Of a DNA stretch of 64,000 nucleotides, positions 1 to 64,000 are shown in pieces. The position numbers were made by a program, and so were the translations under genes. Origin of the DNA: an uncultured bacterium (GTDB taxonomy: Bacteria > Bacillota > Clostridia > Oscillospirales > Ruminococcaceae). Under the pieces are notes generated by a model. That model saw only the letters and a program-made list of their open reading frames with translations. It was not told where the DNA came from and ran no database searches. How positions within the stretch are numbered: the stretch's first letter is position 1; the number at the start of each line of letters is the position of its first letter. The stretch spans positions 28,168 through 92,167 of the forward strand of contig CAJMLV010000004.1 of NCBI GenBank assembly GCA_905214345.1, given 5' to 3'.

Positions 1-498
1 CTGGGGGATGCCCGCACGCTGGCCGAAACTCTGAACCGGGAATTTTCCGACCACCGGGACAATGCCAGCCCCTGGCGCTGGGCGTTTCTGGTGCTGGCGA
101 TTTTTCTGGCACTGGTTTTTGCCGTCAGCGGTCTGACAGCACGGCAGGAGGCGGCTTCCATCGGTATCATCGGCGGCGCCGACGGCCCCGCGGCCATCTA
201 TGTGGCCGATTCCTTCGGCGGGCTGGATACGCTGCACACCCTTTCCTGGCTGGCGGCCCTGGTGGGTGGATATTGGCTGCTGGGCCCGGCCAGGCGCGGT
301 TCCCGCAAACGCCTGCTGGTGCCCGTGATTCTGGAAGGCGTTTCCCTGGTGATTCAGCTGCTTTGGCTGGTGGTTCATATGGCCGGCATTGGAACGGGGG
401 TATTCCTGTACCTGTGGGGCAGTACGCTGGTCCGCAGCGGCATCTGGCTGTCGGTCGGGCTGCTTTGCTGGACGATCCATGATTGGCGCCGCCGGTAA
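1..498 (+). CDS. Integral membrane protein, C-terminal ~165 aa (5' end lies outside the window)
   Basis: Open frame runs from nt 1 to the TAA at 496-498. Hydrophobic helices and a GIIGGADGP motif are present. Family not recognised. Confidence 0.5.
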   Translation: MGDARTLAETLNREFSDHRDNASPWRWAFLVLAIFLALVFAVSGLTARQEAASIGIIGGADGPAAIYVADSFGGLDTLHTLSWLAALVGGYWLLGPARRGSRKRLLVPVILEGVSLVIQLLWLVVHMAGIGTGVFLYLWGSTLVRSGIWLSVGLLCWTIHDWRRR

Positions 499-553
499 AA
501 CGCAAAAACAGAAAACCCGTCCCGGAATATTTCCCGGGGCGGGTTTTGCCATA

Positions 554-1636
554 TCAGATCAATTCTTCCAGAATAGCGTTCTGTACCACCATTCCCGCAG
601 GGGTCAGGCGCAGGAAACGCCCGTCGAATTCGGCATATCCGTGGGTCACGCACTGGCGCAGAAAGGCAGTGCGCCGGGCATCCAGGGGGACACCGCCCCG
701 CGCTACATACTCCTGCCAGTCCAGTCCGCTGCACAGCCGCAGCTGCATGAGCAGAAAATCTTCGGCATCACAGACGCCCTCTTCTTCCTCTGTCAGAGTA
801 CCGGCAATAAAGGCGGCTGTGTCGCTGGGCCAGAACCGCCGCACCCCGCCCACACAGCTGTGGGCTGCGGGACCGATGCCCCGGTAATCCCGGCAGTTCC
901 AGTACAAAAGATTGTGGCGCCCTTCGTGACCGGGCCGTGCAAAGTTGCTGATCTCGTACTGGCGGTATCCGGCGGCTTCCAGTTGCTGTACCGCATACAG
1001 GTAAAAATCCGCAGCGGCATCCGGGTCGGGCAGATTTTCCGGGCGGCGCCGGGCAAAGGCGGTGCCCGGCTCGATCTTCAGAAGATAGGCCGAGATGTGG
1101 GTGCATCCGCCTTGCCGCAAAAGCTCCAGGGTGTCGTCAAATTCACTGTTGGTGTACCCGGGCAAGGCCAGCATGATGTCCCCGCACAGGTCGTCGAACC
1201 CGGCCTGCTTCGCCCAGGCAAGAGCACGGGCGGCCCCTTCTGCGGTGTGGGTACGGCCAAGTGTGCGCAGCTGGGTGTCGGAAGCACTCTGTACCCCGAA
1301 ACTCAGCCGGTTCACTCCGGCTTCCCGGAAATCTTCCAGCAATTCCGGGCTGACCACGTCGGGGTTGGCTTCCAGGGTGATCTCCGCCCCGGGCAGGGGA
1401 TTGGCTGCCTCAATCAGGCTGCGCACCTGAACGGGGGAGAGCAGCGCCGGGGTGCCCCCGCCGAAATACAGGGTGTCGGGCTGTCGTTCCTCCCTGCGCA
1501 GTTCCCGCAGCAGGGCGTCTACGTAGGGCTGTGGGACTTCTCTGGCGCCGGGGGCGGTATAAAAGTCGCAATACCGGCACCGGGCACGGCAAAAGGGGAT
1601 GTGCAGATACACCCCGAAACGGTCCTGGAACAACAT
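554..1636 (-). CDS. hemW: Radical SAM heme chaperone / oxygen-independent coproporphyrinogen-III oxidase-like protein HemW
   Basis: N-terminal CxxxCxYC radical-SAM motif (HIPFCRARCRYCDF) and HemN C-terminal domain. ATG at 1636 with RBS AAGAGGTG. Confidence 0.85.
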   Translation of the reverse strand: MLFQDRFGVYLHIPFCRARCRYCDFYTAPGAREVPQPYVDALLRELRREERQPDTLYFGGGTPALLSPVQVRSLIEAANPLPGAEITLEANPDVVSPELLEDFREAGVNRLSFGVQSASDTQLRTLGRTHTAEGAARALAWAKQAGFDDLCGDIMLALPGYTNSEFDDTLELLRQGGCTHISAYLLKIEPGTAFARRRPENLPDPDAAADFYLYAVQQLEAAGYRQYEISNFARPGHEGRHNLLYWNCRDYRGIGPAAHSCVGGVRRFWPSDTAAFIAGTLTEEEEGVCDAEDFLLMQLRLCSGLDWQEYVARGGVPLDARRTAFLRQCVTHGYAEFDGRFLRLTPAGMVVQNAILEELI

Positions 1637-1747
1637 TTTTCACCTCTTAACAAAAAAATGGCCAATGATTCATATATCGTTTACACATTTTCCAACAGAT
1701 AGAGTATATAATAGGGGTACGTAAAAAGAAAGGGGTCCTAGAGAACT

Positions 1748-2467
1748 ATGGACGAAAAATATTATAACATTTCGTATGCCGAAAGTCCCTTCGGCACCCT
1801 CAACCAATATATGACCCGCACCTTTGTGTGGATGTTTGCCGGTCTGCTGGTCACCTTTGCCGTAGGCATTGCCACCCTGTACAGCCCGCTGGTGTATATC
1901 CTGTTCAACAGTGGTCTGTACCTGGTGCTCTGCATCGCAGAGCTGGTCATGGTGGTGGTCCTGTCCGCCCGCATCGACAAGCTGCGCCCTTCCACTGCCA
2001 CCAGTTTGTTCTTCGGCTATGCGGTGCTCAACGGCATCAACCTCAGCATCATCTTTGCTGCCTACGCTTTCAGCACCCTGGTGCTGGCCTTCCTGGTAGG
2101 TGCGCTGTACTTCGGCATCATGGCCCTGTACGGCTCCCGCACCCAGAAGGATCTGAGTTCCTGGGGGCCGATGCTTTCCGGCGCGCTGATCACCCTCATT
2201 ATCGTGGGTCTGCTGGGCGGTCTGCTCATGATCTTCATGCCCGGCGCTTTCGGTATGTTTGACCTGATCCTGTGCGCTGTCAGCCTGGTGGTGTTCATGG
2301 CCTTTACCGCCTACGATGTGCAGAAGCTGAAATACTACTACTCCTACTTCGGCGGCGACGCTGCCATGCTGCACAAGTCCTCCATCATCGGTGCTCTCAG
2401 CCTGTATCTGGACTATATCAACATCTTCCTGTATGTGCTGCGCATTCTGGGCCGCCATCGCGATTGA
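1748..2467 (+). CDS. Bax inhibitor-1/YccA family membrane protein
   Basis: 239 aa with 7 predicted TM helices and a BI-1-like N-terminus (NQYMTRTFVWM). Confidence 0.6.
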   Translation: MDEKYYNISYAESPFGTLNQYMTRTFVWMFAGLLVTFAVGIATLYSPLVYILFNSGLYLVLCIAELVMVVVLSARIDKLRPSTATSLFFGYAVLNGINLSIIFAAYAFSTLVLAFLVGALYFGIMALYGSRTQKDLSSWGPMLSGALITLIIVGLLGGLLMIFMPGAFGMFDLILCAVSLVVFMAFTAYDVQKLKYYYSYFGGDAAMLHKSSIIGALSLYLDYINIFLYVLRILGRHRD

Positions 2468-2482
2468 TCTTTCCCACAAACC

Positions 2483-2518
2483 AAAAAAAGAGGACCCCCT
2501 CGGGGGTCCTCTTTTTGT
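2483..2518. terminator. Bidirectional rho-independent terminator
   Basis: AAGAGGACCCCC-tc-GGGGGTCCTCTT hairpin flanked by an A-run and a T-run. Sits between convergent genes. Confidence 0.8.
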
Positions 2519-2530
2519 ATGCCGTTATCT

Positions 2531-2743
2531 TCAGCCGCCGATCAGGAAGTCCAGCACGTCCCATCCGTCGCCGCCTACCTCGCGGTAGAGCTCGGTGTAG
2601 CCGCAGTTGCAGCAGCTTACGGTGGTGAATTTCTTGTTCTGCACGTCGAACAGCTTGGCAAAGTTGCCGCCGGTGGCCTGCAGACGGTCGGCGGCATATT
2701 CATGACAGCCGCATTTGGGGCAGATGTATTGACGTTGTTCCAT
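2531..2743 (-). CDS. Zinc-ribbon domain protein (two CxxC pairs)
   Basis: 70 aa with CPKCGC...CCNCGY. Strong RBS AGGAGG 9 nt upstream of the ATG at 2743. Confidence 0.7.
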   Translation of the reverse strand: MEQRQYICPKCGCHEYAADRLQATGGNFAKLFDVQNKKFTTVSCCNCGYTELYREVGGDGWDVLDFLIGG

Positions 2744-2761
2744 GGGATAGACCTCCTTCTC

Positions 2762-3580
2762 TCAGGGCAGATTCAGTTTTTTGGTGATCAGATACTGGGT
2801 CACTGCCCACAGAATAGCATCTGCGGCAGCAAAAAGCAAGAGGATGACACCGGCAATCCCCCAGGCGAATGCCGTTTGGTTCATGGCTGCTTCCAGGAAA
2901 AACCGGGCGAAGCCGTCCTGCACGGACTGGGGAAGATTGGCCACCAGAATAGCCCCCGCAACGAACAGGAACACAAGCGTCATCTGCAAAATAAAGCCCA
3001 GCACAAAATAGGTGGCTATGCTGGCCAGCATCCGCTGCTGAGGCCAGCGGGAGCCGATGGCCATGCACAGGTACAGATACAGGTACGCAGAAATCAGGGA
3101 AAGCACCATCAGCAGAACCAGGAATACCATGTTCATGGTATCCCGCAGGGAAAATTGGACCCAGAACGCCTGGGCTGCCTCCGTTTCACCGGCGGCATTG
3201 GCCATCCACACACAGCCCATGGCAATGAGAATGGAGGCAATGGTGGTGCCGCAGGCGCACAGCAGCTTGGCGGCTATGTGCTGCCAGGGGGTGGCGGGCA
3301 GGCTGAACATCAGGTAACCCTGGTCGCCCAGCAGTTTGTAGAACCGCTGAATGTTCAGAATCACGCAGGCGGCAATGGTAGCAAAGATAAACAGAGCGGT
3401 CAGAACCGTGAAAAAGTTTTCCAGCACAGAAGTGATGGGGATACCGGTTGCCCCGGCAAAGATGTCGTCCAGCCGGGTTATCACCGACGTCAGCAGGGAA
3501 AACACCGCCGTACCGGCCCAGATGGGCACCAGGATACGCCCCACGGCCATACATTCGTATTTCAAAAGTTTGTTCATCAT
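2762..3580 (-). CDS. ABC-2 type transporter permease (YtrC/D-like)
   Basis: Polytopic membrane protein immediately downstream of the ABC ATPase. Start chosen at the MMNKL ATG with RBS GAGGAA. The ORF-track start at 3595 has an RBS too close to the ATG. Confidence 0.65.
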   Translation of the reverse strand: MMNKLLKYECMAVGRILVPIWAGTAVFSLLTSVITRLDDIFAGATGIPITSVLENFFTVLTALFIFATIAACVILNIQRFYKLLGDQGYLMFSLPATPWQHIAAKLLCACGTTIASILIAMGCVWMANAAGETEAAQAFWVQFSLRDTMNMVFLVLLMVLSLISAYLYLYLCMAIGSRWPQQRMLASIATYFVLGFILQMTLVFLFVAGAILVANLPQSVQDGFARFFLEAAMNQTAFAWGIAGVILLLFAAADAILWAVTQYLITKKLNLP

Positions 3581-3606
3581 GGCAAAGTTCCTCATTTTCC
3601 TCTCGG

Positions 3607-4305
3607 TCAGACACGGAAGGTGTCGTGGAAATATTCATCCAGACTCATGCCGCTTTCTTCGCGCAGTTCATCCACACCCCGGTGCAGCAGCAGATGGCTG
3701 TCTTTCAGGATCAGCACTTCATCCAGCATCCGCTCCACATCCTCCACCAGATGAGTGGAGATCACCACGGCGGCGTCCTCGTTGTAGTTGCGCACGATGG
3801 TGTTCAGGATGTATTCCCGGGCCGCCGGGTCCACGCCGCCCAGGGGCTCGTCCAGCAGATACAGCCGGGCAGCGCGGCTCATGGCCAGGCAGAGCTGCAT
3901 CTTTTCCTGGGTACCTTTGCTCATGGCGCCGATGCGCTGGCGGGGGTCCAGTTTCAGGTCTGCCAGCATGGCCGAAGCTTTGGCGGTGTCGAAGTCGGCA
4001 AAGAACTCTCCGTACAGGCTGACCATATCGTCTACCTTCATCTCTGTCGGCAGGGACATACGGTCGGGCAGGTAGGAGGTAATGGTTTTGGTGGCAACAC
4101 CCGGTGTATGCCCGTCAATGAGCACACAGCCTGTGCTGGGGGTCAGCAGCCCGGCCGAAAGTTTCAGCAGGGTGGTTTTTCCACTGCCGTTGGGTCCCAG
4201 CAGCCCCACCAGCCGCCCGGGCAGAATCTCAAAGCTGACGTTTTCCAGGGCCGTTTTGCGGCCGTAGCTTTTGCCCAGCCCCTTGGCCTGATAGATTGCT
4301 TGCAT
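3607..4305 (-). CDS. ABC transporter ATP-binding protein (YtrB-like)
   Basis: Walker A GPNGSGKTT, signature and Walker B motifs. The ATG at 4305 overlaps the GntR stop (ATGA). The long N-terminal extension in the ORF track is the GntR gene read in another frame. Confidence 0.85.
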   Translation of the reverse strand: MQAIYQAKGLGKSYGRKTALENVSFEILPGRLVGLLGPNGSGKTTLLKLSAGLLTPSTGCVLIDGHTPGVATKTITSYLPDRMSLPTEMKVDDMVSLYGEFFADFDTAKASAMLADLKLDPRQRIGAMSKGTQEKMQLCLAMSRAARLYLLDEPLGGVDPAAREYILNTIVRNYNEDAAVVISTHLVEDVERMLDEVLILKDSHLLLHRGVDELREESGMSLDEYFHDTFRV

Positions 4306-4307
4306 CA

Positions 4308-4676
4308 CTCGTTCTCCTTTTCGGCGGCCGCGCGCAGCAGCGCGGCGGTTTCCTCGGCACTGACGCCCAGTGCCTGCATCTGGTTCCAGAATTCCTGTGC
4401 CAGGGCTTCGGCCCGCTGACGGCGCAGACCGTCCAGCTGTTCCGCTCCGGCGCATACGGTGCGTCCGGCGGTGCGCTGGGTTTTTAGCAGTCCGCGGTTC
4501 TCCAGTTCCTGCAATGCCCGCTGCATCGTGTTGGGGTTGACCCCCGCTTCGGCAGCCAGTTCCCGCACCGGCGGGACCCTGGCCCCGGCGGGCAGCGCCC
4601 CGGTCACAATGGCCAGTTCCAGCTGTTCGATCAGCTGCAGGTACACCGGGCGCCCGGGCGCGATGTTCCATTCCAT
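4308..4676 (-). CDS. GntR family (YtrA subfamily) transcriptional repressor
   Basis: 123 aa winged-HTH (PPVRELAAEAGVNPNTMQRAL). RBS AAGGAGGTG. First gene of a GntR-ABC-permease operon. Confidence 0.85.
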
Positions 4677-4690
4677 CGCGGCACCTCCTT

Positions 4691-4726
4691 TGTATTATTG
4701 TATTAACTATCTAATACAATAATACA
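4691..4726. promoter_or_regulatory. Putative YtrA-type operator (perfect 15-bp inverted repeat)
   Basis: TGTATTATTGTATTA-actatc-TAATACAATAATACA. Lies between the RBS and a minus-strand TTGACA/-10 promoter (about 4741-4746), overlapping the -10. Confidence 0.6.
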
Positions 4727-4811
4727 TCGTGCCCGAAAAATGTCAACCCCTTTGCAGAAAACATTTTTTGCGGTATCATAAACAGAAGACCGGATCAAGA
4801 GGGGGATAATC

Positions 4812-5489
4812 ATGCCGCACATTCTGATCATTGAAGATGATACCGACATCAACAACGCCGTGGCCGAATACCTCACGGCCCGCGGATGCCGCTGTACCCA
4901 GGCGTTTTCCGGCACCGAAGGCCGCTTGTACTGGAAGCAGGGCGGGGCAGACCTGATCATTGCAGACCTGATGCTTCCCGGTCTGACCGGGCAGCAGCTT
5001 CTGGCGGGCATCCGGGGCGAAGACCACAGCAGCGTGCCGGTCATTGTACTGTCCGCCCGTACTGCCTTGCAGGACAAAGTGGAACTGCTGGAACTGGGGG
5101 CCGATGACTATCTGACCAAGCCCTTCTCCTTGCAGGAACTCTGGCTGCGGGTGGGGGTGCAGCTTCGCCATGCGGGGGCTGCCGCGGCACAGCCTTCCCA
5201 TATACAATATAAGGACTGGTCCATCGACCCCGAGACCCGTACCCTGACGGTGAAGGGGGGGCCGGTAGCCCTGACCCTGCACGAATACGAGATCGTGGCC
5301 CTGCTGGCGGCCCGCCCCAAAAAGGTGTTTACCCGGCAGGAAATTTACGAATCCGTCTGGCAGGAACAGGCTTTTGTGGAGGACAAGACCATCAACGTGC
5401 ACATCTCCAACATCCGCGCCAAGCTGCGCCCAACCGGTACCGATGACTATATCAAAACGGTGTGGGGCATAGGGTTCCGGCTGGAATGA
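4812..5489 (+). CDS. OmpR-family response regulator (peptide-antibiotic resistance type)
   Basis: Receiver domain (IIEDD...DLMLP...KPF) plus winged-helix C-terminus. Confidence 0.85.
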   Translation: MPHILIIEDDTDINNAVAEYLTARGCRCTQAFSGTEGRLYWKQGGADLIIADLMLPGLTGQQLLAGIRGEDHSSVPVIVLSARTALQDKVELLELGADDYLTKPFSLQELWLRVGVQLRHAGAAAAQPSHIQYKDWSIDPETRTLTVKGGPVALTLHEYEIVALLAARPKKVFTRQEIYESVWQEQAFVEDKTINVHISNIRAKLRPTGTDDYIKTVWGIGFRLE

Positions 5490-5584
5490 TACGGGCAATC
5501 TTTATTCTTTCTTTATATTTCCTTTGCGATTGTTTGGTCTTTGCCCGGTAGAATAAAGCCATACCAAACAAAGGAGAGGATCAG

Positions 5585-6499
5585 ATGCAAACCGCCGTGC
5601 GAACCCTGGGCCTGTGCAAGTCCTACCGCGGCAAAGCCGCCGTGGATCATCTGGATATGCAGGTGCCGCAGGGCGAAATCTATGGTTTTATCGGTGCCAA
5701 TGGCGCCGGCAAATCCACCACCTTCAAACTGCTGGCAGGGCTGGCCAAACCCACTGCCGGGCAGATCGAAATTTTCGGCCAGCCTTCGGAACAGGGAACC
5801 TTCAGTCGCCGGGTGGGCATCCTCATTGAGGATGCCGGCCTGTACGGGTCACTGTCCGCCAGGGATAACTGCCTGCTGAAAGCCAAACTTCTGGGGCTGG
5901 ACGATGAAAAATCCGCCGTGGACCGGGTGCTGGCCCAGGTAGGCCTGGAAAAGATGGGCAAAAAGGCAGCCAAACGGTTTTCCATGGGGCAGCGCCGTCG
6001 TCTGGGGCTGGCGCTGGCCCTGCTGGGCGATCCGGACCTGCTGTTGTTGGATGAACCTTCCAACGGTCTGGACCCGGAAGGTATCCGGGACGTGCGGCTT
6101 CTGTTGCAGCAGCTGCAGGCCGAACGGGGTGTGACAGTTCTGGTCAGCAGCCACATTCTGGGCGAGCTGGAAAAATTCGCCACCTGTTACGGTATCATTC
6201 GGGACGGCCGCATGGTACAGCAGATCACGGCGGAGGCACTGTCCGCCCAATGCCGGGATTACATTGCCCTGCAGACCCCGGACCCTCACCGTGCGGCGGC
6301 TCTGCTGGAAGAAAAACTGCACCTGCACGACTATACCGTGCGCCCGGAAGGGGAGCTGCGCATCTATGACGCCGCCGACCCCGCCCGGATCAACGCCGCC
6401 TTGCTGGAAGGCGGCGCGGCGGTGCAGTCCATCGGTATCCACCGTCAGGAACTGGAAGATTACTTTTTGCAGATGATGGGGGTGGAAGATCATGTTTGA
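5585..6499 (+). CDS. ABC transporter ATP-binding protein (BcrA / lantibiotic-immunity like)
   Basis: Walker A GANGAGKST, LSGGQ-like signature and Walker B LLLLDEP motifs. Confidence 0.85.
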   Translation: MQTAVRTLGLCKSYRGKAAVDHLDMQVPQGEIYGFIGANGAGKSTTFKLLAGLAKPTAGQIEIFGQPSEQGTFSRRVGILIEDAGLYGSLSARDNCLLKAKLLGLDDEKSAVDRVLAQVGLEKMGKKAAKRFSMGQRRRLGLALALLGDPDLLLLDEPSNGLDPEGIRDVRLLLQQLQAERGVTVLVSSHILGELEKFATCYGIIRDGRMVQQITAEALSAQCRDYIALQTPDPHRAAALLEEKLHLHDYTVRPEGELRIYDAADPARINAALLEGGAAVQSIGIHRQELEDYFLQMMGVEDHV

Positions 6500-7301
6500 A
6501 GTGTTCCGGATGGACTGGTACCGCATGCGGCGGCAGAAGTATCTGCTGACTGCGGTGCTTTTGGGGTTGGGTATGATCGCCCTGGGATATGTTTTTTCGA
6601 CCCTGCTTTCCGACCAGGAAACAGTCAACGCCATGCAGGCACAAGGAGCGGAAATTACTGCCGAAGATATGGTCGACGCCGCCGTGTTCGCGGGTTATAC
6701 CCTGCTGGAGTATATGCATCAGATGCTGTTTGCGGGCGGTTTCTGGGTTTCGATGGTTGCTGTGTTCGGCGGCGTTTTTTGTGCCGAAGATTACACTTCA
6801 GGAGCCGTCAAAAACATCTTTTCCACGCTGGGGTGTCACTGGCCCTATGTGGTGGGACGTGCCCTGTGCCTGCTGGTCTATAATGCACTGCTCATGGCGG
6901 CCTACTTGCTGATCCCCCTGGCCTTGAGCCCGGTGCTGGTGTTTGGCTCGGTAGGTGGTAACCTTATGGGATGGTTGCAGATGTATCTGTCCGCTTGTTT
7001 GGCGGGCTGGGCTATGTCCATGTGCTCGATGTTTCTGTCCACCCTGGTTCGTCGGGAAGGCTGGATGGCGCTGGTCGCCCTGTGTGTGGGAACGGGATTG
7101 CCGGCATTGATGCTGGGATTTGCCTGCCAACTGCTGCACTTGCCGGATCTGACCCGGTTTACCATCTGTGGCTGCGGCCGGATGATCACCCCGGACTTCC
7201 AGCCTATGACGTATCTTCACATTGCGGCGGTATGCCTGGTCTGGGTGGTGGTGTACGGCCTGCTTACCGACCTGTCCCTGCGTAAACGGGACCAGGCGTG
7301 A
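6492..7301 (+). CDS. ABC-2 family permease
   Basis: Polytopic membrane protein. Start overlaps the ATPase stop (ATGTTTGA), indicating translational coupling. Confidence 0.7.
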   Translation: MFEVFRMDWYRMRRQKYLLTAVLLGLGMIALGYVFSTLLSDQETVNAMQAQGAEITAEDMVDAAVFAGYTLLEYMHQMLFAGGFWVSMVAVFGGVFCAEDYTSGAVKNIFSTLGCHWPYVVGRALCLLVYNALLMAAYLLIPLALSPVLVFGSVGGNLMGWLQMYLSACLAGWAMSMCSMFLSTLVRREGWMALVALCVGTGLPALMLGFACQLLHLPDLTRFTICGCGRMITPDFQPMTYLHIAAVCLVWVVVYGLLTDLSLRKRDQA

Positions 7302-7334
7302 TCAAATACTCCTGAACAGGGAAGAGGTGCTTTG

Positions 7335-8231
7335 ATGCTCATTGCCGTGATTCTGCTCTCCTGTGCCGTGGCGATGCTGGCGGTGCTTGTGCTGCGCCTG
7401 CTTTTGCAGTTTTCCGCCTGGGCTGATTGGTTGGAAAACACCCCGCCGGACTCCAACACCCGCCTGTCCGTGTCGGTACGGCTGAAACCGGTGGTGCGGG
7501 CGGCCCGGGCCATCAACGGCAGGCTGGACCAGACCCGGCAGCAGACACTGGACACCTGCAAGGCTGGACAGGAACTGCAGAACACCATGGCAGCCCTCAG
7601 TCACGATATCCGCACACCGCTGGCAGCCGCCTGCGGCCACCTGGAACTGCTGCGCACCGAATCTGACCCGGACGCCCGCGCCCGGCGGCTGGATACGGTG
7701 GAACAGCGCCTGCATGACCTGGAATCCCTGTTGGATGAGATGTTTCTGTATACCCGCCTCAATGCCGGGGAACAGATGCCCATGGACCTTCGCCCGGCGG
7801 TTTTGTGGCCTGCCCTGTGCGAGGTGCTGGCGGCCCTGTACCCCCAGCTGGAGGCAGCCGGCCTGGAACCCCGGTTGGAGTTTACGAATAAAAGCGCCGC
7901 CGTCCTGGCGGACCCCGACGCCCTGGACCGAGTGCTGCGCAACCTGGTGACCAATGCCGTCCAGCATGCAGCGGGCGGATTGACCATCACCCAGACGGCG
8001 GACGGCCTTGTGCTGGAAAATCAGGTGGCGGACCCTTCTGCCATCGACCCGGCTCATCTGTTTGACCGGTTCTGGCGGGCGGACAACGCCCGGCGCAGCG
8101 GCCGCGGCGGGGCGGGGCTGGGACTGGCCATTGTGCGGCAGCTGACCGAAGCGATGAACGGACAGGTGTATGCCGAACTGGAAGGCGATACCTTGCGTAT
8201 CCGCCTGCGTTTGCCGCCTGCCGCCCGTTGA
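7335..8231 (+). CDS. Sensor histidine kinase (intramembrane-sensing type)
   Basis: Short N-terminal TM region, HisKA H-box LSHDIRTPL, and an HATPase_c domain. RBS GAAGAGG. Confidence 0.85.
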   Translation: MLIAVILLSCAVAMLAVLVLRLLLQFSAWADWLENTPPDSNTRLSVSVRLKPVVRAARAINGRLDQTRQQTLDTCKAGQELQNTMAALSHDIRTPLAAACGHLELLRTESDPDARARRLDTVEQRLHDLESLLDEMFLYTRLNAGEQMPMDLRPAVLWPALCEVLAALYPQLEAAGLEPRLEFTNKSAAVLADPDALDRVLRNLVTNAVQHAAGGLTITQTADGLVLENQVADPSAIDPAHLFDRFWRADNARRSGRGGAGLGLAIVRQLTEAMNGQVYAELEGDTLRIRLRLPPAAR

Positions 8232-8362
8232 GCAAACCACTGTACGGCAGCAGTCTGTGCCTTTTGGCGCGGGCTGCTTTTTTGATGTATGGATACAGGC
8301 TGAACACTTTTTGGCAAAGTGTCATTTTGCATGCTTTTTCCCTATATTTATACAAAAATTGA

Positions 8363-8390
8363 TTGACAGCCCCCGGGAACACGGTATAAT
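8363..8390 (+). promoter_or_regulatory. Sigma-70 promoter upstream of potABCD
   Basis: TTGACA, 16-nt spacer, TATAAT. It is followed by a leader of about 190 nt. Confidence 0.6.
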
Positions 8391-8581
8391 GAAACTTGTG
8401 TTTTGCATCTATTGAACACAAAACAAGCGCTGTATGTGCCACTGCAGCCGCGGTCCGGACCAGCCGGGCATGACGGTGTAACAAACCTTTTGCGGGGTGG
8501 CGTCATGGGCGCTGACCGGTAGGTATCCGCATGGAGCCGGAGCCGCCGGCACAGATTCCGCAAAGGGGGATGCAGTATAAA

Positions 8582-9628
8582 ATGAATGAATCGCTCATCG
8601 TATCGCTCAAGGACATTGTTGTTGACTTCGACGGGGAAAGGATTCTGAACGGCCTTTCGCTGGACATTCACGACAAAGAGTTCGTCACCTTCCTCGGCCC
8701 TTCCGGCTGTGGCAAAACGACCACTCTGCGCGTGATTGCCGGTTTTATCACCCCGCAGTCCGGCAGTGTCCTTTTTGACGGCAAGGATATTACCGGTCTG
8801 CCGCCGTACAAGCGTCAGGTGAACACCGTCTTCCAGAAATATGCCCTGTTCCCGCACCTGAATGTGTTTGAGAACGTGGCTTTTGGCCTACGGCTGAAGA
8901 AGATGCCCGAAGAACAGCTGCGGCCCAAGGTCCTGGAAATGCTGGAGATCGTGGGTCTCAAGGGCTTTGAGCGCCGCAGTATCCATCAGCTTTCCGGCGG
9001 TCAGCAGCAGCGCGTGGCCATTGCCCGCAGCCTGGTCAACCAGCCCCGGGTCCTGCTGCTGGACGAACCTCTGGGCGCTCTGGACCTGAAACTGCGCAAG
9101 GAGATGCAGCTGGAACTCAAGCGCCTGCAGCGTGAACTGAACATCACCTTCGTGTATGTCACCCACGACCAGGAGGAAGCCCTGACCATGTCCGATACCG
9201 TGGTGGTCATGAACAAGGGCAATATCCAGCAGATCGGCAGCCCCCAGGACATCTACAACGAACCCCAGAATGCATTCATCGCCAACTTCATCGGTGATTC
9301 CAACATCGTGGACGGCATCATGGTCAAGGACTTCCTGGTCAGCTTCTGCGGCCATGACTTCTCCTGCGTGGACCGTGGCTTTGCCTACAATGAACCGGTG
9401 CAGGTGGTGGTCCGCCCGGAGGACGTGGCCATTGTGCCGCCGTCCACCGGCATGCTCACCGGCCTGGTGCGGGATGTGATCTTCAAGGGCGTGCATTTCG
9501 AGATGCATGTGGATGTGGAAGGCAAGGAATGGCTGATCCACTCCACCCAGGCCAGCCAGCCCGGCGAGATCATCGGTATGAACATCGGCCCGGACGAGAT
9601 CCACATCATGTCGCGGGAAGGGGTGTGA
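8582..9628 (+). CDS. potA: Spermidine/putrescine ABC transporter ATP-binding protein PotA
   Basis: Walker [18 protein letters not shown] signature, and a C-terminal TOBE domain. Start chosen at MNESL with RBS GGGGGA. Confidence 0.85.
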
Positions 9629-9634
9629 CGCCGC

Positions 9635-10456
9635 ATGCTTCGTTCCAAAGCTTCCCGTTGGGCAGCGGCGCCCTACCTGCTGTGGATGGCCATTTTCATC
9701 GTGGTGCCGCTGTTCATCGTCATCTGGTACGCCCTCACCGACGCTTCCGGGGTTTTCACCCTGCAGAATCTTTCGGAGATCGGGCGCTACTCTTCGGTCT
9801 TTGCCCGCAGCCTGCTGCTGGCGGCCGAAGCCACCGTCATCTGCCTGGTGCTGGGCTTTCCGGTGGGGTATTTTCTCTCCCGCCTGCGGGCGAACAAGCA
9901 GCACATCATGCTCATGCTGATCATGCTGCCCATGTGGATGAACTTTCTGCTGCGCACCTATGCCTGGATGACCCTGCTGGAGAAAAACGGCCTCATCAAC
10001 AAGCTGCTGGGCTTGTTCGGCATCGGGCCGCTGAACATGATCAACACCGCCGGGGCGGTGGTGCTGGGCATGGTGTACAACTATCTGCCTTATATGATTT
10101 TGCCCCTGTACACCGCCATGACCAAGATTGATGATTCCATCATCGAAGCTGCCCAGGATCTGGGATGCAACACCTTCCGCACCCTGACCCACGTGCTTAT
10201 CCCCCTGGCCAAGCCCGGCATCGCCACCGGCATCACTATGGTGTTCGTGCCGGCGGTGTCCACCTTTATCATCAGCCGTATGCTGGGCGGCGGTTCCAAC
10301 CTGCTCATCGGTGACCTGATCGAACTGCAGTTCCTGGGCAACTCTTACAACCTGAACCTGGGCTCCGCCATGAGCCTGGCTCTGATGGTCATTGTCCTGC
10401 TGTGCATGAGCTTCACTTCCAGCTTTGACGAAGAAGAAATGGAGGGCGTGATGTAA
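9635..10456 (+). CDS. potB: Spermidine/putrescine ABC permease PotB
   Basis: Six TM helices. EAA-like loop motif (AAQDLGCNTFRTLTHVLIP). Confidence 0.8.
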   Translation: MLRSKASRWAAAPYLLWMAIFIVVPLFIVIWYALTDASGVFTLQNLSEIGRYSSVFARSLLLAAEATVICLVLGFPVGYFLSRLRANKQHIMLMLIMLPMWMNFLLRTYAWMTLLEKNGLINKLLGLFGIGPLNMINTAGAVVLGMVYNYLPYMILPLYTAMTKIDDSIIEAAQDLGCNTFRTLTHVLIPLAKPGIATGITMVFVPAVSTFIISRMLGGGSNLLIGDLIELQFLGNSYNLNLGSAMSLALMVIVLLCMSFTSSFDEEEMEGVM

Positions 10457-11298
10457 TGAAAACCCAACACAAACGCCTGCTCCAGCGTGCCTATATCGTG
10501 ATGATCTTCGGGTTCATGTACCTGCCCATCGCGGTGCTCATCGCTTACAGCTTCAACGAAAACAAGAGCCGTACCGTCTTTTCCGGCTTTACCCTGAGCT
10601 GGTACAAGAGCCTGTTCCAGAACGAGATGATCCTCTCGGCCCTGGGGCTTTCCCTGGTGCTGGCCCTGGTATCCTCGGTGCTGGCCACCGTGCTGGGCAC
10701 CCTGGCCACCATCGGCATCAATTCCATGTCCCGCCGCACCCAGCTGATCGTCAACAACATCAGCTATGTCCCGGTGGTCAACCCTGAGATCATCACCGGT
10801 GTTTCCCTGATGCTGCTGTTTGTGCTGCTGCAGCAGGCCGGGGTAGGGGGCGAAGGCGGCATCTTCGGCTGGGCCACCCTTCTCATTGCCCACATCACCT
10901 TCAACGTGCCCTATGTGATCTTCAACGTGGGCCCCAAACTGCGCCAGCTGGACCCCAGCCTGTATAACGCGGCGCTGGACTTGGGCTGCACGCCCCGGCA
11001 GGCATTCTTCAAGGTGATCCTGCCCCAGCTGACCCCGGCCATCCTTTCGGCCTTCCTCATCTGCCTGACCTATTCCATCGATGACTTTATGATCTCCTAC
11101 TTCAACTGCGGCACCATGCAGACCCTGCCCATCGCCATTTACAGCATGACCCGCAAGAAGGTCAGCCCCGAGATCAACGCTCTGTCTGCCATCATGTTCC
11201 TGGTCATCCTGACCATCATCCTGGTTTCCAACCACATGGATTCCCGCGCTTATCGCCGCAACCAGGCGGCCATCCGCAAGAGCGCGGCCGAAGCGTGA
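10456..11298 (+). CDS. potC: Spermidine/putrescine ABC permease PotC
   Basis: Six TM helices. AALDLGCTPRQAFFKVILP motif. Start overlaps the potB stop. Confidence 0.8.
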   Translation: MKTQHKRLLQRAYIVMIFGFMYLPIAVLIAYSFNENKSRTVFSGFTLSWYKSLFQNEMILSALGLSLVLALVSSVLATVLGTLATIGINSMSRRTQLIVNNISYVPVVNPEIITGVSLMLLFVLLQQAGVGGEGGIFGWATLLIAHITFNVPYVIFNVGPKLRQLDPSLYNAALDLGCTPRQAFFKVILPQLTPAILSAFLICLTYSIDDFMISYFNCGTMQTLPIAIYSMTRKKVSPEINALSAIMFLVILTIILVSNHMDSRAYRRNQAAIRKSAAEA

Positions 11299-11312
11299 AG
11301 GGGAGGGCAGCC

Positions 11313-11960
11313 ATGAAACTGAAACGTGTTTTTGCCCTGGGCGGTGCGCTGGCTTTGCTGTGTACCATGCCTGCATTTGCGGCGGACGAGATCGTCGTCA
11401 ATGAGGATATCTCGGTTTCCGGTGACTATGACTGGACCCGCTTTGCCGATGACAATATCACCCTGAACGTCTACAACTGGGGCCTGTATATCTCCGACGG
11501 CTCGGATGAGAGCGTGGATGTGGTTTCCGCTTTTGAGGAACTCACCGGTATCAAGGTGAATTACACCACCTTCGATTCCAACGAAAGCCTGTACGCCAAG
11601 ATGAAATCCGGCGGCGCCAGCTATGACGTGATCTTCCCCTCCGATTATATGGTGGGCAAGCTCATTGCGGAGGATATGCTCGCTCCCCTGGATTACGACA
11701 ATATCCCCAATATGGCCGCCATCGGCGAGGATTATCTGGGCTGGGAATTTGACCCTGATAACACTTACAGCGTGCCCTATATGTGGGGCACCACCGGCCT
11801 GATCTACAACACCACCATGGTGGACGAAGCACCCACCAGCTGGTCGGCTCTCTGGGATGTGCAGTACACCGGCAATGTGCTTATGTTCAACAACTCCCGG
11901 GATGCCTACGCCATCGCCGCCAAGCGGGCCGGACTTTCCCTGAATCCGCCGTCGGTGTAG
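11313..11960 (+). CDS. potD: PotD-like polyamine-binding protein, N-terminal fragment ending at an in-frame TAG
   Basis: Signal peptide (ALLCTMPAFA) and PotD family core. TAG at 11958-11960 is in frame with the downstream fragment. Confidence 0.6.
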   Translation: MKLKRVFALGGALALLCTMPAFAADEIVVNEDISVSGDYDWTRFADDNITLNVYNWGLYISDGSDESVDVVSAFEELTGIKVNYTTFDSNESLYAKMKSGGASYDVIFPSDYMVGKLIAEDMLAPLDYDNIPNMAAIGEDYLGWEFDPDNTYSVPYMWGTTGLIYNTTMVDEAPTSWSALWDVQYTGNVLMFNNSRDAYAIAAKRAGLSLNPPSV

Positions 11961-11975
11961 GAAGTGGACCTGGTC

Positions 11976-12545
11976 ATGCAGGACCTGCAGGCACAGAAAT
12001 CCGTGGTGCAGGCCTACGTCATGGACGAGATCTTCGACAAGATGGAGGGCGGGGAAGCGGCCCTGGCGCCCTACTATGCCGGTGATGCCCTGACCATGAT
12101 CGATGACAACCCCGACCTGGCCTTTGTCCACCCGGAGGAAGGCGTCAACTTCTTTGTGGACAGCATGTGCATCCCTGCCACCAGCAAGAACAAGGAAGCT
12201 GCCGAAATGTTCATCAATTATATGTGTGAAACTTCGGTGGGCTATGCCAACTGCGACTACATCGGCTATTCCACCCCCATCACGGCAGTGTGGGAACTGC
12301 TGGACGATGACATCAAGTACAGCCCCATCGCATACCCTGACGAAGAGGTCATGTCCAAGGCGGAGGTGTTCGTTACCCTGCCCGACGAGATCAACGCCGA
12401 GATGGACAGCCAGTGGAGCCAGATGAAGAGCTACGACGAGAGCGGCGGCAGCTGGATGGTGGTTATCTTCCTGCTGGGGGCGGTGGCCCTGTCCGGCTTC
12501 AATATCTGGCGCAAGCTGCGCAAAAAGATGCGGGACAATTACTGA
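11976..12545 (+). CDS. potD: PotD-like polyamine-binding protein, C-terminal fragment with a C-terminal TM helix
   Basis: Same frame as 11313..11960. Continues the PotD fold and ends with a hydrophobic anchor (WMVVIFLLGAVALSGFNIW) followed by RKLRKK. Confidence 0.55.
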   Translation: MQDLQAQKSVVQAYVMDEIFDKMEGGEAALAPYYAGDALTMIDDNPDLAFVHPEEGVNFFVDSMCIPATSKNKEAAEMFINYMCETSVGYANCDYIGYSTPITAVWELLDDDIKYSPIAYPDEEVMSKAEVFVTLPDEINAEMDSQWSQMKSYDESGGSWMVVIFLLGAVALSGFNIWRKLRKKMRDNY

Positions 12546-12550
12546 ACTTC

Positions 12551-12591
12551 AAAAAAGCTCCCTTCCGGTCTGACGGAAGGGGCTTTTTTGG
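12551..12591 (+). terminator. Rho-independent terminator after potD
   Basis: AGCTCCCTTCCG-gtctga-CGGAAGGGGCT followed by TTTTTT. Confidence 0.8.
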
Positions 12592-12681
12592 TCAAAAAGG
12601 AACCTTTATCCAAAGGGAACTGGCGCGGCAGGGGAACCCGTGCTATAATAAACTGATCGACAAGAAAAGGAGATGCTGCCC

Positions 12682-13434
12682 ATGTCTGCGGACATGACCC
12701 GATATACCGAACCTTTCCAGGTGTACCGCCACGACGGTGACTGCTTCGGCTATGTGCAGCCCGCTTCGGTGCTGCGCTATGCCCAGCAGATCGCGGGGGA
12801 ACACGCCATTGCCCTGGGGATCACCGACGAAGTCTACGCCCGTACCCACACTGCCTATGTGCTGGCCAAACAGGCGCTGCACTTCGAGCGGGTGCCCCGG
12901 GTGGATGAGCACCTGACCCTGATTACCATTCCGGAAGAACTCAAGCGGGCGGTAAACAAGCGTATCACCCGGGTGCTGGATGAATCCGGCAGCGAGGTGG
13001 CCCTGGTGGACAGCCGGTGGGTGCTCATTGACACCGACCGCCGGGTCATTCTGCGCAAGCACCCGGAGGAATTTTCCACCGCCCACTGGTCGCTGGAGGT
13101 GGAGCAGGAACTGCCCATGAAGATGCACAAGGCCCATCTGGAAGATTGCGAGCATGTAGGCACTCACACCGCTACCTACAGTCAGTGCGATATGAACGGC
13201 CACATGAATAATGCCCGGTATGTGGATGTGATCTGTGATGCCCTGCCGACCGAGGAACTGGAATCTTCCTTTGCCCGGGACATCATCATTTACTATCACA
13301 AGGAGGTTCCCCGGAACGGCTCTTTTGAGCTGTATCGCTGCCGGCTGGAAACCGGTGAGTGGTACTTTGCCGGCATTTTGCCGGACGGAAAATCCAGCTT
13401 TGAGGCCTCCATTTCCCTGGAACCCAGGACCTGA
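12682..13434 (+). CDS. Acyl-[acyl-carrier-protein] thioesterase (FatA/FatB-like)
   Basis: Double hotdog acyl-ACP thioesterase family. RBS AAGGAG 10 nt upstream of the MSADM ATG. Confidence 0.75.
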   Translation: MSADMTRYTEPFQVYRHDGDCFGYVQPASVLRYAQQIAGEHAIALGITDEVYARTHTAYVLAKQALHFERVPRVDEHLTLITIPEELKRAVNKRITRVLDESGSEVALVDSRWVLIDTDRRVILRKHPEEFSTAHWSLEVEQELPMKMHKAHLEDCEHVGTHTATYSQCDMNGHMNNARYVDVICDALPTEELESSFARDIIIYYHKEVPRNGSFELYRCRLETGEWYFAGILPDGKSSFEASISLEPRT

Positions 13435-13510
13435 AACCGAACAACGGGGGAGAAGCGGTAAAGAAGTAACAAAGATGCGGAAATAGTTACAAAACTTTAA
13501 CAAATGACCG

Positions 13511-13540
13511 TTGACAAATGGTTGCAAAAGGGTTACAATT
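13511..13540 (+). promoter_or_regulatory. Strong sigma-70 promoter
   Basis: TTGACA, 18-nt spacer, TACAAT. Confidence 0.6.
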
Positions 13541-13546
13541 TACTTG

Positions 13547-13667
13547 CAAGCAAAGCTAAACAAACTTTTTCATGTGTTCTTCTCCTCCTTTCTTTTGGAC
13601 CCCCGCCTTTCCCTCAGGCGGGGGGTTCTTTTTGTCTGCCGCGGACCTTCCGCGGCAATTTTTTTTG
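13547..13667 (+). ncRNA. Candidate small RNA / leader transcript ending in tandem intrinsic terminators
   Basis: No plausible ORF is present. There is a CU-rich tract (TTCTCCTCCTTTC). Two consecutive hairpin plus T-run terminators lie at 13598-13635 and 13638-13667. Confidence 0.3.
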
Positions 13668-13698
13668 CTGGGCAAGCGCAGAACCTATTGCAAAACAC

Positions 13699-13721
13699 TA
13701 TATTATATGATATATAATATA
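13699..13721. promoter_or_regulatory. Putative PadR operator
   Basis: TATATTATAT-gat-ATATAATATA inverted repeat that overlaps a TATAAT -10 hexamer, about 30 nt upstream of the padR start. Confidence 0.5.
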
Positions 13722-13751
13722 TAAAGACATATGATAAGAAGGGAGTATGCC

Positions 13752-14072
13752 ATGACCTTTGTATCCAGCGCGGCCTTGCTGGACGCCGTTGTGCTGGCCG
13801 TGGTCTCCCAGCAGGCGGAAGGCTCCTACGGGTACCGCATCACCCAGCAGATCAAAGAGGTGCTGGATGTGTCGGAATCCTCGCTGTATCCGGTTTTGCG
13901 CCGCCTGCAAAAGGACCAATGCCTGACCGTGCACGACGAAACCGCCAACGGCCGCAACCGCCGCTATTACCGCATCACAGAACTGGGACTTGTCCGCCTG
14001 CAAGGGTATCAAGATGAATGGCGGGCATACACCAAAAAAATCGACACTTTGTTTTGGGGGGAAACGCCATGA
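13752..14072 (+). CDS. PadR family transcriptional regulator
   Basis: 106 aa winged-HTH with the PadR signature (YGYRITQQI...SLYPVLRRLQ). RBS GGGAG. Confidence 0.85.
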   Translation: MTFVSSAALLDAVVLAVVSQQAEGSYGYRITQQIKEVLDVSESSLYPVLRRLQKDQCLTVHDETANGRNRRYYRITELGLVRLQGYQDEWRAYTKKIDTLFWGETP

Positions 14073-15307
14073 CCAAATACGAATACCTTGCCAAGCTGGA
14101 ACAGCTTTTGTCCGCTATGCCGCAGCAGGAACGCCGGGATGCGCTGGACTATTATGCCGAATATTTTGACGCCGCCGGCCCCGACCATGAGGCCGAGACC
14201 GCCGAAAAACTGGGCGACCCCGAAACGGTGGCCCGCAAGATCCTGGAAGGGGAGGGCCTGACCGGGGAAGAGAACACGGCCGAAGAAACGTCGTCCGCCG
14301 CTTCCGCCGAAGGCAATATCCCGCCGGAAGATCCCGCTGCCGGACCTGTGACCCGCACCGGTCTGCATGGTCCCGGACTGCTGGCCCTCTTTGTGGTCAT
14401 TCTGCTGCTGGTGGCGTTGGCGCTGGCCCTGTCTGCGGGGGCACTCGGTTTCCGGGGCTTTGGTCGTGACCGGGAGATTTCCGCCTCCGGCAGCACTGCC
14501 GCTGTGGCGACCCCGGTCCCCACCGCCGAAGTGCAGGTATCTGAACCCACCCAGTCCCAGACACCGCAGTCTGCCGCCACGGATGACGGTACGGCGTCGG
14601 TGCAGGCTGCTTCCGACTGGGAAACCGCGTATGACATGACCATCAGCAAGGTGGACCTGGAACTCTCCAATGTGGATCTGACCGTGGTGGTGGATGACAG
14701 CGTTTCCGCCGTGACCCTGCGGGGCAGCGGCGTGTCCGATGATGCCCTCCAGGTGAATCAGCAGGAATTGACCCGCAACGCCAAGCTGGAAGTCCGGCTG
14801 ACTGCCGGGGCGACGGACGGTGCCGCCCTGACGCTGGTGCTGCCCGGCAATGCGGTGCCCCGCAGCCTGGAGCTCAAATTGTATGGCGGCAGCGCTGTTG
14901 TGCCGGATATGACCCTGGATGAGCTGGAAGTAGACTCCCTTGCTTCTGTGGTCACGGTGGGGAATATTACCGCACGCCAGGTGGAATTGCAGGAAGAATC
15001 CGACGGAACGGTAACGGCTGCCGCAGTCACGGCGGATGAAATCTCCCTGAATGCGACCCGCGGCAGCGTTACGGCGGACCAGGTCAAGGTCGGCCGCCAG
15101 CTGGAAGTGGATGTGGAAGGCGGCAATGCCACCGTCACCGTGCAAGGAAAAGCAGCTGACTTTTACCTGGAAACCGAGAATGAGAACGGTACCCTGACGG
15201 TGGACGGAGAGGAAAAAATCGGTAAGACATCCCAGCCCGGCAACACCGGTGTTTCCATTGAAGTGGACTGCCAGGGCGGCACAGCCAACCTGAGCTTCAC
15301 CGGCTGA
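14069..15307 (+). CDS. DUF1700-TM-DUF4097 envelope protein (PadR-associated putative adhesin/stress sensor)
   Basis: N-terminal DUF1700 motif (YLAKLEQLL...ERRDALDYYAEYF), one TM helix, and C-terminal beta-repeat DUF4097. Start overlaps the padR stop (ATGA). Confidence 0.75.
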   Translation: MTKYEYLAKLEQLLSAMPQQERRDALDYYAEYFDAAGPDHEAETAEKLGDPETVARKILEGEGLTGEENTAEETSSAASAEGNIPPEDPAAGPVTRTGLHGPGLLALFVVILLLVALALALSAGALGFRGFGRDREISASGSTAAVATPVPTAEVQVSEPTQSQTPQSAATDDGTASVQAASDWETAYDMTISKVDLELSNVDLTVVVDDSVSAVTLRGSGVSDDALQVNQQELTRNAKLEVRLTAGATDGAALTLVLPGNAVPRSLELKLYGGSAVVPDMTLDELEVDSLASVVTVGNITARQVELQEESDGTVTAAAVTADEISLNATRGSVTADQVKVGRQLEVDVEGGNATVTVQGKAADFYLETENENGTLTVDGEEKIGKTSQPGNTGVSIEVDCQGGTANLSFTG

Positions 15308-15323
15308 TACTTGGAAATAAGCA

Positions 15324-15366
15324 AAAAAAGAACCCCCGCTTCCGGCAGGAAGCGGGGGTTCTTGTA
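15324..15366. terminator. Bidirectional terminator
   Basis: GAACCCCCGCTTCC-ggca-GGAAGCGGGGGTTC with an A-run on one side and a T-run on the other. Confidence 0.8.
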
Positions 15367-15383
15367 TCAGAGTATCAAAAGAA

Positions 15384-16892
15384 TCAGTTGTTGGGGCTGT
15401 TCTTCAGGATAACGTCATGGCTGCCGCCTTCCACTATGGAGGTGGAGGACACAACGGTCAGGCGAGCCTTCTGCTGCAGCTCATGGATGGACAGAGCGCC
15501 GCAGTTGCACATGGTGGAACGCACCTTGTACAGGGTGGTCTGTACGCCGTCAGCCAGAGGACCGGCGTAAGGAACGTAGCTGTCCACGCCTTCCTCAAAG
15601 CTCAGCTTCTGGGCGCCGCCCAGGTCGTAGCGCTGCCAGTTGCGGGCGCGGTTGGAGCCTTCGCCCCAGTATTCCTTCACATAGTTGCCGTTGATGCGCA
15701 GGCGGTTCGTGGGGCTTTCGTCAAAGCGGGCGAAGTAACGGCCCAGCATGACGAAGTCGGCGCCCATGGCCAGGGCTAGGGTGATGTGGTAGTCGTGGAC
15801 GATGCCGCCGTCGGAGCAGATGGGGATATAGATGCCAGTCTGCTCATAGTATTCATCGCGGGCCTTGGCAACCTCGATAACTGCGGTAGCCTGGCCGCGG
15901 CCGATGCCCTTGGTCTCGCGGGTGATGCAGATGGAACCGCCGCCGATGCCAATCTTGACGAAGTCGGCGCCGGCCTTGGCCAGGAACAGGAAGCCGTCAC
16001 GGTCCACCACGTTGCCGGCGCCTACCTTCACGCTGTCGCCGTAACGCTCGCGGATCCAGCTGATGGTGCGGGACTGCCATTCGCTGAAGCCCTCGGAAGA
16101 GTCGATGCACAGCACGTCCACACCGGCGTCTACCAGAGCGGGAACGCGCTCTGCGTAGTCGCGGGTGTTGATGCCGGCGCCCACAACGTAGCTCTTGTTC
16201 TGGTCCAGCAGTTCATTGACGTTTTCCTTGTGGCTGTCGTAGTCCTTGCGGAAAACCATATACTGCAGATGGCCTTCTTCATCGATCAGGGGCAGAGAGT
16301 TGATCTTGTTGTCCCAGATGATGTCGTTGCAGTCGTGCAGGCTGGTGGTGGCGGGAGCAGTGACCAGCTTGTCCAGCGGGGTCATGAACTCGGTGACCTT
16401 CAGGTCAGTGGACATGCGGGACAGGCGGTAGTCGCGGGAAGCGACGATGCCCAGCAGCTTGCCGTGGGGAGTGCCGTCCTCGGTGATGGCCACGGTGGAA
16501 TGGCCGGTGCGGGTCTTCAGGTCCAGCACGTCGGCCAGGGTGGCTTCGGGGGGCAGGTTGGAGTCGCTGGTCACAAAGCCCTTCTTGTAGGCCTTGACGC
16601 GGCGGACCATATCGGCTTCCTCTTCAATGGTCTGAGAACCGTAAATGAAGGAAACACCGCCCTGCTTGGCCAGAGCGATGGCCAGCTTTTCGCCGGAGAC
16701 GGACTGCATGATGGCAGAAACCATCGGGATGTTCATTTCCAGGGGGCATTCTTCCTGGCCCTTGCGGTACTTGACCAGCGGGGTGCGCAGGCTCACTGCG
16801 GTGGGCACACATTCGGAAGAAGAATACCCCGGCACCAGCAGGTACTCGCCAAAGGTACGGGACGGCTCAGAAAAATAATACGCCATAAACAT
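15384..16892 (-). CDS. guaB: IMP dehydrogenase
   Basis: TIM barrel with a CBS pair. Catalytic loop [12 protein letters not shown]. Confidence 0.8.
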
Positions 16893-17205
16893 TCTCCTTA
16901 CAGTTCACAAAACCAATATACTTTCTTTCCCGGTTCCGCGCCGGACGGCTTGCAGACCGGTTTTATGCTTACCAAAGATTGTACCACATCTGTGGACAAA
17001 ATACAAAATTTTACGGCAAAAATCTTTTTGGACACCCCGGGCCAAAAGTTGTGGATTTTGCCGGGGAAACAGGAGGGAAGGTATGACTTTCCCCTTTGGT
17101 GACATAGTTACGGAAGGTTTGCAAAAAAGTGGGTATCATAGTATCATAACAAAAGGGGAAACCCAAAACCCAAGCAAAATAAAAAACAAACGGAGGATTT
17201 TAACC

Positions 17206-17511
17206 ATGTCTGTTCTTCATATTACTACCGCTACCTTTGAAAACGAAGTGCTCCACAGCGACAAGCCCGTCCTGCTGGACTTCTGGGCCAGCTGGTGCGG
17301 CCCCTGCCGTATGGTGGGCCCCATCCTGGACGAGATCGCCGCCGAGCGCAGCGACATCAAGGTTTGCAAGATCAACGTGGATGAGCAGCCCGCGCTGGCC
17401 GCGCAGTTCGGCGTGATGAGCATTCCCACCCTGGTGGTCATCAAGAACGGCCAGGAAGTCAATCGCTCGGTGGGCGCACTGCCCAAGGCCCGCATCCTGG
17501 CACTGCTGTAA
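17206..17511 (+). CDS. trxA: Thioredoxin
   Basis: WCGPC active site, 101 aa. RBS GGAGG. Confidence 0.9.
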
Positions 17512-17553
17512 ATCAGGCACACAGGGCACGTTCCGCCGCGGCGGGGCGTGCCT

Positions 17554-18213
17554 TTATGCGTTTTGCAGGGCTTTCAGCCGGGGAACGTCGGTCAGCTCTA
17601 CCGTGCCGCGGGCCAGATGGACCATACCTTCTTCCTGGAAATACCGCAGCATGCGGGTCACCACCTCACGGGCGGTGCCCAGGTGGTTGGCGATTTTCTC
17701 GTGGGTGATTTTCAGCACGGTGGTGCCGTCCAGCTCACTTTCCTCTACCAGGAACCCGGCCAGGCGCCGGTCGAAACTGCGGAACAGCACCTGCTCCATC
17801 AGCCACATCACGTCCGAAAGTCGGGTGCTCATGATCTCGTTGGTGTAGTTGGCCACGGCGGCAGATTCCTTCATGACCGCTTTGTAGGTTTCCGGCCCGA
17901 TGATATACATTTCGCTGTCCTTTTCCGCCTCGATGGTCACATCGAACTGGATACTGGGCATCATGCAGGTGGCTGCCAGCAGACAGGCATCCCGCTCAAA
18001 CAGCCGGTACAGGGTGATCTCCCGGCCTTCTTCCGAAAGAAAGTACGCCCGCAGCTGACCGCTGCGCACCAGCAGGTAACCAAGGCAGTCCGCCGCACCG
18101 TCATGGACGATGGTGCCTTTGGACGCCTTGCGCAGGATGGCCGCGTTCTTCAGTGTCCGCTGCTGTTCCGGCGTCAGCTTGTCCCATACGGGAAATAAGG
18201 TCTCAAACGGCAA
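17554..18213 (-). CDS. Crp/Fnr family transcriptional regulator
   Basis: cNMP-binding domain with a C-terminal HTH (TREVVTRMLRYF). TTG start with RBS AAGGAGGTG. Confidence 0.75.
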   Translation of the reverse strand: MPFETLFPVWDKLTPEQQRTLKNAAILRKASKGTIVHDGAADCLGYLLVRSGQLRAYFLSEEGREITLYRLFERDACLLAATCMMPSIQFDVTIEAEKDSEMYIIGPETYKAVMKESAAVANYTNEIMSTRLSDVMWLMEQVLFRSFDRRLAGFLVEESELDGTTVLKITHEKIANHLGTAREVVTRMLRYFQEEGMVHLARGTVELTDVPRLKALQNA

Positions 18214-18297
18214 TTGCCGTCACCTCCTTTTCTGCCAGTATAGCCAAAAAGACCCTCCCCGTCAAATCCATTTACCATACAGAAAGGAATCCATCGG

Positions 18298-18960
18298 ATG
18301 CAGTATCTTATCTCCTTCCTGGAAGGTATCATCACCTTCATTTCTCCCTGCCTTTTGCCCATGCTTCCCATTTATGTGTCCTACTTTGCAGGGGGCCGGC
18401 GCAGTGTCCGCAAGACCCTCACCGGGGCCCTGGGATTTGTGCTGGGCTTTACCCTGGTGTTCGTGGCCATGGGGGCACTGGCGGGCACGGTGGGCGGCTT
18501 CCTCAAGTCTCACCAGACCGCCGTCAACATCGTTTCCGGTGTGGTGGTCATCTTTTTCGGTCTCAACTTTCTCGGCGTGCTGCGGCTGCAGCTCTTCCGA
18601 GGCGGTATGGCCGGCGGGACCGCCGTGCGCACCCCGGGGTTCTTCTCCTCGGTTCTGTTCGGTCTGATTTTCTCCCTGGGGTGGACGCCCTGCGTGGGGG
18701 CTTTCCTGGGATCGGCGCTGTTGCTGGCTTCCCAGCAGGGGAGCGTCTGGACCGGCGTTTGGATGCTGCTGGCCTACTCGTTGGGGCTGGGCGTACCCTT
18801 TGTGGTCAGCGCTCTGCTCATCGACCAGCTGAAATCCGCCTTTGACTGGATCAAGCGCCATTACGAAATCATCAACCGCGTCAGCGGCGGCTTTCTGGTG
18901 TTCATCGGCGTGCTGATGGCCACCGGCCTGCTGGGCCGCCTGCTGACCTTCCTGAGCTGA
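18298..18960 (+). CDS. ccdA: Cytochrome c-type biogenesis protein CcdA (DsbD-like thiol:disulfide transporter)
   Basis: Six TM helices and the conserved Cys pair (ISPCLLP ... WTPCVG). Confidence 0.85.
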   Translation: MQYLISFLEGIITFISPCLLPMLPIYVSYFAGGRRSVRKTLTGALGFVLGFTLVFVAMGALAGTVGGFLKSHQTAVNIVSGVVVIFFGLNFLGVLRLQLFRGGMAGGTAVRTPGFFSSVLFGLIFSLGWTPCVGAFLGSALLLASQQGSVWTGVWMLLAYSLGLGVPFVVSALLIDQLKSAFDWIKRHYEIINRVSGGFLVFIGVLMATGLLGRLLTFLS

Positions 18961-18973
18961 AAGGGGAACGACC

Positions 18974-19630
18974 ATGAATAAAAAGATTGCACTGCTCCTG
19001 GGGCTGGCCGGATTTGTACTGTTGCTGGCAGTGGCCGGGGGATTGTACAGTACCCTCAGCGCAGATAATACCCCCCACACTCTGCTGGCTGCCCAGGCCA
19101 CCCCTGTACCGGCCGCCTCCACACCGGAAGAAGGGCAGAATGCCCCGGAAGCCACCGCGGAACCCCAGCCGGAGGAAGGTGAGGAAGAGGCGGAGGAAGA
19201 AGAAACCGCCGTGCAGACGGCACCGGATTTTACCGTCTACGATGCCGAGGGCAACGCCGTGAATCTGTCTGATTTTGCAGGTAAACCGATCGTGGTCAAC
19301 TTCTGGGCCAGCTGGTGCGGTCCCTGCAAGAGCGAGATGGACGACTTCGAGCAGGCTTATCAGGAACTGGGGGAAGATGTACAGTTCCTGATGGTGAACA
19401 TGACCGACGGCTCCCGGGAAACGGTGGACACCGCCTCCGACTTTGTGGCGGAACAGGGGTATACCTTCCCGGTATACTTTGATACCCAATCCGATGCCGC
19501 GCTGACCTACTCGGTCTACTCGCTGCCCTCCACCTACTTCATCGACGCCGAGGGCGGGGCTGTTGCCCGGGCTGTGGGGGCCATCGACCGGGATACCCTG
19601 CAGACCGGCATTGACATGATCCTGCCGTGA
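18974..19630 (+). CDS. TlpA/ResA-like membrane-anchored thiol-disulfide oxidoreductase
   Basis: N-terminal TM anchor, an acidic/Pro linker, and a thioredoxin fold with WCGPC. Confidence 0.8.
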   Translation: MNKKIALLLGLAGFVLLLAVAGGLYSTLSADNTPHTLLAAQATPVPAASTPEEGQNAPEATAEPQPEEGEEEAEEEETAVQTAPDFTVYDAEGNAVNLSDFAGKPIVVNFWASWCGPCKSEMDDFEQAYQELGEDVQFLMVNMTDGSRETVDTASDFVAEQGYTFPVYFDTQSDAALTYSVYSLPSTYFIDAEGGAVARAVGAIDRDTLQTGIDMILP

Positions 19631-19655
19631 ACATGGGCATAATGACGGGCTTTTA

Positions 19656-19684
19656 TTGACATTTCCCATCGGCTTTGGTATACT
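19656..19684 (+). promoter_or_regulatory. Sigma-70 promoter of the opp operon
   Basis: TTGACA, 17-nt spacer, TATACT. A leader of about 190 nt follows. Confidence 0.6.
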
Positions 19685-19874
19685 AAACCCAATCGGTTTT
19701 TTCCGCAAAGATGCTGCCGAGGGTCGACGGGCTCAAGGCATTTCAAGGGCAAACAGTGTCCACATGGGTGTGGGCTTGTTTGCTTTTTGTCTTTTTTGGG
19801 GAAAAACGGGCGCACACCCCTGTTTGCCCGGCATCAAGGCCCGACCAGCCAACAAGGAAAGAGAGTGAGACTAT

Positions 19875-21827
19875 ATGAACGTGACGAAAAAGTTCGTCTG
19901 CCTGGCGCTCTCCGGCGCCATGTGCCTGTCTCTGGCGGCCTGCGGCGGCAGCGGCGGCAGCACCACCGCAGAGGGAGCGGCGGTCTACCGTGAGCTGTAT
20001 TCCAATGAGGTCACCACCCTGAACTACCTGACCACCAGCCTGACCAACGAGTACAAGATCGGTGCCAACGTGGTGGATTGCCTGGTGGAGTACGACTCCT
20101 ACGGCAACATCATCCCGTCTCTGGCTGAAAGCTGGGAGAGCAACGAGGACATGACCCAGTGGACCTTCCACATCCGCCAGGGTGTGAAGTGGGTGGACAA
20201 GGACGGCAACGAAGTCGCCGACGTCACCGCCAACGACTGGGTGTCCACCGCCCATTATGTAAATGATGCTCATAACTCGGCGGATAACCAGTACATGTAT
20301 TCCACCGGCGCCGTGGTGCACAATGCCCAGGCCTACTATGACTACACCGCCTACCTGCTGACCCTGGAGACCCTGGGACTGGCCACCGGTGAAAACGCCG
20401 TGGACGACACCGGCGAACCCATCGAAGTGGTGGACCCGGTGGAAGCCGACAGCATCGGTGTGCAGGCAGTGGATGATTACACCCTGGTCTATACCCTGGA
20501 TCAGCCCTGCCCCTTCTTCCTGAGCGTTCTGTCCTACACCTCTTATATGCCGGTGTACGGACCCTTTCTGGAAGAGTGCGGCGACCAGTTTGGCCTGGAC
20601 AACGAGAACCTGCTGTACAACGGTGCCTTCATCCTGTCCAGCTATCTGCCTCAGCAGGAGCGTATTCTGACCAAGAACCAGAGCTACTGGGACAAGGACA
20701 ACGTCTTTATTGACGAGATCCGCCAGATCTACAACGCCGAAGCCATCAACGTCAGTGTTTCCATGTATCAGGCGGACGAAAGCGATTATGCGGCTGTGCC
20801 TTCCGACCTGCTGGACGCCATGCTGGCCGATGAAAGCACTGCCAGCCTGGTGCACGGTTCCCGCCCGGACGTTTCCTTCAGCTACTTCTACAGCTTCAAC
20901 TTCGACCCGCATTTTGATGAGCAGTACGAGCCGGAAAACTGGAAGATCGCCGTCAACAACGAAAACTTCCGTAAGGCTGTCATGGCGGCTCTGGACCGTG
21001 TGAAGGCCCTGACCGTCAGCGAACCCTATAACCCCTCCGACCTGCTGAACAACACCATCACCCCCGCCAACTTTGCGGTGGGCGACGGCAAGGATTATAC
21101 CCAGTACGATGCCCTGGTCTCTTACACCGAAGGCGACAGCTTCGACGCCGCCAAGGCGGTGGAGTACCGGGATGCCGCCAAAGCGGAACTGACTGCCGCG
21201 GGTGCGACTTTCCCCATCAAGGTGCTCATGCCCTACAACCCCAGCACCGCCAACTGGGATAAGGAATGTCAGGTTGTGGAACAGCAGATCGAAGGAGTGC
21301 TGGGTACCGACTTCATCGACATCATCGTCCAGGCTGGTCCCGAGACCGGATTCCTCTCTGCGGTGCGCCGCAGCGGCGACTATGCCCTGATGAAGTGCAA
21401 CTGGGGTGCAGACTACGCCGATCCCCAGACCTGGACCGAACCTTTTGTGGATACCAACACCTACGGCTACTGGAACCTGAGCGAAGACCCCGATACCCAG
21501 GCCCTGTTCGCCGAGTACATGGCCAAGGTGGAGGAAGCCAAGTCCATCTACAACGATGACGCCGCCCGCTACACCGCCTTTGCGGAAGCCGAAGCCCTGC
21601 TGATCGAGCATGCCATTGCCATTCCCTTCAGCGTTTCTTCCGGCGACGGGTACATCATCTGCGACCTGAACCCGCTGGAAGGGGAGTATGCTCCCTACGG
21701 CGTGGCCCCGCAGCGCTACAAGTACCAGAAGCTGTATGACACTTCCATGAGCATGGAAGAATTTGAGACCGCTTACGCTGCCTGGAAGGAATCCCGTGCC
21801 CAGGCCATTGCCGCAGCGGCCGAATAA
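19875..21827 (+). CDS. oppA: Oligopeptide ABC transporter substrate-binding lipoprotein (family 5)
   Basis: Lipobox LAACG. 650 aa SBP_bac_5-like. Confidence 0.85.
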   Translation: MNVTKKFVCLALSGAMCLSLAACGGSGGSTTAEGAAVYRELYSNEVTTLNYLTTSLTNEYKIGANVVDCLVEYDSYGNIIPSLAESWESNEDMTQWTFHIRQGVKWVDKDGNEVADVTANDWVSTAHYVNDAHNSADNQYMYSTGAVVHNAQAYYDYTAYLLTLETLGLATGENAVDDTGEPIEVVDPVEADSIGVQAVDDYTLVYTLDQPCPFFLSVLSYTSYMPVYGPFLEECGDQFGLDNENLLYNGAFILSSYLPQQERILTKNQSYWDKDNVFIDEIRQIYNAEAINVSVSMYQADESDYAAVPSDLLDAMLADESTASLVHGSRPDVSFSYFYSFNFDPHFDEQYEPENWKIAVNNENFRKAVMAALDRVKALTVSEPYNPSDLLNNTITPANFAVGDGKDYTQYDALVSYTEGDSFDAAKAVEYRDAAKAELTAAGATFPIKVLMPYNPSTANWDKECQVVEQQIEGVLGTDFIDIIVQAGPETGFLSAVRRSGDYALMKCNWGADYADPQTWTEPFVDTNTYGYWNLSEDPDTQALFAEYMAKVEEAKSIYNDDAARYTAFAEAEALLIEHAIAIPFSVSSGDGYIICDLNPLEGEYAPYGVAPQRYKYQKLYDTSMSMEEFETAYAAWKESRAQAIAAAAE

Positions 21828-21984
21828 CCATTTCAAAACCGCAATTTTCCGCCGCGCCGGTGCATTTTGTGCCGGCGCGGCGCGTGCGGTTTTGCGGCGG
21901 GGCCCGTGGTACCACGGACTCCGCCGCAAGGCCGTACCAACGGCCGAAGTATTAGAAGTTTAACACGGAAAGGGGAAGGACCCA

Positions 21985-22935
21985 TTGGCCAAGTACATGC
22001 TCAAGCGTGTGCTGCACGCGCTGGTGACCTTGTGCATTGTCATCGTCATCGTCCTTGTGCTGCTGCGCCAGATGCCGATCGAGGGCTACTTCAACAATTT
22101 TGACAAACTCAGCGATGCGCAGATCAAGGTAGGCCTGCAGCAGCTTGGTTTGACCGACCCGCTGCCCAAGCAGGTGCTCAATTACTTTGTGCAGCTGCTG
22201 CATGGGGACCTGGGCACCTCCAACAAATACCGGGAAGGCTATTCCATTGCCAAGATCATCGCCCAGAAAGCCCCCATCTCCATCCAGATCGGGCTTATCA
22301 GCTTTGCGGTGTCCCTTGCGGTGGGCCTGCCCCTGGGCATCCTCATGGCCCGGTCCACCCGCACCCGCCTGAAGGTGTGGGACAAGATCGGTACCGTGCT
22401 CATCGTGGTGGTGCAGGCGGTTCCCTCGGCAGTGTACCACCTGCTGATCCAACTGTACGGCAGCGAACTTCTGGGTGTTTCCATGCTGTTCAATACCCGC
22501 AACGCCGCCACCTGGATTCTGCCTATCTTCTCCCTTTCCATCGGCAATATTGCTTATTACGCCATGTGGCTGCGCCGCTATATGGTGGACGAATCCAACA
22601 AGGATTATATCCGTCTGGCGCGGGCCAAGGGTGTGCCTGCCGCCCGCATCAGCCGCAGCCATGTGTTCCGCAATGCCATTGTGCCGCTGGTGCAGTACAT
22701 TCCCAACTCCATCCTCTTCACCCTCATGGGGTCCCTGTATGTGGAAAGCCTGTATTCCATCCCCGGCATGGGCGGCCTGCTGGTGCAGGTCATCAAGCTG
22801 CAGGACAACACCATGGTGCAGGCGCTGGTTTTGATCTACGCCTCCGTGTCGGTACTGGGCCTGCTCTTCGGTGACCTGCTCATGGCCCTGGTAGACCCGC
22901 GAATCAGTTTCACTGCAAAGGAGGGGGCGCGCTGA
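21985..22935 (+). CDS. oppB: Oligopeptide ABC permease OppB
   Basis: Six-TM permease with a DppB/OppB N-terminus. TTG start; the alternative ATG is at 21997. Confidence 0.8.
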   Translation: MAKYMLKRVLHALVTLCIVIVIVLVLLRQMPIEGYFNNFDKLSDAQIKVGLQQLGLTDPLPKQVLNYFVQLLHGDLGTSNKYREGYSIAKIIAQKAPISIQIGLISFAVSLAVGLPLGILMARSTRTRLKVWDKIGTVLIVVVQAVPSAVYHLLIQLYGSELLGVSMLFNTRNAATWILPIFSLSIGNIAYYAMWLRRYMVDESNKDYIRLARAKGVPAARISRSHVFRNAIVPLVQYIPNSILFTLMGSLYVESLYSIPGMGGLLVQVIKLQDNTMVQALVLIYASVSVLGLLFGDLLMALVDPRISFTAKEGAR

Positions 22936-23963
22936 TGACATTCCGCAGCATGAAAACCGCACAGCTGGAAGCGGCGCTGAACGAAGAACTGAAAAAGCAG
23001 ACCGACCCCACCGCCGCTTATGCGGACCTGCCGGAGGAGGAACTCTTTACCCCCGCCGACTTCGACCATTCCCGGGCGGAACGGGGCGGCTATTCCAACT
23101 ATTCCTACTGGGGCGCCACCCTGCGTTCCTTCTTCAAGAATAAGGTGGCGGTGTTTTTCCTCTGTGTGATCGTGGTGGTGGTGGCCTTTACCTTCATCCA
23201 GCCCCTGCTGCCCGGCCAGCATGACCCCAAGACCATCAACAACGACCCCGCCACCGGGGTGCAGATCATCAACCGCGCGCCGGACTCCGAATTCTGGTTC
23301 GGCACCAACTCCATCGGCCAGGACCTGTGGGCACGCACCTGGGCAGGTACCCGCACCTCACTGGGCATCGGCCTGGCGGTGGCCTGCTTTGAAGCACTCT
23401 TCGGTACTTTTATCGGTGTGCTGTGGGGGTATGTGCGCAAGCTGGATACCTTCTTTACCGAGCTGTACAATATCTTCGATAACGTTCCCCAAACTCTGGT
23501 ACTGATTTTGGTTTCCTACATCATGAACCCCGGCGTGGGCACCATCATTTTTGCTTTGTGCCTCACCGGCTGGCTGGGCATGGCCCGGTTCATCCGCAAC
23601 CAGATCGTCATTATCCGGGACCGGGATTACAACCTGGCGTCCCGCTGCCTGGGCACCACCACCGGCCGCATCGTCACCAAAAACCTGCTGCCGTATCTGG
23701 TTTCGGTCATTGCCCTGCGCATGTCCCTGGCCATTCCCGCGGCCATCGGCAACGAGGTATTCGTTACTTATATCGGCATCGGCCTGCCCACCGACATTCC
23801 CTCCCTGGGCAACCTGGTCCAGGCGGGGCGCTTGCTCATGAGCCAGCCCAGCCTGCGCTACCAGCTGCTGTTCCCCACGGCGGTGCTGGCCCTCATCACC
23901 ATCAGCCTGTACGTGGTCGGCAATGCTTTTGCGGATGCCGCCGACCCCAAAAATCATGTGTAA
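22935..23963 (+). CDS. oppC: Oligopeptide ABC permease OppC
   Basis: OppC-type N-terminal extension plus a six-TM permease. Start overlaps the oppB stop. Confidence 0.8.
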   Translation: MTFRSMKTAQLEAALNEELKKQTDPTAAYADLPEEELFTPADFDHSRAERGGYSNYSYWGATLRSFFKNKVAVFFLCVIVVVVAFTFIQPLLPGQHDPKTINNDPATGVQIINRAPDSEFWFGTNSIGQDLWARTWAGTRTSLGIGLAVACFEALFGTFIGVLWGYVRKLDTFFTELYNIFDNVPQTLVLILVSYIMNPGVGTIIFALCLTGWLGMARFIRNQIVIIRDRDYNLASRCLGTTTGRIVTKNLLPYLVSVIALRMSLAIPAAIGNEVFVTYIGIGLPTDIPSLGNLVQAGRLLMSQPSLRYQLLFPTAVLALITISLYVVGNAFADAADPKNHV

Positions 23964-23976
23964 GGAGGACACCGTC

Positions 23977-25050
23977 ATGCAGCAAAACGATACGGTCCTT
24001 CTTTCTGTACAGGACCTCAACTTCAAGTTCACCCTGCGCGGGCAGACTCTCCACGCCATCCGGGGCATCTCCCTGGATGTGTACAAGGGCGAAAGCCTGG
24101 CCATTGTGGGGGAATCCGGTTCCGGCAAAAGCGTGCTGGTCAAGACCCTCATGGGCCTGAACGACCAGAACGGCTATATCGAAAGCGGCAAGATCCTGTA
24201 CAACGGCCAGGACCTGGCCACTTTCACCAGCGACAAGCAGTGGCAGGCCATCCGCGGCCGGGAATTTGCCATGGTCCTGCAGGACCCCATGACCAGCCTG
24301 AATCCCCTCAAGACCATCGGCTGGCAAATCAAGGAGGCGCTGGAACTTCACCAGGGCCTGCGTGGGGCTGCTGCGGATGCCGCCGTCTGCGAACTGCTGG
24401 CGGAAGTGGGCATCCCAGAACCCCAGCGCCGTGCCAAGCAGTATCCCCATGAATTCTCCGGCGGTATGCGCCAGCGTGTGGTCATCGCCATCGCCATGGC
24501 CTGCCGGCCCAAAATTCTGATCTGTGACGAGCCCACCACCGCCCTGGATGTGACCATCCAGGCCCAGATTCTGGGGCTCATTAAGAACATGCAGAAGAAA
24601 TACGACCTGACCACCATCTACATCACCCATGATCTGGGTGTGGTAGCCAACGTGGCCGACCGCATCGCCGTCATGTACGCCGGTGATATTGTGGAAGTGG
24701 GCCGCTGCGCCGAGGTGTTCTACGACCCCCGTCATCCCTATACCTGGGCGCTGCTGTCCAGCCTGCCCCAGCTGGGGGTCAAGGGCGAACCCCTCTATTC
24801 CATCGAAGGCACTCCGCCCAACCTCTTCCATGAGGTACACGGCGACGCCTTCGCGCCGCGCAACCCCCAGGCGCTGAAGATCGACTTTGTCAAGCGCCCG
24901 CCCATGTTCGAGGTCACCCCCACCCACCGGGCACGCACCTGGCTGCTGGACCCCCGGGCGCCCAAGGTGGAACCGCCCGAACACATCCGCGCCCTGCGGG
25001 AAAAGGGCCGCGCACTGAAACTGACAGGGGAGGGGACTGCCGATGCCTGA
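23977..25050 (+). CDS. oppD: Oligopeptide ABC ATP-binding protein OppD
   Basis: Walker A GESGSGKS with an oligopeptide C-terminal domain. RBS AGGAGG. Confidence 0.85.
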
Positions 25051-25987
25051 TACACGCAAGAAACTGCTGGAACTGGACCATGTGCGGGTGCAGTTCGGCA
25101 AAAAGCGCCGTCCCTTTGTGGCGGTGAAGGATGTTTCCTTCGACATCTACCAGGGCGAGACCTTCGGCCTGGTGGGGGAATCCGGTTCCGGCAAGACCAC
25201 CATCGGCCGTGCCATCATCCGGGCCAACCCGGTGGCAGCCGGTGAGATCCGCTTTGACGGCCGCCGCATTTCCGGCAAATTGTCGCCTCAGGAGGATCGC
25301 CAGGTCACCCGGGACATCCAGATGATCTTCCAGGACCCCATGAGTTCCCTGAACGAGCGCGCCAAGGTTGGCTATATCGTTTCCGAGGGGCTGTATGCCC
25401 CCGGGCACCATCTCACCGAGGAACAGCGCCGGGAAAAGGTAAACAAGGCACTTTCGGACGTGGGTCTGCTGCCGGAGTTTGCCTCCCGCTTCCCCCATGA
25501 ATTTTCCGGCGGCCAGCGCCAGCGTATCGGGATTGCCCGGGCGCTCATTATGGAGCCGAAATTCATCGTGGCGGACGAACCCATCTCCGCCCTGGATGTG
25601 TCCATCCGGGCCCAGGTGCTCAACCTGCTCTCCGCCTTACAGAAGGAGCGGGGACTGACTTATCTGTTCATTGCCCACGACCTCTCGGTGGTGCGGTTCA
25701 TCTGTGACCGCATTGCGGTCATCCATAAGGGTGATATTGTGGAGCTGGCCGAAAGCGAACAGCTGTTTGCCCATCCGCTGCACCCCTATACCCGGGCACT
25801 GCTGTCCGCCATTCCCCAGCCGGACCCCATTGCGGAGCGCAACAAGAAGCTGCTGGTGTACGACCCGTCCTGCCATGATTACACTCGGGACCTGCCCCAG
25901 TGGTGCGAGATCGAACCCGGCCATTTTGTGCTGGGCAACCAGAAGGAACTGGACGGCTACCGGGAATCCCTGGTCAAAGCCGAATGA
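25043..25987 (+). CDS. oppF: Oligopeptide ABC ATP-binding protein OppF
   Basis: Walker [10 protein letters not shown]. Start overlaps the oppD stop. Confidence 0.85.
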
Positions 25988-26007
25988 CCGCCGACAAGGA
26001 GGGCTCT

Positions 26008-26847
26008 ATGCAAGCCATTATCAATCGTTCCATCTGCCCGTTGTATGACGAAGCGGCAGCCTGCGCCGCCAACCCGGGGGAAGCCTGCGTCACCGACGAA
26101 GCGTTGCTTGGCATGCCGGTGGAGATCACCGGGGAAGCTGACGAGCTGGGACGCCTTCCCATCAAGACCTTCTACGGCTATCCCGGCCGTGTACAGGCGC
26201 AAGACCTGGTGCAGGGCAAAGCCGCCGAATCCTTTATGGCGCTGCCCCAGAAAGTCGTGCTGCACAAAAACTTTGTGGATGTGCTGGCCGAGCCCAAGGT
26301 GCAGGGCGCGTATGTGATGACCGGAATTCCCCGGGGCGCCCGGCTGGCCATCTGCGGCGAAGCCGCCGACGGCTGGCAGCCGGTGCAGCTGCCCGACGGC
26401 CGCAAGGGCTATGTGTGCGAAAGCGCCCTGGATACCCTGTGGCAGGCTCCTTGCGCCGAGAACCACCGGGAACTGCGCAAGGCTCTGACCGCCGCCGCCC
26501 GCCTGTATGCAGGCACCCAGTACCGCTGGGGCGGCAAGACCCCCATGGGCATTGACTGCTCGGGGCTGTGCAGCATGGCATATCTGCTGTGCGGCATCGT
26601 CATCTGGCGGGACGCCCATATCAAGGAAGGTTATCCCATCCATGAGATTCCCCTCTCCGAGATCCGCGCCGGGGACCTGCTCTATTTCCCGGGGCATGTG
26701 GCTATGTACCTGGGCGGCGGAGAATATATCCATTCCACCGGCCGGGCGGGGGATAACGGCGTGACCATCAACAGCCTGTACCCCGAAGCCTCCAACTACC
26801 GGGCGGACCTGCCCGGGCAGATCACCGCCGTGGGCAGCTATTTCTGA
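26008..26847 (+). CDS. Cytoplasmic NlpC/P60 peptidase with N-terminal SH3b domain (YkfC-like gamma-D-Glu-L-diamino acid endopeptidase)
   Basis: No signal peptide. Cys-His catalytic pair (GIDCSGL ... YIHST). Last gene of the opp operon. RBS AAGGAGGG. Confidence 0.75.
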   Translation: MQAIINRSICPLYDEAAACAANPGEACVTDEALLGMPVEITGEADELGRLPIKTFYGYPGRVQAQDLVQGKAAESFMALPQKVVLHKNFVDVLAEPKVQGAYVMTGIPRGARLAICGEAADGWQPVQLPDGRKGYVCESALDTLWQAPCAENHRELRKALTAAARLYAGTQYRWGGKTPMGIDCSGLCSMAYLLCGIVIWRDAHIKEGYPIHEIPLSEIRAGDLLYFPGHVAMYLGGGEYIHSTGRAGDNGVTINSLYPEASNYRADLPGQITAVGSYF

Positions 26848-26878
26848 GCCTGCATTTCTGCCAAGACGCCGATATAAC

Positions 26879-26935
26879 AAAACCACCCCTGCGCAGCGGC
26901 CTTCCGGTCGTTCTGCGCGGGGGTGGTTTGATTTT
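26879..26935. terminator. Bidirectional terminator between opp operon and pnp
   Basis: Long imperfect hairpin CCACCCCTGCGCAG...CTGCGCGGGGGTGG with flanking T/A runs. Confidence 0.7.
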
Positions 26936-26958
26936 ACGGGTTACACGGGGCAGTCAGA

Positions 26959-29103
26959 TTACTGCTTGGCCTGCTCGGCGCGCTTCTTGGCGATGGCAGC
27001 CACAGCGTCCTTGCGGGACAGGTTGATGCGGCCCTGCTGGTCGATGTCGGTGACCATGACGTAGATGGGATCACCCACAGCCACAACGTCTTCCACGTGT
27101 TCCACGCGGTGGTCGTCCAGCTTGGAGATGTGAACCAGGCCTTCTTTGCCCGGGGCAATCTCAACAAAGGCGCCGAAGTTCATCAGACGGGTCACGCGGC
27201 CCTTGTAGATGGCGCCCACTTCGGGATCTTCCACAATGGTCTTGATGGTGGAGATGGCGCGCTTGGCATCGTCCAGATCAATGGCAGAGATGAAGACGTG
27301 GCCGTCCTCCTCAATGTCGATCTTGCAGTTGAAGTTGGCGCACATTTCCTGGATGACCTTGCCGCCCTTGCCGATGACGTCCTTGATCTTGTCAACGGGG
27401 ATCTGCATGCTGAACATCTTGGGAGCGTACTTGGACAGTTCCTTGCGGGGCTCGGCAATGCAGGGCTTGATGATCTCGTCCAGAATGTACAGACGGCCCT
27501 TGCGGCACTTCTCCAGGGCTTCTTCCACGATCTCATAGGTCAGACCGTCGATCTTGATGTCCATCTGGATGGCGGTGATGCCGCGGCGGGTGCCGCCTAC
27601 CTTGAAGTCCATGTCGCCGTGGAAGTCTTCCACGCCCTGGATGTCCAGCATGGTCATCCAGCGGTCGCCTTCAGTGATCAGGCCGCAGGAGATACCGGCA
27701 ACGGGAGCCTTGATGGGCACGCCGGCGTCCATCAGAGCCAGGGTGGAACCGCAGATGGAAGCCTGAGAGGTGGAGCCGTTGGAGGACATGATCTCAGACA
27801 CGCAGCGGATGGTGTAGGGGAACTCCTCCATGGAGGGCAGAACGGGGATCAGAGCGCGTTCCGCCAGAGCGCCGTGGCCGATCTCGCGGCGGCCGGGGCT
27901 GCGGGGAGCGCGGGCCTCGCCGGTGGAGTACGGGGGCATGTTGTAGTGGTGGATGTAGCGCTTGGTGGGCATATCACCCAGGTCATCCATGGTCTGGGCG
28001 TCGCGGGTGGAGCCCAGAGTGCAGATGGTCAGGCTCTGGGTCTGGCCGCGGGTGAACAGGCCGGAGCCATGCACGCGGGGCAGCAGGCCCACTTCGGCGT
28101 TCAGGGGACGGATCTCGTTGATGCCGCGGCCGTCCACGCGCTTGCCTTCATCCAGCAGCCAGCGGCGCACCACGTACTTCTGCATCTTGTAGCTGATCAG
28201 GTCCAGGGTAGCGGCGTCCAGGTCGGGATGCTCTTCCGCAATCTTGTCCATAATGGGCAGCAGAGCGGCGTCGCGCACGTTCTTGTCGTCGGTGTCCATG
28301 GCGGCCTTGAACTCGTCCAGATGAGCGGCGCTGATCTCCTTCAGCAGGTCGTAGTCCAGATCCATGGAGGTGAACTCGATCTTCGGCTTGCCGATCTCGG
28401 CCACGATGCCGTTGATGAAGGCCAGCATCTTCTTGATTTCGGCATGGCCGGCCTTGATGGCGGCCATCATGGTGGCTTCGTCCACCTCGTTGGCGCCGGC
28501 TTCGATCATCACGATCTTGTCCATGCTGGCGGCCAGGGTCAGGGACAGGTCGCTCACATCACGCTGGGCCTTGGTGGGGTTCAGCACGATCTCGCCGTCC
28601 ACCAGGCCGACGGAGATGCCCGCGATGGGGCCCTTCCAGGGAATGTCGGACATGGCGATGGCCAGAGAAGCGCCGTTCATGCCGGCAATCTCGGCGGAGT
28701 TGTCCGGGTCTAGGCTCATGACGGTCATGGTCACGCAGACGTCATTGCGCATGTCCTTGGGGAACAGGGGACGGATGGGACGGTCCACCACGCGGCTGGA
28801 CAGGATGGCGTGTTCGCCGGGGCGGCCCTCACGGCGCATGAAGCTGCCGGGAATACGGCCGGCGGCGTACAGCTTTTCCTCGAACTCAACGCTTAGGGGG
28901 AAGAAGTCGATGCCGTCCCGGGGCTTTTCGCTCATGGTCACGTTGCACAGCACGCAGGTCTCGCCATAGCGGATCATCGCGCTGCCGTTGGCCAGACCGC
29001 ACAGCTTGCCGGTCTCCACCACGAACGGGCGCCCCGCAAAGGTGGTTTCGAACTTGCGGTAGTTGGGGAAGGTCTCTTTGCGGGAAGAAAATTCCAGTGC
29101 CAT
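26959..29103 (-). CDS. pnp: Polyribonucleotide nucleotidyltransferase (PNPase)
   Basis: Two RNase PH domains, KH and S1 domains. ATG at 29103 with RBS GAAGGAG. The upstream extension in the ORF track is rejected. Confidence 0.9.
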   Translation of the reverse strand: MALEFSSRKETFPNYRKFETTFAGRPFVVETGKLCGLANGSAMIRYGETCVLCNVTMSEKPRDGIDFFPLSVEFEEKLYAAGRIPGSFMRREGRPGEHAILSSRVVDRPIRPLFPKDMRNDVCVTMTVMSLDPDNSAEIAGMNGASLAIAMSDIPWKGPIAGISVGLVDGEIVLNPTKAQRDVSDLSLTLAASMDKIVMIEAGANEVDEATMMAAIKAGHAEIKKMLAFINGIVAEIGKPKIEFTSMDLDYDLLKEISAAHLDEFKAAMDTDDKNVRDAALLPIMDKIAEEHPDLDAATLDLISYKMQKYVVRRWLLDEGKRVDGRGINEIRPLNAEVGLLPRVHGSGLFTRGQTQSLTICTLGSTRDAQTMDDLGDMPTKRYIHHYNMPPYSTGEARAPRSPGRREIGHGALAERALIPVLPSMEEFPYTIRCVSEIMSSNGSTSQASICGSTLALMDAGVPIKAPVAGISCGLITEGDRWMTMLDIQGVEDFHGDMDFKVGGTRRGITAIQMDIKIDGLTYEIVEEALEKCRKGRLYILDEIIKPCIAEPRKELSKYAPKMFSMQIPVDKIKDVIGKGGKVIQEMCANFNCKIDIEEDGHVFISAIDLDDAKRAISTIKTIVEDPEVGAIYKGRVTRLMNFGAFVEIAPGKEGLVHISKLDDHRVEHVEDVVAVGDPIYVMVTDIDQQGRINLSRKDAVAAIAKKRAEQAKQ

Positions 29104-29257
29104 AGTGTTTTCTCCTTCATGGATATATTTCCAAGGCGCCTGTGCTTTGAGCAATAAATCCGGCGTCGCCCCGGCGTGACGCGGCGCTCGATTTACTGCA
29201 CAAACCACGGTGTGCCCAAGTCCTGGGGAAAATGGAGTGCAGAGAACCAGAAAATAA

Positions 29258-29295
29258 TAGAAAAAGGCAGGGCGCATCGCAGTGCGCCCTGCCCG
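29258..29295 (-). terminator. rpsO terminator (pnp leader follows)
   Basis: GGGCAGGGCGCA-ctgcga-TGCGCCCTGCC followed by a T-run on the minus strand. Confidence 0.75.
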
Positions 29296-29307
29296 TTTTG
29301 CCAAGAA

Positions 29308-29580
29308 TTACTTGCGCAGGCCCAGTTCAGCGATCAGGGCGCGGTAACGGTTGATGTCCTTCTTCTGCAGATAGGCCAGCAGGTTACGGCGGCGGCCGAC
29401 CATCTTGAACAGACCACGACGGCTGTGGTTGTCGTTCTTGTTGCTCTTCAGGTGCTCGGTCAGGTGATTGATGCGAGCGGTCAGCAGAGCGACCTGAACT
29501 TCCGGAGAACCGGTGTCACCCTCGTGGATGGCGGCTTTGGCGATGATGGGCTGCTTTTCAATGGCAGACTTCTGGCTCAT
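29308..29580 (-). CDS. rpsO: 30S ribosomal protein S15
   Basis: 89 aa (MSQKSAIEK...[10 protein letters not shown]). ORF-track N-terminal extension rejected. Confidence 0.9.
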
Positions 29581-29754
29581 GGGAAAATACCTCTCTTTCA
29601 AAAATTGGCCGACGGCACAGCAGCGGGCAACAAGGCGTCCCCAATATGGGGCATACACCCGGAACCGAACCGCGGTAACGCTAGTTATTATATCATACGC
29701 CGACGTTATTGGCAAGCGCTTTTTTGCCGATGAAGGGCAAAATGAAAAAATGTT

Positions 29755-30552
29755 TCAGACTTTGCCCCGTCCGCAGCCCCATTTGCGGAAATACCGTCCC
29801 ATGCTCACCAGCTGCATCTTGAAACGGCCGGCATCCCGCATGGGGGCGCGGTGCCAGGCGTGTACCGCCCGGAACTGGGGCAGCAGATACACCTGCCCGC
29901 ACTGCAGGGCTTTCTGGGTCAGGTCGGCATCCTCCACATACATGAAGTATTCCGGGTCGAACCCGCCGATTTTTTTGAACACATCGGTGCGCAGGGCGGC
30001 AAAGCTGCCGGTGCAGAACTCAATGGGGCGCGGTGCGCTCAGGTCCTCGTCCTGCATGGTGTAGTGGTCGTTGGCTTTGGCGAAAACGCCGCCCGGCATC
30101 CGGTCGGCCAGCTGGCGTGCCAGCAGCAGCCAGGGGGTGGGTTTGCGCCGGGGCAGATGCTGGATGCGCCCGTCCGGGAAATACAGCTGGGGGGTGGCCA
30201 TGACCACCCCGGGGTGCTCCATCAGCCAGGCAGCCATACCGGTGAGCACATCATCCTGCAAAAGCACATCCGGGTTCAGGATGAAATGCACATCGCTGTC
30301 CAGTTCTTCCATCACCGAATTGTGCCCGCGGCCAAAACCTACGTTTTCCGGCAGGCAGCGTACCGTTACACGGTCGTCCCCGAAATCTTCAGCCGCCAGC
30401 TGCTTGCCGCAGCCGTCGGGGCTGGCGTTGTCCACCACGAACAGGCGGAAATCCGGGGCGGAGGTGTGGGCCAGCACGCTGCGCACGGCGGCGCAGACTT
30501 CCTCGTAATCGCAGTACGCCACAATGCAGGCGCTGATTTTGGGGGCGCTCAT
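29755..30552 (-). CDS. Family 2 glycosyltransferase
   Basis: GT-A fold with DNAS and DxD (VEDAD) motifs. Start overlaps the metA stop (ATGA). Confidence 0.75.
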
Positions 30553-31496
30553 CGGCCGTTCTCCCGGCGGGAACCGAGAGCCTCCAGATTGCCCAGATCA
30601 TAGGGGGTGTTCTGGTATACATAATAATTCAGCCAGTTGGTGTACAGTAGATACCCGTGGGCGCGCCAGCGGAACAGCGGGTCCCGGCTGGGATCGTCGT
30701 CGGGATAGTAGTTCACCGGTACATGGATCTCCCGTCCGGCGGCCACATCCCGGCGGTATTCCGCGTCCAGGGTGTATTTGTCGTATTCCGGGTGGCCGAT
30801 CACAAAGATCTGCCGTCCCGATTCGGTGGAAAGCAGCATGGGACCGGCCACATCACTCTCGGCCAGGATGCGCAGGTCGGGGCAGGCATCAATGTCAGCC
30901 CGGTTCAGCCCGGCCCAGCGGCTGTGGGGGGCATAGAATACCTCATCAAAGCCCCGCACCAGAGGGTTGGAGGGCCGGGTCACATGATGCTCGAACACGC
31001 CGAACATCTTTTCCGGCAGATGTACCTTGCGCACCCCGTAATGGTAGTACAGCCCGGCCAGGGCGCCCCAGCACAGGTGAATGGTGGAGAAGACGTTCTC
31101 CTTGCTGTAATCCATGATCCGGCACAGCTCATCCCAGTAATCCACTTCGGGGTAATCCATATCCTCGATGGGGGCGCCGGTGATGATCAGCCCGTCAAAG
31201 CGCTGGTCCCGGATCTCATCAAAGGTCTTGTAGAAGGCCTGCATGTGCTCCTGGGGGGTATGGGTGGTGCTGTGGGTGGCCGTCTGCATGAAGGTCAGTT
31301 GCACCTGCAGGGGGCTGTTGGCCAGCAGACGGGCCAGCTGGGTCTCGGTGACGATCTTGGTGGGCATCAGATTCAGGATCAGGATGCGCAGCGGGCGGAT
31401 GTCCTGCCCGCGGGCCCGTTCCTTGTGCATCACAAAGACGTTCTCGTCCGAAAGGGCGCTGTAAGCAGGCAGGTCACGGGGAATAATAAGCGGCAT
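30549..31496 (-). CDS. metA: Homoserine O-acyltransferase (MetA family)
   Basis: MetA/HTS family (ILNLMP...GHPEYD). ATG at 31496 with RBS AAGGGAG. Confidence 0.85.
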
Positions 31497-31518
31497 GGGG
31501 GCCAACTCCCTTTGTCAG

Positions 31519-32802
31519 TCAGATTTTGTCCAGAGCCTGGGCGATGTCCGCAATCAGGTCGGCTTTGTCTTCCAGTCCGCAGCTCATGCGCACCAGGTCG
31601 GGGCGCACGCCGGCGGCGGCCAGCTGTTCGTCGTTCATCTGGCGGTGGGTGGTGCTCGCGGGGTGCAGGCAGCAGGTGCGGGCGTCGGCCACGTGGGTCT
31701 CGATGGCCGCCACCTTTAGATAGCCCATAAAGGCCGCGGCGGCGTCACGGCCGCCCTTGATGCCGAAGCTGACCACGCCGCAGGAACCGTTGGGCAGGTA
31801 CTTCTGCGCGCGCTCGTAATACTTGTTGCCGGGCAGACCGCAGTAATCCACATAGGCGATCTTGGGGTGGTTAGCCAGGAACTCGGCCACGGCCTGGCCG
31901 TTTTCGCAATGGCGGGCCATGCGCACATGCAGGCTTTCCAGGCCCAGGTTCAGCATGTAGGCGTTGATGGGGCTCTGGGTGCAGCCGAAATCACGCATGA
32001 GCTGGGCGGTGCACTTGGTGATGAAGGCACCTTCCTTGCCGAAGCGCTCGGCATAGGTGATGCCGTGATAGCTGTCGTCGGGGGTGGTCAGGCCGGGGAA
32101 CTTGTCCGCGTGGGCCATCCAGTCAAAGTTGCCGCTGTCCACAATGGCGCCGCCGATGCAGCCGCCGTGGCCGTCCATGTACTTGGTGGTAGAATGGGTC
32201 ACGATGTCGGCACCCCATTCAATAGGACGGCAGCCGATGGGGGTGGGGAAGGTGTTGTCCACGATCAGGGGCACGCCGTGGGCGTGGGCCGCCTTGGCAA
32301 AGCGCTCAATGTCCAGCACGGTCAGGGCGGGGTTGGCGATGGTCTCGCCGAAGACAGCCTTGGTGTTGGGGCGGAAAGCGGCTTCCAGTTCCTCGTCGGA
32401 GCAGTCCGGGTCCACGAAGGTGGCTTCGATGCCCATCTTGGCCATGGTCACGGCAATCAGGTTGAAGGTGCCGCCGTAGATGGAGCTGGAAGACACGATG
32501 TGGTCGCCCGCGTTGCAGATGTTGAACAGGGCAAAGAAGTTGGCAGCCTGGCCGGAGCTGGTCAGCATGGCGGCGGTGCCGCCTTCCAGCTCGGCAATCT
32601 TGGCGGCCACATGGTCGCAGGTGGGGTTCTGCAGGCGGGAGTAGAAGTAGCCGCTGGCCTCCAGGTCAAACAGCTTGCCCATCTCGGCAGAGGTATCATA
32701 TTTAAAGGTAGTGCTCTGGATGATGGGAATCTGGCGGGGTTCGCCGTTGCCCGGCGTATAGCCCCCCTGCACACAGATGGTATTGATGGACCGTTTTTCC
32801 AT
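31519..32802 (-). CDS. metY: O-acetylhomoserine aminocarboxypropyltransferase (sulfhydrylase)
   Basis: PLP Cys/Met metabolism family (ICVQGGY...STTKY). RBS GGAGG. ORF-track 45-aa N-terminal extension rejected. Confidence 0.85.
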   Translation of the reverse strand: MEKRSINTICVQGGYTPGNGEPRQIPIIQSTTFKYDTSAEMGKLFDLEASGYFYSRLQNPTCDHVAAKIAELEGGTAAMLTSSGQAANFFALFNICNAGDHIVSSSSIYGGTFNLIAVTMAKMGIEATFVDPDCSDEELEAAFRPNTKAVFGETIANPALTVLDIERFAKAAHAHGVPLIVDNTFPTPIGCRPIEWGADIVTHSTTKYMDGHGGCIGGAIVDSGNFDWMAHADKFPGLTTPDDSYHGITYAERFGKEGAFITKCTAQLMRDFGCTQSPINAYMLNLGLESLHVRMARHCENGQAVAEFLANHPKIAYVDYCGLPGNKYYERAQKYLPNGSCGVVSFGIKGGRDAAAAFMGYLKVAAIETHVADARTCCLHPASTTHRQMNDEQLAAAGVRPDLVRMSCGLEDKADLIADIAQALDKI

Positions 32803-32859
32803 AATAAGGTAACCTCCCTCTATGATCACGCTTTTGCGGCGCGGTAAAATACTTATTTT

Positions 32860-32888
32860 ATTGTACCGTGTTGCGGGCCGGATTGCAA
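32860..32888 (-). promoter_or_regulatory. metY promoter (no riboswitch)
   Basis: TTGCAA, 17-nt spacer, TACAAT on the minus strand. The leader is only about 55 nt. Confidence 0.55.
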
Positions 32889-32946
32889 GGTTTGACCATA
32901 AATCTGCCCGGCGGGGATGTTCACAAATAATTTTCAAATTACCCTG

Positions 32947-32974
32947 TTGACTTTGGCGGTGAACGTGCTACAAT
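32947..32974 (+). promoter_or_regulatory. clpB sigma-70 promoter
   Basis: TTGACT, 16-nt spacer, TACAAT. Confidence 0.6.
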
Positions 32975-32975
32975 A

Positions 32976-33002
32976 TTAGCAGTCGAAGGTTGAGAGTGCT
33001 AA
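32976..33002. promoter_or_regulatory. CIRCE element (HrcA operator)
   Basis: TTAGCAGTC-N9-GAGTGCTAA has one mismatch to the consensus TTAGCACTC-N9-GAGTGCTAA. It lies immediately downstream of the -10. Confidence 0.75.
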
Positions 33003-33151
33003 TTCAAAACCGGAGGCGGTGCTGCGGGCGGATTCCACCTGGGAAAGTATAGGAAAATGACCATTGCCTGCCCAAAGCGCCGGACCGGGAAGCACTTGCG
33101 ACATTCGTTTGCTAATAGATCACAACGCAAGCTGTGAAGGAGGTTTGCCCT

Positions 33152-35761
<2,610 letters not shown>

Positions 35762-35793
35762 AACCATCCCATAAGACTCCCCGCATATAAATG

Positions 35794-35843
35794 AAAAGTC
35801 CCCCGGCCTGCCGAACAAGCAGACCGGGGGACTTTTGGCTTTT
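35794..35843. terminator. Bidirectional terminator
   Basis: GTCCCCCGGCCTGC-cgaacaa-GCAGACCGGGGGAC followed by TTTTGGCTTTT. Confidence 0.8.
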
Positions 35844-35856
35844 GGGAAAAGGAAAT

Positions 35857-36522
35857 TTATTTCATCAACCCTTTGAATACCAGGAAGGAGTAGACATAGA
35901 TCCACGCCGTGCCCAGCAAAGTGGCACCCAGCAGCACTGCAAGGCTGCCTGTGGGGCCGAGCATGGAAGAGAAAACTCCGGCCAGCAGGGTGGCGGCGCC
36001 AATCAGGATAAAGGTGAATCCGCCCATACGCTGGGTACGGTTCCAGTTGTGCTCGTCCGCCAGGGCCCAGGGCGTACGGCAGCCGAAGGTATAGTTCTGT
36101 TTGATTCGGGGCATGTAGTTGCCCAGCAGGATGAACAACAGCCCCACACCGCCGCCTATCAGAATACCTGCCGCGCTGCTGCCGTCCCGCAGAATGCCGA
36201 AAACCGCCAGCTCGCTCATCCAGCTGATGGCACAGCCCAAAAGCACGATGGCCAACATCATGCCTTTCCAGACAGGCTGGAACTTTTCGAAGTTCTTGCC
36301 TTTGGGGTCGATGCGGGGCATCACCCAAAAGAGCACAAGCAGACCCAGGGGCAGGGCTCCCAGGGCAAGGGCGCTCCACTTGGGCCCGAACCCGTCTGCT
36401 ACGCCTGCCCAGTTCCAGTGGATGGGGACTTCTTCCGGCATCAGGGGCAGGCAGGCGGCATGTCCCAGCAGATTTGCCGCACATACGGCGGCCAGTATCC
36501 CAAACAGTTTATTGTTTTTCAT
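35857..36522 (-). CDS. SdpI/YhfL family immunity-type membrane protein (DUF1648 + SdpI)
   Basis: 221 aa, 6 TM helices. Overlaps the upstream ArsR gene by 14 nt. Confidence 0.7.
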   Translation of the reverse strand: MKNNKLFGILAAVCAANLLGHAACLPLMPEEVPIHWNWAGVADGFGPKWSALALGALPLGLLVLFWVMPRIDPKGKNFEKFQPVWKGMMLAIVLLGCAISWMSELAVFGILRDGSSAAGILIGGGVGLLFILLGNYMPRIKQNYTFGCRTPWALADEHNWNRTQRMGGFTFILIGAATLLAGVFSSMLGPTGSLAVLLGATLLGTAWIYVYSFLVFKGLMK

Positions 36523-36793
36523 GGTCGGTTTCTCCCTTCATCAGTCCGAAGTCATAAAACCATTTCATAATCTCCTGAAAGACCGTCAGATTGAGGCAGT
36601 ACACGATATTCTGCCCCCGCCGTTCGTCGGTGACCAGCCCGGCGGCTTTCAGGGTGTTCAGGTGATGACTTACCGACGGTTTTGCCATATCAAAATGGGC
36701 GGCGATGTCTCCGGCGGTCATTTCACCCTCCGACAGCAACTCCAGAATCTTGCGGCGGGTCGGGTCGGCCAGCGCTTTGAATGCATCTCCCAC
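36509..36793 (-). CDS. ArsR/SmtB family repressor (SdpR-like)
   Basis: KALADPTRRKILELL HTH motif. GTG start with RBS AAAGGAGG. The ORF-track TTG start is embedded in the RBS. Confidence 0.75.
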   Translation of the reverse strand: MGDAFKALADPTRRKILELLSEGEMTAGDIAAHFDMAKPSVSHHLNTLKAAGLVTDERRGQNIVYCLNLTVFQEIMKWFYDFGLMKGETDHEKQ

Positions 36794-36823
36794 TTGCGGC
36801 ACCTCCTTTTGCAACTGCAAATA

Positions 36824-36851
36824 AGATATTTAGAAAATTGTCTAATTATCT
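36824..36851. promoter_or_regulatory. Putative SdpR/ArsR operator
   Basis: Imperfect 28-bp palindrome AGATATTTAGAAAATTGTCTAATTATCT (12 of 14 positions pair). It lies between the -10 and the RBS. Confidence 0.5.
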
Positions 36852-36862
36852 TGTTTGGCCTC

Positions 36863-36892
36863 AGTATAGCATCCTGTCCTGTGGCTGTCAAG
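36863..36892 (-). promoter_or_regulatory. Sigma-70 promoter of the arsR-sdpI pair
   Basis: TTGACA, 17-nt spacer, TATACT on the minus strand. Confidence 0.6.
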
Positions 36893-36894
36893 GG

Positions 36895-36942
36895 AAAACG
36901 ACAAAACAAAAACGCCCCCGGCGCAAGGGTGCCGGGGGCGTT
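36895..36942 (-). terminator. Terminator of the PPIase lipoprotein gene
   Basis: CGCCCCCGGC-gcaagggt-GCCGGGGGCG with a T-run on the minus strand. Confidence 0.75.
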
Positions 36943-36965
36943 GCAGGCAAAGCAAAAAGGGAAGA

Positions 36966-38135
36966 TCAGGCGTTGACTTCTTCCACGAGCTTCTCCATGA
37001 CCAGGTCGTTCAGGATGCTCATCTTCAGGTAGTTCTCGCCGTAGTAGTTCACATAGCTGGAGGTATCGCTGCTGCCGAAGTATTCCTGGAACTGGTTCTC
37101 CAGGGTCTCGGTGGTGCAGGTGATGCTGTACTTTTCGGCCAGAGTCTGCAGGATCAGGGTCTGCTGGATGGCGCCGTCGATGTAGGTGCGGCTGCTTTCC
37201 AGATAGGCGGCGGCACTGTCATAGCCGTTGGCCTGCATGAACTCGTCCAGGCTGACGCCGTACATCTGGGCGTACAGGTAGGGGCTGGACAGGTAGTAGT
37301 CCTCAAAGTACTTGGTCAGCTCGGCAGGAACTTCGCCTTCCACGGTCAGCTTCTCGCTCAGCTGGCTGTACAGTTCGTTGGTCTGCTGGCTGAACAGCAG
37401 CATGTCGGAAATGTAGGTGTTCAGGGTCTCCACGCTGTCCAGGCCCAGGGATTTGTTCAGGTTTTCCTTCACGAAATCATCGGTCAGGTCGGGGGTCACG
37501 CTTTCGGAGATGTAGTTCAGGGTGGTGGCAAACACGGCTTCCTTGCCGGCCAGGTCGGTGGCGCGGTAATCTTCGGGGAAGGTGACGGTCACATCAAAGG
37601 ACTCACCGGGGGTATGGCCCACGATCTGCTCCTCGAAACCATCGATGAAGGTGCCGCTGCCCAGGGTCAGGTCGTACCCTTCGGCAGAGCCGCCGTCGAA
37701 CTCCACGCCGTCCACGGTGCCCACATAGTCGATGTTGACGGTGTCGCCGTCGGCGGCGGCACGGTCGGTGACTTCCTGGGTCTCGGTGTAGTTCACCATG
37801 ATGTTTTCGTTGATGTAGTCGGCCACATCCTCGTCGCTCACGGTGTTGGCTTCGTCGGACAGGGTCAGGCCCAGGTCCTCCGGCAGGGTGATGTAATCCG
37901 AGGCGGTCACACCGGCCACATAGCCGTTTTCATCAAAGATGGAGCTGTAATCAAAGTCCGCCAGATAGGCATAGGGGTCGGCGGCGCTCTCTTCGGTGGC
38001 GGCGGCAGTCTCCGGGCTGGCGGTCTCGGCGGTGCTGGAGGCTTCGGTCTCCTTTTCGCCGCAGGCAGCCAGGCTCAGGGTCAGCGCAGCGGCGGTCATC
38101 AGAGCCGCGGGGCGGGTCAGGTTGGTCAGTTTCAT
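36966..38135 (-). CDS. Lipoprotein with trigger-factor-like and FKBP-type peptidyl-prolyl isomerase domains
   Basis: Lipobox LSLAACG. FKBP core (DYVGTVDGVEFDGG). Start at 38135 (MKLTNL). Confidence 0.7.
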   Translation of the reverse strand: MKLTNLTRPAALMTAAALTLSLAACGEKETEASSTAETASPETAAATEESAADPYAYLADFDYSSIFDENGYVAGVTASDYITLPEDLGLTLSDEANTVSDEDVADYINENIMVNYTETQEVTDRAAADGDTVNIDYVGTVDGVEFDGGSAEGYDLTLGSGTFIDGFEEQIVGHTPGESFDVTVTFPEDYRATDLAGKEAVFATTLNYISESVTPDLTDDFVKENLNKSLGLDSVETLNTYISDMLLFSQQTNELYSQLSEKLTVEGEVPAELTKYFEDYYLSSPYLYAQMYGVSLDEFMQANGYDSAAAYLESSRTYIDGAIQQTLILQTLAEKYSITCTTETLENQFQEYFGSSDTSSYVNYYGENYLKMSILNDLVMEKLVEEVNA

Positions 38136-38281
38136 GGAATTTCTCCTGTCTTTTGTAAAGTGATACCACATTATTATACATCATTTTCTCAAAATGTACA
38201 GCGCAACATTCCAATTTGCCTGCAAACATGCTATACTGAACGAAAAGTTTCCCGGCAATACCGGGTTTATGGGAGAAGATC

Positions 38282-38506
38282 ATGCAGAAAAAGGAAATCG
38301 ACCGCATCAACGAACTGGCACACAAGGCCAAGACCGAAGGCCTGACCGAAGCTGAAACCGCCGAGCGGGATGAACTGCGCCGCCGGTACATTGCGGACAT
38401 CCGTGCCGCCGTGCAGGATCAGCTGGCCCACACCATTGTGGAGGAACCGGACGGTACCCGCCATCCGCTGCTGAAAAAGGGGGGCGGCCAGGGTGCCGGA
38501 AGTTAA
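38282..38506 (+). CDS. DUF896/UPF0291 family small protein (YnzC-like)
   Basis: 74 aa (IDRINELAHKAKTEGLTEAE...RRYI). Confidence 0.7.
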   Translation: MQKKEIDRINELAHKAKTEGLTEAETAERDELRRRYIADIRAAVQDQLAHTIVEEPDGTRHPLLKKGGGQGAGS

Positions 38507-38519
38507 GAGCAGAATCGGC

Positions 38520-40166
38520 ATGACCCATCGCGTGGGGGCGGCGCTGCCCTGGCTGTGGCTGGCCGGTGCCTGGGCATTCGGTGTGGTGTTCATGCTGCTG
38601 TACGGACGCTCTCTTCTGGACAGCGACATGGCTTCCGAGATGGTCCTGGCGGCGCAGCTCAACCGGGAAGGCGGTTTCCTGTCCTCTGCCTGGTACTATT
38701 CCACCGAGTTGAGGGTGTTCTGCCAGCAACTGCTGTTCAAGCTGGGGTTGTGGGTGTTCCCGCAGAACTGGCACGCAGCCCGCACCCTCGCGCAGGCGAT
38801 CCTGTCGGCGCTGACGGCGGCATCCGCATTGTACTTTCTGTATGGTGCTTCGCTGCGCAAAAGTGCGCCCTGGCTGGCGGGAATCCTTTTGTGTCCCTTC
38901 GGCTTCTGGCAGCTGTTCCACTGTGTGTTCGGCGGCTTTTACTTCGTGCACATGATCTTTGTCATGCTCAGCATGGGGCTGGTTCTCCGCCTGGTGCGGC
39001 AGACCGGCACGACCCGCCGCAAGGTGCTGCGTGTTGTACTGCTGGCGGCGCTGGCCTTTGCGGCCGGACTCAACGGTGTGCGGATTCTGATGAATTTGTA
39101 CGCGCCGCTGGCAGCTGCCGCTCTGGTCATGCTGGCCTGGCGCTGGCATGCCGCGCCTCTGCGGCGGCCCCGCTCGGTGCCCCGGGTGCGGTTTGCGGCC
39201 GCATCTTTGTGGGCGGCGGTGTGGGCACTGGCCGGTTATGCGGTCAATGCAGGGGCGCTTGCCGGACAGTATACTTTTTCCGACCAGGGGCAGCGCGGCT
39301 GGACTTCGCTGGATTTTTCCCGTCTGCTGACCACCTGGGCAGATTTTCTGGCTTTGTTCGGTTATCCCGGTGACAGGGGAGCCCTGGACTATACCGACCC
39401 TGTTCCGCTGTTCAGCACGGTCGGACTGCTGGGGGCGGTGGGCCTGCTCATCGCCCTGGTCCTCATTGCAGCCACGGTGCAGCTGGTGCGCTGCCGCCGT
39501 GATCTTTGCTTTGAGCATGGTGCGGTACTGGCGGTGTTTCTTTCCTGCCTGCTGGTGGACGGCATGGCTTTTGCCTTTCTGAATGATATGATCGGCATCA
39601 ACGGAAGCTACTGGCTGCCGGTGGTGCCTCTGGCGCTGGCAGTGCTGGGCGTGGCAGGGGAGAACGTCCCCCTTCGTAAGGGCTTGCCCCGGCGGGGGTT
39701 GGCTTTGGGCCTTGCGGCGGCGTTTGTCTGCGTCAGCATCTCCACCACTCTGCGTTTTGTGGAGGAACCGCCCCGGGGGGACCCGCACCTGGAAACGATC
39801 AGCGATTGGCTGGTGGAAAACGGCTATACCCAGGGGTACGCTACCTTCTGGTACGGCAATGTGCTTACTGAATTGTCCGACGGACAGCTGGAGATCTGGA
39901 CGGTGGACGACATGACCCGGATGAACCTGCATGAGTGGCTGCAAAGCTGCGAGCACCAGAACCCGCCCCAGGGAGAGGTCTTTCTCCTCATCGATCCCAC
40001 CGTGGCGCGGGAAAACCTGGCATACGGGAAAAGCGCCCGTGTGGTATATGAAGATGACTACGGTTTCATGATACTGGCTGCGCCGGAAGCCGAACCCCTG
40101 GTAAAGGCGTCCCAGGCGGCGGAAGCAGCCCGTGTCGCACTAAACGCACAAAATGCGCAAAAATAA
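38520..40166 (+). CDS. Large polytopic membrane protein with C-terminal extracytoplasmic domain (unknown function, GT-C-like topology)
   Basis: About 10 TM helices followed by a soluble domain of about 150 aa. Start is ambiguous: GTG at 38493 or ATG at 38520. Coupled to the DUF896 gene. Confidence 0.5.
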   Translation: MTHRVGAALPWLWLAGAWAFGVVFMLLYGRSLLDSDMASEMVLAAQLNREGGFLSSAWYYSTELRVFCQQLLFKLGLWVFPQNWHAARTLAQAILSALTAASALYFLYGASLRKSAPWLAGILLCPFGFWQLFHCVFGGFYFVHMIFVMLSMGLVLRLVRQTGTTRRKVLRVVLLAALAFAAGLNGVRILMNLYAPLAAAALVMLAWRWHAAPLRRPRSVPRVRFAAASLWAAVWALAGYAVNAGALAGQYTFSDQGQRGWTSLDFSRLLTTWADFLALFGYPGDRGALDYTDPVPLFSTVGLLGAVGLLIALVLIAATVQLVRCRRDLCFEHGAVLAVFLSCLLVDGMAFAFLNDMIGINGSYWLPVVPLALAVLGVAGENVPLRKGLPRRGLALGLAAAFVCVSISTTLRFVEEPPRGDPHLETISDWLVENGYTQGYATFWYGNVLTELSDGQLEIWTVDDMTRMNLHEWLQSCEHQNPPQGEVFLLIDPTVARENLAYGKSARVVYEDDYGFMILAAPEAEPLVKASQAAEAARVALNAQNAQK

Positions 40167-40170
40167 AGTT

Positions 40171-40224
40171 GTGCCGCGCCCTGCAGGTTTTTGCATCACC
40201 TGCGGGGCGCGCCTTGTATTTTGG
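40171..40224 (+). terminator. Rho-independent terminator
   Basis: GCCGCGCCCTGCAGG...CTGCGGGGCGCGCC followed by TTGTATTTT. Confidence 0.7.
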
Positions 40225-40338
40225 CAGAATATCTGGTATAATCATACACGGCGGCGTATCCCGGTTTGAACAAATCGGCCCCCTGGCGGGACCGGGCGGA
40301 AAAGGCTGTACATTGAACCAAAAGCGAGGTTACAAAAC

Positions 40339-41631
40339 ATGCTTACTGCAATTACCGGCATCAACTGGGGCGACGAAGGAAAGGGCCGTATGGTCGACCT
40401 TCTCAGCCAGGATTACGACATCGTCGCGCGGTACCAGGGCGGCGACAACGCCGGCCATACCGTCAAGAATGAGCGCGGCAAGTTCGTGCTGAACCTGATC
40501 CCCTCCGGCATTCTGCGCCCGGAAGTGGTCTGCGTCATGGGCGGCGGCATGGTCATCGACCCTGTCCATCTGGAAAAGGAAATCGCCGCTCTGCGTGAAC
40601 AGGGCGTGGAAATCACCCCTGCCAACCTGAAGATCTCCGACCGCGCCACCATCACCATGCCCTTCCATGTGGACCAGGACGGTCTGGAAGAAGCCCGTCT
40701 GGCCAAGACCGGCGCTCAGTTCGGCTCCACCAAGCGCGGCATCGCCTACACCTACGGCGACAAGTTCATGAAGAAGACCCTGCGCATGGGCGACCTGGTG
40801 CACATGGACGCCGGCGTCCGCAAGCGCCTGGAGACCATCGTGGAATCCAAGAACCTGACCATGGAAGCCATCTACGGCCAGAAGCCGGTGAGCGTGGACG
40901 AAATGTGGGCCTGGTGTGAGCACTATTCCGCCGCTTTCAAGGACTACATCTGCGACGTGGGTGAGTACCTGGCCCAGGCCGATGACGCCGGCAAGAAGAT
41001 CATGTTCGAGGCTCAGCTGGGTGCTCTGCGTGACATCGACTACGGCATCTATCCCTACACCTCCAGCTCCAACACCATCAGCTCCTACGCTCCCATCGGT
41101 GCCGGCATCCCCGGCCGCAAGCTGGACCTGTCCGTCGGCATCATGAAGGCTTATTCCTCCTGCGTGGGCGAAGGCCCCTTCACCGCCGAACTGGCCATGA
41201 GCGAAGCCGACAAGGACGTGCTGCGTGAGCATGGTCACGAATACGGCGCCGCCACCGGCCGTCCCCGCCGTGTCGGTCCCTTCGACGTGGTGGCCAGCCG
41301 CTACGGCGTGCAGTGCCAGGGCTGTGACGAACTGGCCCTGACCCTGCTGGACGTGCTGGATTACATGGAGACCATCCCCGTGGTGGAATCCTACCGTCTG
41401 GCTGACGGCACCGTCACCGGCCGTTTCCCCACCGGCAAGACCCTGGACGATGCCCAGCCGGTCATCAAGGAGCTGCCGGGCTGGCACTGCGACATCACCT
41501 CCGTGCGCAAGTACGAGGACCTGCCCGCCGAAACCCGTGCCTATGTGGAATACCTGGAAAAGGCTGTGGGCTGCCGCATCAAATATATCTCCGTCGGCCC
41601 CGAGCGCGATGCTTGCATCGTCCGTGACTGA
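40339..41631 (+). CDS. purA: Adenylosuccinate synthase
   Basis: GDEGKGR P-loop and the full PurA family length (430 aa). Confidence 0.95.
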   Translation: MLTAITGINWGDEGKGRMVDLLSQDYDIVARYQGGDNAGHTVKNERGKFVLNLIPSGILRPEVVCVMGGGMVIDPVHLEKEIAALREQGVEITPANLKISDRATITMPFHVDQDGLEEARLAKTGAQFGSTKRGIAYTYGDKFMKKTLRMGDLVHMDAGVRKRLETIVESKNLTMEAIYGQKPVSVDEMWAWCEHYSAAFKDYICDVGEYLAQADDAGKKIMFEAQLGALRDIDYGIYPYTSSSNTISSYAPIGAGIPGRKLDLSVGIMKAYSSCVGEGPFTAELAMSEADKDVLREHGHEYGAATGRPRRVGPFDVVASRYGVQCQGCDELALTLLDVLDYMETIPVVESYRLADGTVTGRFPTGKTLDDAQPVIKELPGWHCDITSVRKYEDLPAETRAYVEYLEKAVGCRIKYISVGPERDACIVRD

Positions 41632-41693
41632 TGCAGCCTGAACCTTGCCCGCCGGAAGGCTGACAGGGTGTAAACCAAAAAGACTTTACAACA

Positions 41694-41730
41694 CAGCGGA
41701 CCCGCCTTTGTGCGGCTCCGCTGCTTTTTC
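41694..41730 (+). terminator. Rho-independent terminator after purA
   Basis: CAGCGGACCCGC...GCGGCTCCGCTG followed by CTTTTT. Confidence 0.6.
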
Positions 41731-41788
41731 AGCTCTACCATTTTTTGCAAAACCGTCCAACAGACATACAGAAAGGGGAGACCGGGCT

Positions 41789-43000
41789 GTGACCCGTTGG
41801 CTCATCCGCCTCTTTATCAAAGACAGCGAAGATACTTCCAAACCCGCCGTACGCGCGGCGTACGGCAACCTGGCCTGCGTGGCAGGCATTCTGTGCAACC
41901 TGCTTCTGTTCGCAGGCAAATTCACCGTCGGTACCTTGTTCGGTAGTGTGGCCATTGCTGCCGACGGTATGAACAACCTTTCCGACGCCGGTTCCAGTGT
42001 GGTCAGCCTGATCGGCTTCCGTCTGGGCGCCCGCCCGGCGGATGACAAACATCCCTTCGGCCATGCCCGGTACGAGTACCTGGCCGGTCTGGCGGTGTCG
42101 GTGATGATCATGGTCATCGGCGTGGAACTGCTCAAGGAAAGCGTGGCCAAACTTATCCATCCCACTGCGGTGGAATTCGGCCTGCTTACCGGTGCGGTGC
42201 TGGTGGCGTCCATCCTGCTCAAGGTGTGGATCTCTCTGTTCAACCGCCGCATCGGCAACCTCATCGGTTCCGAAACCCTCATCGCAACCGCTGCCGATGC
42301 CCGCAACGACGTGGTGTCTACCTCGGCGGTTCTGGTGGCCAGCCTGGCGGCATCCCTCACCGGCATCGATCGTCTGGACGGCCTGGCCGGTCTGGCGGTG
42401 GCGGTTTTCATCCTGTACAGCGGCTTTGGCCTGGTGCGGGATACCCTGGACCCCATCCTGGGCGCTGCGCCCGACCCGGCCCTGATCCGCCACATTGAAG
42501 AAAAGGTCATGACCTATCCCGGTGTGTTGGGAATCCATGACCTGATGCTTCATGACTACGGCCCCGGCAACCGGCTGGTCAGCTTCCATGTGGAGATGTC
42601 CGCCGCCGCCGATGTGCTGGAAAGCCACGATGTCATCGATAACATCGAGCGTGATCTGGCCAAGGAGGACGGCCTGACCGCCACCATCCATTATGACCCG
42701 GTGGTGCTGGATGATCCCCATGCCAATGAGCTGCGGGCTTTTGTCAAGGAGACCGCGGCCCGGCTGGAGCCCGCCGCCGCCATCCATGACCTGCGCATCG
42801 TGCCCGGCAACAGCCACACCAACGTGGTGTTCGACTGTGCCGTGCCGCCGGAATACCTCTCCGCCCGGGATCATCGCGGCACCAAGCTGACCATCGCTCT
42901 GCGGGATGCTGTCCGCGAACGCTGGCCCGACCACTTCTGCGTGATTCGGCTGGAATCCAACTACGGCGCAGCCCAGCTGGACCAGCCCGCTGCCGACTGA
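41789..43000 (+). CDS. Cation diffusion facilitator family transporter
   Basis: Six TM helices with HxxxD metal-site motifs and a cytoplasmic C-terminal domain. GTG start with RBS GGGGAG. The ORF-track upstream extension is rejected. Confidence 0.7.
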   Translation: MTRWLIRLFIKDSEDTSKPAVRAAYGNLACVAGILCNLLLFAGKFTVGTLFGSVAIAADGMNNLSDAGSSVVSLIGFRLGARPADDKHPFGHARYEYLAGLAVSVMIMVIGVELLKESVAKLIHPTAVEFGLLTGAVLVASILLKVWISLFNRRIGNLIGSETLIATAADARNDVVSTSAVLVASLAASLTGIDRLDGLAGLAVAVFILYSGFGLVRDTLDPILGAAPDPALIRHIEEKVMTYPGVLGIHDLMLHDYGPGNRLVSFHVEMSAAADVLESHDVIDNIERDLAKEDGLTATIHYDPVVLDDPHANELRAFVKETAARLEPAAAIHDLRIVPGNSHTNVVFDCAVPPEYLSARDHRGTKLTIALRDAVRERWPDHFCVIRLESNYGAAQLDQPAAD

Positions 43001-43054
43001 CCCGTGCCCTGCCAGACGGCAGGCACCAAAGCTGAACAGAAAGGATGTTTCCCC

Positions 43055-44230
43055 ATGGATTACAATGCCGCTGCCCTTGCCATGCACAAAGCCAACCGTG
43101 GCAAACTGACCGTCAACAGCCTGGTGGAAGTTCGGGACAAGGATGCCCTGTCCACCGCCTATACCCCCGGCGTGGCAGAACCCTGCCGCAAGATCAAGGA
43201 AAACCCAGACAACGTCTACACCTATACCCTCAAGGGCCGCACGGTGGCGGTGGTCACCAACGGCACCGCGGTGCTGGGCCTGGGCAACATCGGCCCCGAA
43301 GCCGGCCTGCCTGTCATGGAGGGCAAGTGTGTCCTGTTCAAGGAATTCGGCGGTGTGGATGCGTTCCCCATCTGCCTGAACGCCAAGACCAAAGAAGAAG
43401 TGGTGGCAACTGTCAAGGCCATCGCTCCTACTTTCGGCGGCATCAATCTGGAGGACATCCGCAGCCCCGAATGTTTTGAGATCGAAGCCGAGCTGGAACG
43501 GGATCTGGACATTCCCGTGTTCCATGACGACCAGCACGGCACCGCCATCATCGTGCTGGCAGGTGTGCTCAACGCCCTGAAGGTGGTGGGCAAGCGCATC
43601 GAAGACATCCGCATCGTCCAGAATGGCCCCGGTGCTGCCGGTACTGCCATCATCAAGATGCTGCAGACCGCAGGCGCCAAGGACATCATCGCCGTGGATG
43701 AACACGGCATCCTGGTGCCCGGCCGTCCTGCCGGGTTCGAGGGCCACAAGGCAGCCCTGGCCGAATCCACCAACCCCCGCCGTGTTACCGGCGGTCTGGC
43801 CGAGGCCATCCGCGGCGCCGACCTCTTCATCGGCACCTCCATTGCAGGCGCACTTACCCCCGAACTGGCCGCCACCATGGCTCCGGATGCCATCGTTTTT
43901 GCTATGGCAAACCCCACCCCTGAGATCATGCCCGACGCCGCCAAGGCAGCCGGTGTGCGCATCATCGGCACCGGCCGCAGCGACTTCCCCAACCAGGTCA
44001 ACAACGTGCTGGCCTTCCCCGGCATCTTCAAGGGCGCGTTGTCTGTCCGCGCTCGGGACATCAATGCCGATATGAAGCTGGCCGCCGCCAAGGCTATTGC
44101 CGACCTCATTCCGGATGAGGAACTGAACGAAGAGAACATCCTGCCCAAAGCCTTTGATCCCCGTGTGGCACAGGCTGTGGCCGACGCTGTGGCGAAAGCC
44201 GCACGGGAAAGCGGCGTGGCCCGGGCATGA
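43055..44230 (+). CDS. NAD(P)-dependent malic enzyme (short type)
   Basis: Malic enzyme N-terminal and NAD-binding domains (GNIGPEAGLPVMEGK). Confidence 0.85.
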   Translation: MDYNAAALAMHKANRGKLTVNSLVEVRDKDALSTAYTPGVAEPCRKIKENPDNVYTYTLKGRTVAVVTNGTAVLGLGNIGPEAGLPVMEGKCVLFKEFGGVDAFPICLNAKTKEEVVATVKAIAPTFGGINLEDIRSPECFEIEAELERDLDIPVFHDDQHGTAIIVLAGVLNALKVVGKRIEDIRIVQNGPGAAGTAIIKMLQTAGAKDIIAVDEHGILVPGRPAGFEGHKAALAESTNPRRVTGGLAEAIRGADLFIGTSIAGALTPELAATMAPDAIVFAMANPTPEIMPDAAKAAGVRIIGTGRSDFPNQVNNVLAFPGIFKGALSVRARDINADMKLAAAKAIADLIPDEELNEENILPKAFDPRVAQAVADAVAKAARESGVARA

Positions 44231-45075
44231 AGATTCGCGAAATAGAAGCCGCCGCCATCACCGAAGCGGTGGAACGGCTGTGCATCCAGGCCAACCTTTG
44301 CCTGCCCCAGGACATCCGCGCCGCCGAGGAAGCGGCCATCGCGGCGGAACCCTGGCCTCTGGCCCGCAACACCCTGGAACTGCTGCGCTCCAATCTGGAT
44401 GCTGCCGCCGAAAAGGAACTGCCCATCTGCCAGGACACCGGCATGGCCTGTGTGTTTGTGGAGCTGGGCCAGGATGCCCACATCACCGGCGGCACCCTGC
44501 AGGATGCGGTGGATGAAGGTGTGCGCCGCGGCTACACAAAGGGTTACCTGCGCAAAAGCATCACCGGCGACCCGCTCAACCGCCGGAACACCGAGGACAA
44601 CACCCCGGCATTTCTGACCGTGGACCTGGTTCCCGGGGACGGTTGCCGCATCACGGTGGCGCCCAAGGGCGCCGGCAGCGAGAACATGAGCCGCCTGGCC
44701 ATGCTCAAGCCTGCCGACGGTGTGCAGGGCGTCAAGGACTTTGTGCTGGAAACTGTCCGCATGGCCGGTTCCAATCCCTGCCCGCCCATCATCCTGGGCG
44801 TGGGTGTGGGCGGCAGCTTCGACAAGTGCGCCCTGCTGGCCAAACATGCGCTGCTGCGCCCGCTGGATCGCCCCAACCCCGACCCTTATTATGCAGCGCT
44901 GGAAAAGGAGCTCTGCGATGCCATCAACGCTCTGGGCATCGGCCCCCAGGGCTTCGGCGGTGCCACCACCTGCCTGGGTGTTGCCATTGAACAGGCGCCC
45001 ACCCATGTGGCTTGCCTGCCGGTGGCGGTGAACATCGGCTGCCACGTTACCCGCCGGGCCACGGCGGAACTGTGA
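44227..45075 (+). CDS. fumA: Class I fumarate hydratase / Fe-S hydro-lyase alpha subunit
   Basis: Fumarate_lyase_N-type Fe-S hydro-lyase family (CQDTGMA ... GGSF). Start overlaps the malic enzyme stop. Confidence 0.8.
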   Translation: MKIREIEAAAITEAVERLCIQANLCLPQDIRAAEEAAIAAEPWPLARNTLELLRSNLDAAAEKELPICQDTGMACVFVELGQDAHITGGTLQDAVDEGVRRGYTKGYLRKSITGDPLNRRNTEDNTPAFLTVDLVPGDGCRITVAPKGAGSENMSRLAMLKPADGVQGVKDFVLETVRMAGSNPCPPIILGVGVGGSFDKCALLAKHALLRPLDRPNPDPYYAALEKELCDAINALGIGPQGFGGATTCLGVAIEQAPTHVACLPVAVNIGCHVTRRATAEL

Positions 45076-45101
45076 ACCAAAACAGGAAGTGAGGAAGAAG
45101 T

Positions 45102-45302
45102 ATGCCCGCCAAACGTCGACCGGAAATTGATATCTCCCTGGAAGGGGTAGGCCGCCGGGAAACTCGATCTTCAACCATCGACATTCCGCTGTCCTCGCCC
45201 CGCGGGTCGGGCGGTATTCTGGACCCCAAACTGGAGGATATGGTCAACCGTCATCATCAGGAAATCAAGGAACTGCACCGCCGCGCGCGGCAGGGGAGGT
45301 AA
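45102..45302 (+). CDS. Small basic hypothetical protein (66 aa) between fumarase subunit genes
   Basis: RBS GAGGAAG. Third-position GC of about 68% is typical of coding DNA here. No recognisable family. Confidence 0.35.
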   Translation: MPAKRRPEIDISLEGVGRRETRSSTIDIPLSSPRGSGGILDPKLEDMVNRHHQEIKELHRRARQGR

Positions 45303-45307
45303 ACGCC

Positions 45308-45871
45308 ATGCAGTATGAACTTCACACGCCCCTCACCCGGGAATCTCTGGCGCAGCTGAAAGCAGGGGATACGGTGCTGCTTTCCGGTACGGTCTACACC
45401 GCGCGGGATGCGGCCCACGGCCGTATGATGGAACTGCTGGATGAAGGCAAGGCGCTGCCCTTTGATATTCAGGGCGCCGCTGTTTACTATGTAGGCCCCA
45501 CCCCCGAACGTCCGGGGCAGGTCATCGGCGCCGCAGGTCCCACCACTGCGGGACGGATGGATAAATTCACTCCCCGGCTGCTGGACCTGGGCCTTGCCTG
45601 CATGATCGGCAAAGGCAAACGGGACGCCGCTGTGAAAGAATCAGTGGTCAAAAACGGTGCGGTTTACCTGGCCGCGCTGGGGGGAGCCGGTGCCTTGATG
45701 GCTGCCAGCATCCAGAGCTGTGAGGTCATCGCCTGGCCTGATCTGGGCTGCGAAGCCGTCCGCCGTCTGACCGTGAAGGAGATGCCCCTGACTGTTCTGC
45801 TGGATGCCCACGGTGGGGACCTGTACGAAAGCGGTCCCGCCGCCTACCTGCAAAGCCGCTCTGCCGATTGA
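45308..45871 (+). CDS. fumB: Class I fumarate hydratase beta subunit
   Basis: Fe-S hydro-lyase beta family (GTVYTARDAAH ... CMIGKGKR). Confidence 0.8.
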   Translation: MQYELHTPLTRESLAQLKAGDTVLLSGTVYTARDAAHGRMMELLDEGKALPFDIQGAAVYYVGPTPERPGQVIGAAGPTTAGRMDKFTPRLLDLGLACMIGKGKRDAAVKESVVKNGAVYLAALGGAGALMAASIQSCEVIAWPDLGCEAVRRLTVKEMPLTVLLDAHGGDLYESGPAAYLQSRSAD

Positions 45872-45907
45872 CAAAACGCCCGCCGCTTGGTACACTGTTG
45901 TGTATTG

Positions 45908-45991
45908 AGCGGATATGGCGGAACTGGCAGACGCGCTGGTTTTAGGGTCCAGTGTCCATGACGTGCAGGTTCGATTCCTGTTATCCGCACC
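45908..45991 (+). tRNA. tRNA-Leu (anticodon UAG)
   Basis: 84 nt with a long variable arm and GGTTCGATTCC T-loop. Anticodon loop TTTAGGG. Encoded CCA. Confidence 0.85.
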
Positions 45992-46031
45992 AATCGCCGC
46001 AGGCAAGTATCCGCCTGCGGCGATTTTTTTG
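45992..46031 (+). terminator. tRNA-Leu terminator
   Basis: ATCGCCGCAGGC-aagtatc-GCCTGCGGCGAT followed by TTTTTTT. Confidence 0.85.
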
Positions 46032-46279
46032 CTCGCTTCATCGGCGGACAATGCCCGTTTTTTCTGTATCGGCCAACAAGCGGAATGTTGCTCATGATTT
46101 TCTAATGATCAGCAAAAAACGTTTCTTTTCTGCCTGCCGATCGCTCTTCTCTTTTCGGAGCGTTTCTGAAAAGAAGGAGGGCGCTTTTTGTTTGTGAGAA
46201 GGGGAAAGGCAAAATGATGAAACCCTCGTGCGGCATCGCTCTGCCAGCGTCGGTATTTTGCCAAGTGGGAAAGTTAGCC

Positions 46280-46309
46280 TTGACTACTGTCCGATGAAAT
46301 CACTATAAT
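46280..46309 (+). promoter_or_regulatory. perR sigma-70 promoter
   Basis: TTGACT, 18-nt spacer, TATAAT. Confidence 0.6.
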
Positions 46310-46313
46310 GATT

Positions 46314-46328
46314 TTAGAATGATTCTAA
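46314..46328. promoter_or_regulatory. Per box (PerR/Fur-type 7-1-7 operator)
   Basis: Perfect palindrome TTAGAATGATTCTAA, 5 nt downstream of the -10. Confidence 0.7.
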
Positions 46329-46347
46329 AAATGGTGCTGATGAGAAA

Positions 46348-46725
46348 ATGACCAAATACGCAAAAAAGATATGGGAAATCGTGGAATCATCCTACAGTCA
46401 TATGACAGCGGAGCAGATTTTTGAGGAGCTGCGCAAGACATACCCCAAGGTGGTGCTGGCTACGGTGTACAACAACCTGAACCGCCTGTGGGAGGAGGAT
46501 AAGATCCGCAAAATATCGGTGGAGGGGATGCCCGACCGATACGACCGGACCCGGCGGCACGACCATCTGGTATGCAAAAAGTGCGGCAGATTGCTGGATG
46601 TGGACCTGGGCGACCTGACGGCCCAGCTGACGGGGAAAGCAGGCGTTCCCATCCTGTCCTATGACCTGAAACTGTTGTATGTGTGCGAGGAATGCAGAAA
46701 ACAATCCCAACAGAAAGGAATGTGA
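46348..46725 (+). CDS. perR: Fur family peroxide-responsive repressor (PerR-like)
   Basis: 125 aa Fur fold with two CxxC pairs (CKKCG ... CEEC). Confidence 0.8.
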
Positions 46726-48782
46726 TGAATCTGAAACATCTGCCCTTATCGGTTCGCGTCCCCATTGAGGAAAATAACCCCAGCATTGTCCGTTGGGAAG
46801 AAAAGTGCATCCGGTGCGGCCTTTGCAAAGAAGTCTGTACCAATCTCATGGGGGTGCACGGCACCTATACCCTGGAAGAAACCGGCGGCAAGGCGGTCTG
46901 TATCTACTGCGGCCAGTGCGCCAATGTCTGCCCTGTGGACAGCATCACCGAGCGGGACGAATGTCCCCAGGTACGGCAGGCGGTGGCCGACCCGGATAAG
47001 GTGGTGGTCGTCAGTACTTCGCCCTCGGTGCGTGCGGCCCTGGGGGAAGAGTTCGGCATGGAACCCGGCGCGTTTGTGGAGGGCAAAATGGTGGCATTGC
47101 TCCGTGCCCTGGGTGCGGATTATGTGCTGGACACCAATTTTGCCGCCGACCTGACCATCGTGGAGGAAGCCAGCGAGCTCATCCGCCGCATCAAGGAACA
47201 GGACAAGCCCTTGCCGCAATTCACCAGCTGCTGCCCCGGCTGGGTGCACTTTGCGGAGATCTACGCCCCGGAACTGCTGCCTCATCTTTCCACTGCAAAA
47301 AGTCCCATCGGTATGCAGGGCCCAACGGTCAAAACCTACTTTGCCAAACAGATGGGCATTGACCCCGAAAAGATCGTTCATGTGGCCCTCACACCATGTA
47401 CTGCCAAAAAGTTTGAGATCCGGCGGGAGGAAATGCACGCCGCTGGTGACTATCACGGAGTGGCGGGCATGCGGGACACCGACCAGGTCATCACCACCCG
47501 GGAACTGGCCCGGTGGGCCAAGGAAGCGGGCGTTGACTGGAACACTCTGGAAGATTCGGCCTACGATTCCCTCATGGGCAAGGCGTCCGGCGCCGGTGTC
47601 ATCTTCGGCAACACCGGCGGCGTGATGGAAGCTGCTCTGCGCACCGCATACTCTTACCTGACCGGGCGGGAAGCGCCGGAAGCGTTGCTGCAGCTGAACC
47701 CCGTCCGCGGTTATGAAGGCGTGCGGGAAGCGGCGGTAGACATCAACGGACTGACTTTGCAGGTGGCGGTGGTGTACGGCACCGCCAACGCCCGGACTTT
47801 CCTTGCCCGGATGAAAGAAACCGGCAAGCAGTACCACTTTGTGGAAGTGATGGCGTGCCCCGGCGGCTGCATTGGCGGCGGGGGACAGCCCAAAGATCCC
47901 ATGAAGGATGCCGACGAAGTCCGCAAGAGCCGCATTGCGGCGCTCTACCGCAGGGACGAAGGAATGACCCTGCGTACCAGCCACGAAAACCCCGAAATCA
48001 AGGCAGTGTACGAAGCGTTCTACGGTCAGCCTCTCAGTGAGATGGCGGAGAAAATGCTCCACACCACCTATCAGGATTGCAGCAACATCATACAGAGAAA
48101 GGATGACAAAACAATGAGCAAATGGAAATGCAAGATCTGCGGTTATATCTATGAGGGCGAGACCCTGCCCGAAAACTTCACCTGCCCCATCTGCCGGCAG
48201 CCTGCTTCCGCTTTTGAGAAGATCGAGGAAGCGCCTGTTCAGGGCAGCGGCAAATATGCCGGTACCCAGACCGAAAAGAATCTGCAGGCCGCTTTTGCCG
48301 GGGAGTCCCAGGCACGCAACAAGTACACCTATTTTTCCGATGTGGCAAAACGCGAAGGCTATGAGCAGATCGCGGCCCTCTTCCTGCAGACGGCGGAAAA
48401 CGAAAAGGCCCATGCAAGACTCTGGTTTGAGGAACTGAACGGCGTGGGTGACACGGCCAAGAACCTGCTGCATGCCGCAGAGGGGGAAAACTACGAGTGG
48501 ACCGACATGTACGACGGTTTTGCCAAGACTGCCGAGGAAGAAGGCTTCCCGGAACTGGCGGCCAAGTTCCGTCTGGTGGCTGCTATCGAAAAGCGTCACG
48601 AGGAGCGTTACCGTGCCCTGCTGCGCAATGTGGAGACCGCGCAGGTCTTTGAAAAGAGCGAAGTCAAGGTGTGGGAATGCCGCAACTGCGGCCACATCGT
48701 GGCGGGCACCGCCGCTCCCGAAGTGTGCCCCACCTGCAATTACAGCAAGAGCTTCTTTGAAATCTCCAGCGACAATTATTAA
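46725..48782 (+). CDS. [FeFe]-hydrogenase fused to C-terminal rubredoxin and rubrerythrin domains
   Basis: Two N-terminal 4Fe-4S motifs. H-cluster motifs [15 protein letters not shown] and [15 protein letters not shown] rubredoxin domain (CKICGY...CPICRQP). A ferritin-like diiron rubrerythrin with a C-terminal CRNCGH...CPTCNY. The ATG overlaps the perR stop (TGATG). Confidence 0.85.
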
Positions 48783-48821
48783 GGATAGGGCAGGCCATGG
48801 CCTGAAAACCTCCGTATAACA

Positions 48822-48871
48822 AGCCGAGAGGCGGCAGACTTTGCGTCTGCCGCCTCTCGGCTGTTGTTTTT
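48822..48871. terminator. Bidirectional terminator
   Basis: Perfect 18-bp stem AGCCGAGAGGCGGCAGAC-tttgc-GTCTGCCGCCTCTCGGCT followed by a T-run. Confidence 0.85.
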
Positions 48872-48883
48872 GAATCGGGTTGC

Positions 48884-50236
48884 TTATTCCGGCAATAACC
48901 GGGTACGGCGGCAGAAATAATATACCGCACCAACAATATCGGCCAGAGCCCAGCCGATGGGTACCGAAATCCAGATGCCCCACACGCCCACCACGGGAGC
49001 GAGGGCATAGGCCAGGGCCACGCGGGTGCCCAGAGAACAGACCGTCAGCACCACCGACATGGCGGGACGGCGCACCGCACGGTAGAACCCGTACAGCAGG
49101 AACAGGATGCCGATGCCGCAGTAGCAGGCACCTTCGATCCAGAGATACTGCACACCAACGGCGGTGATTTCGGCCACGGCTGGGTCGGTGGGGTCCACGA
49201 AAATCCCCATCAGCGGCGCAGCAAACAGGCAGACTACCGCACTCACCGCCAGGCAGAACACCACGGCGCAGATCACCGCACTGCGGGTGCCCTTGCGGAT
49301 GCGCTCTTTGCTGTGGGCACCGTAGTTCTGGGCGATGAAGGTAGAAAAAGCATTGCCGAAATCCTGCACCGGCATATAAGCGAAAGAGTCGATCTTGACG
49401 GCAGCGGCAAAGGCGGCCATGACCACTTCGCCAAAGCTGTTCACCAGCCCCTGCACCATCAGAATGCCGAAATTCATGATGCTCTGCTGAATGCAGGTCA
49501 GCAGGGAAAAGGACACGATCTCGCTCAGCACCCGGCGGTCCCAGCGGCAATCGGCCTTGCCGGGCGCCAGAGTGGGCAGACAGAGCAGGGTATACACCGC
49601 AATGCCGATGCCCGAAACATACTGGGCAATGACAGTGGCAACGGCGGCACCGGCCACTCCCCAATGGAACAACAGCACAAAGGCCAGGTCCAGGACGATG
49701 TTCAGTACCGCCGAGACACCCAGAAACACCAGCGGCACCATGGAGTTGCCCACAGCCCGCAGCAGTGCCGCAAAGTAGTTGTACAAGAACACCGCCGGAA
49801 TACCGAAGAAGATGCACCACAGATAGGTGCGCATCAGCGGAACGATATTTTCGGGTACCTGCAGCAGCATCAGAATGGGGTCCAGCAGGGCAAACACTGC
49901 CAGATTCAGCACCACGGCCACCGCGGCGATAAATACGAAGGAATGGAAGATTCCGCTTTTCAGCCCGGCCTGGTCCCCCTCGCCCCAGCGGATGGAGAAC
50001 AGGGCGCCGCTGCCCATGCACAAGCCCAGCAGAATGGAGGTGAGGAATGTCATCAGGGTATATGCAGAACCCACCGCTGCCAGCGTGTCTGCACCCAGAA
50101 AGCGCCCCACGATGATGGTATCCGCCACATTGTACAGCTGCTGGAGCAGATTTCCTGCCATCATGGGCAGGGCAAAAAGAATCAGGCTTTTGGTGATGGG
50201 GCCTGTTGTCAGGGTACCTGTATGTGCGCTTGCCAT
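48884..50236 (-). CDS. MATE family efflux transporter
   Basis: 12 TM helices with the MATE N-terminal motif (LALPMMAGNLLQQLYNVADTIIVGR). ATG at 50236 with RBS AGGAGG. The ORF-track N-terminal extension runs through a tRNA and is rejected. Confidence 0.85.
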   Translation of the reverse strand: MASAHTGTLTTGPITKSLILFALPMMAGNLLQQLYNVADTIIVGRFLGADTLAAVGSAYTLMTFLTSILLGLCMGSGALFSIRWGEGDQAGLKSGIFHSFVFIAAVAVVLNLAVFALLDPILMLLQVPENIVPLMRTYLWCIFFGIPAVFLYNYFAALLRAVGNSMVPLVFLGVSAVLNIVLDLAFVLLFHWGVAGAAVATVIAQYVSGIGIAVYTLLCLPTLAPGKADCRWDRRVLSEIVSFSLLTCIQQSIMNFGILMVQGLVNSFGEVVMAAFAAAVKIDSFAYMPVQDFGNAFSTFIAQNYGAHSKERIRKGTRSAVICAVVFCLAVSAVVCLFAAPLMGIFVDPTDPAVAEITAVGVQYLWIEGACYCGIGILFLLYGFYRAVRRPAMSVVLTVCSLGTRVALAYALAPVVGVWGIWISVPIGWALADIVGAVYYFCRRTRLLPE

Positions 50237-50291
50237 GAAAAACCTCCTGGCGGGGCATTGCCCCGGAATCTGCAAGGATGACTGCAGTACC

Positions 50292-50326
50292 GCAAAAACA
50301 AAAGCCCCGGCACAGGGCCGGGGCTT
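50292..50326 (-). terminator. Terminator of minus-strand tRNA-Leu
   Basis: GCCCCGGC-cctgt-GCCGGGGC followed by TTTTGTTTTT on the minus strand. Confidence 0.75.
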
Positions 50327-50351
50327 TCTGACGGGCTGAGCCCGCAAAATT

Positions 50352-50435
50352 TGGTGCGGAAGATGGGACTTGAACCCACACGTCATGGACACACGCACCT
50401 CAAACGTGCCTGTCTGCCGATTCCAGCACTTCCGC
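50352..50435 (-). tRNA. tRNA-Leu (anticodon GAG)
   Basis: 84 nt with a long variable arm and GGTTCAAGTCC T-loop. Anticodon loop TTGAGGT. Encoded CCA. Confidence 0.85.
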
Positions 50436-50475
50436 ATATTCCAACACCGGAACACTCGCCGGCGCTGCAATGGCT

Positions 50476-50504
50476 ATTCTAGCATATCCTGTATGAAAAT
50501 GCAA
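50476..50504 (-). promoter_or_regulatory. Promoter of tRNA-Leu(GAG)
   Basis: TTGCAT, 17-nt spacer, TAGAAT on the minus strand, about 45 nt upstream of the tRNA 5' end. Confidence 0.5.
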
Positions 50505-50618
50505 GCATTTTTTTGCTTGTCATGGGGCGGCGCAGAAAAAGATTTGGACGTTTTGCCTCTTCCGTACGAAAAAAAAGCAAAGAAAGCGTGGGAAACCTAA
50601 GAAATGGCAAAGAAACAG

Positions 50619-50647
50619 TTGAATTTTATCGAAGGCTCTCGTATAAT
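50619..50647 (+). promoter_or_regulatory. trkAH promoter
   Basis: TTGAAT, 17-nt spacer, TATAAT. Confidence 0.6.
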
Positions 50648-50718
50648 GGGCCAAGATAGACTGGAAAATTGTGCGCGTATCGCAGACGATTCCGCGCAAA
50701 TGTGTGCAGAGGTGCTTT

Positions 50719-52080
50719 ATGAAAATCGTGATCGTCGGCCTGGGCAAAGTGGGCCGTGCCCTGACCGAGCAGCTGACGGCCGAAGGACATGACATCGTAG
50801 CCATCGACATCAACCCGGACCGCGTGGACAGTATCGAAAATGTTTTTGACGTGCGCGGCGTGGTGGGTAACGGCGGCTGTTACGACGTTCAGATCCAGGC
50901 ATTTGAGACCGGAGCGGATCTTCTGCTGGCCACCACTTCCAGTGACGAGATCAACATTTTGTCCTGCCTGGTCGCAAAAAAAATCGGCACCCGCCATACC
51001 ATTGCCCGCATCCGCAACCCGGAATATGAAAAGCAGCTGCGGTTTATGCGCCAGGAACTGGGGCTTTCCATGGTGGTCAACCCCGAAAAAGCCACCGCAC
51101 GCGAAATCTCCCGGGTGCTGCGTTTTCCCAATGCCATCAAGCTGGAACAGTTCTGCCGCGGCCGCTTTGAGCTGATCGAGTATCGCCTGAATCCCGGGAA
51201 CCCCCTGTGCGGATTGCAGTTGTCTGACCTGTACAGCAATATGCACCTGAAACTGCTGGTCTGTGCGGTGGCCCGTGGCAAGGAGATCGCCATTCCCGAC
51301 GGCAACTTTGTGCTGCAGGAAGGGGATAAGGTCTACCTGACCGCCACGCCTCAGGAACTGGAAAACTTTTTCCGCCGTCTTGGCCTGTTCAAGGGCCGGG
51401 CTTCCCATGTGATGGTGGTGGGGGCCAGCCGCATGGCCTACTATCTGCTCAAGGAAATGCGGGACATGCATATGCACATCACCCTGATCGACAATGACCC
51501 CGCCCGCTGCCGGGACATGAGCGAGCGGCTGCCGGGCGTTCTGGTGATCCAGGGCGATGCCGCCGACAGCGAGCTCCTCAATGAGGAAGGTCTGGCGGAT
51601 ATGGACGCTTTTGTTGCTTTGACCGGCATGGACGAAACCAACATTATCCTTTCCATGTATGCGGCACAGCTGAACTCCTGCAAGGTGGTGGCCAAGATCA
51701 ACCGCAGTTCCTTTGCGGACCTGGCCACGGCCAACGGCATGGTGGACAGCGTGGTTTCCACCGGCGATGTTACCGCCGAAACCATCCTGCAGTATGTGCG
51801 CGGCATGCAGAATTCCTTCGGTTCCAACATCCGTACCCTGCACCGGGCCGTAAGCGGCCGGGTGGAGATGCTGGAGTTCAACGTGGGTCCCGATGTTCCC
51901 TTTGTGGGCGTGACCCTGAAAGACCTGACCCTGAAAAAGGGCATGCTCATCGCGGGCATTGTGCGGGCCAACGGCCAGACCATCATTCCCTCCGGCGCCG
52001 ACTGCCTGCGCCGCGGCGATGACGTGGTGGTGGTGACCACCGGCACGCCCATCACCGATCTGCGGGAAATCGTGGAGTAA
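50719..52080 (+). CDS. trkA: Trk system potassium uptake protein TrkA (two NAD-binding plus RCK-C modules)
   Basis: GxGxxG Rossmann motif (IVGLGKVG), duplicated TrkA-N/TrkA-C domains, 453 aa. Confidence 0.9.
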   Translation: MKIVIVGLGKVGRALTEQLTAEGHDIVAIDINPDRVDSIENVFDVRGVVGNGGCYDVQIQAFETGADLLLATTSSDEINILSCLVAKKIGTRHTIARIRNPEYEKQLRFMRQELGLSMVVNPEKATAREISRVLRFPNAIKLEQFCRGRFELIEYRLNPGNPLCGLQLSDLYSNMHLKLLVCAVARGKEIAIPDGNFVLQEGDKVYLTATPQELENFFRRLGLFKGRASHVMVVGASRMAYYLLKEMRDMHMHITLIDNDPARCRDMSERLPGVLVIQGDAADSELLNEEGLADMDAFVALTGMDETNIILSMYAAQLNSCKVVAKINRSSFADLATANGMVDSVVSTGDVTAETILQYVRGMQNSFGSNIRTLHRAVSGRVEMLEFNVGPDVPFVGVTLKDLTLKKGMLIAGIVRANGQTIIPSGADCLRRGDDVVVVTTGTPITDLREIVE

Positions 52081-52091
52081 GAGGAGATTTC

Positions 52092-53564
52092 ATGAACTAT
52101 CGGATGATCGCATTTGTGCTTGGGCGCATCTTTATGGCCGAAGCCTGTCTTTTGCTGCTGCCTTTGGGCTGCGGGCTGATTTATGGGGAAGATACCCTTT
52201 TGGCCTTTCTCATTCCGATTTTCCTTTTGGCGGCGCTGGGATGCCTGCTGGGCCTCCGCAAGCCCAAGGATACGGTGATCTATGCCAGGGACGGCCTGGT
52301 GGTGGTGGCTCTGGCCTGGGTGTTGATGAGTGCCTTCGGCGCGCTGCCCTTCCTGCTTTCGGGGGACATCCCGGATTACACCGACGCATTTTTTGAGATA
52401 GTTTCCGGCTTTACCACCACCGGTTCCAGCATCCTCACTGACGTGGAGGCCATGAGCCGGTCCTGCCTGTTCTGGCGCAGCCTTTCCCACTGGGTAGGCG
52501 GCATGGGCGTTCTGGTGTTCGTCATGGCGGTGGTGCCTATGACCGATGGCCGCGCCATGCACCTGATGCGAGCCGAAGTGCCCGGCCCCACCGTGGGCAA
52601 ACTGTCCAGCAAGCTGCAGGACACCGCCAAGATTCTCTATCGTATCTACCTGGCCCTCACAGCGCTGGAAGTGATCCTGCTTCTGGCGGGCGGAATGCCG
52701 CTGTATGACTCCCTGATCCATGCTTTCGGCACTGCCGGTACCGGCGGTTTCAGCTGCAAGGCACTGAGCGTGGGGGCTTACAACAGCGTGTACATCGAAA
52801 TGGTCATAGCCGTCTTTATGCTGCTTTTCGGCATCAACTTCAACCTGTATTACTTCGTTCTGCTGCGCCATTTCCGGCAGGCGTTCCTTTCGGAAGAACT
52901 GCTGACCTACCTGGGGGTGGTGGCGGCCTCCACCCTGGCCATCGCCGTCAACCTCAGCCAGATGTGCGGCAGCTTCTTTGAGGCGCTGCGCCTGTCCTTC
53001 TTCCAGGTGACATCCATTGTGACCACCACCGGCTATGCTACGGCGGATTTCAACCTCTGGCCTTCCTTCAGCCGTACCATTCTGGTCATGCTCATGTTCC
53101 TGGGAGCCTGTGCCGGTTCTACCGCCGGCGGTCTGAAGATTTCCCGTGTGATCATCCTCATCAAATCCAGCGCCCGGGAAGTACAGCGGATGCTGCATCC
53201 CCACGCGGTGACCACCATCCGGTTTGAGGGCCGTCCGCTGGATGACCGCACCGTGCGGGGGGCCAGCGTGTATCTGAGCCTGTACCTGGCTCTGTTTGTG
53301 GGCTCCATCTTCCTGCTTTCCTTCAACAGCTTTGATCTGATCACCAGCTTCACCGCCGTGGCTACCTGCATCAACAACGTGGGCCCCGGCCTGGAAGTGA
53401 TCGGCCCCATGGGCTCCTTTGCGGAGTTCTCTCCCTGGAGCAAGTGGCTGCTCAGCTTCGATATGCTGGCCGGCCGTCTGGAATTGTTCCCCATGCTGGC
53501 GCTGCTTGCGCCCTCCACCTGGCGCCGCCGCCGTCGTCATGGCCGCGTGGCCATGCGTTTCTGA
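52092..53564 (+). CDS. trkH: Potassium transporter TrkH/KtrB family
   Basis: Polytopic protein with repeated pore-loop TTTG/GFS motifs (SGFTTTGSS). RBS GAGGAG. Confidence 0.9.
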   Translation: MNYRMIAFVLGRIFMAEACLLLLPLGCGLIYGEDTLLAFLIPIFLLAALGCLLGLRKPKDTVIYARDGLVVVALAWVLMSAFGALPFLLSGDIPDYTDAFFEIVSGFTTTGSSILTDVEAMSRSCLFWRSLSHWVGGMGVLVFVMAVVPMTDGRAMHLMRAEVPGPTVGKLSSKLQDTAKILYRIYLALTALEVILLLAGGMPLYDSLIHAFGTAGTGGFSCKALSVGAYNSVYIEMVIAVFMLLFGINFNLYYFVLLRHFRQAFLSEELLTYLGVVAASTLAIAVNLSQMCGSFFEALRLSFFQVTSIVTTTGYATADFNLWPSFSRTILVMLMFLGACAGSTAGGLKISRVIILIKSSAREVQRMLHPHAVTTIRFEGRPLDDRTVRGASVYLSLYLALFVGSIFLLSFNSFDLITSFTAVATCINNVGPGLEVIGPMGSFAEFSPWSKWLLSFDMLAGRLELFPMLALLAPSTWRRRRRHGRVAMRF

Positions 53565-53577
53565 ATCCTTTTTGCCT

Positions 53578-53617
53578 GTACGGCCCGGGACTTTTGCGGT
53601 CCCGGGCCGTTTTTGTA
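53578..53617 (+). terminator. Rho-independent terminator after trkH
   Basis: CGGCCCGGGAC-ttttgc-GGTCCCGGGCCG followed by TTTTTGT. Confidence 0.85.
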
Positions 53618-53678
53618 TGCTGCCGGGACCGCCTGCATACACATGGGACAGAACCATGGCAAGAAGGGGGACTGACCT

Positions 53679-54467
53679 ATGCGTGTGCGAATCAAAACCG
53701 TTTTTGCCTGCCTGGCGGCACTGCTGTTTTTATGTCTGGCAGTGTTCCGGATTGCGGGGAAGGAGTCTTATGGGCAGGAAACCCGTATCCCTGATGACCG
53801 CATGGCAGTGCAAGCTGCCGCCGCACTGGAAGGCCGGTATGCCTGTCTGACCTTTGATGACGGACCTTCCAAAAATACGGCCGCCATTCTGGAAATCCTG
53901 GCCCGGTATCAGGCTCCTGCCACCTTTTTTGTGACGGCCCAGCCGGCAAACGAACCATACTACGACCAGTTGCCCCTGATTCGGGCGGGGGGACATCAGA
54001 TCGCCCTGCACAGCGCCAGCCACCGCTATTCGGAAATCTATAAGAGCACCACCGATTTCTGGCTGGACATCAAGCAGCTGCGGCAGGTCCTTTCCGCCTA
54101 TGTGGATGTGGAAGACATCCACTGGCTGCGTTTTCCCGGCGGCAGCACCAACACGGTCAGCCATCGTTACGGCGGCAGCGGCATCATGAAGGACCTTATC
54201 GCCCAGGCGGAAGAAAAAGGCTACCACTGGATCGACTGGAACGTCTGCGGGGAGGATGCGACCTCCGCCCACCCGGACGCAGACGCCATCCTGCGCAATG
54301 TGCAGCAGGGGGCCGAAGGGCGGGATGTCTGTGTGGTTCTGCTGCACGATACGGCTGCGACTTCCCAGACGGTAAAGGCACTGCCGGATATCCTGCAGTG
54401 GTTTGCCGATCAGGAGTATCGTTTTTGTACGGTGGAACAGATGTACGCCATGACAGACGGCGGCTGA
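53679..54467 (+). CDS. Polysaccharide deacetylase (CE4/NodB family), membrane-anchored
   Basis: N-terminal TM or signal sequence. TFDDGP and HSxxH motifs. Confidence 0.8.
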   Translation: MRVRIKTVFACLAALLFLCLAVFRIAGKESYGQETRIPDDRMAVQAAAALEGRYACLTFDDGPSKNTAAILEILARYQAPATFFVTAQPANEPYYDQLPLIRAGGHQIALHSASHRYSEIYKSTTDFWLDIKQLRQVLSAYVDVEDIHWLRFPGGSTNTVSHRYGGSGIMKDLIAQAEEKGYHWIDWNVCGEDATSAHPDADAILRNVQQGAEGRDVCVVLLHDTAATSQTVKALPDILQWFADQEYRFCTVEQMYAMTDGG

Positions 54468-54558
54468 AACGCAAAAGGGAATTGCATTGCGACTGAACAC
54501 CATGTATAATAAGAACAAAACCAAAGCGCGCGGCGCTGTGATTCTAGGAAGTTTGCAC

Positions 54559-55095
54559 ATGAAAAATACCCAAAGCGGCCGTATGGCCCTGTGCGGTGTG
54601 CTGGCGGCCCTGACAGTGGCCATTCTGCTGGCAGGCACGGCGCTGGGCATCGGTACCTACGCTGCCCCTATGCTGGCGTCCTTTTTGCTCATTCCCGCCC
54701 TGGTGGAGTACGGACCCCGCACCGCACTGACCCAGTACGCCGCATCGGCGGTGCTGGCCCTGCTTCTGGTACCGGACCCGGAACTTTCACTCTTCTATGT
54801 GCTGGTTCTGGGCCCCTACCCGGCAGTAAAGACAGTGCTGGACCACATCCGCCCCACGGTTCTGCGCTGGGCAACTAAGGTGGCGGTGTTCAACGGGTCT
54901 GCCGCCGTGATGTATGCCCTGCTCTGGCTGGTGTTTCTGCCGGGTATGACAGACCTGATGCCCGGTACCGCCGCAATGGGCGTGGTGCTGGTGCTGCTGT
55001 GCAACCTGGCTTTTGTGATGTGCGACCGCGCTGTGGCTGCACTGACGCTGGTATATCGCCTGCGTATGCGCCGATACTGGAAAAAACGCTTTTGA
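54559..55095 (+). CDS. Small integral membrane protein of unknown function
   Basis: About 4-5 TM helices. Start chosen at the ATG with RBS AGGAAG. The ORF-track TTG start at 54487 lacks an RBS. Confidence 0.45.
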   Translation: MKNTQSGRMALCGVLAALTVAILLAGTALGIGTYAAPMLASFLLIPALVEYGPRTALTQYAASAVLALLLVPDPELSLFYVLVLGPYPAVKTVLDHIRPTVLRWATKVAVFNGSAAVMYALLWLVFLPGMTDLMPGTAAMGVVLVLLCNLAFVMCDRAVAALTLVYRLRMRRYWKKRF

Positions 55096-55130
55096 GCTTG
55101 GCGTGAAAGCTCAGGAAAGGAAGACCGACC

Positions 55131-56438
55131 ATGTGGTATCAAAATGCTGTGATCTATCAGATCTACCCGCTGGGGCTTTGCGGTGCCCCGCTGCAGAATG
55201 ACGGTGTGCCCGAACACCGTCTGCTGCGCGTGCTGGACTGGGTGGACCATATCCGGGAACTGGGGGCTACCTGCGTGCTCTTCAACCCTCTGTTTGAGAG
55301 CGACGCCCACGGTTACGACACCCGGGATTATCAGAAAGTGGATGTCCGCCTGGGTACCAACGAGGACCTGCGCCTTGTCTGCAAGGCTCTGCACGACGCC
55401 GGGCTGAAAGTGATGCTGGACGGCGTGTTCAACCATGTGGGCCGCGGGTTCTGGGCGTTCCGGGATGTGCAGGAAAAACGCTGGGACAGCCCGTATAAGG
55501 ATTGGTTCAACATCCATTTTGACGGCAACACCAACTATAACGACGGCTTCTGGTACGAAAGCTGGGAAGGCTGCAATGAGCTGGTCAAGCTGAATCTGCA
55601 CAACCCTGCCGTGCGGGAGCACATTTTCGATTCCATCTCTTCCTGGGTGCGGGACTATGACATCGACGGTTTGCGCCTGGACGTGGCGTACTGCCTGGAC
55701 CTGGATTTCCTGGGGGCTTTGCGTCAGTACACCTCCTCCCTCAAGGAAGATTTTGTCCTGGTGGGCGAGACCCTCCACGGGGATTACAACCGCTGGATGA
55801 ATGACCACGCCTGCCATTCCGTCACCAACTACGAGTGCTACAAAGGCCTGTATTCCAGCTTCAATACCGGCAACATGCACGAGATCTCTTACAGCCTGAA
55901 CCGGCAGTTCGGTTCTGAGCCCTGGTGTCTGTACACCGGCCGTCAGCTGCTCAGCTTTGTGGACAACCATGATGTCACCCGCGTGGCCAGCATCCTGACC
56001 GACAAGCAGGAACTGCAGCCCCTGTACGGCCTGCTCTTCGGCATGCCCGGTACCCCGGCCGTCTACTACGGCAGCGAGTGGGGTGTTACCGGCGAGAAAA
56101 AGGACGGCGATCCCGTACTGCGCCCGGCTATCGAAAAGCCGGAACACAACGAGCTCACCGACTGGATCACGGCGCTGGCCGGTGCCCGTGCCGCCAGCCC
56201 TGCCCTGTGCCATGGTAGCTACCGCAACATTCTGGTGCAGCCCAAGCAGTTGATTTTTGAGCGCCGCAGCGGCGAGGACCGGGTGCTGGTGGCCATCAAT
56301 GCGGACAGCCAGCCCTACCACGCCGACTTCAACGCCGAGGCAGGATGCGCGGTGGATCTCATCACCGGCAAGCCCCACGACTTCGGCGGCGGCAGCGACC
56401 TGCCGCCCTACTCCTGCGCATTCTGGAAGACCGAATAA
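55131..56438 (+). CDS. GH13 alpha-amylase family glycoside hydrolase (intracellular alpha-glucosidase/oligo-glucosidase type)
   Basis: Catalytic regions GLRLDVA and FVDNHD. No signal peptide. Confidence 0.8.
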   Translation: MWYQNAVIYQIYPLGLCGAPLQNDGVPEHRLLRVLDWVDHIRELGATCVLFNPLFESDAHGYDTRDYQKVDVRLGTNEDLRLVCKALHDAGLKVMLDGVFNHVGRGFWAFRDVQEKRWDSPYKDWFNIHFDGNTNYNDGFWYESWEGCNELVKLNLHNPAVREHIFDSISSWVRDYDIDGLRLDVAYCLDLDFLGALRQYTSSLKEDFVLVGETLHGDYNRWMNDHACHSVTNYECYKGLYSSFNTGNMHEISYSLNRQFGSEPWCLYTGRQLLSFVDNHDVTRVASILTDKQELQPLYGLLFGMPGTPAVYYGSEWGVTGEKKDGDPVLRPAIEKPEHNELTDWITALAGARAASPALCHGSYRNILVQPKQLIFERRSGEDRVLVAINADSQPYHADFNAEAGCAVDLITGKPHDFGGGSDLPPYSCAFWKTE

Positions 56439-56480
56439 TCGGGAAAACGATCCCTGAATCAGAAAGAGGGAATGTTGACC

Positions 56481-57341
56481 ATGTGGCTGCTGTATGCCGC
56501 CGGGTCCGCCTTTTTTGCGGGTGTTACCGCCGTGCTGGCCAAATGCGGCATCCGCCGTACCGACTCCACCGTTGCCACTGCGCTGCGCACCTGTGTGGTG
56601 CTGGTCATGGCCTGGGTGATGGTTCCGGTTTCCGGTCAGTGGGGCGGGCTGCATACCCTCACCGGACAAGCACTGTTGTTTCTGGTGTTGTCCGGCCTGT
56701 GTACCGGAGCTTCCTGGCTGTGCTATTTCAAGGCACTGCAGATCGGGGACATCAATAAGGTGGTGCCGGTGGATAAAACCAGCACCGTGCTGACCATCCT
56801 GCTGGCCTTGATCTTTCTGGGCGAAGGAATCACCCCCGTTAAAACCGCAGCCATGGCCCTGATCATGGCGGGAACCTGGCTGATGATCGAGAAAAAGCAG
56901 CCCCGGGAACGGACTTCCGCAGGGCATGGGTGGTTCTGGTACGCGGCAGGATCTGCGGTGTTTGCCAGTCTTACCTCTATTCTGGGCAAGGTGGGGGTCA
57001 CTGGTATCGGGTGCAATCTGGGCACTGCCATCCGCACCACCGTGGTGCTGATTATGGCCTGGGGCATGGTGTTTGTGACCGGTAAGGAGAAAGAAATCCG
57101 CGCCGTGCCCCGCCGGGAACTGGCGTTTCTGGGATTGTCCGGCCTGGCCACGGGTGCTTCCTGGCTGTGCTACTACCGGGCGCTCCAGGATGGTCCGGCC
57201 AGTGTGGTGGCGCCGGTGGACAAACTCAGCATTCTGGTCACGGTGGCTTTTTCCGCTCTTGTTTTCAAGGAAAAACTCAGCCGCAAAGCTGCCCTCGGCC
57301 TGGCCCTGAATGTGGCCGGTACGTTGCTCATGCTCGTATAA
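56481..57341 (+). CDS. EamA/DMT family transporter
   Basis: Two EamA repeats, 10 TM helices. Start at the second ATG (RBS spacing). The alternative start is 56472. Confidence 0.75.
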   Translation: MWLLYAAGSAFFAGVTAVLAKCGIRRTDSTVATALRTCVVLVMAWVMVPVSGQWGGLHTLTGQALLFLVLSGLCTGASWLCYFKALQIGDINKVVPVDKTSTVLTILLALIFLGEGITPVKTAAMALIMAGTWLMIEKKQPRERTSAGHGWFWYAAGSAVFASLTSILGKVGVTGIGCNLGTAIRTTVVLIMAWGMVFVTGKEKEIRAVPRRELAFLGLSGLATGASWLCYYRALQDGPASVVAPVDKLSILVTVAFSALVFKEKLSRKAALGLALNVAGTLLMLV

Positions 57342-57442
57342 CAAAAGGAATCCGCCGCAGGCTTTTTGCCCGCGACGGATTTTGTCTGCAATATTTCGAC
57401 CCTTCCTGCACATACTGAGGTATGGAAAAGGAGGGGAACCCC

Positions 57443-58684
57443 ATGCCCAAACACCCTGCAAGACGCTGGATGCGCCGTATACTGGGGACATTGATGCTGT
57501 CCGGAGCCCTTTTGGCCGTTGCCGTACTGGGTCTGCGTGCCGCGCTGCCCGATACCTTTTATGTGGAACCCGGCACCTCGCTCACTCTGGCAGCCATGCC
57601 CTTCCTGAAGGCAGGGAGTACACCGCAAGGGGCTGCAGCTGCGGTCAGCGGCACCGCTGATACCGGCAGCGCCAACCGGACTCTGCGCTTGTTCGGTCTG
57701 GTACCGGTCAAGACGGTGCGCACGGTGGAATCCGAGACCCGCACCGTCACCGTGTCCGGAGCGCCCTTTGGGGTCAAGATGTTTGCCGACGGGGCATTGG
57801 TGGTGGCTTTCTCCGATCAGGTCACCGAACTCGGCACCGAAAACCCCGCCAAGGAGGCCGGGCTTCGCCTGGGCGATGTGATCGTGTCGGCAGGCGGGAA
57901 CCCTGTCCACGGCAACGAGGAATTGTCTGCAGCCATCACGGCAGCGCAGGGCGGCGGTGTGGCGATCGTCTATCTTCGGGACGGGGTACAGCACACCTGC
58001 ACCGTCACCCCTGTGCGTGACCGGGACACCGGCGCCTGGCGGGCCGGGGTGTGGGTGCGGGATTCTTCGGCAGGTATCGGGACCCTTACCTTCGTGGATA
58101 CACAGAAAGGCACCTTTGCGGGCCTGGGACACGCAGTCAGTGACAGCGATACCGGTGCCGATTTTCCGCTGCTGTCCGGCGAGATCGTCCCCGTTACCAT
58201 CCTCGGGGTACAAAAGGGAGCCGCAGGTGCACCGGGCGAACTGCGCGGCGAGTTTTCCGGCGAGGCGGCCCTGGGAGTGGTGACCGCCAACGATACCGCC
58301 GGTGTATATGGCCGGCTGAACGGCAGCGCCTCATCGGCATCGGGGCAGCTGATGCCGGTGGCGCGGATGCAGCAGGTAGCGGTGGGGGAGGCCCAGATCC
58401 TGACCACCATCGACGGCACCCAACCAAAGTTGTATGATGTGACCATTGAGCGGGTGAACATGACCGCAAACGATCCCAACCGCAATCTTCTTATCCGTGT
58501 GACCGATCCGGACCTGCTTTCCGCCACCGGCGGCATTGTGCAGGGGATGAGCGGCAGCCCTGTTATCCAGAACGGCTGCCTGGTGGGGGCGGTGACCCAT
58601 GTGCTGGTCAATGATCCCACAAGGGGCTACGGTATCTTTGCGGAAAATATGCTCAAGACGGCGGATGCGCTGGTAACGGATTGA
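57443..58684 (+). CDS. spoIVB: Stage IV sporulation protein B (SpoIVB, S55 peptidase)
   Basis: N-terminal TM anchor, a PDZ domain, and the S55 catalytic motif GMSGSPV. RBS AAGGAGGGG. Confidence 0.85.
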   Translation: MPKHPARRWMRRILGTLMLSGALLAVAVLGLRAALPDTFYVEPGTSLTLAAMPFLKAGSTPQGAAAAVSGTADTGSANRTLRLFGLVPVKTVRTVESETRTVTVSGAPFGVKMFADGALVVAFSDQVTELGTENPAKEAGLRLGDVIVSAGGNPVHGNEELSAAITAAQGGGVAIVYLRDGVQHTCTVTPVRDRDTGAWRAGVWVRDSSAGIGTLTFVDTQKGTFAGLGHAVSDSDTGADFPLLSGEIVPVTILGVQKGAAGAPGELRGEFSGEAALGVVTANDTAGVYGRLNGSASSASGQLMPVARMQQVAVGEAQILTTIDGTQPKLYDVTIERVNMTANDPNRNLLIRVTDPDLLSATGGIVQGMSGSPVIQNGCLVGAVTHVLVNDPTRGYGIFAENMLKTADALVTD

Positions 58685-58757
58685 TTTTCGGGCAGAGGTG
58701 ACAGACCTCTGCCTGTTTTGCTATACTGGAGCAAAATGCCGGGAAAGGATGATGGAA

Positions 58758-59180
58758 ATGAATGTGGTCTGTCATTGGCAGCCGAATATGCCATACAGCC
58801 TGCACGACATGCGGGTGAACCGTATCGAACGGGTTGGGGGACACCTCCGCTTCTGTTTTGAATACGGATATATAGAGCTGAAAGGAGAGAATCGTCAGGT
58901 CGATGGCGATGTTCTGATTGAAGATGTAAACATGAATTTTTCCGACGTCTATCTCCTCAGTGAGAACGGTGCGTACGGGAAATTCCGCGGAGAACGCATG
59001 GAACTGGAAGCGTTTCTCGACCGATACCGGGACATCTCTTTTGAGATTCTGGATGAAGCATACGGCTATAACACGGTGTCTTACCGGGGTTACCTGTCGC
59101 TGCCGGGCAAAGAAAATCTGGTGGAAGCGATGATTTCTCTTTATTATACCGGCCATATCGTGTACGAGGTCAAGGAATAA
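58758..59180 (+). CDS. Hypothetical protein in a lower-GC patch between spoIVB and spo0A
   Basis: About 140 aa with no recognised family. Own promoter-like GTGACA, 18-nt spacer, TATACT at 58699-58728. Start uncertain among three clustered ATGs (58749, 58752, 58758). Confidence 0.45.
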   Translation: MNVVCHWQPNMPYSLHDMRVNRIERVGGHLRFCFEYGYIELKGENRQVDGDVLIEDVNMNFSDVYLLSENGAYGKFRGERMELEAFLDRYRDISFEILDEAYGYNTVSYRGYLSLPGKENLVEAMISLYYTGHIVYEVKE

Positions 59181-59307
59181 GAGCGGGCAGAGGACAACAG
59201 GACCACTGTTGGAAATATTCCCAATGACTTTCCAGCGGTATGCCGGGCAAAAGGCGCGGAACAGTCAGCGCGCCGCGGGAAAACAAGGGACGAAAAATAA
59301 AATACGG

Positions 59308-59324
59308 TGTCGAGTTTTGTCGGA
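59308..59324. promoter_or_regulatory. Tandem 0A-box-like motifs
   Basis: TGTCGAG-ttt-TGTCGGA, compared with the 0A box consensus TGTCGAA. Located upstream of spo0A. Confidence 0.45.
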
Positions 59325-59363
59325 AAAAGGAAGAAAAGGGAGAAAGTGCGCGAAAACTTCCTG

Positions 59364-59405
59364 TTGCCAGAACTGGTAAAATATGGTAATATTTCCATTG
59401 TCGAG
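59364..59405 (+). promoter_or_regulatory. spo0A vegetative-type promoter with a downstream 0A box
   Basis: TTGCCA, 17-nt spacer, TAATAT, followed by TGTCGAG at 59399-59405. Confidence 0.5.
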
Positions 59406-59458
59406 AGAAACTGATGCGGCTGGGCGGCTGGCCGCCGATCAATGAGGAGTGTATCACA

Positions 59459-60217
59459 ATGGATAAAATCAAGTTTTTGATGACCGATACCGGCGCGCAG
59501 ACCACGGCGCTGTGCCGCCAGGCGCTGGAAGATAAGGGCGTTTCGGTGACCGTGTGCGAGAAAAATGGCAGCAAAGCTCTGAAAGCACTGCTGGACAACC
59601 ATCCCCAGGCGGTGCTGTTGGATGCGTTCATGCCCGATCTGGACGCCATCACAGTGAAACAGCGCTACGAAGCCCAGGATACCACCGGTGCCCGCACTAC
59701 CTTCTTTGTGACCGGAGCCTTTCAGAGCGAGGAGATGGAGCAGGAACTGCTGGACAATGGATTCTCTTTCTTTTTCGTGAAACCCTTCGACGAAACAGTG
59801 CTGGTCAGCCGTGTGCTGAAAGCGGCGGGCGGTCCTGCCCGACCCCAGGCTTTCTCCCAGGACAGTGACGAGCTGACCGTTACCGAAATCCTGCATCAGG
59901 TGGGGGTTCCCGCCCACATCAAGGGTTACCAGTTCCTGCGGGATGCCATTCTGCTGGCGGTGGAAGACCACGAATACATCAATGCCGTGACCAAACGGCT
60001 GTATCCCGAAATCGCCAAGCGCAACGGCACCACGGCCTCCCGGGTGGAGCGCGCCATCCGCCATGCCATCGAGGTGGCATGGGACCGGGGAGATGTGGAT
60101 ACCCTCAACGGCTATTTCGGCTATACCATCCACAGCCTGCGGGGCAAGCCTACCAACTCCGAATTTATTGCCATGATTGCGGATAAAATCCGCCTGGATA
60201 AACGCCGCCGCGCCTGA
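59459..60217 (+). CDS. spo0A: Sporulation master regulator Spo0A
   Basis: C-terminal Spo0A signature (VPAHIKGY...TTASRVERAIRHAIE...TNSEFIAMIADKIRL). Receiver domain retains the phospho-acceptor Asp (VLLD) but has TD in place of the N-terminal DD pair. Confidence 0.9.
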   Translation: MDKIKFLMTDTGAQTTALCRQALEDKGVSVTVCEKNGSKALKALLDNHPQAVLLDAFMPDLDAITVKQRYEAQDTTGARTTFFVTGAFQSEEMEQELLDNGFSFFFVKPFDETVLVSRVLKAAGGPARPQAFSQDSDELTVTEILHQVGVPAHIKGYQFLRDAILLAVEDHEYINAVTKRLYPEIAKRNGTTASRVERAIRHAIEVAWDRGDVDTLNGYFGYTIHSLRGKPTNSEFIAMIADKIRLDKRRRA

Positions 60218-60244
60218 TTTGTCAAAAGTATGCATGTCTTCGTA

Positions 60245-60278
60245 TACCTCCCGCTTTCTGTGGGAGGCTTTTTGTTTG
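60245..60278 (+). terminator. Terminator after spo0A
   Basis: CCTCCC-gctttctgt-GGGAGG followed by CTTTTTGTTTG. The stem is short. Confidence 0.5.
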
Positions 60279-60416
60279 CATTTATTTCAAAAATTTTTCA
60301 ATCCGCCCCAAAGCGGTAGATTTTTCCGATTGATATCTGTATAATAAAACCATGGTCAAACTGGGGATTATGTACACTTTGCCCCGATATTTTTAATAAG
60401 GAAGGGGGCGCCGTTC

Positions 60417-61544
60417 ATGGCGCAAACCGTTACTGCGATCCTGGTGGCGGCGGGTTCCTCCCGGCGTATGGGATTCGATAAACTCAGCCATCGCCTGCCC
60501 GGCGGGCTGACCGTGCTGCAGACAAGTCTGCGGGCTTTTGAAAATCACCCCCGGATGACCGAACTGGTCCTGGTGGCCGGCGCCAATCTGGAAACCTGCC
60601 GACAGCTGGCGGCTGCCTGCAGCAAGCCCTGCACGGCGGTGCCCGGCGGCGCGACCCGGGCGGAAAGTGTCCGTGCCGGCCTGGCGGCTGCCGGCGGCGA
60701 TATTGTGGCCATCCACGATGCCGCCCGGCCTTTTGTCAGTGAGAGCGTCATCACGGCGGCTATCGAAGCCGCCGAACACAACGGTGCCGCCGCGCCCGCC
60801 GTGCCGGTAAAGGATACAGTCAAGGTGGCAGGGCAGGACGGACGGGTGCAGAGCACCCCTGACCGAGATACTTTGTTCGCGGTGCAGACGCCGCAGTGTT
60901 TCCGGCGGGATCTGTACCGCCAGGCGCTGGCCGCCGTTTCGGGGGACAGGGCCAACCTGGTTACCGACGACTGCAGCTTGTTTGAACTGGCGGGTCTGCC
61001 GGTGGTGCTGACCCCCGGTGACTATGCAAACCTGAAGATCACCACAAAAGAGGACTTGAAAGGGGAGAACACCATGCGCATCGGGCACGGTTATGACGTT
61101 CACCGCCTGGTGGAAGGCCGACGGCTGATTCTGGGCGGGGTGGATATCCCTTATGAAAAGGGGCTTCTGGGCCATTCTGACGCCGATGTGCTGCTGCACG
61201 CCATTTCCGACGCCCTGCTGGGAGCGGCTGCCTTGGGGGACATCGGCAAGCATTTCCCCGACACTGATCCCCGTTATAAAGGAGCCGACTCCCTGCGCCT
61301 TCTGCAGGAAGTGGGCCGCCTGATCGGCGAAGCCGGTTACACGGTGGGAAACATCGACGCCACCGTGCTTTGCCAGGCGCCCAAACTGGCTCCGCATATC
61401 CAGACCATGCGCACCAATATTGCCGGCGCCCTGGGGGTGGATGCGGACCGCGTGAGCGTCAAGGCCACCACCGAGGAACACCTGGGCTTTACCGGTCAGG
61501 GACAGGGCATCGCGGCCCACGCCGTGGCACTGCTGGAAGGCTGA
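60417..61544 (+). CDS. ispDF: Bifunctional 2-C-methyl-D-erythritol 4-phosphate cytidylyltransferase / 2-C-methyl-D-erythritol 2,4-cyclodiphosphate synthase (IspDF)
   Basis: N-terminal IspD ([10 protein letters not shown]) fused to C-terminal IspF (GHGYDVHRL ... [10 protein letters not shown]). Confidence 0.9.
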
Positions 61545-61651
61545 CCCCCCACGTTTCCCCGCAACTTTGCATCGGCACCCTGGTGTGCTATACTTAACAA
61601 GAGAACCGTCTCCGCCCTTTGCCCGGCGGCTGTAAGGAGGCTGTAACCGGC

Positions 61652-62551
61652 ATGCTCGGCTTTTACGACTTTTTCGGCGGTGTGATCAGCAACCTGCGTA
61701 CCTTTGGTGTGCGCGATCTGGTGGACATCCTGGTCATTACCGTTGCATTTTATGAACTGTTTCTGTTCGCAAAGAAATCCCGCGCGGGTCAGCTGGTTCG
61801 CGGCCTGATCCTGGCGCTGATCTGTTTTGCGCTGGCATATCTGTTTGAGCTGCGTACCGTGCGCTGGCTGCTGAACAACTTCCTGCAGGTGGGCTTCATC
61901 GCCGCCGTGGTGCTGTTCCAGCCGGAACTGCGCCGCACCCTGGAACGCCTGGGCCAGAGCGCCAACTGGACCGGACGCCTGTTCAGCATCCGCCGCAACG
62001 ACCCCTCTCTGCGGGCGGTGTGGCAGAGCGCTGTGGTAGCCATCTGCGATGCTGCGGAGCAGCTGTCCGACACCCGCACCGGTGCCCTGATGGTGCTGGA
62101 ACGCAACAACAATCTGGAAGAGATCATCCGTACCGGCACGCCTCTTTCTGCCAACGTCATCCCCGAAATGCTTGGTACCATCTTTTATGAAGGTACCCCC
62201 CTGCACGACGGCGCCGTGGTCATCCGCGACGGGCGCATTGTGGCGGCCGGCTGTGTGCTGCCCCTTTCCAACAACCTGGAAATGGGCAAAGATATGGGTA
62301 CCCGCCATCGTGCGGGCCTGGGTATGAGCGAGAACTCCGATGCCGTGGTCATCGTTGTCAGCGAGGAAACCGGCATCATCTCCCTGGCCAAAAACGGCGT
62401 TCTCATCCGCCGCCTGGACCGCCAGAACCTGTTCAATCTGCTGCAGGAGGAGATCATCCCGCCCGAAACGCAAGAGGAGCAGAAGGTGTCTGTGTGGAAC
62501 CGGTTGTTTGGCAAAGGAGGTGCCGTAAAGCATGCCGCTCAGAAAAAATAA
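61652..62551 (+). CDS. cdaA: Diadenylate cyclase CdaA (DacA)
   Basis: Three N-terminal TM helices plus a DAC domain (DGA, RHRAGLG motifs). RBS AAGGAGG. Confidence 0.9.
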   Translation: MLGFYDFFGGVISNLRTFGVRDLVDILVITVAFYELFLFAKKSRAGQLVRGLILALICFALAYLFELRTVRWLLNNFLQVGFIAAVVLFQPELRRTLERLGQSANWTGRLFSIRRNDPSLRAVWQSAVVAICDAAEQLSDTRTGALMVLERNNNLEEIIRTGTPLSANVIPEMLGTIFYEGTPLHDGAVVIRDGRIVAAGCVLPLSNNLEMGKDMGTRHRAGLGMSENSDAVVIVVSEETGIISLAKNGVLIRRLDRQNLFNLLQEEIIPPETQEEQKVSVWNRLFGKGGAVKHAAQKK

Positions 62552-63845
62552 ACCCGAACAGACCGCCATGGAACCCAAAAAGAGGGAGCGGCGCACAGTG
62601 TGGGATTATCCCGCGGTGCTGTGGTGCGCGGCGGTGGCCTGTGCCGTGCTGGCCTGGTTGATCGTGACCATGTATTTCGACCAGGAAAGCGACAAGACCG
62701 TAACGGTCAGCAACATCACCTATACCTACCAGTCCAGCACGTACAGCAGTCTTGGCCTGGACATCGTGGAAACCCCGGAGATTTCCGGCGTGACCGTGCG
62801 CATCAAGGGCAGCGGCACCATCATCGGCGGTATCCGGGAAAGCGACATCATGGTCTATCCCAAATACTCCACCGTCCGCGGCGCGGGCACCGTCACCCTG
62901 GAACTGGGGGCACGGTTCATCACCTCGGATTACGATAACCTGGGCATTGAGCTCATCGTGGAAAACCCCACCACCGTGACCGTGGTGTTTGATAACGTCA
63001 GCGAAAAGACCATGCGGGTCACTGCCGATACTTCTCAGATCGCCATTGCCGATGGGTTTATCCTGAACAGCGTGTCCAGCGTCCCGGCGGAAGTCACCCT
63101 CACCGGTCCCACCAGCGAGCTGGAACAGATCGACTCGGTGGTGGCCACCGTTACCAGCGAGGAGGAACTCAGCGACTCTGTTACCCTGGAAGCTCCTCTG
63201 GAAATGCGGGATGCCAACGGCAATGTGGTCACGCCGCAGTATACCACCATGGACAGCGACACCGCTGCCATTACCTTGAATGTACTGCAGGTAAGGGAAC
63301 TTCCGCTGACCGTAAACTTCATCGGTCTGCCTTCCGGATTTGATGAGTCCAGCCTGAAGTACTCCCTGGACCGCAGCACCCTGCGCGTAGCCGGACCTGC
63401 CCGTACCATCAGCAAGATGAACGAGCTGAGTGTGGCCAGCCTGGATCTGGGCCAGAGCTTTGCTTTTGACCGGGACTACCAGCTCTCGGTGGAACTGCCT
63501 GACGGTATCGTGTCCCAGGACGGCATCACTACCGTGACCCTGACCTTCGATACCACCAACATGGCCAGCACTACCCTGAATATCTCCAACATCCGGGTCA
63601 TCAATGTGCCCAGCGACATGGAAGTGGATGTGCTCACCAGCCGTATCAGCGGCGTGACCCTGTACGGACCTGCCGACGAGATCGAGGAACTTTCCGCCGA
63701 GAATGTCCAGGCCCAGGTGGATTGTCAGAGCATCTCGGTCACGGCCGGGCAGCAGACCCTGCCGGTCACCATCCAGATCCCGTCGTCCAGCCGCATTTTC
63801 GCGGTGGGCAGCTACACGGTGCAGTGCGCCATCACCACCCAGTAA
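62532..63845 (+). CDS. cdaR: CdaA regulatory protein CdaR (YbbR-like domain repeats)
   Basis: N-terminal TM helix and four YbbR-like beta domains. Start overlaps the cdaA 3' end. RBS AAAGGAGGTG. Confidence 0.85.
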   Translation: MPLRKNKPEQTAMEPKKRERRTVWDYPAVLWCAAVACAVLAWLIVTMYFDQESDKTVTVSNITYTYQSSTYSSLGLDIVETPEISGVTVRIKGSGTIIGGIRESDIMVYPKYSTVRGAGTVTLELGARFITSDYDNLGIELIVENPTTVTVVFDNVSEKTMRVTADTSQIAIADGFILNSVSSVPAEVTLTGPTSELEQIDSVVATVTSEEELSDSVTLEAPLEMRDANGNVVTPQYTTMDSDTAAITLNVLQVRELPLTVNFIGLPSGFDESSLKYSLDRSTLRVAGPARTISKMNELSVASLDLGQSFAFDRDYQLSVELPDGIVSQDGITTVTLTFDTTNMASTTLNISNIRVINVPSDMEVDVLTSRISGVTLYGPADEIEELSAENVQAQVDCQSISVTAGQQTLPVTIQIPSSSRIFAVGSYTVQCAITTQ

Positions 63846-63866
63846 AAAAGGAGAATACATCCAAAA

Positions 63867-64000
63867 GTGCTTTTGGTACGCAATATCCGCCTGTCGCTGA
63901 CCTGCCCCGACCCAGGGGCCGAGGCCGTGCGCCGGGCCAGAAAGATGCTGGGCCTTCCCGCCGGCAAAACGGCGGGAGGGGGCATCGCAAAACTTTCGGT
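63867..64000 (+). CDS. FAD-dependent oxidoreductase-like protein (COG2509-type N-terminus), 5' fragment; 3' end lies outside the window
   Basis: GTG start after RBS AAGGAG. N-terminus VRNIRLSL...AEAVRRARKMLGLP. Only 44 codons are visible. Confidence 0.35.
   Translation, partial: MLLVRNIRLSLTCPDPGAEAVRRARKMLGLPAGKTAGGGIAKLS

Follow-up and report, generated by a model that had tools for sequence, protein, structure and literature searches.

The question raised by this locus is whether a strong promoter followed closely by intrinsic terminators, in the intergenic region between an acyl-ACP thioesterase gene (12673-13434) and padR (13752-14072), marks an independent small RNA (sRNA) gene, as an earlier note on this DNA had proposed, or belongs to one of its neighbours. 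The window, i.e., the whole stretch of DNA that was analysed, is 64 kb long, has a G+C content of 59% and contains no rRNA genes. The thioesterase gene is the 5′ neighbour of the element; on the other side, padR encodes a PadR regulator and is found with a gene for a HAAS/DUF4097 protein, and the IMP dehydrogenase gene (guaB) lies on the minus strand beyond the padR region. The whole conserved unit (13485-13634, plus strand), as defined by BLAST and alignment against 21 genome loci, is about 150 bp in size and consists of upstream hexamer repeats, a promoter, an RNA of about 87 nt and a first terminator. Judged by its sequence signals and their conservation, it is very probably an independent sRNA gene. 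The reading preferred here, with moderate confidence, is that this gene specifies a free-standing regulatory RNA that would pair in trans with the Shine-Dalgarno (SD) and AUG regions of mRNAs and repress their translation.

The promoter is of the sigma-70 type (13511-13539, plus strand), with TTGACA at 13511-13516 and TACAAT at 13534-13539, matching the consensus at 11 of 12 positions. The two boxes are therefore as first described, but the spacer between them is 17 nt and not 18 nt. Seven sites in the window, with both strands counted, match at 11 or more of the 12 positions, where shuffled sequences give an expectation of 0.2. Among 56 distinct promoters, the -35 box does not vary, and little variation is seen in the -10 box and around +1 (TTGCAAGC). 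Even where the spacer and -10 box have been replaced (L008, L010 and L040), the outcome is again TTGACG-17-TATAAT at the same position.

Upstream of the -35 box is a direct repeat, TTACAA-N5-TAACAA (13487-13503, plus strand), that offers candidate regulator sites and represents the first two of six phased hexamers with the 56-promoter consensus T[TG][AG]CAA, starting on the plus strand at 13487, 13498, 13512, 13522, 13533 and 13545. Their spacing is 10-14 bp, mostly 11-12, and the array, which spans about -60 to +5, is conserved across the different forms of the element. The motif TKACAA-N5-TDACAA occurs once in the 64-kb window (0.01 expected), and in L088, a locus of the form termed type b, it is found only at the sRNA promoter (hexamers at L088 6465-6535). 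The hexamers, which flank and overlap the promoter, are probably the binding array of a regulator. A direct repeat with N5 spacing is the geometry used by OmpR-family regulators, and in type b genomes an OmpR-type response regulator is encoded immediately 5′ of the sRNA gene. That this regulator binds the array is speculative, since the hexamer repeat is absent 5′ of the TraX, response regulator and kinase genes in L088; for the same reason, autoregulation by this two-component system is unsupported. The window has a response regulator gene of its own (4812-5480), the product of which is only 37% identical to the type b regulator.

The predicted primary transcript (13546-13633, plus strand; about 87 nt) would start 7 nt past the -10 box, with a 5′ end, GCAAGC, that is conserved across variants, and would have its 3′ end within the U tract of terminator 1. 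This terminator (13600-13633, plus strand) consists of a G+C stem of 8-9 bp that is capped by the C-rich loop UUUCCCUCA (13608-13616) and followed by a U tract; the hairpin CCCCCGCC-UUUCCCUCA-GGCGGGGG occupies 13600-13624 and is followed by GUUCUUUUU. The loop sequence CCCUCA, part of the C-rich motif UCCCUCA, is nearly invariant, and L008, L018 and L142 have a poor U tract behind the hairpin. The basal pair of the stem is C-G in the window form, U-A in types a and b and G-C in L009 and L040, and within the stem of L012 a C-G pair is swapped for U-A; these examples are the reliable part of the covariation in the terminator stem. In a model-based alignment, 98% of the paired cells hold pairs compared to 47-67% with slid partners, but this alignment is fitted to the structure and takes in 12 weak, non-homologous terminator matches, so that covariation counts are inflated at some pairs.

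Terminator 2 (13637-13666, plus strand) has a 9-bp stem, a 3-nt loop and U8, with the hairpin UGCCGCGGA-CCU-UCCGCGGCA at 13637-13657 followed by A-U8. The description of two back-to-back terminators is thus accurate for the window, but the second is kept only in the closest relatives (L001-L005 and L007) and is outside the family core. Its stem shows compensatory changes, from GCCGCGG/CCGCGGC to GCCGCAG/CUGCGGC or GCCGUGG/CCACGGU. Its likeliest role is that of a backup, shielding padR from the strong promoter, and the predicted product of read-through to this point would be about 121 nt. The sequence from 13546 to 13667 has a predicted folding energy of -41.3 kcal/mol (z = -4.7), driven by both terminator hairpins, with the CU-rich stretch largely unpaired and only a weak 3-bp helix at the 5′ end in the window variant. 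Longer variants have a 5′ hairpin with differing stems (AAGCUA/UAGCUU, AAGUUA/UAACUU and GCAAC/GUUGC) but always a CCCC loop of the ACCCCAAG type, and a form with two stem-loops is present in type b, L143 and L079.

Between the promoter and the terminator is an invariant block of 26 nt, UUUUUCAUGUGUUCUUCUCCUCCUUU (13566-13591, plus strand), composed of U5-CAUGUGUUCUUCUCCUCCUUU, or T5-CATGTGTTCTTCTCCTCCTTT as DNA. In the 5′ to 3′ direction it reads U5, CAU, GUGUUCUU, CUCCUCC and UUU, placing an anti-AUG CAU (13571-13573) and an anti-SD CUCCUCC (13582-13588) on either side of an 8-nt spacer. The anti-SD-like, CU-rich motif recognised earlier, UUCUCCUCCUUUC at 13580-13592, is present as stated, but the seed is longer than was claimed and includes the CAU 8 nt upstream. 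The reverse complement of the block, AAAGGAGGAGAAGAACACAUGAAAAA, is an idealised translation initiation region, and the start site complementary to the seed is GGAGGAG-N8-AUG with the spacer AAGAACAC. CUCCUCC continues into CCUCCUUUCU, the sequence with which Firmicute 16S rRNA ends as its 3′ tail.

Alignment of 27 distinct variants shows no change in the 26-nt block, and it is identical in 37 distinct variants, save for the divergent L021 and two contigs with error-like changes (L066 and L141). The exact 23-mer UUUUUCAUGUGUUCUUCUCCUCC is found in 19 loci and has no second copy in the window. The CU-rich core stays unpaired in the folds predicted for six variants, and in the longer variants the CAUGUG part of the seed is predicted to be pulled into a small hairpin of 5 bp. 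Invariance over 26 nt exceeds the need of a generic anti-SD seed; it may stem from pairing with several targets, from a protein partner or from competition for SD sequences in general. The divergent L021 (about 4797-4996) is a natural split-seed variant, in which a 17-nt insertion parts the anti-AUG module, UUUUUCAUGUGUUCU, from the anti-SD module, CUCCUCCUCCU; its 3′ part has been reshaped and forms a hairpin with CCCCC in the loop.

The distribution of the element was examined by a search with the thioesterase protein, using one genome per species. This gave 24 loci, labelled nearly all as Gemmiger, Subdoligranulum or 'Candidatus Cibiobacter qucibialis'. The unit is present in 21 of the 24; the others are L011 and L023, which end short of the region, and the distantly related L024. 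With the compensatory changes in the terminator stem and 5′ hairpin, the proposed check for conservation with covariation has come out in favour of the element. Nucleotide identity over the unit is 67-81% where that of the thioesterase coding sequence is 63-65%; the amino-acid identity of the thioesterase drops to 48-58%, and no alignment can be made of the intergenic flanks. About 116 of at least 120 metagenome contigs that match the complementary 20-mer do so through the sRNA gene itself, and these are mostly from the human gut.

Three main forms can be distinguished: the window form, with a short 5′ region; type a, which is 'Cibiobacter'/G. qucibialis-like and accounts for about 40 contigs among the matches listed; and type b, with about 60 contigs among the matches listed and neighbouring proteins that are named Gemmiger formicilis in NCBI and UniRef. 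Further forms include longer ones (L014-L017, L070 and L079) and a single divergent one (L021). The sRNA gene is conserved across the whole of Gemmiger, taken broadly so as to cover the species that bear the labels Subdoligranulum and 'Cibiobacter qucibialis', and is single-copy in every locus seen. A covariance model run over the window with filters off found the element alone (91.5 bits), the rest being ordinary terminators of 26.8 bits or less, so no paralogues were found there. The best of these is the terminator of guaB (15322-15389, minus strand; kept in L001, L002 and L004), which has the form AACCCCCGCUUCC-UGCC-GGAAGCGGGGGUU followed by U7, with a CCCCCGC...GCGGGGG stem, and resembles terminator 1. 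It was rejected as a paralogue as it has no promoter, no invariant CU-rich block and no conserved loop.

According to the proposed mechanism, the near-consensus, housekeeping-type promoter would drive synthesis of the RNA, the hexamers would probably bind a regulator, and the strong intrinsic terminator would end the transcript. The unpaired anti-AUG and anti-SD stretch would then pair in trans with the start region of one or more mRNAs and shut out the 30S subunit, repressing translation and possibly triggering decay as well. Trans pairing at mRNA start regions with a block of initiation is considered the likeliest mechanism, at somewhat better than an even chance, because the layout matches that of the streptococcal csRNAs, and the extra C-rich loops recall RoxS/RsaE.

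Prediction of targets from the seed, as suggested by the earlier note, did not lead to a specific mRNA. A sliding duplex scan of the window, and a ranking of 93 putative start regions in it, gave potD as the best duplex (-28.3 kcal/mol, about 2.5 standard deviations from the mean), but the potD starts of relatives give only generic, G-rich SD pairing, and it was rejected as a specific target. The potD-like gene of the window (spermidine/putrescine-binding; 11313-12545, plus strand) is itself unusual in having an in-frame TAG at 11958-11960 that divides it into two ORFs without a change of frame. The alignment with relatives such as L001 runs through this position at 97% amino-acid identity, and the TAG could mark a pseudogene, be a nonsense mutation particular to the strain, or result from an error in sequencing. 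A scan for complementarity anchored on start codons over all loci found nothing conserved, within a target search that covered about 1 Mb of mostly syntenic sequence. In the metagenome scan, no Gemmiger-like contig among the matches listed carries the exact 20-nt complement outside the sRNA gene, so any target would pair imperfectly.

Four matches to the 20-mer that are not the sRNA gene are present among the matches listed, all in unrelated contexts (L060, L110, L096 and L121). In L060 and L110, from an organism of about 47% G+C, the 20-mer is carried by rpsE, the gene for ribosomal protein S5. The L096 match is on a contig of 38% G+C. In L121, a phage-like contig of 54% G+C, GAAGGAGGAGAAGAACACATGAAAAAG (about 3320-3370, minus strand) starts an ORF of 11 codons that is followed by a terminator. 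The seed-like start sites of L121, L060 and L110 are probably coincidences of strong start sites. An 18-mer, GGAGGAGAAGAACACATG, is the start site of nine phage genes, about seven of them independent, on viral contigs (L025-L034); three composition-matched control 18-mers gave 4, 0 and 4 matches, a weak excess for the 18-mer that is based on small numbers.

The alternative that survives best, although it is unlikely, accepts a real sRNA but supposes that it mainly binds or titrates a protein, such as a CU-binding protein or an RNase, or competes generally for SD sequences as a mimic of the 16S 3′ tail. Such a role would suit the identity of CCUCCUUUCU with the Firmicute 16S tail, an invariance over 26 nt and a conserved terminator loop that together exceed what a short seed needs, and the failure to find a specific, conserved or perfectly complementary target in the window, the relatives or the metagenome matches listed. 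That failure, however, relates to a search of only limited and mostly syntenic sequence. A CAU at a fixed 8 nt from the anti-SD, together with a conserved spacer, fits pairing with start regions better, and analogues with such a layout pair with mRNAs (PMC3091779). Distinctly less probable is that the RNA, expressed at a high level across the genus, mimics the 16S 3′ tail with an anti-AUG added, and competes with ribosomes for the whole class of strong GGAGGAG-N8-AUG starts, possibly those of incoming phage genes too. Its level would then be set by a regulator acting on the TTACAA-like hexamers, for which the OmpR-type system upstream of the gene in G. formicilis-type genomes would be a candidate.

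Other explanations deny that there is an independent gene, and bear on the relation of the element to its neighbours. The broad order potD, thioesterase, element is conserved, but the adjoining gene varies. The gene 3′ of the element is padR in the window form, guaB in L018, L021 and L142, and ftsK in type b, while in type a the element is followed by convergent genes on the minus strand. In type b, genes for a TraX-family membrane protein, an OmpR-type response regulator and a histidine kinase sit between the thioesterase gene and the element (L088 3584-6473), and in L018 and L070 the element is on the opposite strand to the thioesterase gene. The two loci L142 and L018 differ in a telling manner: only the sRNA unit of 154 bp is inverted (L018 4858-5011 versus L142 459-612; 89% identity), with the thioesterase and guaB flanks remaining collinear. 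As the inverted segments reach from the TTACAA repeat ahead of the promoter to where terminator 1 ends, the inversion delimits a functional unit, which is equivalent to 13485-13634 of the window. The varying neighbours and the lone inversion together rule out both a leader of padR and a 3′ UTR of the thioesterase gene, and leave an element that is neither 5′ leader nor 3′ UTR and that has, on one strand, its own conserved promoter and its own conserved terminator, as is expected of an independent, trans-acting sRNA. The original proposal of an independent gene is thereby upheld: promoter, seed and terminator 1 are conserved as a unit, the stems covary, the unit inverts alone, and the genes 3′ of it differ.

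It follows that a cis-acting leader or attenuator, in which read-through would reach the padR and HAAS/DUF4097 operon, and which the earlier note had kept as an alternative, is now very improbable. Its appeal came from the window and its closest relatives, where padR starts about 90-120 nt 3′ of the element on the same strand, and from L008, where an inverted block carries padR along with the element. Linkage and orientation are not constant, however, since many homologues (L013, L018-L021, L142 and types a and b) are without padR 3′ of the element, and some of these are followed by convergent genes; in addition, two strong terminators stand in the way, and no alternative antiterminator pairing is evident in the predicted folds. 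The claim that padR has its own promoter also finds support, as a promoter-like site is found 3′ of the terminators, beside an AT-rich palindrome. This palindrome, TATATTATATGATATATAATATATA (13689-13735), is flanked by a TTGCAA on one side and the ribosome binding site of padR on the other, and the region is a probable padR promoter and PadR operator.

Coding potential offers no better explanation. No conserved ORF was found on either strand when close relatives were compared, as the frame or length shifts, and the earlier statement that no ORF with a ribosome binding site intervenes remains valid: the ATG on the plus strand has no SD and its frames diverge after 7-8 codons, and the minus-strand ORF in the window is only 5 codons long. 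The minus strand does have a perfect SD and ATG, AAAGGAGGAGAAGAACACATGAAAAAG, and it could be imagined that this starts a mini-ORF for a leader peptide or small toxin, with the plus-strand RNA acting as a cis-antisense in the manner of a type I toxin-antitoxin system. The reverse complement of the invariant block would make an ideal ribosome binding site with ATG, and there is a weak match to the ylbH leader on that strand (23.9 bits compared to a gathering score of 50). Even so, this explanation is hardly credible: the ORF varies between 2 and 39 codons with only MK shared, its frame differs between the window (MKKFV*, 5 codons) and the closest relative L001 (MKKFVLALLASKL*), and neither a promoter-like site nor a U tract after the hairpins is found on the minus strand, the conserved promoter and U tracts being specific to the plus strand. 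A type I toxin-antitoxin system was also rejected in its own right, as there is no conserved small hydrophobic ORF opposite the RNA, and the minus-strand ORF often has just 2-5 codons. Equally implausible is the absence of any gene, with the hairpins as terminators of the thioesterase gene and the promoter match either fortuitous or merely an upstream promoter of padR, for although nearly all loci have the element 3′ of the thioesterase gene, and the window shows no other terminator after that gene, the promoter and seed are better conserved than the coding gene, the element lies on the opposite strand to it in L018 and L070, and type b has three genes in between.

The reading of the element as a trans-acting sRNA does not change any concept, as this would be an ordinary kind of regulator, but it concerns a group, Gemmiger (including G. 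formicilis and 'Cibiobacter'/G. qucibialis), that is among the most abundant Clostridia of the human gut and has been little studied. The element is a well-defined and testable sRNA gene, with a covariance model, an exact seed and natural variants such as the split seed of L021 and the promoter-swapped loci, and if confirmed it would provide an entry point to post-transcriptional control in the Oscillospiraceae. Nothing relevant on sRNAs of Gemmiger, Subdoligranulum or Faecalibacterium was found in the literature searched. At gathering thresholds, Rfam identifies only two tRNAs in the whole window. A comparison with Rfam 15 (cmscan, 4227 families; E <= 10 for the window and E <= 1 for four variants) gave no streptococcal sRNA and no RsaE/RoxS, only terminator-driven matches below threshold, among them anti-hemB (36.5 bits versus 49.5), ncS54 and the minus-strand ylbH leader. 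The element would be a new RNA family, but a known kind of regulator.

Two groups of known RNAs invite comparison. RoxS/RsaE of the Bacillales and the UCCC-motif Rsa RNAs of Staphylococcus use C-rich motifs to pair with G-rich SD sequences, show extreme conservation across their clades, and, in the case of RoxS/RsaE, are controlled by an OmpR-family response regulator, ResD/SrrA. The Gemmiger element shares the extreme conservation and has several C-rich motifs as well, namely the UCCCUCA of the terminator loop, the ACCCCAAG that longer variants present in their 5′ hairpin loop, and the CU-rich block. Control by an OmpR-family regulator acting at the hexamer repeats would be a possible parallel. 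It differs in that its main seed is a long, CU-rich anti-SD and anti-AUG rather than short CCCC boxes, and in having no match to RoxS/RsaE by covariance model.

The second group is the streptococcal csRNAs (CcnA-E), which are cia-dependent RNAs of about 90-150 nt with very strong promoters, and carry an anti-SD and anti-AUG in an unpaired region between stem-loops; a block of ribosome access and translation initiation has been proposed or shown for them (PMC3091779). Their promoters have a CiaR box, NTTAAG-N5-TTTAAG, that lies 10 bp 5′ of the -10 box and replaces the -35 (PMC3091779). The differences from these RNAs are considerable. The Gemmiger repeat, T[TG]ACAA-N5-T[TAG]ACAA, is not a CiaR box, lies about 30 bp 5′ of the -10 box and leaves a canonical TTGACA -35 in place. 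There is no similarity in sequence or by covariance model, the element is single-copy per locus where pneumococcus has five csRNAs, the window variant lacks the 5′ stem-loop that the longer variants possess, and the hosts are Clostridia (Oscillospiraceae), a different phylum-level lineage from Streptococcus. Nevertheless, both have CAU-N8-CUCCUCC with an unpaired CU-rich core, a terminator stem-loop, and a direct hexamer repeat with N5 spacing in the upstream promoter, and the Gemmiger element, if confirmed, would be a second, independently evolved instance of the anti-SD and anti-AUG design beside that of the streptococcal csRNAs.

Follow-up and report, generated by a model that had tools for sequence, protein, structure and literature searches.

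A predicted peroxide-responsive operon for a hydrogenase-rubrerythrin fusion in a variable chromosomal interval of a Gemmiger species

A characterised homologue of the enzyme considered here is CperHydR of Clostridium perfringens, an H2-dependent H2O2 reductase (JACS 2025; PMC11926857). CperHydR gives no H2-evolution current and has a complete uptake bias; the L1, L2 and L3 motifs used below are defined in the same paper (PMC11926857). Its gene is reported to be persistently expressed and not induced by stress (PMC11926857). A published list of PerR-defining residues includes Asp, and not Glu, at positions 85 and 104 (PMC4866751), and the consensus of the Bacillus subtilis PerR box, TTATAATNATTATAA, is quoted in PMC545781. 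The rbr1-perR-rbo-CD0828 locus of C. difficile has been shown by experiment to be PerR-repressed and H2O2-inducible.

The stretch of DNA analysed here (the window, 64 kb) is that of a Gemmiger species, an Oscillospirales bacterium that lives in the gut and is strictly anaerobic. The best overall explanation of the locus, which we regard as probable, is a peroxide-sensing perR-hydR operon that encodes an H2-powered peroxidase and was gained as a cassette.

Locus layout and history of the cassette

The features of the locus are listed in Table 1. Two inverted tRNA-Leu genes, each with its own terminator, had been annotated, and both ARAGORN and Rfam find them; the hairpin and T-run sites at 45992-46025 (+) and 50328-50300 (-) are also in place. 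tRNA-Leu(UAG) follows fumB at the same place in six related loci (L089-L092, L172, L174) and is the left edge of a variable interval. The conserved chromosomal frame consists of fumAB, tRNA-Leu(UAG), the MATE gene, tRNA-Leu(GAG) and trkAH. What varies is perR-hydR alone, a unit of about 2.9 kb that runs from its own promoter to the hydR stop codon; homology between contexts is confined to the region from about 70 nt upstream of perR to that stop. MATE and tRNA genes recur beside such cassettes elsewhere.

Table 1. Features of the perR-hydR locus (positions within the window)
Feature	Position	Strand	Remarks
tRNA-Leu (anticodon UAG)	45909..45992	+	ARAGORN; Rfam tRNA 50.3 bits (gathering score 29)
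Intrinsic terminator of tRNA-Leu(UAG)	45992..46032	+	13-bp stem, then T-run
perR-hydR promoter, sigma-70-type, TTGACT-18-TATAAT	46280..46309	+	11/12 consensus positions
Predicted PerR-type operator, TTAGAATGATTCTAA	46314..46328	.	Perfect 7-1-7 palindrome, 4 nt past -10
perR, Fur-family repressor, 125 aa	46348..46725	+	Pfam FUR 6e-20; first operon gene
hydR, [FeFe]-hydrogenase-rubredoxin-rubrerythrin fusion, 685 aa	46725..48782	+	Alternative start GTG 46722
F-cluster region, two [4Fe-4S] motifs	46785..46949	+	Fer4, Fer4_21, Fer4_10 matches
H-cluster domain and small-subunit-like C-terminal segment	46998..48077	+	Fe_hyd_lg_C 2e-92; Fe_hyd_SSU 1e-21
Linker rubredoxin	48114..48221	+	C469-x2-C472 ... 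C487-P-x-C490; first of two RUBY_RBDX stretches
Rubrerythrin: di-iron four-helix bundle and C-terminal rubredoxin (RUBY_RBDX)	48276..48761	+	Rubrerythrin 3e-24
Bidirectional terminator, hydR/MATE gap	48822..48862	.	18-bp perfect stem (inverted repeat I3)
MATE efflux transporter, 450 aa	48884..50236	-	TIGR00797 193 bits vs cut-off 147
tRNA-Leu(GAG) terminator	50300..50328	-	Hairpin and T-run
tRNA-Leu (anticodon GAG)	50352..50435	-	ARAGORN; Rfam tRNA 46.2 bits (gathering score 29)

Empty sites, in which the frame is present without perR-hydR, are found in L090-L092, L172, L173 and L174 (G. formicilis isolate GCA_016900095.1). In these relatives one different bidirectional hairpin serves tRNA-Leu(UAG) and MATE alike; the hydR/MATE terminator of the window is also kept in the sister locus L089. 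The core proteins of the window and of G. formicilis are 85-97% identical. The cassette shows a presence/absence polymorphism, and it occupies a different locus in G. formicilis, where a diverged copy is found (L170; PerR 75% and HydR 85.6% identical to those of the window).

Most likely the cassette was gained in the ancestor of the window species and its sister lineage. It is possible, though unlikely, that the site instead held the cassette ancestrally and that G. formicilis and other relatives lost it by deletion. Ancestry would accord with its unremarkable composition: GC3 is 0.71 for perR and 0.72 for hydR, and because these values fall inside the local range (0.68-0.84), composition lends no support to recent gain. 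Neither insertion scars nor repeats were found, and the sister lineage L089 has the same site, with upstream non-coding DNA 74-89% identical. However, there are at least three separate empty-site lineages (L090; L092; L091 with L172-L174) outside the pair formed by the window and L089, and more distant relatives have another synteny after fumB, with no perR-hydR there. The G. formicilis copy is also no nearer to the window copy than are copies labelled Flavonifractor or Anaeromassilibacillus.

The regulator and its operator

The top solved-structure match of the window PerR is B. subtilis PerR (BsPerR; 2FE3). Residues H18, D66, H71, H73 and D84 correspond to BsPerR H37, D85, H91, H93 and D104, N42 corresponds to N61, and the Zn site is C76, C79, C113 and C116. 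The PerR signature residues and the Zn-site cysteines are invariant across 16 orthologues. Asp is found at the D85 and D104 positions, whereas the Fur sequences compared have Glu; at the N61 position Asn stands in place of the Arg of C. jejuni Fur. The N-terminal helix of BsPerR is missing. On these residues the window regulator is predicted to be of the PerR type. The same identity had been proposed initially, and it is upheld by the complete set of BsPerR ligands and by an operator that is phylogenetically conserved.

The promoter retains its -35 TTGAC in nine of nine genomic contexts compared, and most have a TATAAT-like -10. The Per box annotated ahead of perR proved to be a perfect palindrome, and TTAGAATGATTCTAA occurs once in the 64-kb window; the chance expectation of the degenerate form TTANAATNATTNTAA, with at most one mismatch, is 0.02. 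It agrees with the B. subtilis box at 13 of 15 positions, the two differing positions being symmetric. The operator has the form TTAGAAT-N-ATTCTAA, with only the central base free among orthologues. It is present, exactly or with one mismatch, upstream of 14 of the 16 perR orthologues (at least 48% identity), and lies 4-5 nt past the -10 in 8 of 9 contexts compared; in L071 it has diverged at two positions. Across 1.86 Mb of fetched DNA, every match with at most one mismatch is upstream of a perR ortholog, bar one in L028.

A regulator of this family could also sense a metal (iron or manganese, like Fur or Mur) and tune an iron-rich enzyme to supply. Curated thresholds assign the protein only to the Fur family: the NCBIfam PerR equivalog models are its best matches, yet score far under their cut-offs (71 vs 200 and 68 vs 180). 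HydR would demand about 18 Fe per monomer, and in L012 a HydR-like fusion lies behind a Fur-like gene with a classic Fur box, TGATAATGATTATCA. Metal sensing is nevertheless improbable here, given the PerR-type Asp and Asn residues and an operator that is PerR-like rather than Fur-like. A Fur-type repressor that silences an iron-rich enzyme when iron is plentiful would also make little physiological sense. Moreover, the regulator's consistent partners are rubrerythrin genes of various architectures; the same regulator also stands at the head of stand-alone rubrerythrin genes and GltS-Rd-Rbr genes, an arrangement which parallels the rbr1-perR-rbo-CD0828 locus.

The perR stop codon TGA (46723-46725) and the hydR ATG at 46725 share an A (TGATG). 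The initial annotation gave this overlap as 1 nt with translational coupling. The TGATG is present and coupling is supported, but the overlap is either 1 or 4 nt because the in-frame GTG at 46722, immediately before the ATG, is a possible start; two orthologues (L001, L086) have the GTG only. Overlaps of both lengths would favour translational coupling, and TGATG, GTGA or ATGA overlaps are kept at regulator identities as low as 31%. This supports the prediction of a single operon in which perR and hydR are coupled.

Under the peroxide-sensing model, PerR would carry an Fe/Mn site that senses peroxide as in B. subtilis. A PerR dimer on TTAGAAT-N-ATTCTAA would keep the operon off because the palindrome extends over the point where transcription from the perR promoter begins. 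On exposure to H2O2 a metal-ligand His (H18 or H71) would be oxidised, PerR would be released and both genes derepressed, with the stop/start overlap coupling their translation.

The fusion protein and its predicted reaction

HydR had been described as a single-chain fusion of hydrogenase, rubredoxin and rubrerythrin. Profile searches bear this out: two Fer4 matches, Fe_hyd_lg_C, Fe_hyd_SSU, rubredoxin, Rubrerythrin and RUBY_RBDX are contiguous. The protein scores 476.9 on TIGR02512 (group A [FeFe] hydrogenase; cut-off 405.95) and 262 on NF045767 (rubrerythrin; cut-off 200). The hydrogenase part aligns with solved hydrogenases, and its L1 (TSCCPGW), L2 (TPCTAKKFE) and L3 motifs are all present. 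When the rubrerythrin part is compared with 1B71/1RYT, all E/H ligands and four Cys are found, with a gap of 13 residues; this is the helix 2-3 loop of Desulfovibrio vulgaris Rbr, which the window HydR does not have.

HydR is predicted, from its sequence and by analogy with CperHydR, to be an H2-dependent H2O2 reductase. H2 would be oxidised at an uptake-biased H-cluster (L2 = TPCTAKKFE), and electrons would travel by way of two [4Fe-4S] clusters and the rubredoxin centres to the di-iron site of the rubrerythrin. There H2O2 would be reduced to water; the protein would probably act as a domain-swapped homodimer. The 64-kb window contains no hydEFG maturase genes and no H2 source. Peroxide sensing, repression and enzyme activity in this Gemmiger are what we infer from these features.

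O2-reductase activity has been reported for some rubrerythrins, a point for a non-peroxide role. The main task of HydR might be O2 reduction at the expense of H2, H2 recycling, or protection of the H-cluster by the rubrerythrin domain. The authors of the CperHydR study leave other functions possible and note persistent co-expression with the H2-producing hydrogenase and possible H2 cycling (PMC11926857). We see only a small chance that any of these is the main role. H2-driven H2O2 reduction, as first proposed for this fusion, has been demonstrated by experiment in CperHydR, a homologue of the same architecture with complete uptake bias (PMC11926857), and the window hydR lies under what appears to be a PerR-type peroxide regulator.

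Extent of the unit and comparison with known systems

The initial annotation treated perR, hydR and MATE, bracketed by tRNA genes, as one block that might be acquired or mobile; MATE would then be a functional part of an oxidative-stress module. The third gene is indeed a MATE gene convergent to hydR, with TIGR00797 above its cut-off. Five other contexts (L003, L071, L079, L085, L170) have a MATE gene immediately beside perR-hydR or perR-rbr, that of L079 being 67% identical to the window MATE, and tRNA genes adjoin such cassettes in L002, L009, L012 and L079. The interval is a genuine hot spot for insertions: in one strain of G. formicilis (L175) the 3' end of tRNA-Leu(GAG) is a prophage junction with phage genes abutting it, and L089 has an additional flavodoxin-like gene in the interval. 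The block as a unit does not survive comparison, however. An empty site exists as anticipated, but close relatives keep MATE and both tRNA-Leu genes without perR-hydR; MATE and the tRNA genes are therefore resident. The two tRNA-Leu genes are the frame and not part of the cassette; they are different isoacceptors in inverted orientation, not att duplicates. MATE is convergent and is separated from hydR by a strong terminator; no PerR box precedes it in the window or in any fetched locus, and most of the MATE genes that adjoin cassettes elsewhere are other paralogues (27-33% identical). The window MATE is a neighbour from the resident frame rather than a demonstrated operon member. Within the tRNA-bracketed block there is no integrase, no direct or att-type repeat and no compositional anomaly; the hot spot stands, but the block carries no mobile-element signature. 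A three-gene mobile module is hence quite improbable.

An artefact of sequencing or assembly that joined separate hydA and rbr genes can be practically dismissed: although natural split versions occur in other taxa (rbr then hydA in L014, hydA then rbr in L019), the fusion is genuine because the same 685-aa ORF, uninterrupted, identical and in the same synteny, is shared by four or more independent assemblies (L081-L084) and the best 120 of 8,000 database matches are nearly all full-length fusions (63-100% identity, both domain sets; query coverage 94-100% bar one at 91% and one at 71%), and the linker rubredoxin connects both halves in frame.

Compared through its published description, CperHydR has the same architecture and cofactor motifs as the window HydR and an identical L2; the short rubrerythrin loop, with 13 residues missing, is likewise as reported for CperHydR. 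The earlier statement that such fusions had not been characterised biochemically is outdated, CperHydR having been characterised in 2025. The persistent expression reported for C. perfringens hydR contrasts with the peroxide derepression proposed for the window operon. The window operon is a new example of a known system and not a new kind; what is modestly new is the link of PerR to hydR and the insertion/deletion history of the cassette.

The HydR fusion and its predicted activity

Every sequence feature listed in the initial annotation is present in the window. It described two inverted tRNA-Leu genes with their own terminators, and a hairpin and T-run do lie 3' of each. The three genes placed between them are also found: a Fur-family gene (perR), the gene for a fusion protein (hydR), and a MATE transporter gene. 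Coordinates are collected in the table; database loci fetched for comparison carry L-numbers.

Positions of features in the window and in the loci used for comparison
Sequence	Feature	Position	Strand	Remark
Window	66-aa ORF between fumA and fumB	45102-45302		
Window	tRNA-Leu(UAG)	45909-45992	+	ARAGORN; Rfam agrees
Window	Variable segment, ~2.9 kb	roughly 45993-48883		perR-hydR only
Window	Fur-family ORF, 125 aa (perR)	46348-46725	+	
Window	GTG and ATG, alternative hydR starts	46722-46727		
Window	hydR ORF, 685 aa	46725-48782	+	
Window	MATE transporter gene	48884-50236	-	
Window	MATE to tRNA-Leu(GAG) terminator, 64 nt	50237-50300	-	
Window	tRNA-Leu(GAG)	50352-50435	-	ARAGORN; Rfam agrees
Window	tRNA promoter, TTGCAT...TAGAAT	near 50500-50470		
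L002	tRNA-Pro	8160		~110-165 nt from cassette end
L009	tRNA-Leu-CAA	8277		~110-165 nt from cassette end
L012	tRNA-Gly and tRNA-Cys	3347-3495		~110-165 nt from cassette end
L079	tRNA-Ala	8166		~110-165 nt from cassette end
L012	708-aa fusion after Fur-like gene	3634-6118		
L014	Split version, Rbr before HydA	5607-7930		
L019	Split version, HydA before Rbr	3953-6214		
L028	One-mismatch PerR box	5420-5434		
L055	701-aa fusion behind Fur-family gene	6016-8121		
L079	Rubredoxin-GltS and rubrerythrin genes	5995-8011		
L089	Flavodoxin_5 gene, 179 aa	5324-5863		
L175	Phage genes	1-5722		

HydR was annotated as a hydrogenase-rubredoxin-rubrerythrin fusion, and the domain search bears this out. Contiguous Pfam domains cover residues 21-679, so HydA, rubredoxin and rubrerythrin are joined in one polypeptide. 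The order is two ferredoxin-type [4Fe-4S] motifs, the H-cluster domain, a small-subunit-like segment, a rubredoxin, the rubrerythrin bundle and a second rubredoxin; the linker and C-terminal rubredoxins make two Fe(Cys)4 centres. The hydrogenase part scores 476.9 bits against TIGR02512 (cut-off 405.95), which is group A [FeFe] hydrogenase, and the rubrerythrin part scores 262.2 bits against the NF045767 equivalog (cut-off 200). The H-cluster motifs of this class have been defined as L1 TSCCPxW, L2 (M/T)PCxxKxxE and L3 ExMACxxGCxxGGGQP (PMC11926857). All three are present in the translation, and L2 is the uptake-type TPCTAKKFE. At least four independent assemblies contain an identical ORF between the same neighbours, and nearly all of the best 120 database matches are full-length fusions (63-100% identity to HydR); an assembly artefact is thus ruled out as the origin of the fusion.

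When the rubrerythrin domain is aligned with Desulfovibrio vulgaris rubrerythrin (1B71/1RYT), the Glu and His di-iron ligands and the CxxC pairs are kept, and exactly 13 residues are missing between helices 2 and 3. For CperHydR, the hydrogenase-rubrerythrin of Clostridium perfringens, absence of this loop is its authors' argument for a domain-swapped homodimer (PMC11926857). Since the same loop is missing from HydR, a homodimer is predicted here too. The best reading of its function is that HydR would act as an H2-dependent H2O2 reductase.

The PerR-type regulator and its operator

The closest solved structure to the 125-aa regulator is PerR of Bacillus subtilis (BsPerR; 2FE3, 3F8N). PerR is set apart from Fur by its regulatory ligands, position 104 being Asp instead of Glu, and its Zn site consists of four Cys in two CxxC motifs (PMC4866751). 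The regulatory metal ligands H37, D85, H91, H93 and D104 of BsPerR correspond to H18, D66, H71, H73 and D84 in the window protein. N61 of the recognition helix corresponds to N42, and the structural Zn site (C96, C99, C136, C139) to C76, C79, C113 and C116. The annotation as a PerR-like Fur repressor is matched at every one of these positions, and the ligands, N42 and the Zn-site Cys are invariant across 16 orthologues. Of the three positions that discriminate, Campylobacter jejuni Fur has Arg at one and Glu at both acidic ones. The two best NCBIfam matches of the window regulator both miss the PerR equivalog cut-offs (NF047406, 70.9 against 200; NF052545, 68.4 against 180). The window regulator has no counterpart of the BsPerR N-terminal helix: the alignment begins at BsPerR residue 26, and upstream extension of the ORF is impossible. 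Because the helix is missing and the scores fall so far under the cut-offs, the regulator is classed by sequence as a PerR-type protein of a distinct short subfamily and not as an equivalog of characterised PerR. Its orthologues are all short, ~117-130 aa where gene calls or start codons exist.

The Per box attributed to perR is a PerR-type palindrome, TTAGAATGATTCTAA. It begins 4 nt after the -10 hexamer of a near-consensus promoter and is present in a single copy in the window. TTAGAAT-N-ATTCTAA agrees with the B. subtilis PerR box TTATAATNATTATAA (consensus quoted in PMC545781) at 13 of 15 positions; as a motif for defining the putative PerR regulon, the box is written TTAGAATNATTCTAA. This 7-1-7 palindrome recurs before most perR orthologues of at least 48% identity, usually 28-43 nt from the start codon (62-102 nt at four loci). 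In 14 of the 16 orthologues it has at most one mismatch, and that of L071 is two positions off; the central base alone varies freely, with all four bases occurring there. In nine unrelated genomic contexts the upstream homology is limited to ~70 nt, which comprise the -35 and -10 hexamers and the box. Matches with at most one mismatch in 1.86 Mb of fetched DNA sit at perR promoters, with one exception in L028. No further PerR box was found in the window, including upstream of MATE, even with three mismatches or degenerate half-sites. Conservation of the box at perR promoters across contexts is strong comparative evidence for predicted autoregulation of perR. The exceptional site in L028 precedes a rubrerythrin gene by ~580 nt. 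L028 belongs to a bin labelled Akkermansia sp., and no Fur match of at least 100 aa was found on it; the contig may be mis-binned, or its regulator may have diverged.

The reported 1-nt overlap is present: in TGATG, the final base of the perR stop codon is also the first of the hydR ATG. It would differ if translation begins at the in-frame GTG three bases before the ATG, in which case HydR has 686 rather than 685 aa. In the L001 and L086 orthologues AGG replaces ATG, and the start must be GTG; GTG is thus possibly the real hydR start. The cistrons overlap with either start codon, and orthologous loci keep a stop/start overlap of perR with the gene after it, in the form TGATG, GTGA or ATGA. 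PerR control of hydR is the best reading of these sequences.

Orthologues of the window PerR also head stand-alone rubrerythrin genes and rubredoxin-GltS-rubrerythrin genes. L079 has rubredoxin-GltS and rubrerythrin split in two genes behind a perR orthologue of 56% identity with a box. L055 encodes a 701-aa rubredoxin-glutamate-synthase(FMN)-rubredoxin-rubrerythrin fusion behind a Fur-family gene of 33% identity. Both arrangements parallel CD630_08280 in the C. difficile rbr1 locus. Versions in which the enzyme is naturally split occur in bins labelled Bacilli. A Fur-like gene comes first in both, followed in L014 by Rbr (192 aa) and HydA (460 aa), and in L019 by HydA (447 aa) and Rbr (180 aa). 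L012 encodes a 708-aa fusion, downstream of a Fur-like gene with a classic Fur box, TGATAATGATTATCA, which is not PerR-type.

Genomic setting of perR-hydR

PurA, malic enzyme and TrkA of the window fall in 90%-identity clusters named Gemmiger sp. and Gemmiger formicilis. The surroundings of the block are core chromosome, with genes for ABC and Opp transporters, IMPDH, PNPase, ClpB, trigger factor, PurA, a CDF transporter, malic enzyme, fumarase, TrkAH, amylase, SpoIVB, IspDF and CdaA. The rest of the 64-kb window contains only housekeeping genes, with no hydEFG, second hydrogenase or mobility genes. An Rfam scan of 44-52 kb returned the two tRNA genes only; sub-threshold SorX and CsrC matches are terminator hairpins. 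Gene calls in all assemblies, that of G. formicilis among them, include a 66-aa ORF between fumA and fumB; it matches no Pfam family.

The tRNA-bracketed block had been proposed as an acquired or mobile unit, and an empty site was indeed found in relatives; both tRNA-Leu genes and MATE are retained there. Three loci (L090-L092), with FumB 93-96%, MATE 89-90% and TrkA 90-93% identical to the window, have the order fumAB, tRNA-Leu(UAG), MATE, tRNA-Leu(GAG), trkAH. They lack perR-hydR and have a single bidirectional hairpin between the tRNA and the MATE stop codon. The G. formicilis isolate GCA_016900095.1 (L174) has the same frame, also without perR-hydR. Since these relatives keep MATE and both tRNA-Leu genes, these three genes are a resident frame and the unit is perR-hydR, which alone shows presence/absence polymorphism beside a tRNA gene among close relatives.

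In the sister lineage L089 (HydR 95% identical), perR-hydR occupies the same site. On parsimony, a gain in the common ancestor of L089 and the window species is favoured over loss in the relatives. L089 also has a gene for a 179-aa Flavodoxin_5 protein between hydR and MATE, which is absent from the window. In G. formicilis GCA_016901715.1, perR-hydR sits at a different locus, where it follows an unrelated MATE gene. This copy has 75% (PerR) and 85.6% (HydR) identity to the window proteins, and core proteins have 85-97%; it is no closer to the window copy than are copies labelled Flavonifractor or Anaeromassilibacillus. An apparent linkage of Rbr to TrkA in L063 and L069 was considered as possible ancestral synteny and dropped, as these loci have no tRNA genes and unrelated ORFs lie between.

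The interval is an insertion hot spot. This and the perR-hydR polymorphism give the proposal of a mobile unit partial support; the three-gene unit does not stand. The block holds perR, hydR and MATE, with no integrase or recombinase, and its flanks are housekeeping genes. No meaningful att-type direct repeats of at least 14 nt flank it, and the cassettes compared have no terminal inverted repeats or conserved ends. The two tRNA-Leu genes are different isoacceptors, inverted and 73% complementary, with no duplicated tRNA 3' end. Base composition does not deviate: GC content is unremarkable, and GC3 is 0.71 in perR and 0.72 in hydR against 0.68-0.84 in the neighbours. On one G. formicilis-type contig (L175), tRNA-Leu(GAG) borders at its 3' end on phage genes (pRha, capsid-like, sigma-70-like), which replace MATE and fumarase; the tRNA gene is therefore a prophage junction in some strains.

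MATE had been counted as the third gene of the module; the module is better drawn with two genes. MATE is convergent to hydR, with a strong terminator between them (a perfect 18-bp hairpin), and is present in relatives without the cassette. No PerR box precedes MATE genes in the window or in any fetched locus. For these reasons, MATE is not demonstrably part of the perR-hydR module. The window gene has a strong AGGAGG ribosome-binding site. The 64 nt between MATE and the tRNA-Leu(GAG) terminator contain no promoter-like site, and its transcription may depend on read-through from the tRNA promoter.

MATE genes directly adjoin perR-hydR or perR-rbr in five other contexts (L003, L071, L079, L085 and L170, the last being the G. 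formicilis copy). They are mostly other paralogues, 27-33% identical to the window MATE; that of L079 is 67% identical. tRNA genes directly adjoin such cassettes in four other contexts (L002, L009, L012 and L079), which suggests that tRNA-adjacent sites are favoured. Both adjacency frequencies look higher than 1-3% per neighbour, an expectation that is our own rough estimate and carries no formal test. A tentative and rather unlikely reading is that perR-hydR is a self-regulated "plug-in" of ~2.5 kb, from promoter/operator to hydR stop. It would be free of mobility genes, exchanged horizontally among gut Oscillospirales and Lachnospirales, and would land repeatedly beside tRNA and MATE genes. 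If this is true, the H2 abundant in the gut would become a reductant for peroxide defence in strict anaerobes, and presence and place of the cassette by strain would help to set the oxygen tolerance of abundant commensals, Gemmiger for one. MATE, as a recurrent neighbour, might then be a functional partner, for example an exporter of oxidised metabolites.

Relation to known systems

The interpretation first given to this locus is supported in part: the enzyme function and PerR control are kept, and the three-gene module is not. The view that such fusions had not been characterised biochemically is out of date. CperHydR has been purified and every predicted metal centre demonstrated (Taylor et al., J Am Chem Soc 2025; PMC11926857). 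H2 serves it as reductant for H2O2, with no H2-evolution current, and hydrogenase-rubrerythrin has been put forward as a new way for a pathogen to mitigate H2O2 (PMC11926857). The enzyme class is thus already known, and the system is extended here rather than newly revealed; known enzymology is unchanged. What is added is a predicted PerR-hydR regulatory link and an insertion/deletion polymorphism between congeneric species. The regulation of hydR and its relevance outside C. perfringens had been left open. The locus offers a regulatory model, in which a conserved PerR-type repressor and operator would be coupled directly to hydR. In fused and split forms the system is common among abundant gut commensals; it is found in Gemmiger and in bins labelled Flavonifractor, Agathobaculum, Anaeromassilibacillus and Lachnospiraceae. 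Closely related Gemmiger species which differ in presence or place of the cassette provide natural isogenic-like comparisons for a possible buffering of gut oxidative stress by H2.

HydR resembles CperHydR in carrying two [4Fe-4S] clusters, an H-cluster, a rubredoxin, a rubrerythrin di-iron site and a C-terminal rubredoxin on one chain. Motifs L1-L3 are common to both, L2 being identical, and both rubrerythrin domains lack the 13-residue loop; the likeness is one of architecture, cofactor motifs and loop absence. The hosts differ, Clostridium in one case and the gut commensal Gemmiger (Oscillospirales), of another family, in the other. In the window, hydR comes second in a perR operon whose operator is conserved, whereas persistent expression is reported for CperHydR and neither PerR nor an operon is mentioned (PMC11926857). 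The H2-uptake hydrogenase CpII of C. pasteurianum shares the M2-type architecture of two F-clusters and an H-domain, and its L2, TPCTAKKYE, is likewise of the uptake type, with Thr and Ala (PMC11926857). It is not extended by rubredoxin or rubrerythrin, however, and is tied to nitrogenase H2 recycling.

On the regulatory side, PerR repression and H2O2 induction have been shown by experiment for C. difficile rbr1-perR-rbo-CD630_08280 (CD0828) (PMC8546684), and perR-rbr-rdl and perR-rbr-roo operons occur in Desulfovibrio and Geobacter (PMC545781). In all of these perR is co-transcribed with a rubrerythrin-type peroxidase and has a palindromic autoregulatory box at its own promoter, as is predicted for the window. 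The window differs in that perR is first in the operon and overlaps the enzyme gene, and in that the peroxidase has its own hydrogenase as electron donor. The window regulator shares with BsPerR the Cys4 Zn site, the five regulatory ligands and N61, and both have 7-1-7 operators which agree at 13 of 15 positions; the half-site is TTAGAAT in the window and TTATAAT in Bacillus. BsPerR has 145 aa against 125 aa in the window protein, for which peroxide sensing is predicted.

Follow-up and report, generated by a model that had tools for sequence, protein, structure and literature searches.

The gene hydR, located on a 64 kb stretch of DNA (hereafter the window), encodes an [FeFe] hydrogenase-rubrerythrin fusion. 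By analogy with a characterised homologue, we consider it highly probable that the gene product is a HydR-type enzyme, that is, an H2:H2O2 oxidoreductase. This homologue is CperHydR (CPF_1076; UniProt A0A0H2YR94) of Clostridium perfringens, for which H2-dependent H2O2 reductase activity has been established (Taylor et al., JACS 2025; PMC11926857). The fusion architecture is already known and not new, and our reading of the gene carries little weight as a discovery: the 2025 paper on CperHydR already covers its architecture, cofactors, direction and function. What the present analysis adds beyond the known enzyme is the placement of the gene in a perR-hydR operon.

Domain architecture of the gene product

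The domain architecture claimed for the hydrogenase fusion in an earlier note on this DNA was confirmed by motifs and by Pfam and NCBIfam scores. The gene and the domains of its product, in their order, are as follows.

46683 to 48782, + strand: open reading frame of hydR, in which the true start is the ATG at 46725
46725 to 48782, + strand: hydR, stop codon included, encoding the 685-aa fusion
46806 to 46934, + strand: ferredoxin-like domain; its two [4Fe-4S] motifs correspond to the F-clusters of an M2-type hydrogenase
46998 to 47882, + strand: H-cluster domain (H-domain), aa 92-386 by Pfam (Fe_hyd_lg_C, 2e-92)
47223 to 47243, + strand: L1, TSCCPGW, aa 167, by motif reading
47391 to 47417, + strand: L2, TPCTAKKFE, aa 223 (PCTAKK at aa 224), by motif reading
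47844 to 47891, + strand: L3, 16 residues from aa 374 (14-residue reading at aa 376), extending 9 nt beyond the Pfam boundary
47913 to 48077, + strand: small-subunit-like C-terminal hydrogenase tail, aa 397-451 (Fe_hyd_SSU, 1.1e-21)
48120 to 48218, + strand: first rubredoxin-like Fe(Cys)4 domain, C469/C472/C487/C490 (RUBY_RBDX)
48276 to 48623, + strand: rubrerythrin four-helix diiron domain (Pfam Rubrerythrin, 2.8e-24)
48672 to 48761, + strand: second, C-terminal rubredoxin-like Fe(Cys)4 domain, C652/C655/C668/C671 (RUBY_RBDX, aa 650-679)

On four public contigs, independent gene prediction gave the identical 685-aa product. A protein 100% identical to HydR is present in public data. Conservation was assessed in an alignment of 38 homologues with 80-96% identity to the window protein, in which all 28 of the 28 predicted metal ligands were invariant.

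In the hydrogenase part, the ferredoxin-like domain matches the part of CpI and DdH that holds FS4A/FS4B, and its Fer4 Pfam matches are weak. Both F-clusters had been read as CxxCxxCxxxCP. This holds for the second motif (C59-x2-C62-x2-C65-x3-C69-P), but the first (C28-x2-C31-x2-C34-x3-C38) is followed by T instead of the final P, which is the sole small error in that reading. All eight of the F-cluster cysteines are invariant among the 38 homologues. The full H-cluster domain lies where it had been placed, and its three motifs match the patterns TSCCPxW (L1), (M/T)PCxxKxxE (L2) and ExMACxxGCxxGGGQP (L3). Loss of ligand cysteines in a careful alignment would have spoken against the claimed electron path; none was lost, and C169, C170, C225, C378 and C382 are invariant in the 38 homologues, as are the L2 residues 223-229 and E231, with F230 nearly so. 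The protein matched the CpI, DdH and HydABC structures with E values of 1e-108 to 2e-120, and the NCBIfam model for group A [FeFe] hydrogenases (TIGR02512) scored 476.9 bits, above its cut-off of 405.95. Considering that the top PDB match is a HydABC subunit, the electron-bifurcating or NADH-dependent class (group A3/A6, NF040763) was also considered, and it was rejected. For this model the score was 557 bits, short of the cut-off of 765, and the N-terminal [2Fe-2S] and further cluster domains of the class are absent, since the match begins at model position 133. HydB/HydC (NuoE/NuoF-like) partners were not seen among the hydR neighbours.

The C-terminal part carries two separate rubredoxin-type sites, putative Fe(Cys)4 centres, as the earlier note had claimed. 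The RUBY_RBDX Pfam match (1.3e-20) falls in two stretches flanking the diiron domain, and both cysteine sets are present (CKIC at aa 469 with CPIC at 487, and CRNC at aa 652 with CPTC at 668) and invariant in the 38 homologues. Both sites are of the short rubrerythrin type (CxxC-x12/14-CxxC, PF21349) and not canonical rubredoxin (PF00301). The first domain also heads stand-alone proteins of the rubredoxin-rubrerythrin-rubredoxin type, and the second aligns to the C-terminal rubrerythrin domain of 1RYT and 9FJ2. The rubrerythrin between them likewise has the full set of four-helix diiron ligands, E527, E560xxH563, E588xxE591 and E622xxH625, which are invariant among the 38 homologues and fall in the ligand columns of D. 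vulgaris rubrerythrin (DvRbr) in alignments to 9FJ2 and 1RYT/1B71. With 262.2 bits, the rubrerythrin equivalog NF045767 (NCBIfam) cleared its cut-off of 200. In an HMMER alignment, the domain shows a 13-residue gap in the helix B/C loop relative to 1RYT/1B71.

We compared this part with a set of stand-alone rubrerythrins, comprising 1RYT/1B71 of D. vulgaris, 2HR5/3MPS of P. furiosus and PDB entry 9FJ2. The alignments run full length and cover both the diiron ligands and the C-terminal CxxC-x12-CxxC domain, with E values of 1e-65 to 9FJ2 and 1e-45 to DvRbr, and the P. furiosus protein (PfRbr) shares the short-loop form. In contrast to the stand-alone proteins, the window protein has an additional N-terminal rubredoxin-like domain, and a covalent hydrogenase takes the place of an external NAD(P)H/rubredoxin donor system.

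The perR-hydR operon

On the window, hydR follows a gene for a PerR-type regulator, and the two genes make up a self-contained operon. The elements around hydR are as follows.

46280 to 46309, + strand: sigma-70-type promoter, TTGACT - 18 nt - TATAAT, 11 of 12 consensus positions
46312 to 46330, no strand assigned: perfect 9-1-9 palindrome TTTTAGAAT-G-ATTCTAAAA, arms 100% complementary, predicted PerR/Fur-family operator
46314 to 46328, no strand assigned: 7-1-7 core of the predicted operator, TTAGAATNATTCTAA, just downstream of the -10 box
46348 to 46725, + strand: gene of a PerR-like Fur-family regulator, 125 aa (Pfam FUR, 6.2e-20)
48822 to 48872, + strand: intrinsic terminator closing the operon, stem of 18 bp (13 GC pairs) followed by a T-run

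The TGA stop of the regulator gene shares one nucleotide with the ATG of hydR (TGATG). The regulator scored 72 bits against 23.1 for Pfam FUR. Its top NCBIfam matches are PerR models, which outrank the Fur, Zur and Irr models; we call it PerR-like and do not assign it to an equivalog, because its scores of 70.9 and 68.4 bits lie below the PerR equivalog cut-offs of 200 and 180. The best PDB match is B. subtilis PerR (2FE3). Counted by hand on the 2FE3 alignment, residues H37, D85, H91, H93 and D104 of BsPerR and its four zinc cysteines are all matched in the regulator, namely by H18, D66, H71, H73, the Asp in LLDVD, and C76, C79, C113 and C116.

The AT-rich inverted repeat TTAGAATGATTCTAA, a putative operator, starts 5 nt past the -10 box and occurs once in the 64 kb window. 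Similar -35 and -10 boxes are found at the same position in most related loci, and in 11 other genomes the core of the repeat is kept ahead of operons of the Fur-hydR or Fur-rbr type. In seven loci the exact 15-nt core follows the -10 box and precedes the Fur-family gene, in another it lies in the promoter region, and in three it occurs with one mismatch. Roughly half the loci with a full-length hydR have no Fur gene next to it. The gene hydR would be co-transcribed with a PerR-type peroxide sensor and is probably repressed by the same sensor, which would bind the palindrome covering the transcription start. With repression of this type, the enzyme would be produced once peroxide appears.

A PerR-repressed, self-regulated rbr operon has been documented in C. 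difficile (PMC8546684). The rbr1-perR operon of this species likewise combines a Fur-family peroxide sensor and a rubrerythrin-type peroxidase in one operon, and it regulates itself via a palindromic promoter box (PMC8546684), whereas the box of perR-hydR is predicted. The peroxidase of the window operon differs in having its own hydrogenase. The paper on CperHydR mentions neither PerR nor an operon (PMC11926857), and the conserved PerR-type regulator together with the predicted operator would supply a regulatory tie to peroxide stress that is missing from that biochemical work.

Proposed electron path and direction of the reaction

The cofactor content, activity and direction that we assign to the window protein are carried over from CperHydR, in which every cofactor was confirmed by EPR and FTIR and which catalyses H2-driven H2O2 reduction at 442 +/- 120 per min (PMC11926857). 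According to the published description, the two proteins share the domain order (two [4Fe-4S], H-domain, rubredoxin, rubrerythrin, rubredoxin), motifs L1, L2 and L3 with an identical L2 (TPCTAKKFE), the two Fe(Cys)4 sites, the diiron ligand set and the 13-residue loop deletion in the rubrerythrin. On this analogy, the H-cluster would split H2, and the electrons would travel via both [4Fe-4S] F-clusters and then the rubredoxin-like Fe(Cys)4 centres before reaching the diiron site of the rubrerythrin, where H2O2 would be reduced to water. The first rubredoxin-like domain is proposed to be the relay from the F-clusters to the rubrerythrin; the sequence in which the two rubredoxin centres serve is our inference.

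The earlier note had described the path from the H-cluster over FeS and rubredoxin to the diiron site as intramolecular. The chain itself stands and has been proposed for CperHydR, but "intramolecular" is probably too strict, considering the loop deletion. In CperHydR, the diiron four-helix bundle can form only in a homodimer owing to this deletion (PMC11926857). The working form of the window protein is also most likely a homodimer, in which, with so short a loop, the four-helix bundle would have to be domain-swapped, and the last transfer steps would therefore probably run between subunits. An AF2 model of the full protein, built on the 38-sequence alignment, was too poor for distances or a fold search (pLDDT 55.7, pTM 0.45), and the published AF3 dimer of CperHydR is similarly weak (pTM 0.41; PMC11926857).

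It had further been left open whether H2 is oxidised or the reverse occurs. By analogy, the direction does not really appear open, and H2 oxidation would drive peroxide reduction. CperHydR shows essentially no H2 evolution, and no H2-evolution current even without the rubrerythrin domain (PMC11926857), and its L2 is the same. Between the H2 couple on one side and the rubrerythrin centres with the H2O2/H2O couple on the other, the potential drops by a large amount, and the reaction would therefore be effectively one-way. CpII, the H2-uptake [FeFe] hydrogenase II of C. pasteurianum as described in PMC11926857, resembles the window protein in its M2-type F-clusters and its uptake-type L2, in which Thr and Ala replace Met353 and Ser357 of CpI. 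Unlike the window protein, CpII is without the rubredoxin/rubrerythrin extension, and some H2 evolution remains.

Some rubrerythrins are reported to have oxidase besides peroxidase activity, and clostridial reverse rubrerythrins to scavenge O2 to water. As the diiron/rubredoxin module of HydR is of the same kind, the physiological acceptor may be O2, or O2 together with H2O2, and HydR would then be mainly an H2-dependent oxidase scavenging oxygen to water. PerR-type regulation is equally consistent with O2 stress, and sequence features do not tell O2 from H2O2 as the acceptor. However, H2O2 reduction is the only activity measured in the HydR family, and CperHydR is O2-sensitive, its hydrogenase domain being degraded by O2 (PMC11926857), so we regard this reading as unlikely. 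The same O2 sensitivity fits awkwardly with a role in stress defence.

That HydR is an ordinary ferredoxin-linked, H2-evolving fermentative hydrogenase, whose fused rubrerythrin is fed by reduced ferredoxin and merely protects its own H-cluster from peroxide, appears very improbable. By sequence it belongs to group A alongside prototypical M2 enzymes, and ferredoxin may still dock at the distal F-cluster, but the invariant L2 is of the CpII/CperHydR uptake type (T223, A227), the lack of an H2-evolution current in CperHydR extends to the form without rubrerythrin, and hydR stands behind a peroxide-sensor-type regulator, not among fermentation genes. We see scarcely any likelihood that the H-cluster stays unassembled for lack of maturases and that HydR is a ferredoxin-fed FeS/rubredoxin-rubrerythrin peroxidase with the hydrogenase domain as a scaffold. 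Radical-SAM and P-loop motifs and NCBIfam models revealed no hydE/F/G in the 64 kb window, where the lone radical-SAM ORF is HemW (554-1636) and no HydF-type GTPase was found, and none was seen in the hydR flanks of 18 related loci. However, maturases are often encoded away from hydA, and a stretch of 64 kb covers only a small part of a genome. The related loci are spread over genomes of 24-65% GC, and across the 38 homologues there is no change in L1-L3, in any of the four cysteines of the H-cluster or in Cys169 of the proton relay, which argues for selection on a working active site.

Distribution and implications

The HydR class was reportedly predicted earlier by Meyer in 2007 and Calusinska in 2010. 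Land et al. 2019 list it as carrying a "rubredoxin-rubrerythrin-rubredoxin" domain (PMC6984386). More than 120 clusters match HydR at no less than 63% identity, almost all of them across the whole protein, and hydR is found in hundreds of genomes, apparently mostly of gut-associated Clostridia. HydR is abundant beyond the pathogenic clostridia. The window host is not that of CperHydR; it is a high-GC (about 59%) spore-former, related most closely, among named groups, to Oscillospiraceae-type gut genera such as Flavonifractor, Gemmiger and Anaeromassilibacillus; the best match with a named species is a Flavonifractor MAG, with 85% identity.

In two related loci, hydA and rbr are separate neighbours behind a Fur gene, and the rubredoxin-rubrerythrin-rubredoxin module also occurs stand-alone or joined to Flavin_Reduct or Fer4 (ferredoxin-like) domains. 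These unfused neighbours and alternative fusions are Rosetta-stone evidence for the HydR reading. The chances seem about even that perR-hydR forms a peroxide-inducible cassette, complete in itself, which is common across the Clostridia of the gut and mobile between genomic contexts.

Surveys that call all group A1 [FeFe] hydrogenases H2 producers may miscount H2-consuming HydR enzymes. One example of such a gut hydrogenase survey, in which rubrerythrin is unmentioned, is PMC12578642. If the cassette reading is true, some "group A1" genes counted as H2 producers would encode antioxidant enzymes that consume H2. In a wider view, the rubredoxin-rubrerythrin-rubredoxin module would then be a plug-in terminal peroxidase on interchangeable inputs, namely a hydrogenase, a flavin reductase or a ferredoxin-like domain.

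On the window, the perR-hydR cassette sits between two tRNA-Leu genes, and a genomic island was considered and set aside; no mobility genes were seen in its immediate neighbourhood. The GC content of the cassette is slightly lower, at 0.56-0.58 versus about 0.59. The neighbours of hydR vary from genus to genus, and the NCBI label for HydR is often just "rubrerythrin".

Domain architecture of HydR

The long plus-strand ORF that holds hydR spans 46683..48782 of the window. The ATG at 46725 is taken as the start because it agrees with homologues, with a ribosome-binding site (AAAGGA) at 46714-46719 and with gene calls made independently; the protein has 685 residues, followed by a stop codon. All of the motifs listed in the earlier note were found where expected, its sole slip being a CP ending claimed for the first ferredoxin motif, which ends in CT.

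Motifs and ligands of HydR (residue numbers)
C28-C38, first [4Fe-4S] motif CxxCxxCxxxC, ending in CT
C59-C69, second [4Fe-4S] motif CxxCxxCxxxC
167, H-cluster motif L1, TSCCPGW
224, H-cluster motif L2, PCTAKK
376, H-cluster motif L3, 14 residues
469/487, first rubredoxin-like (Rd) site, CKIC/CPIC
E527, E560xxH563, E588xxE591 and E622xxH625, diiron ligands
652/668, second Rd site, CRNC/CPTC

Judged from profile searches, this motif set is far above chance. HydR matched Pfam Fe_hyd_lg_C (2e-92), Fe_hyd_SSU (1.1e-21), Rubrerythrin (2.8e-24) and, in two stretches, RUBY_RBDX (1.3e-20), and in NCBIfam it cleared two curated cut-offs, scoring 476.9 as a group A [FeFe] hydrogenase (405.95 needed) and 262.2 as a rubrerythrin (200 needed). 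Against the PDB, the N-terminal 450 residues matched CpI, the D. desulfuricans hydrogenase and the HydABC/HDCR catalytic subunits (E 1e-108 to 2e-120), and the C-terminal part matched the rubrerythrins 9FJ2 (1e-65) and D. vulgaris rubrerythrin (1e-45). Both Rd centres are short rubrerythrin-type domains (PF21349, CxxC-x12/14-CxxC) rather than canonical rubredoxins. A short linker of about 15 residues (aa 452-466, nt 48078-48122) joins the hydrogenase tail to the first Rd domain and is low-confidence in the AF2 model. The lengths of homologues (653-766 aa, most of them 683-717) vary mainly in this region.

Relation to the characterised HydR and electron transfer

This architecture was named HydR by Taylor et al. 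(JACS 2025), who characterised the C. perfringens member, CperHydR, and credit the prediction of the architecture to Calusinska et al. (PMC11926857). A sub-class with a 'rubredoxin-rubrerythrin-rubredoxin' domain was already present in Land et al. 2019 (PMC6984386). CperHydR reduces H2O2 in an H2-dependent manner at 442 +/- 120 per min (PMC11926857), and its L2 motif is identical to that of the window protein. The window protein has every sequence-level hallmark of the family and can be assigned to HydR on its architecture and motifs. The observation is correct and already known, because the enzyme class has been described and experimentally characterised. The extras are modest: a conserved PerR-type operon with a predicted operator, a wide distribution, and modular use of the C-terminal Rd-rubrerythrin-Rd (Rd-Rbr-Rd) unit.

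The path from the H-cluster through the FeS clusters and Rd to the diiron site, proposed in the earlier note, is the one accepted for the family. Textbook values place the potential of the H2 couple far below those of the rubrerythrin centres and of H2O2/H2O, so that H2 oxidation driving peroxide reduction is the only plausible sense. The direction, previously left open, is thus no longer so, since an uptake-type L2 motif was found in the window protein and, besides this potential difference, the published electrochemistry of CperHydR showed no H2 evolution (PMC11926857).

CperHydR was modelled as a homodimer because its rubrerythrin lacks 13 loop residues needed for a one-chain four-helix bundle (PMC11926857). 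Compared with D. vulgaris rubrerythrin, the window protein has a gap of exactly 13 residues in the helix B/C loop. In a domain-swapped dimer, two chains would build each diiron site. The path had been called intramolecular, a term that such a dimer would qualify. In known rubrerythrin dimers, the hop from Fe(Cys)4 to the diiron site crosses the subunit interface. The AF2 model of HydR was poor (pLDDT 55.7, pTM 0.45) and unfit for cofactor distances, and the published AF3 dimer of CperHydR is likewise poor (pTM 0.41; PMC11926857). Overall, the earlier interpretation was essentially right.

The genes hydE/F/G are usually unlinked to hydA. No HydE/F/G and no HydF-type GTPase were found in the window, whose 64 kb are a small sample of the genome, and no HydE/F/G within 6-10 kb of hydR at 18 related loci. 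The only radical-SAM ORF of the window is HemW, 554-1636 (-).

Conservation and distribution

Across 38 aligned homologues, none of the 28 predicted metal ligands varied: eight F-cluster cysteines, the H-cluster cysteines C170, C225, C378 and C382 plus the proton-relay C169, eight rubredoxin cysteines and seven diiron ligands. Within TPCTAKKFE of L2, residues 223-229 and E231 did not vary either, and F230 hardly did. Conservation did not extend to C80 and C452, two cysteines that are not ligands. Loss of H-cluster ligand cysteines, which would have spoken against the earlier reading, was seen in none of the homologues, and this invariance argues for selection on the H-cluster active site.

Public metagenome data contain a protein 100% identical to HydR, and more than 120 clusters match it at 63-99% identity, nearly all full length and alike in Pfam architecture. 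Few of them are named (Anaeromassilibacillus, Gemmiger formicilis), and there the NCBI label is 'rubrerythrin'. A scan of species-representative genomes gave hundreds of relatives, full-length ones occurring in Flavonifractor (85% identity), Oscillospiraceae, Lawsonibacter, Lachnospiraceae and others. HydR is widely distributed, apparently for the most part among gut-associated Clostridia.

The perR-hydR operon

Features of the operon
46280-46309, promoter (11/12 match)
46312-46330, perfect palindrome TTTTAGAAT-G-ATTCTAAAA, the predicted operator
46348-46725, Fur-family gene, 125 aa, directly upstream of hydR (Pfam FUR 6.2e-20)
48822-48862, strong terminator after hydR

The TGA stop of the Fur-family gene overlaps the hydR ATG (TGATG). 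The closest structural relative of the regulator is B. subtilis PerR; on the alignment, 5/5 regulatory-site ligands, including the Asp at position 104, and 4/4 Zn cysteines are matched. Its top NCBIfam matches are PerR models, yet it scores under their equivalog cut-offs.

The 15-nt core TTAGAATNATTCTAA occurs once in the window and is exact in seven other genomes, where it again stands after the -10 box and before the Fur gene: in five Fur-hydR operons (L001, L002, L003, L005, L010) and two Fur-rbr operons (L018, L079). It is also exact within the promoter region of another Fur-rbr locus (L066), and occurs with one mismatch at loci L022, L046 and L078. An adjacent Fur gene was present at 7/13 full-length fused hydR loci. 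No conservation of the fumarase, MATE and TrkAH neighbourhood was found between genera, and since the wider neighbourhood differs, the conserved unit is the two-gene perR-hydR cassette. C. difficile offers documented cases of PerR-rubrerythrin operons that regulate themselves (PMC8546684), and the HydR paper mentions neither PerR nor an operon (PMC11926857). As a small addition, we infer that the PerR-type regulator would control hydR through the predicted operator.

Modular use of the Rd-Rbr-Rd unit

Residues 456-685 of HydR, the Rd-Rbr-Rd module, have matches in many genomes at 65-75% identity. There the module takes three forms, listed first below, and further variants follow them.

Arrangements in related loci (L) and proteins (P)
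Stand-alone Rd-Rbr-Rd, about 225 aa: L026, L030, L039, L052, L053
With a flavin-reductase domain (Flavin_Reduct, Pfam-confirmed), 393 aa: L021:5512-6690
With an N-terminal [4Fe-4S] ferredoxin-like domain and a helical region, 394 aa: L018:4806-5987, L064:7488-8669
HydR with an extra canonical rubredoxin (PF00301), three Rd centres: P0015 (746 aa), P0021 (766 aa)
Without the middle Rd domain: L012
Unfused hydA (430-500 aa) and rbr (180-190 aa), adjacent in either order: L013, L014, L016, L019 (match regions about 5600-8000)

L024 and L028 have N-terminal sequence similar to the flavin-reductase fusion, the extra PF00301 follows the hydrogenase and precedes the Rd-Rbr-Rd unit, and the unfused genes of L014 and L019 lie directly behind a Fur-family gene. 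Based on this classic fusion/fission evidence, a rubrerythrin peroxidase would be supplied with electrons by any of several exchangeable input modules, the hydrogenase being one and the flavin-reductase and ferredoxin-like domains others. At L064:5465-7498, a HydA-rubredoxin-RUBY_RBDX fusion without the diiron domain is followed by a separate Fd-Rd-Rbr-Rd gene.

Other features of the window

Neighbouring and further features
43004-44230, NAD(P)-malic enzyme
44227-45075 and 45308-45871, alpha and beta subunits of a split class I (Fe-S) fumarate hydratase
45909-45992 (+), tRNA-Leu, anticodon TAG
50352-50435 (-), tRNA-Leu, anticodon GAG
14018-15307 (+), 38493-40166 (+) and 62532-63845 (+), ORFs of 429, 557 and 437 aa
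57422-58684 (+), SpoIVB peptidase

The genes flanking hydR here are not conserved beside it in other genera. The tRNA-Leu genes bracket the perR-hydR-MATE segment, the first being served by a promoter-like site (45868-45896) and a terminator (45992-46025) of its own. The fumarate hydratase genes adjoin the malic enzyme gene and lie directly upstream of the perR-hydR cassette; on related contigs a 66-aa ORF is called between the subunits. Class I Fe-S dehydratases are oxidant-sensitive enzymes. The three ORFs have coding-like GC3 and no NCBIfam match at 1e-10, and the 557-aa ORF also lacks a Pfam match in public gene calls. That the source organism forms endospores is shown by its SpoIVB peptidase gene, which scores 350 bits (cut-off 305).
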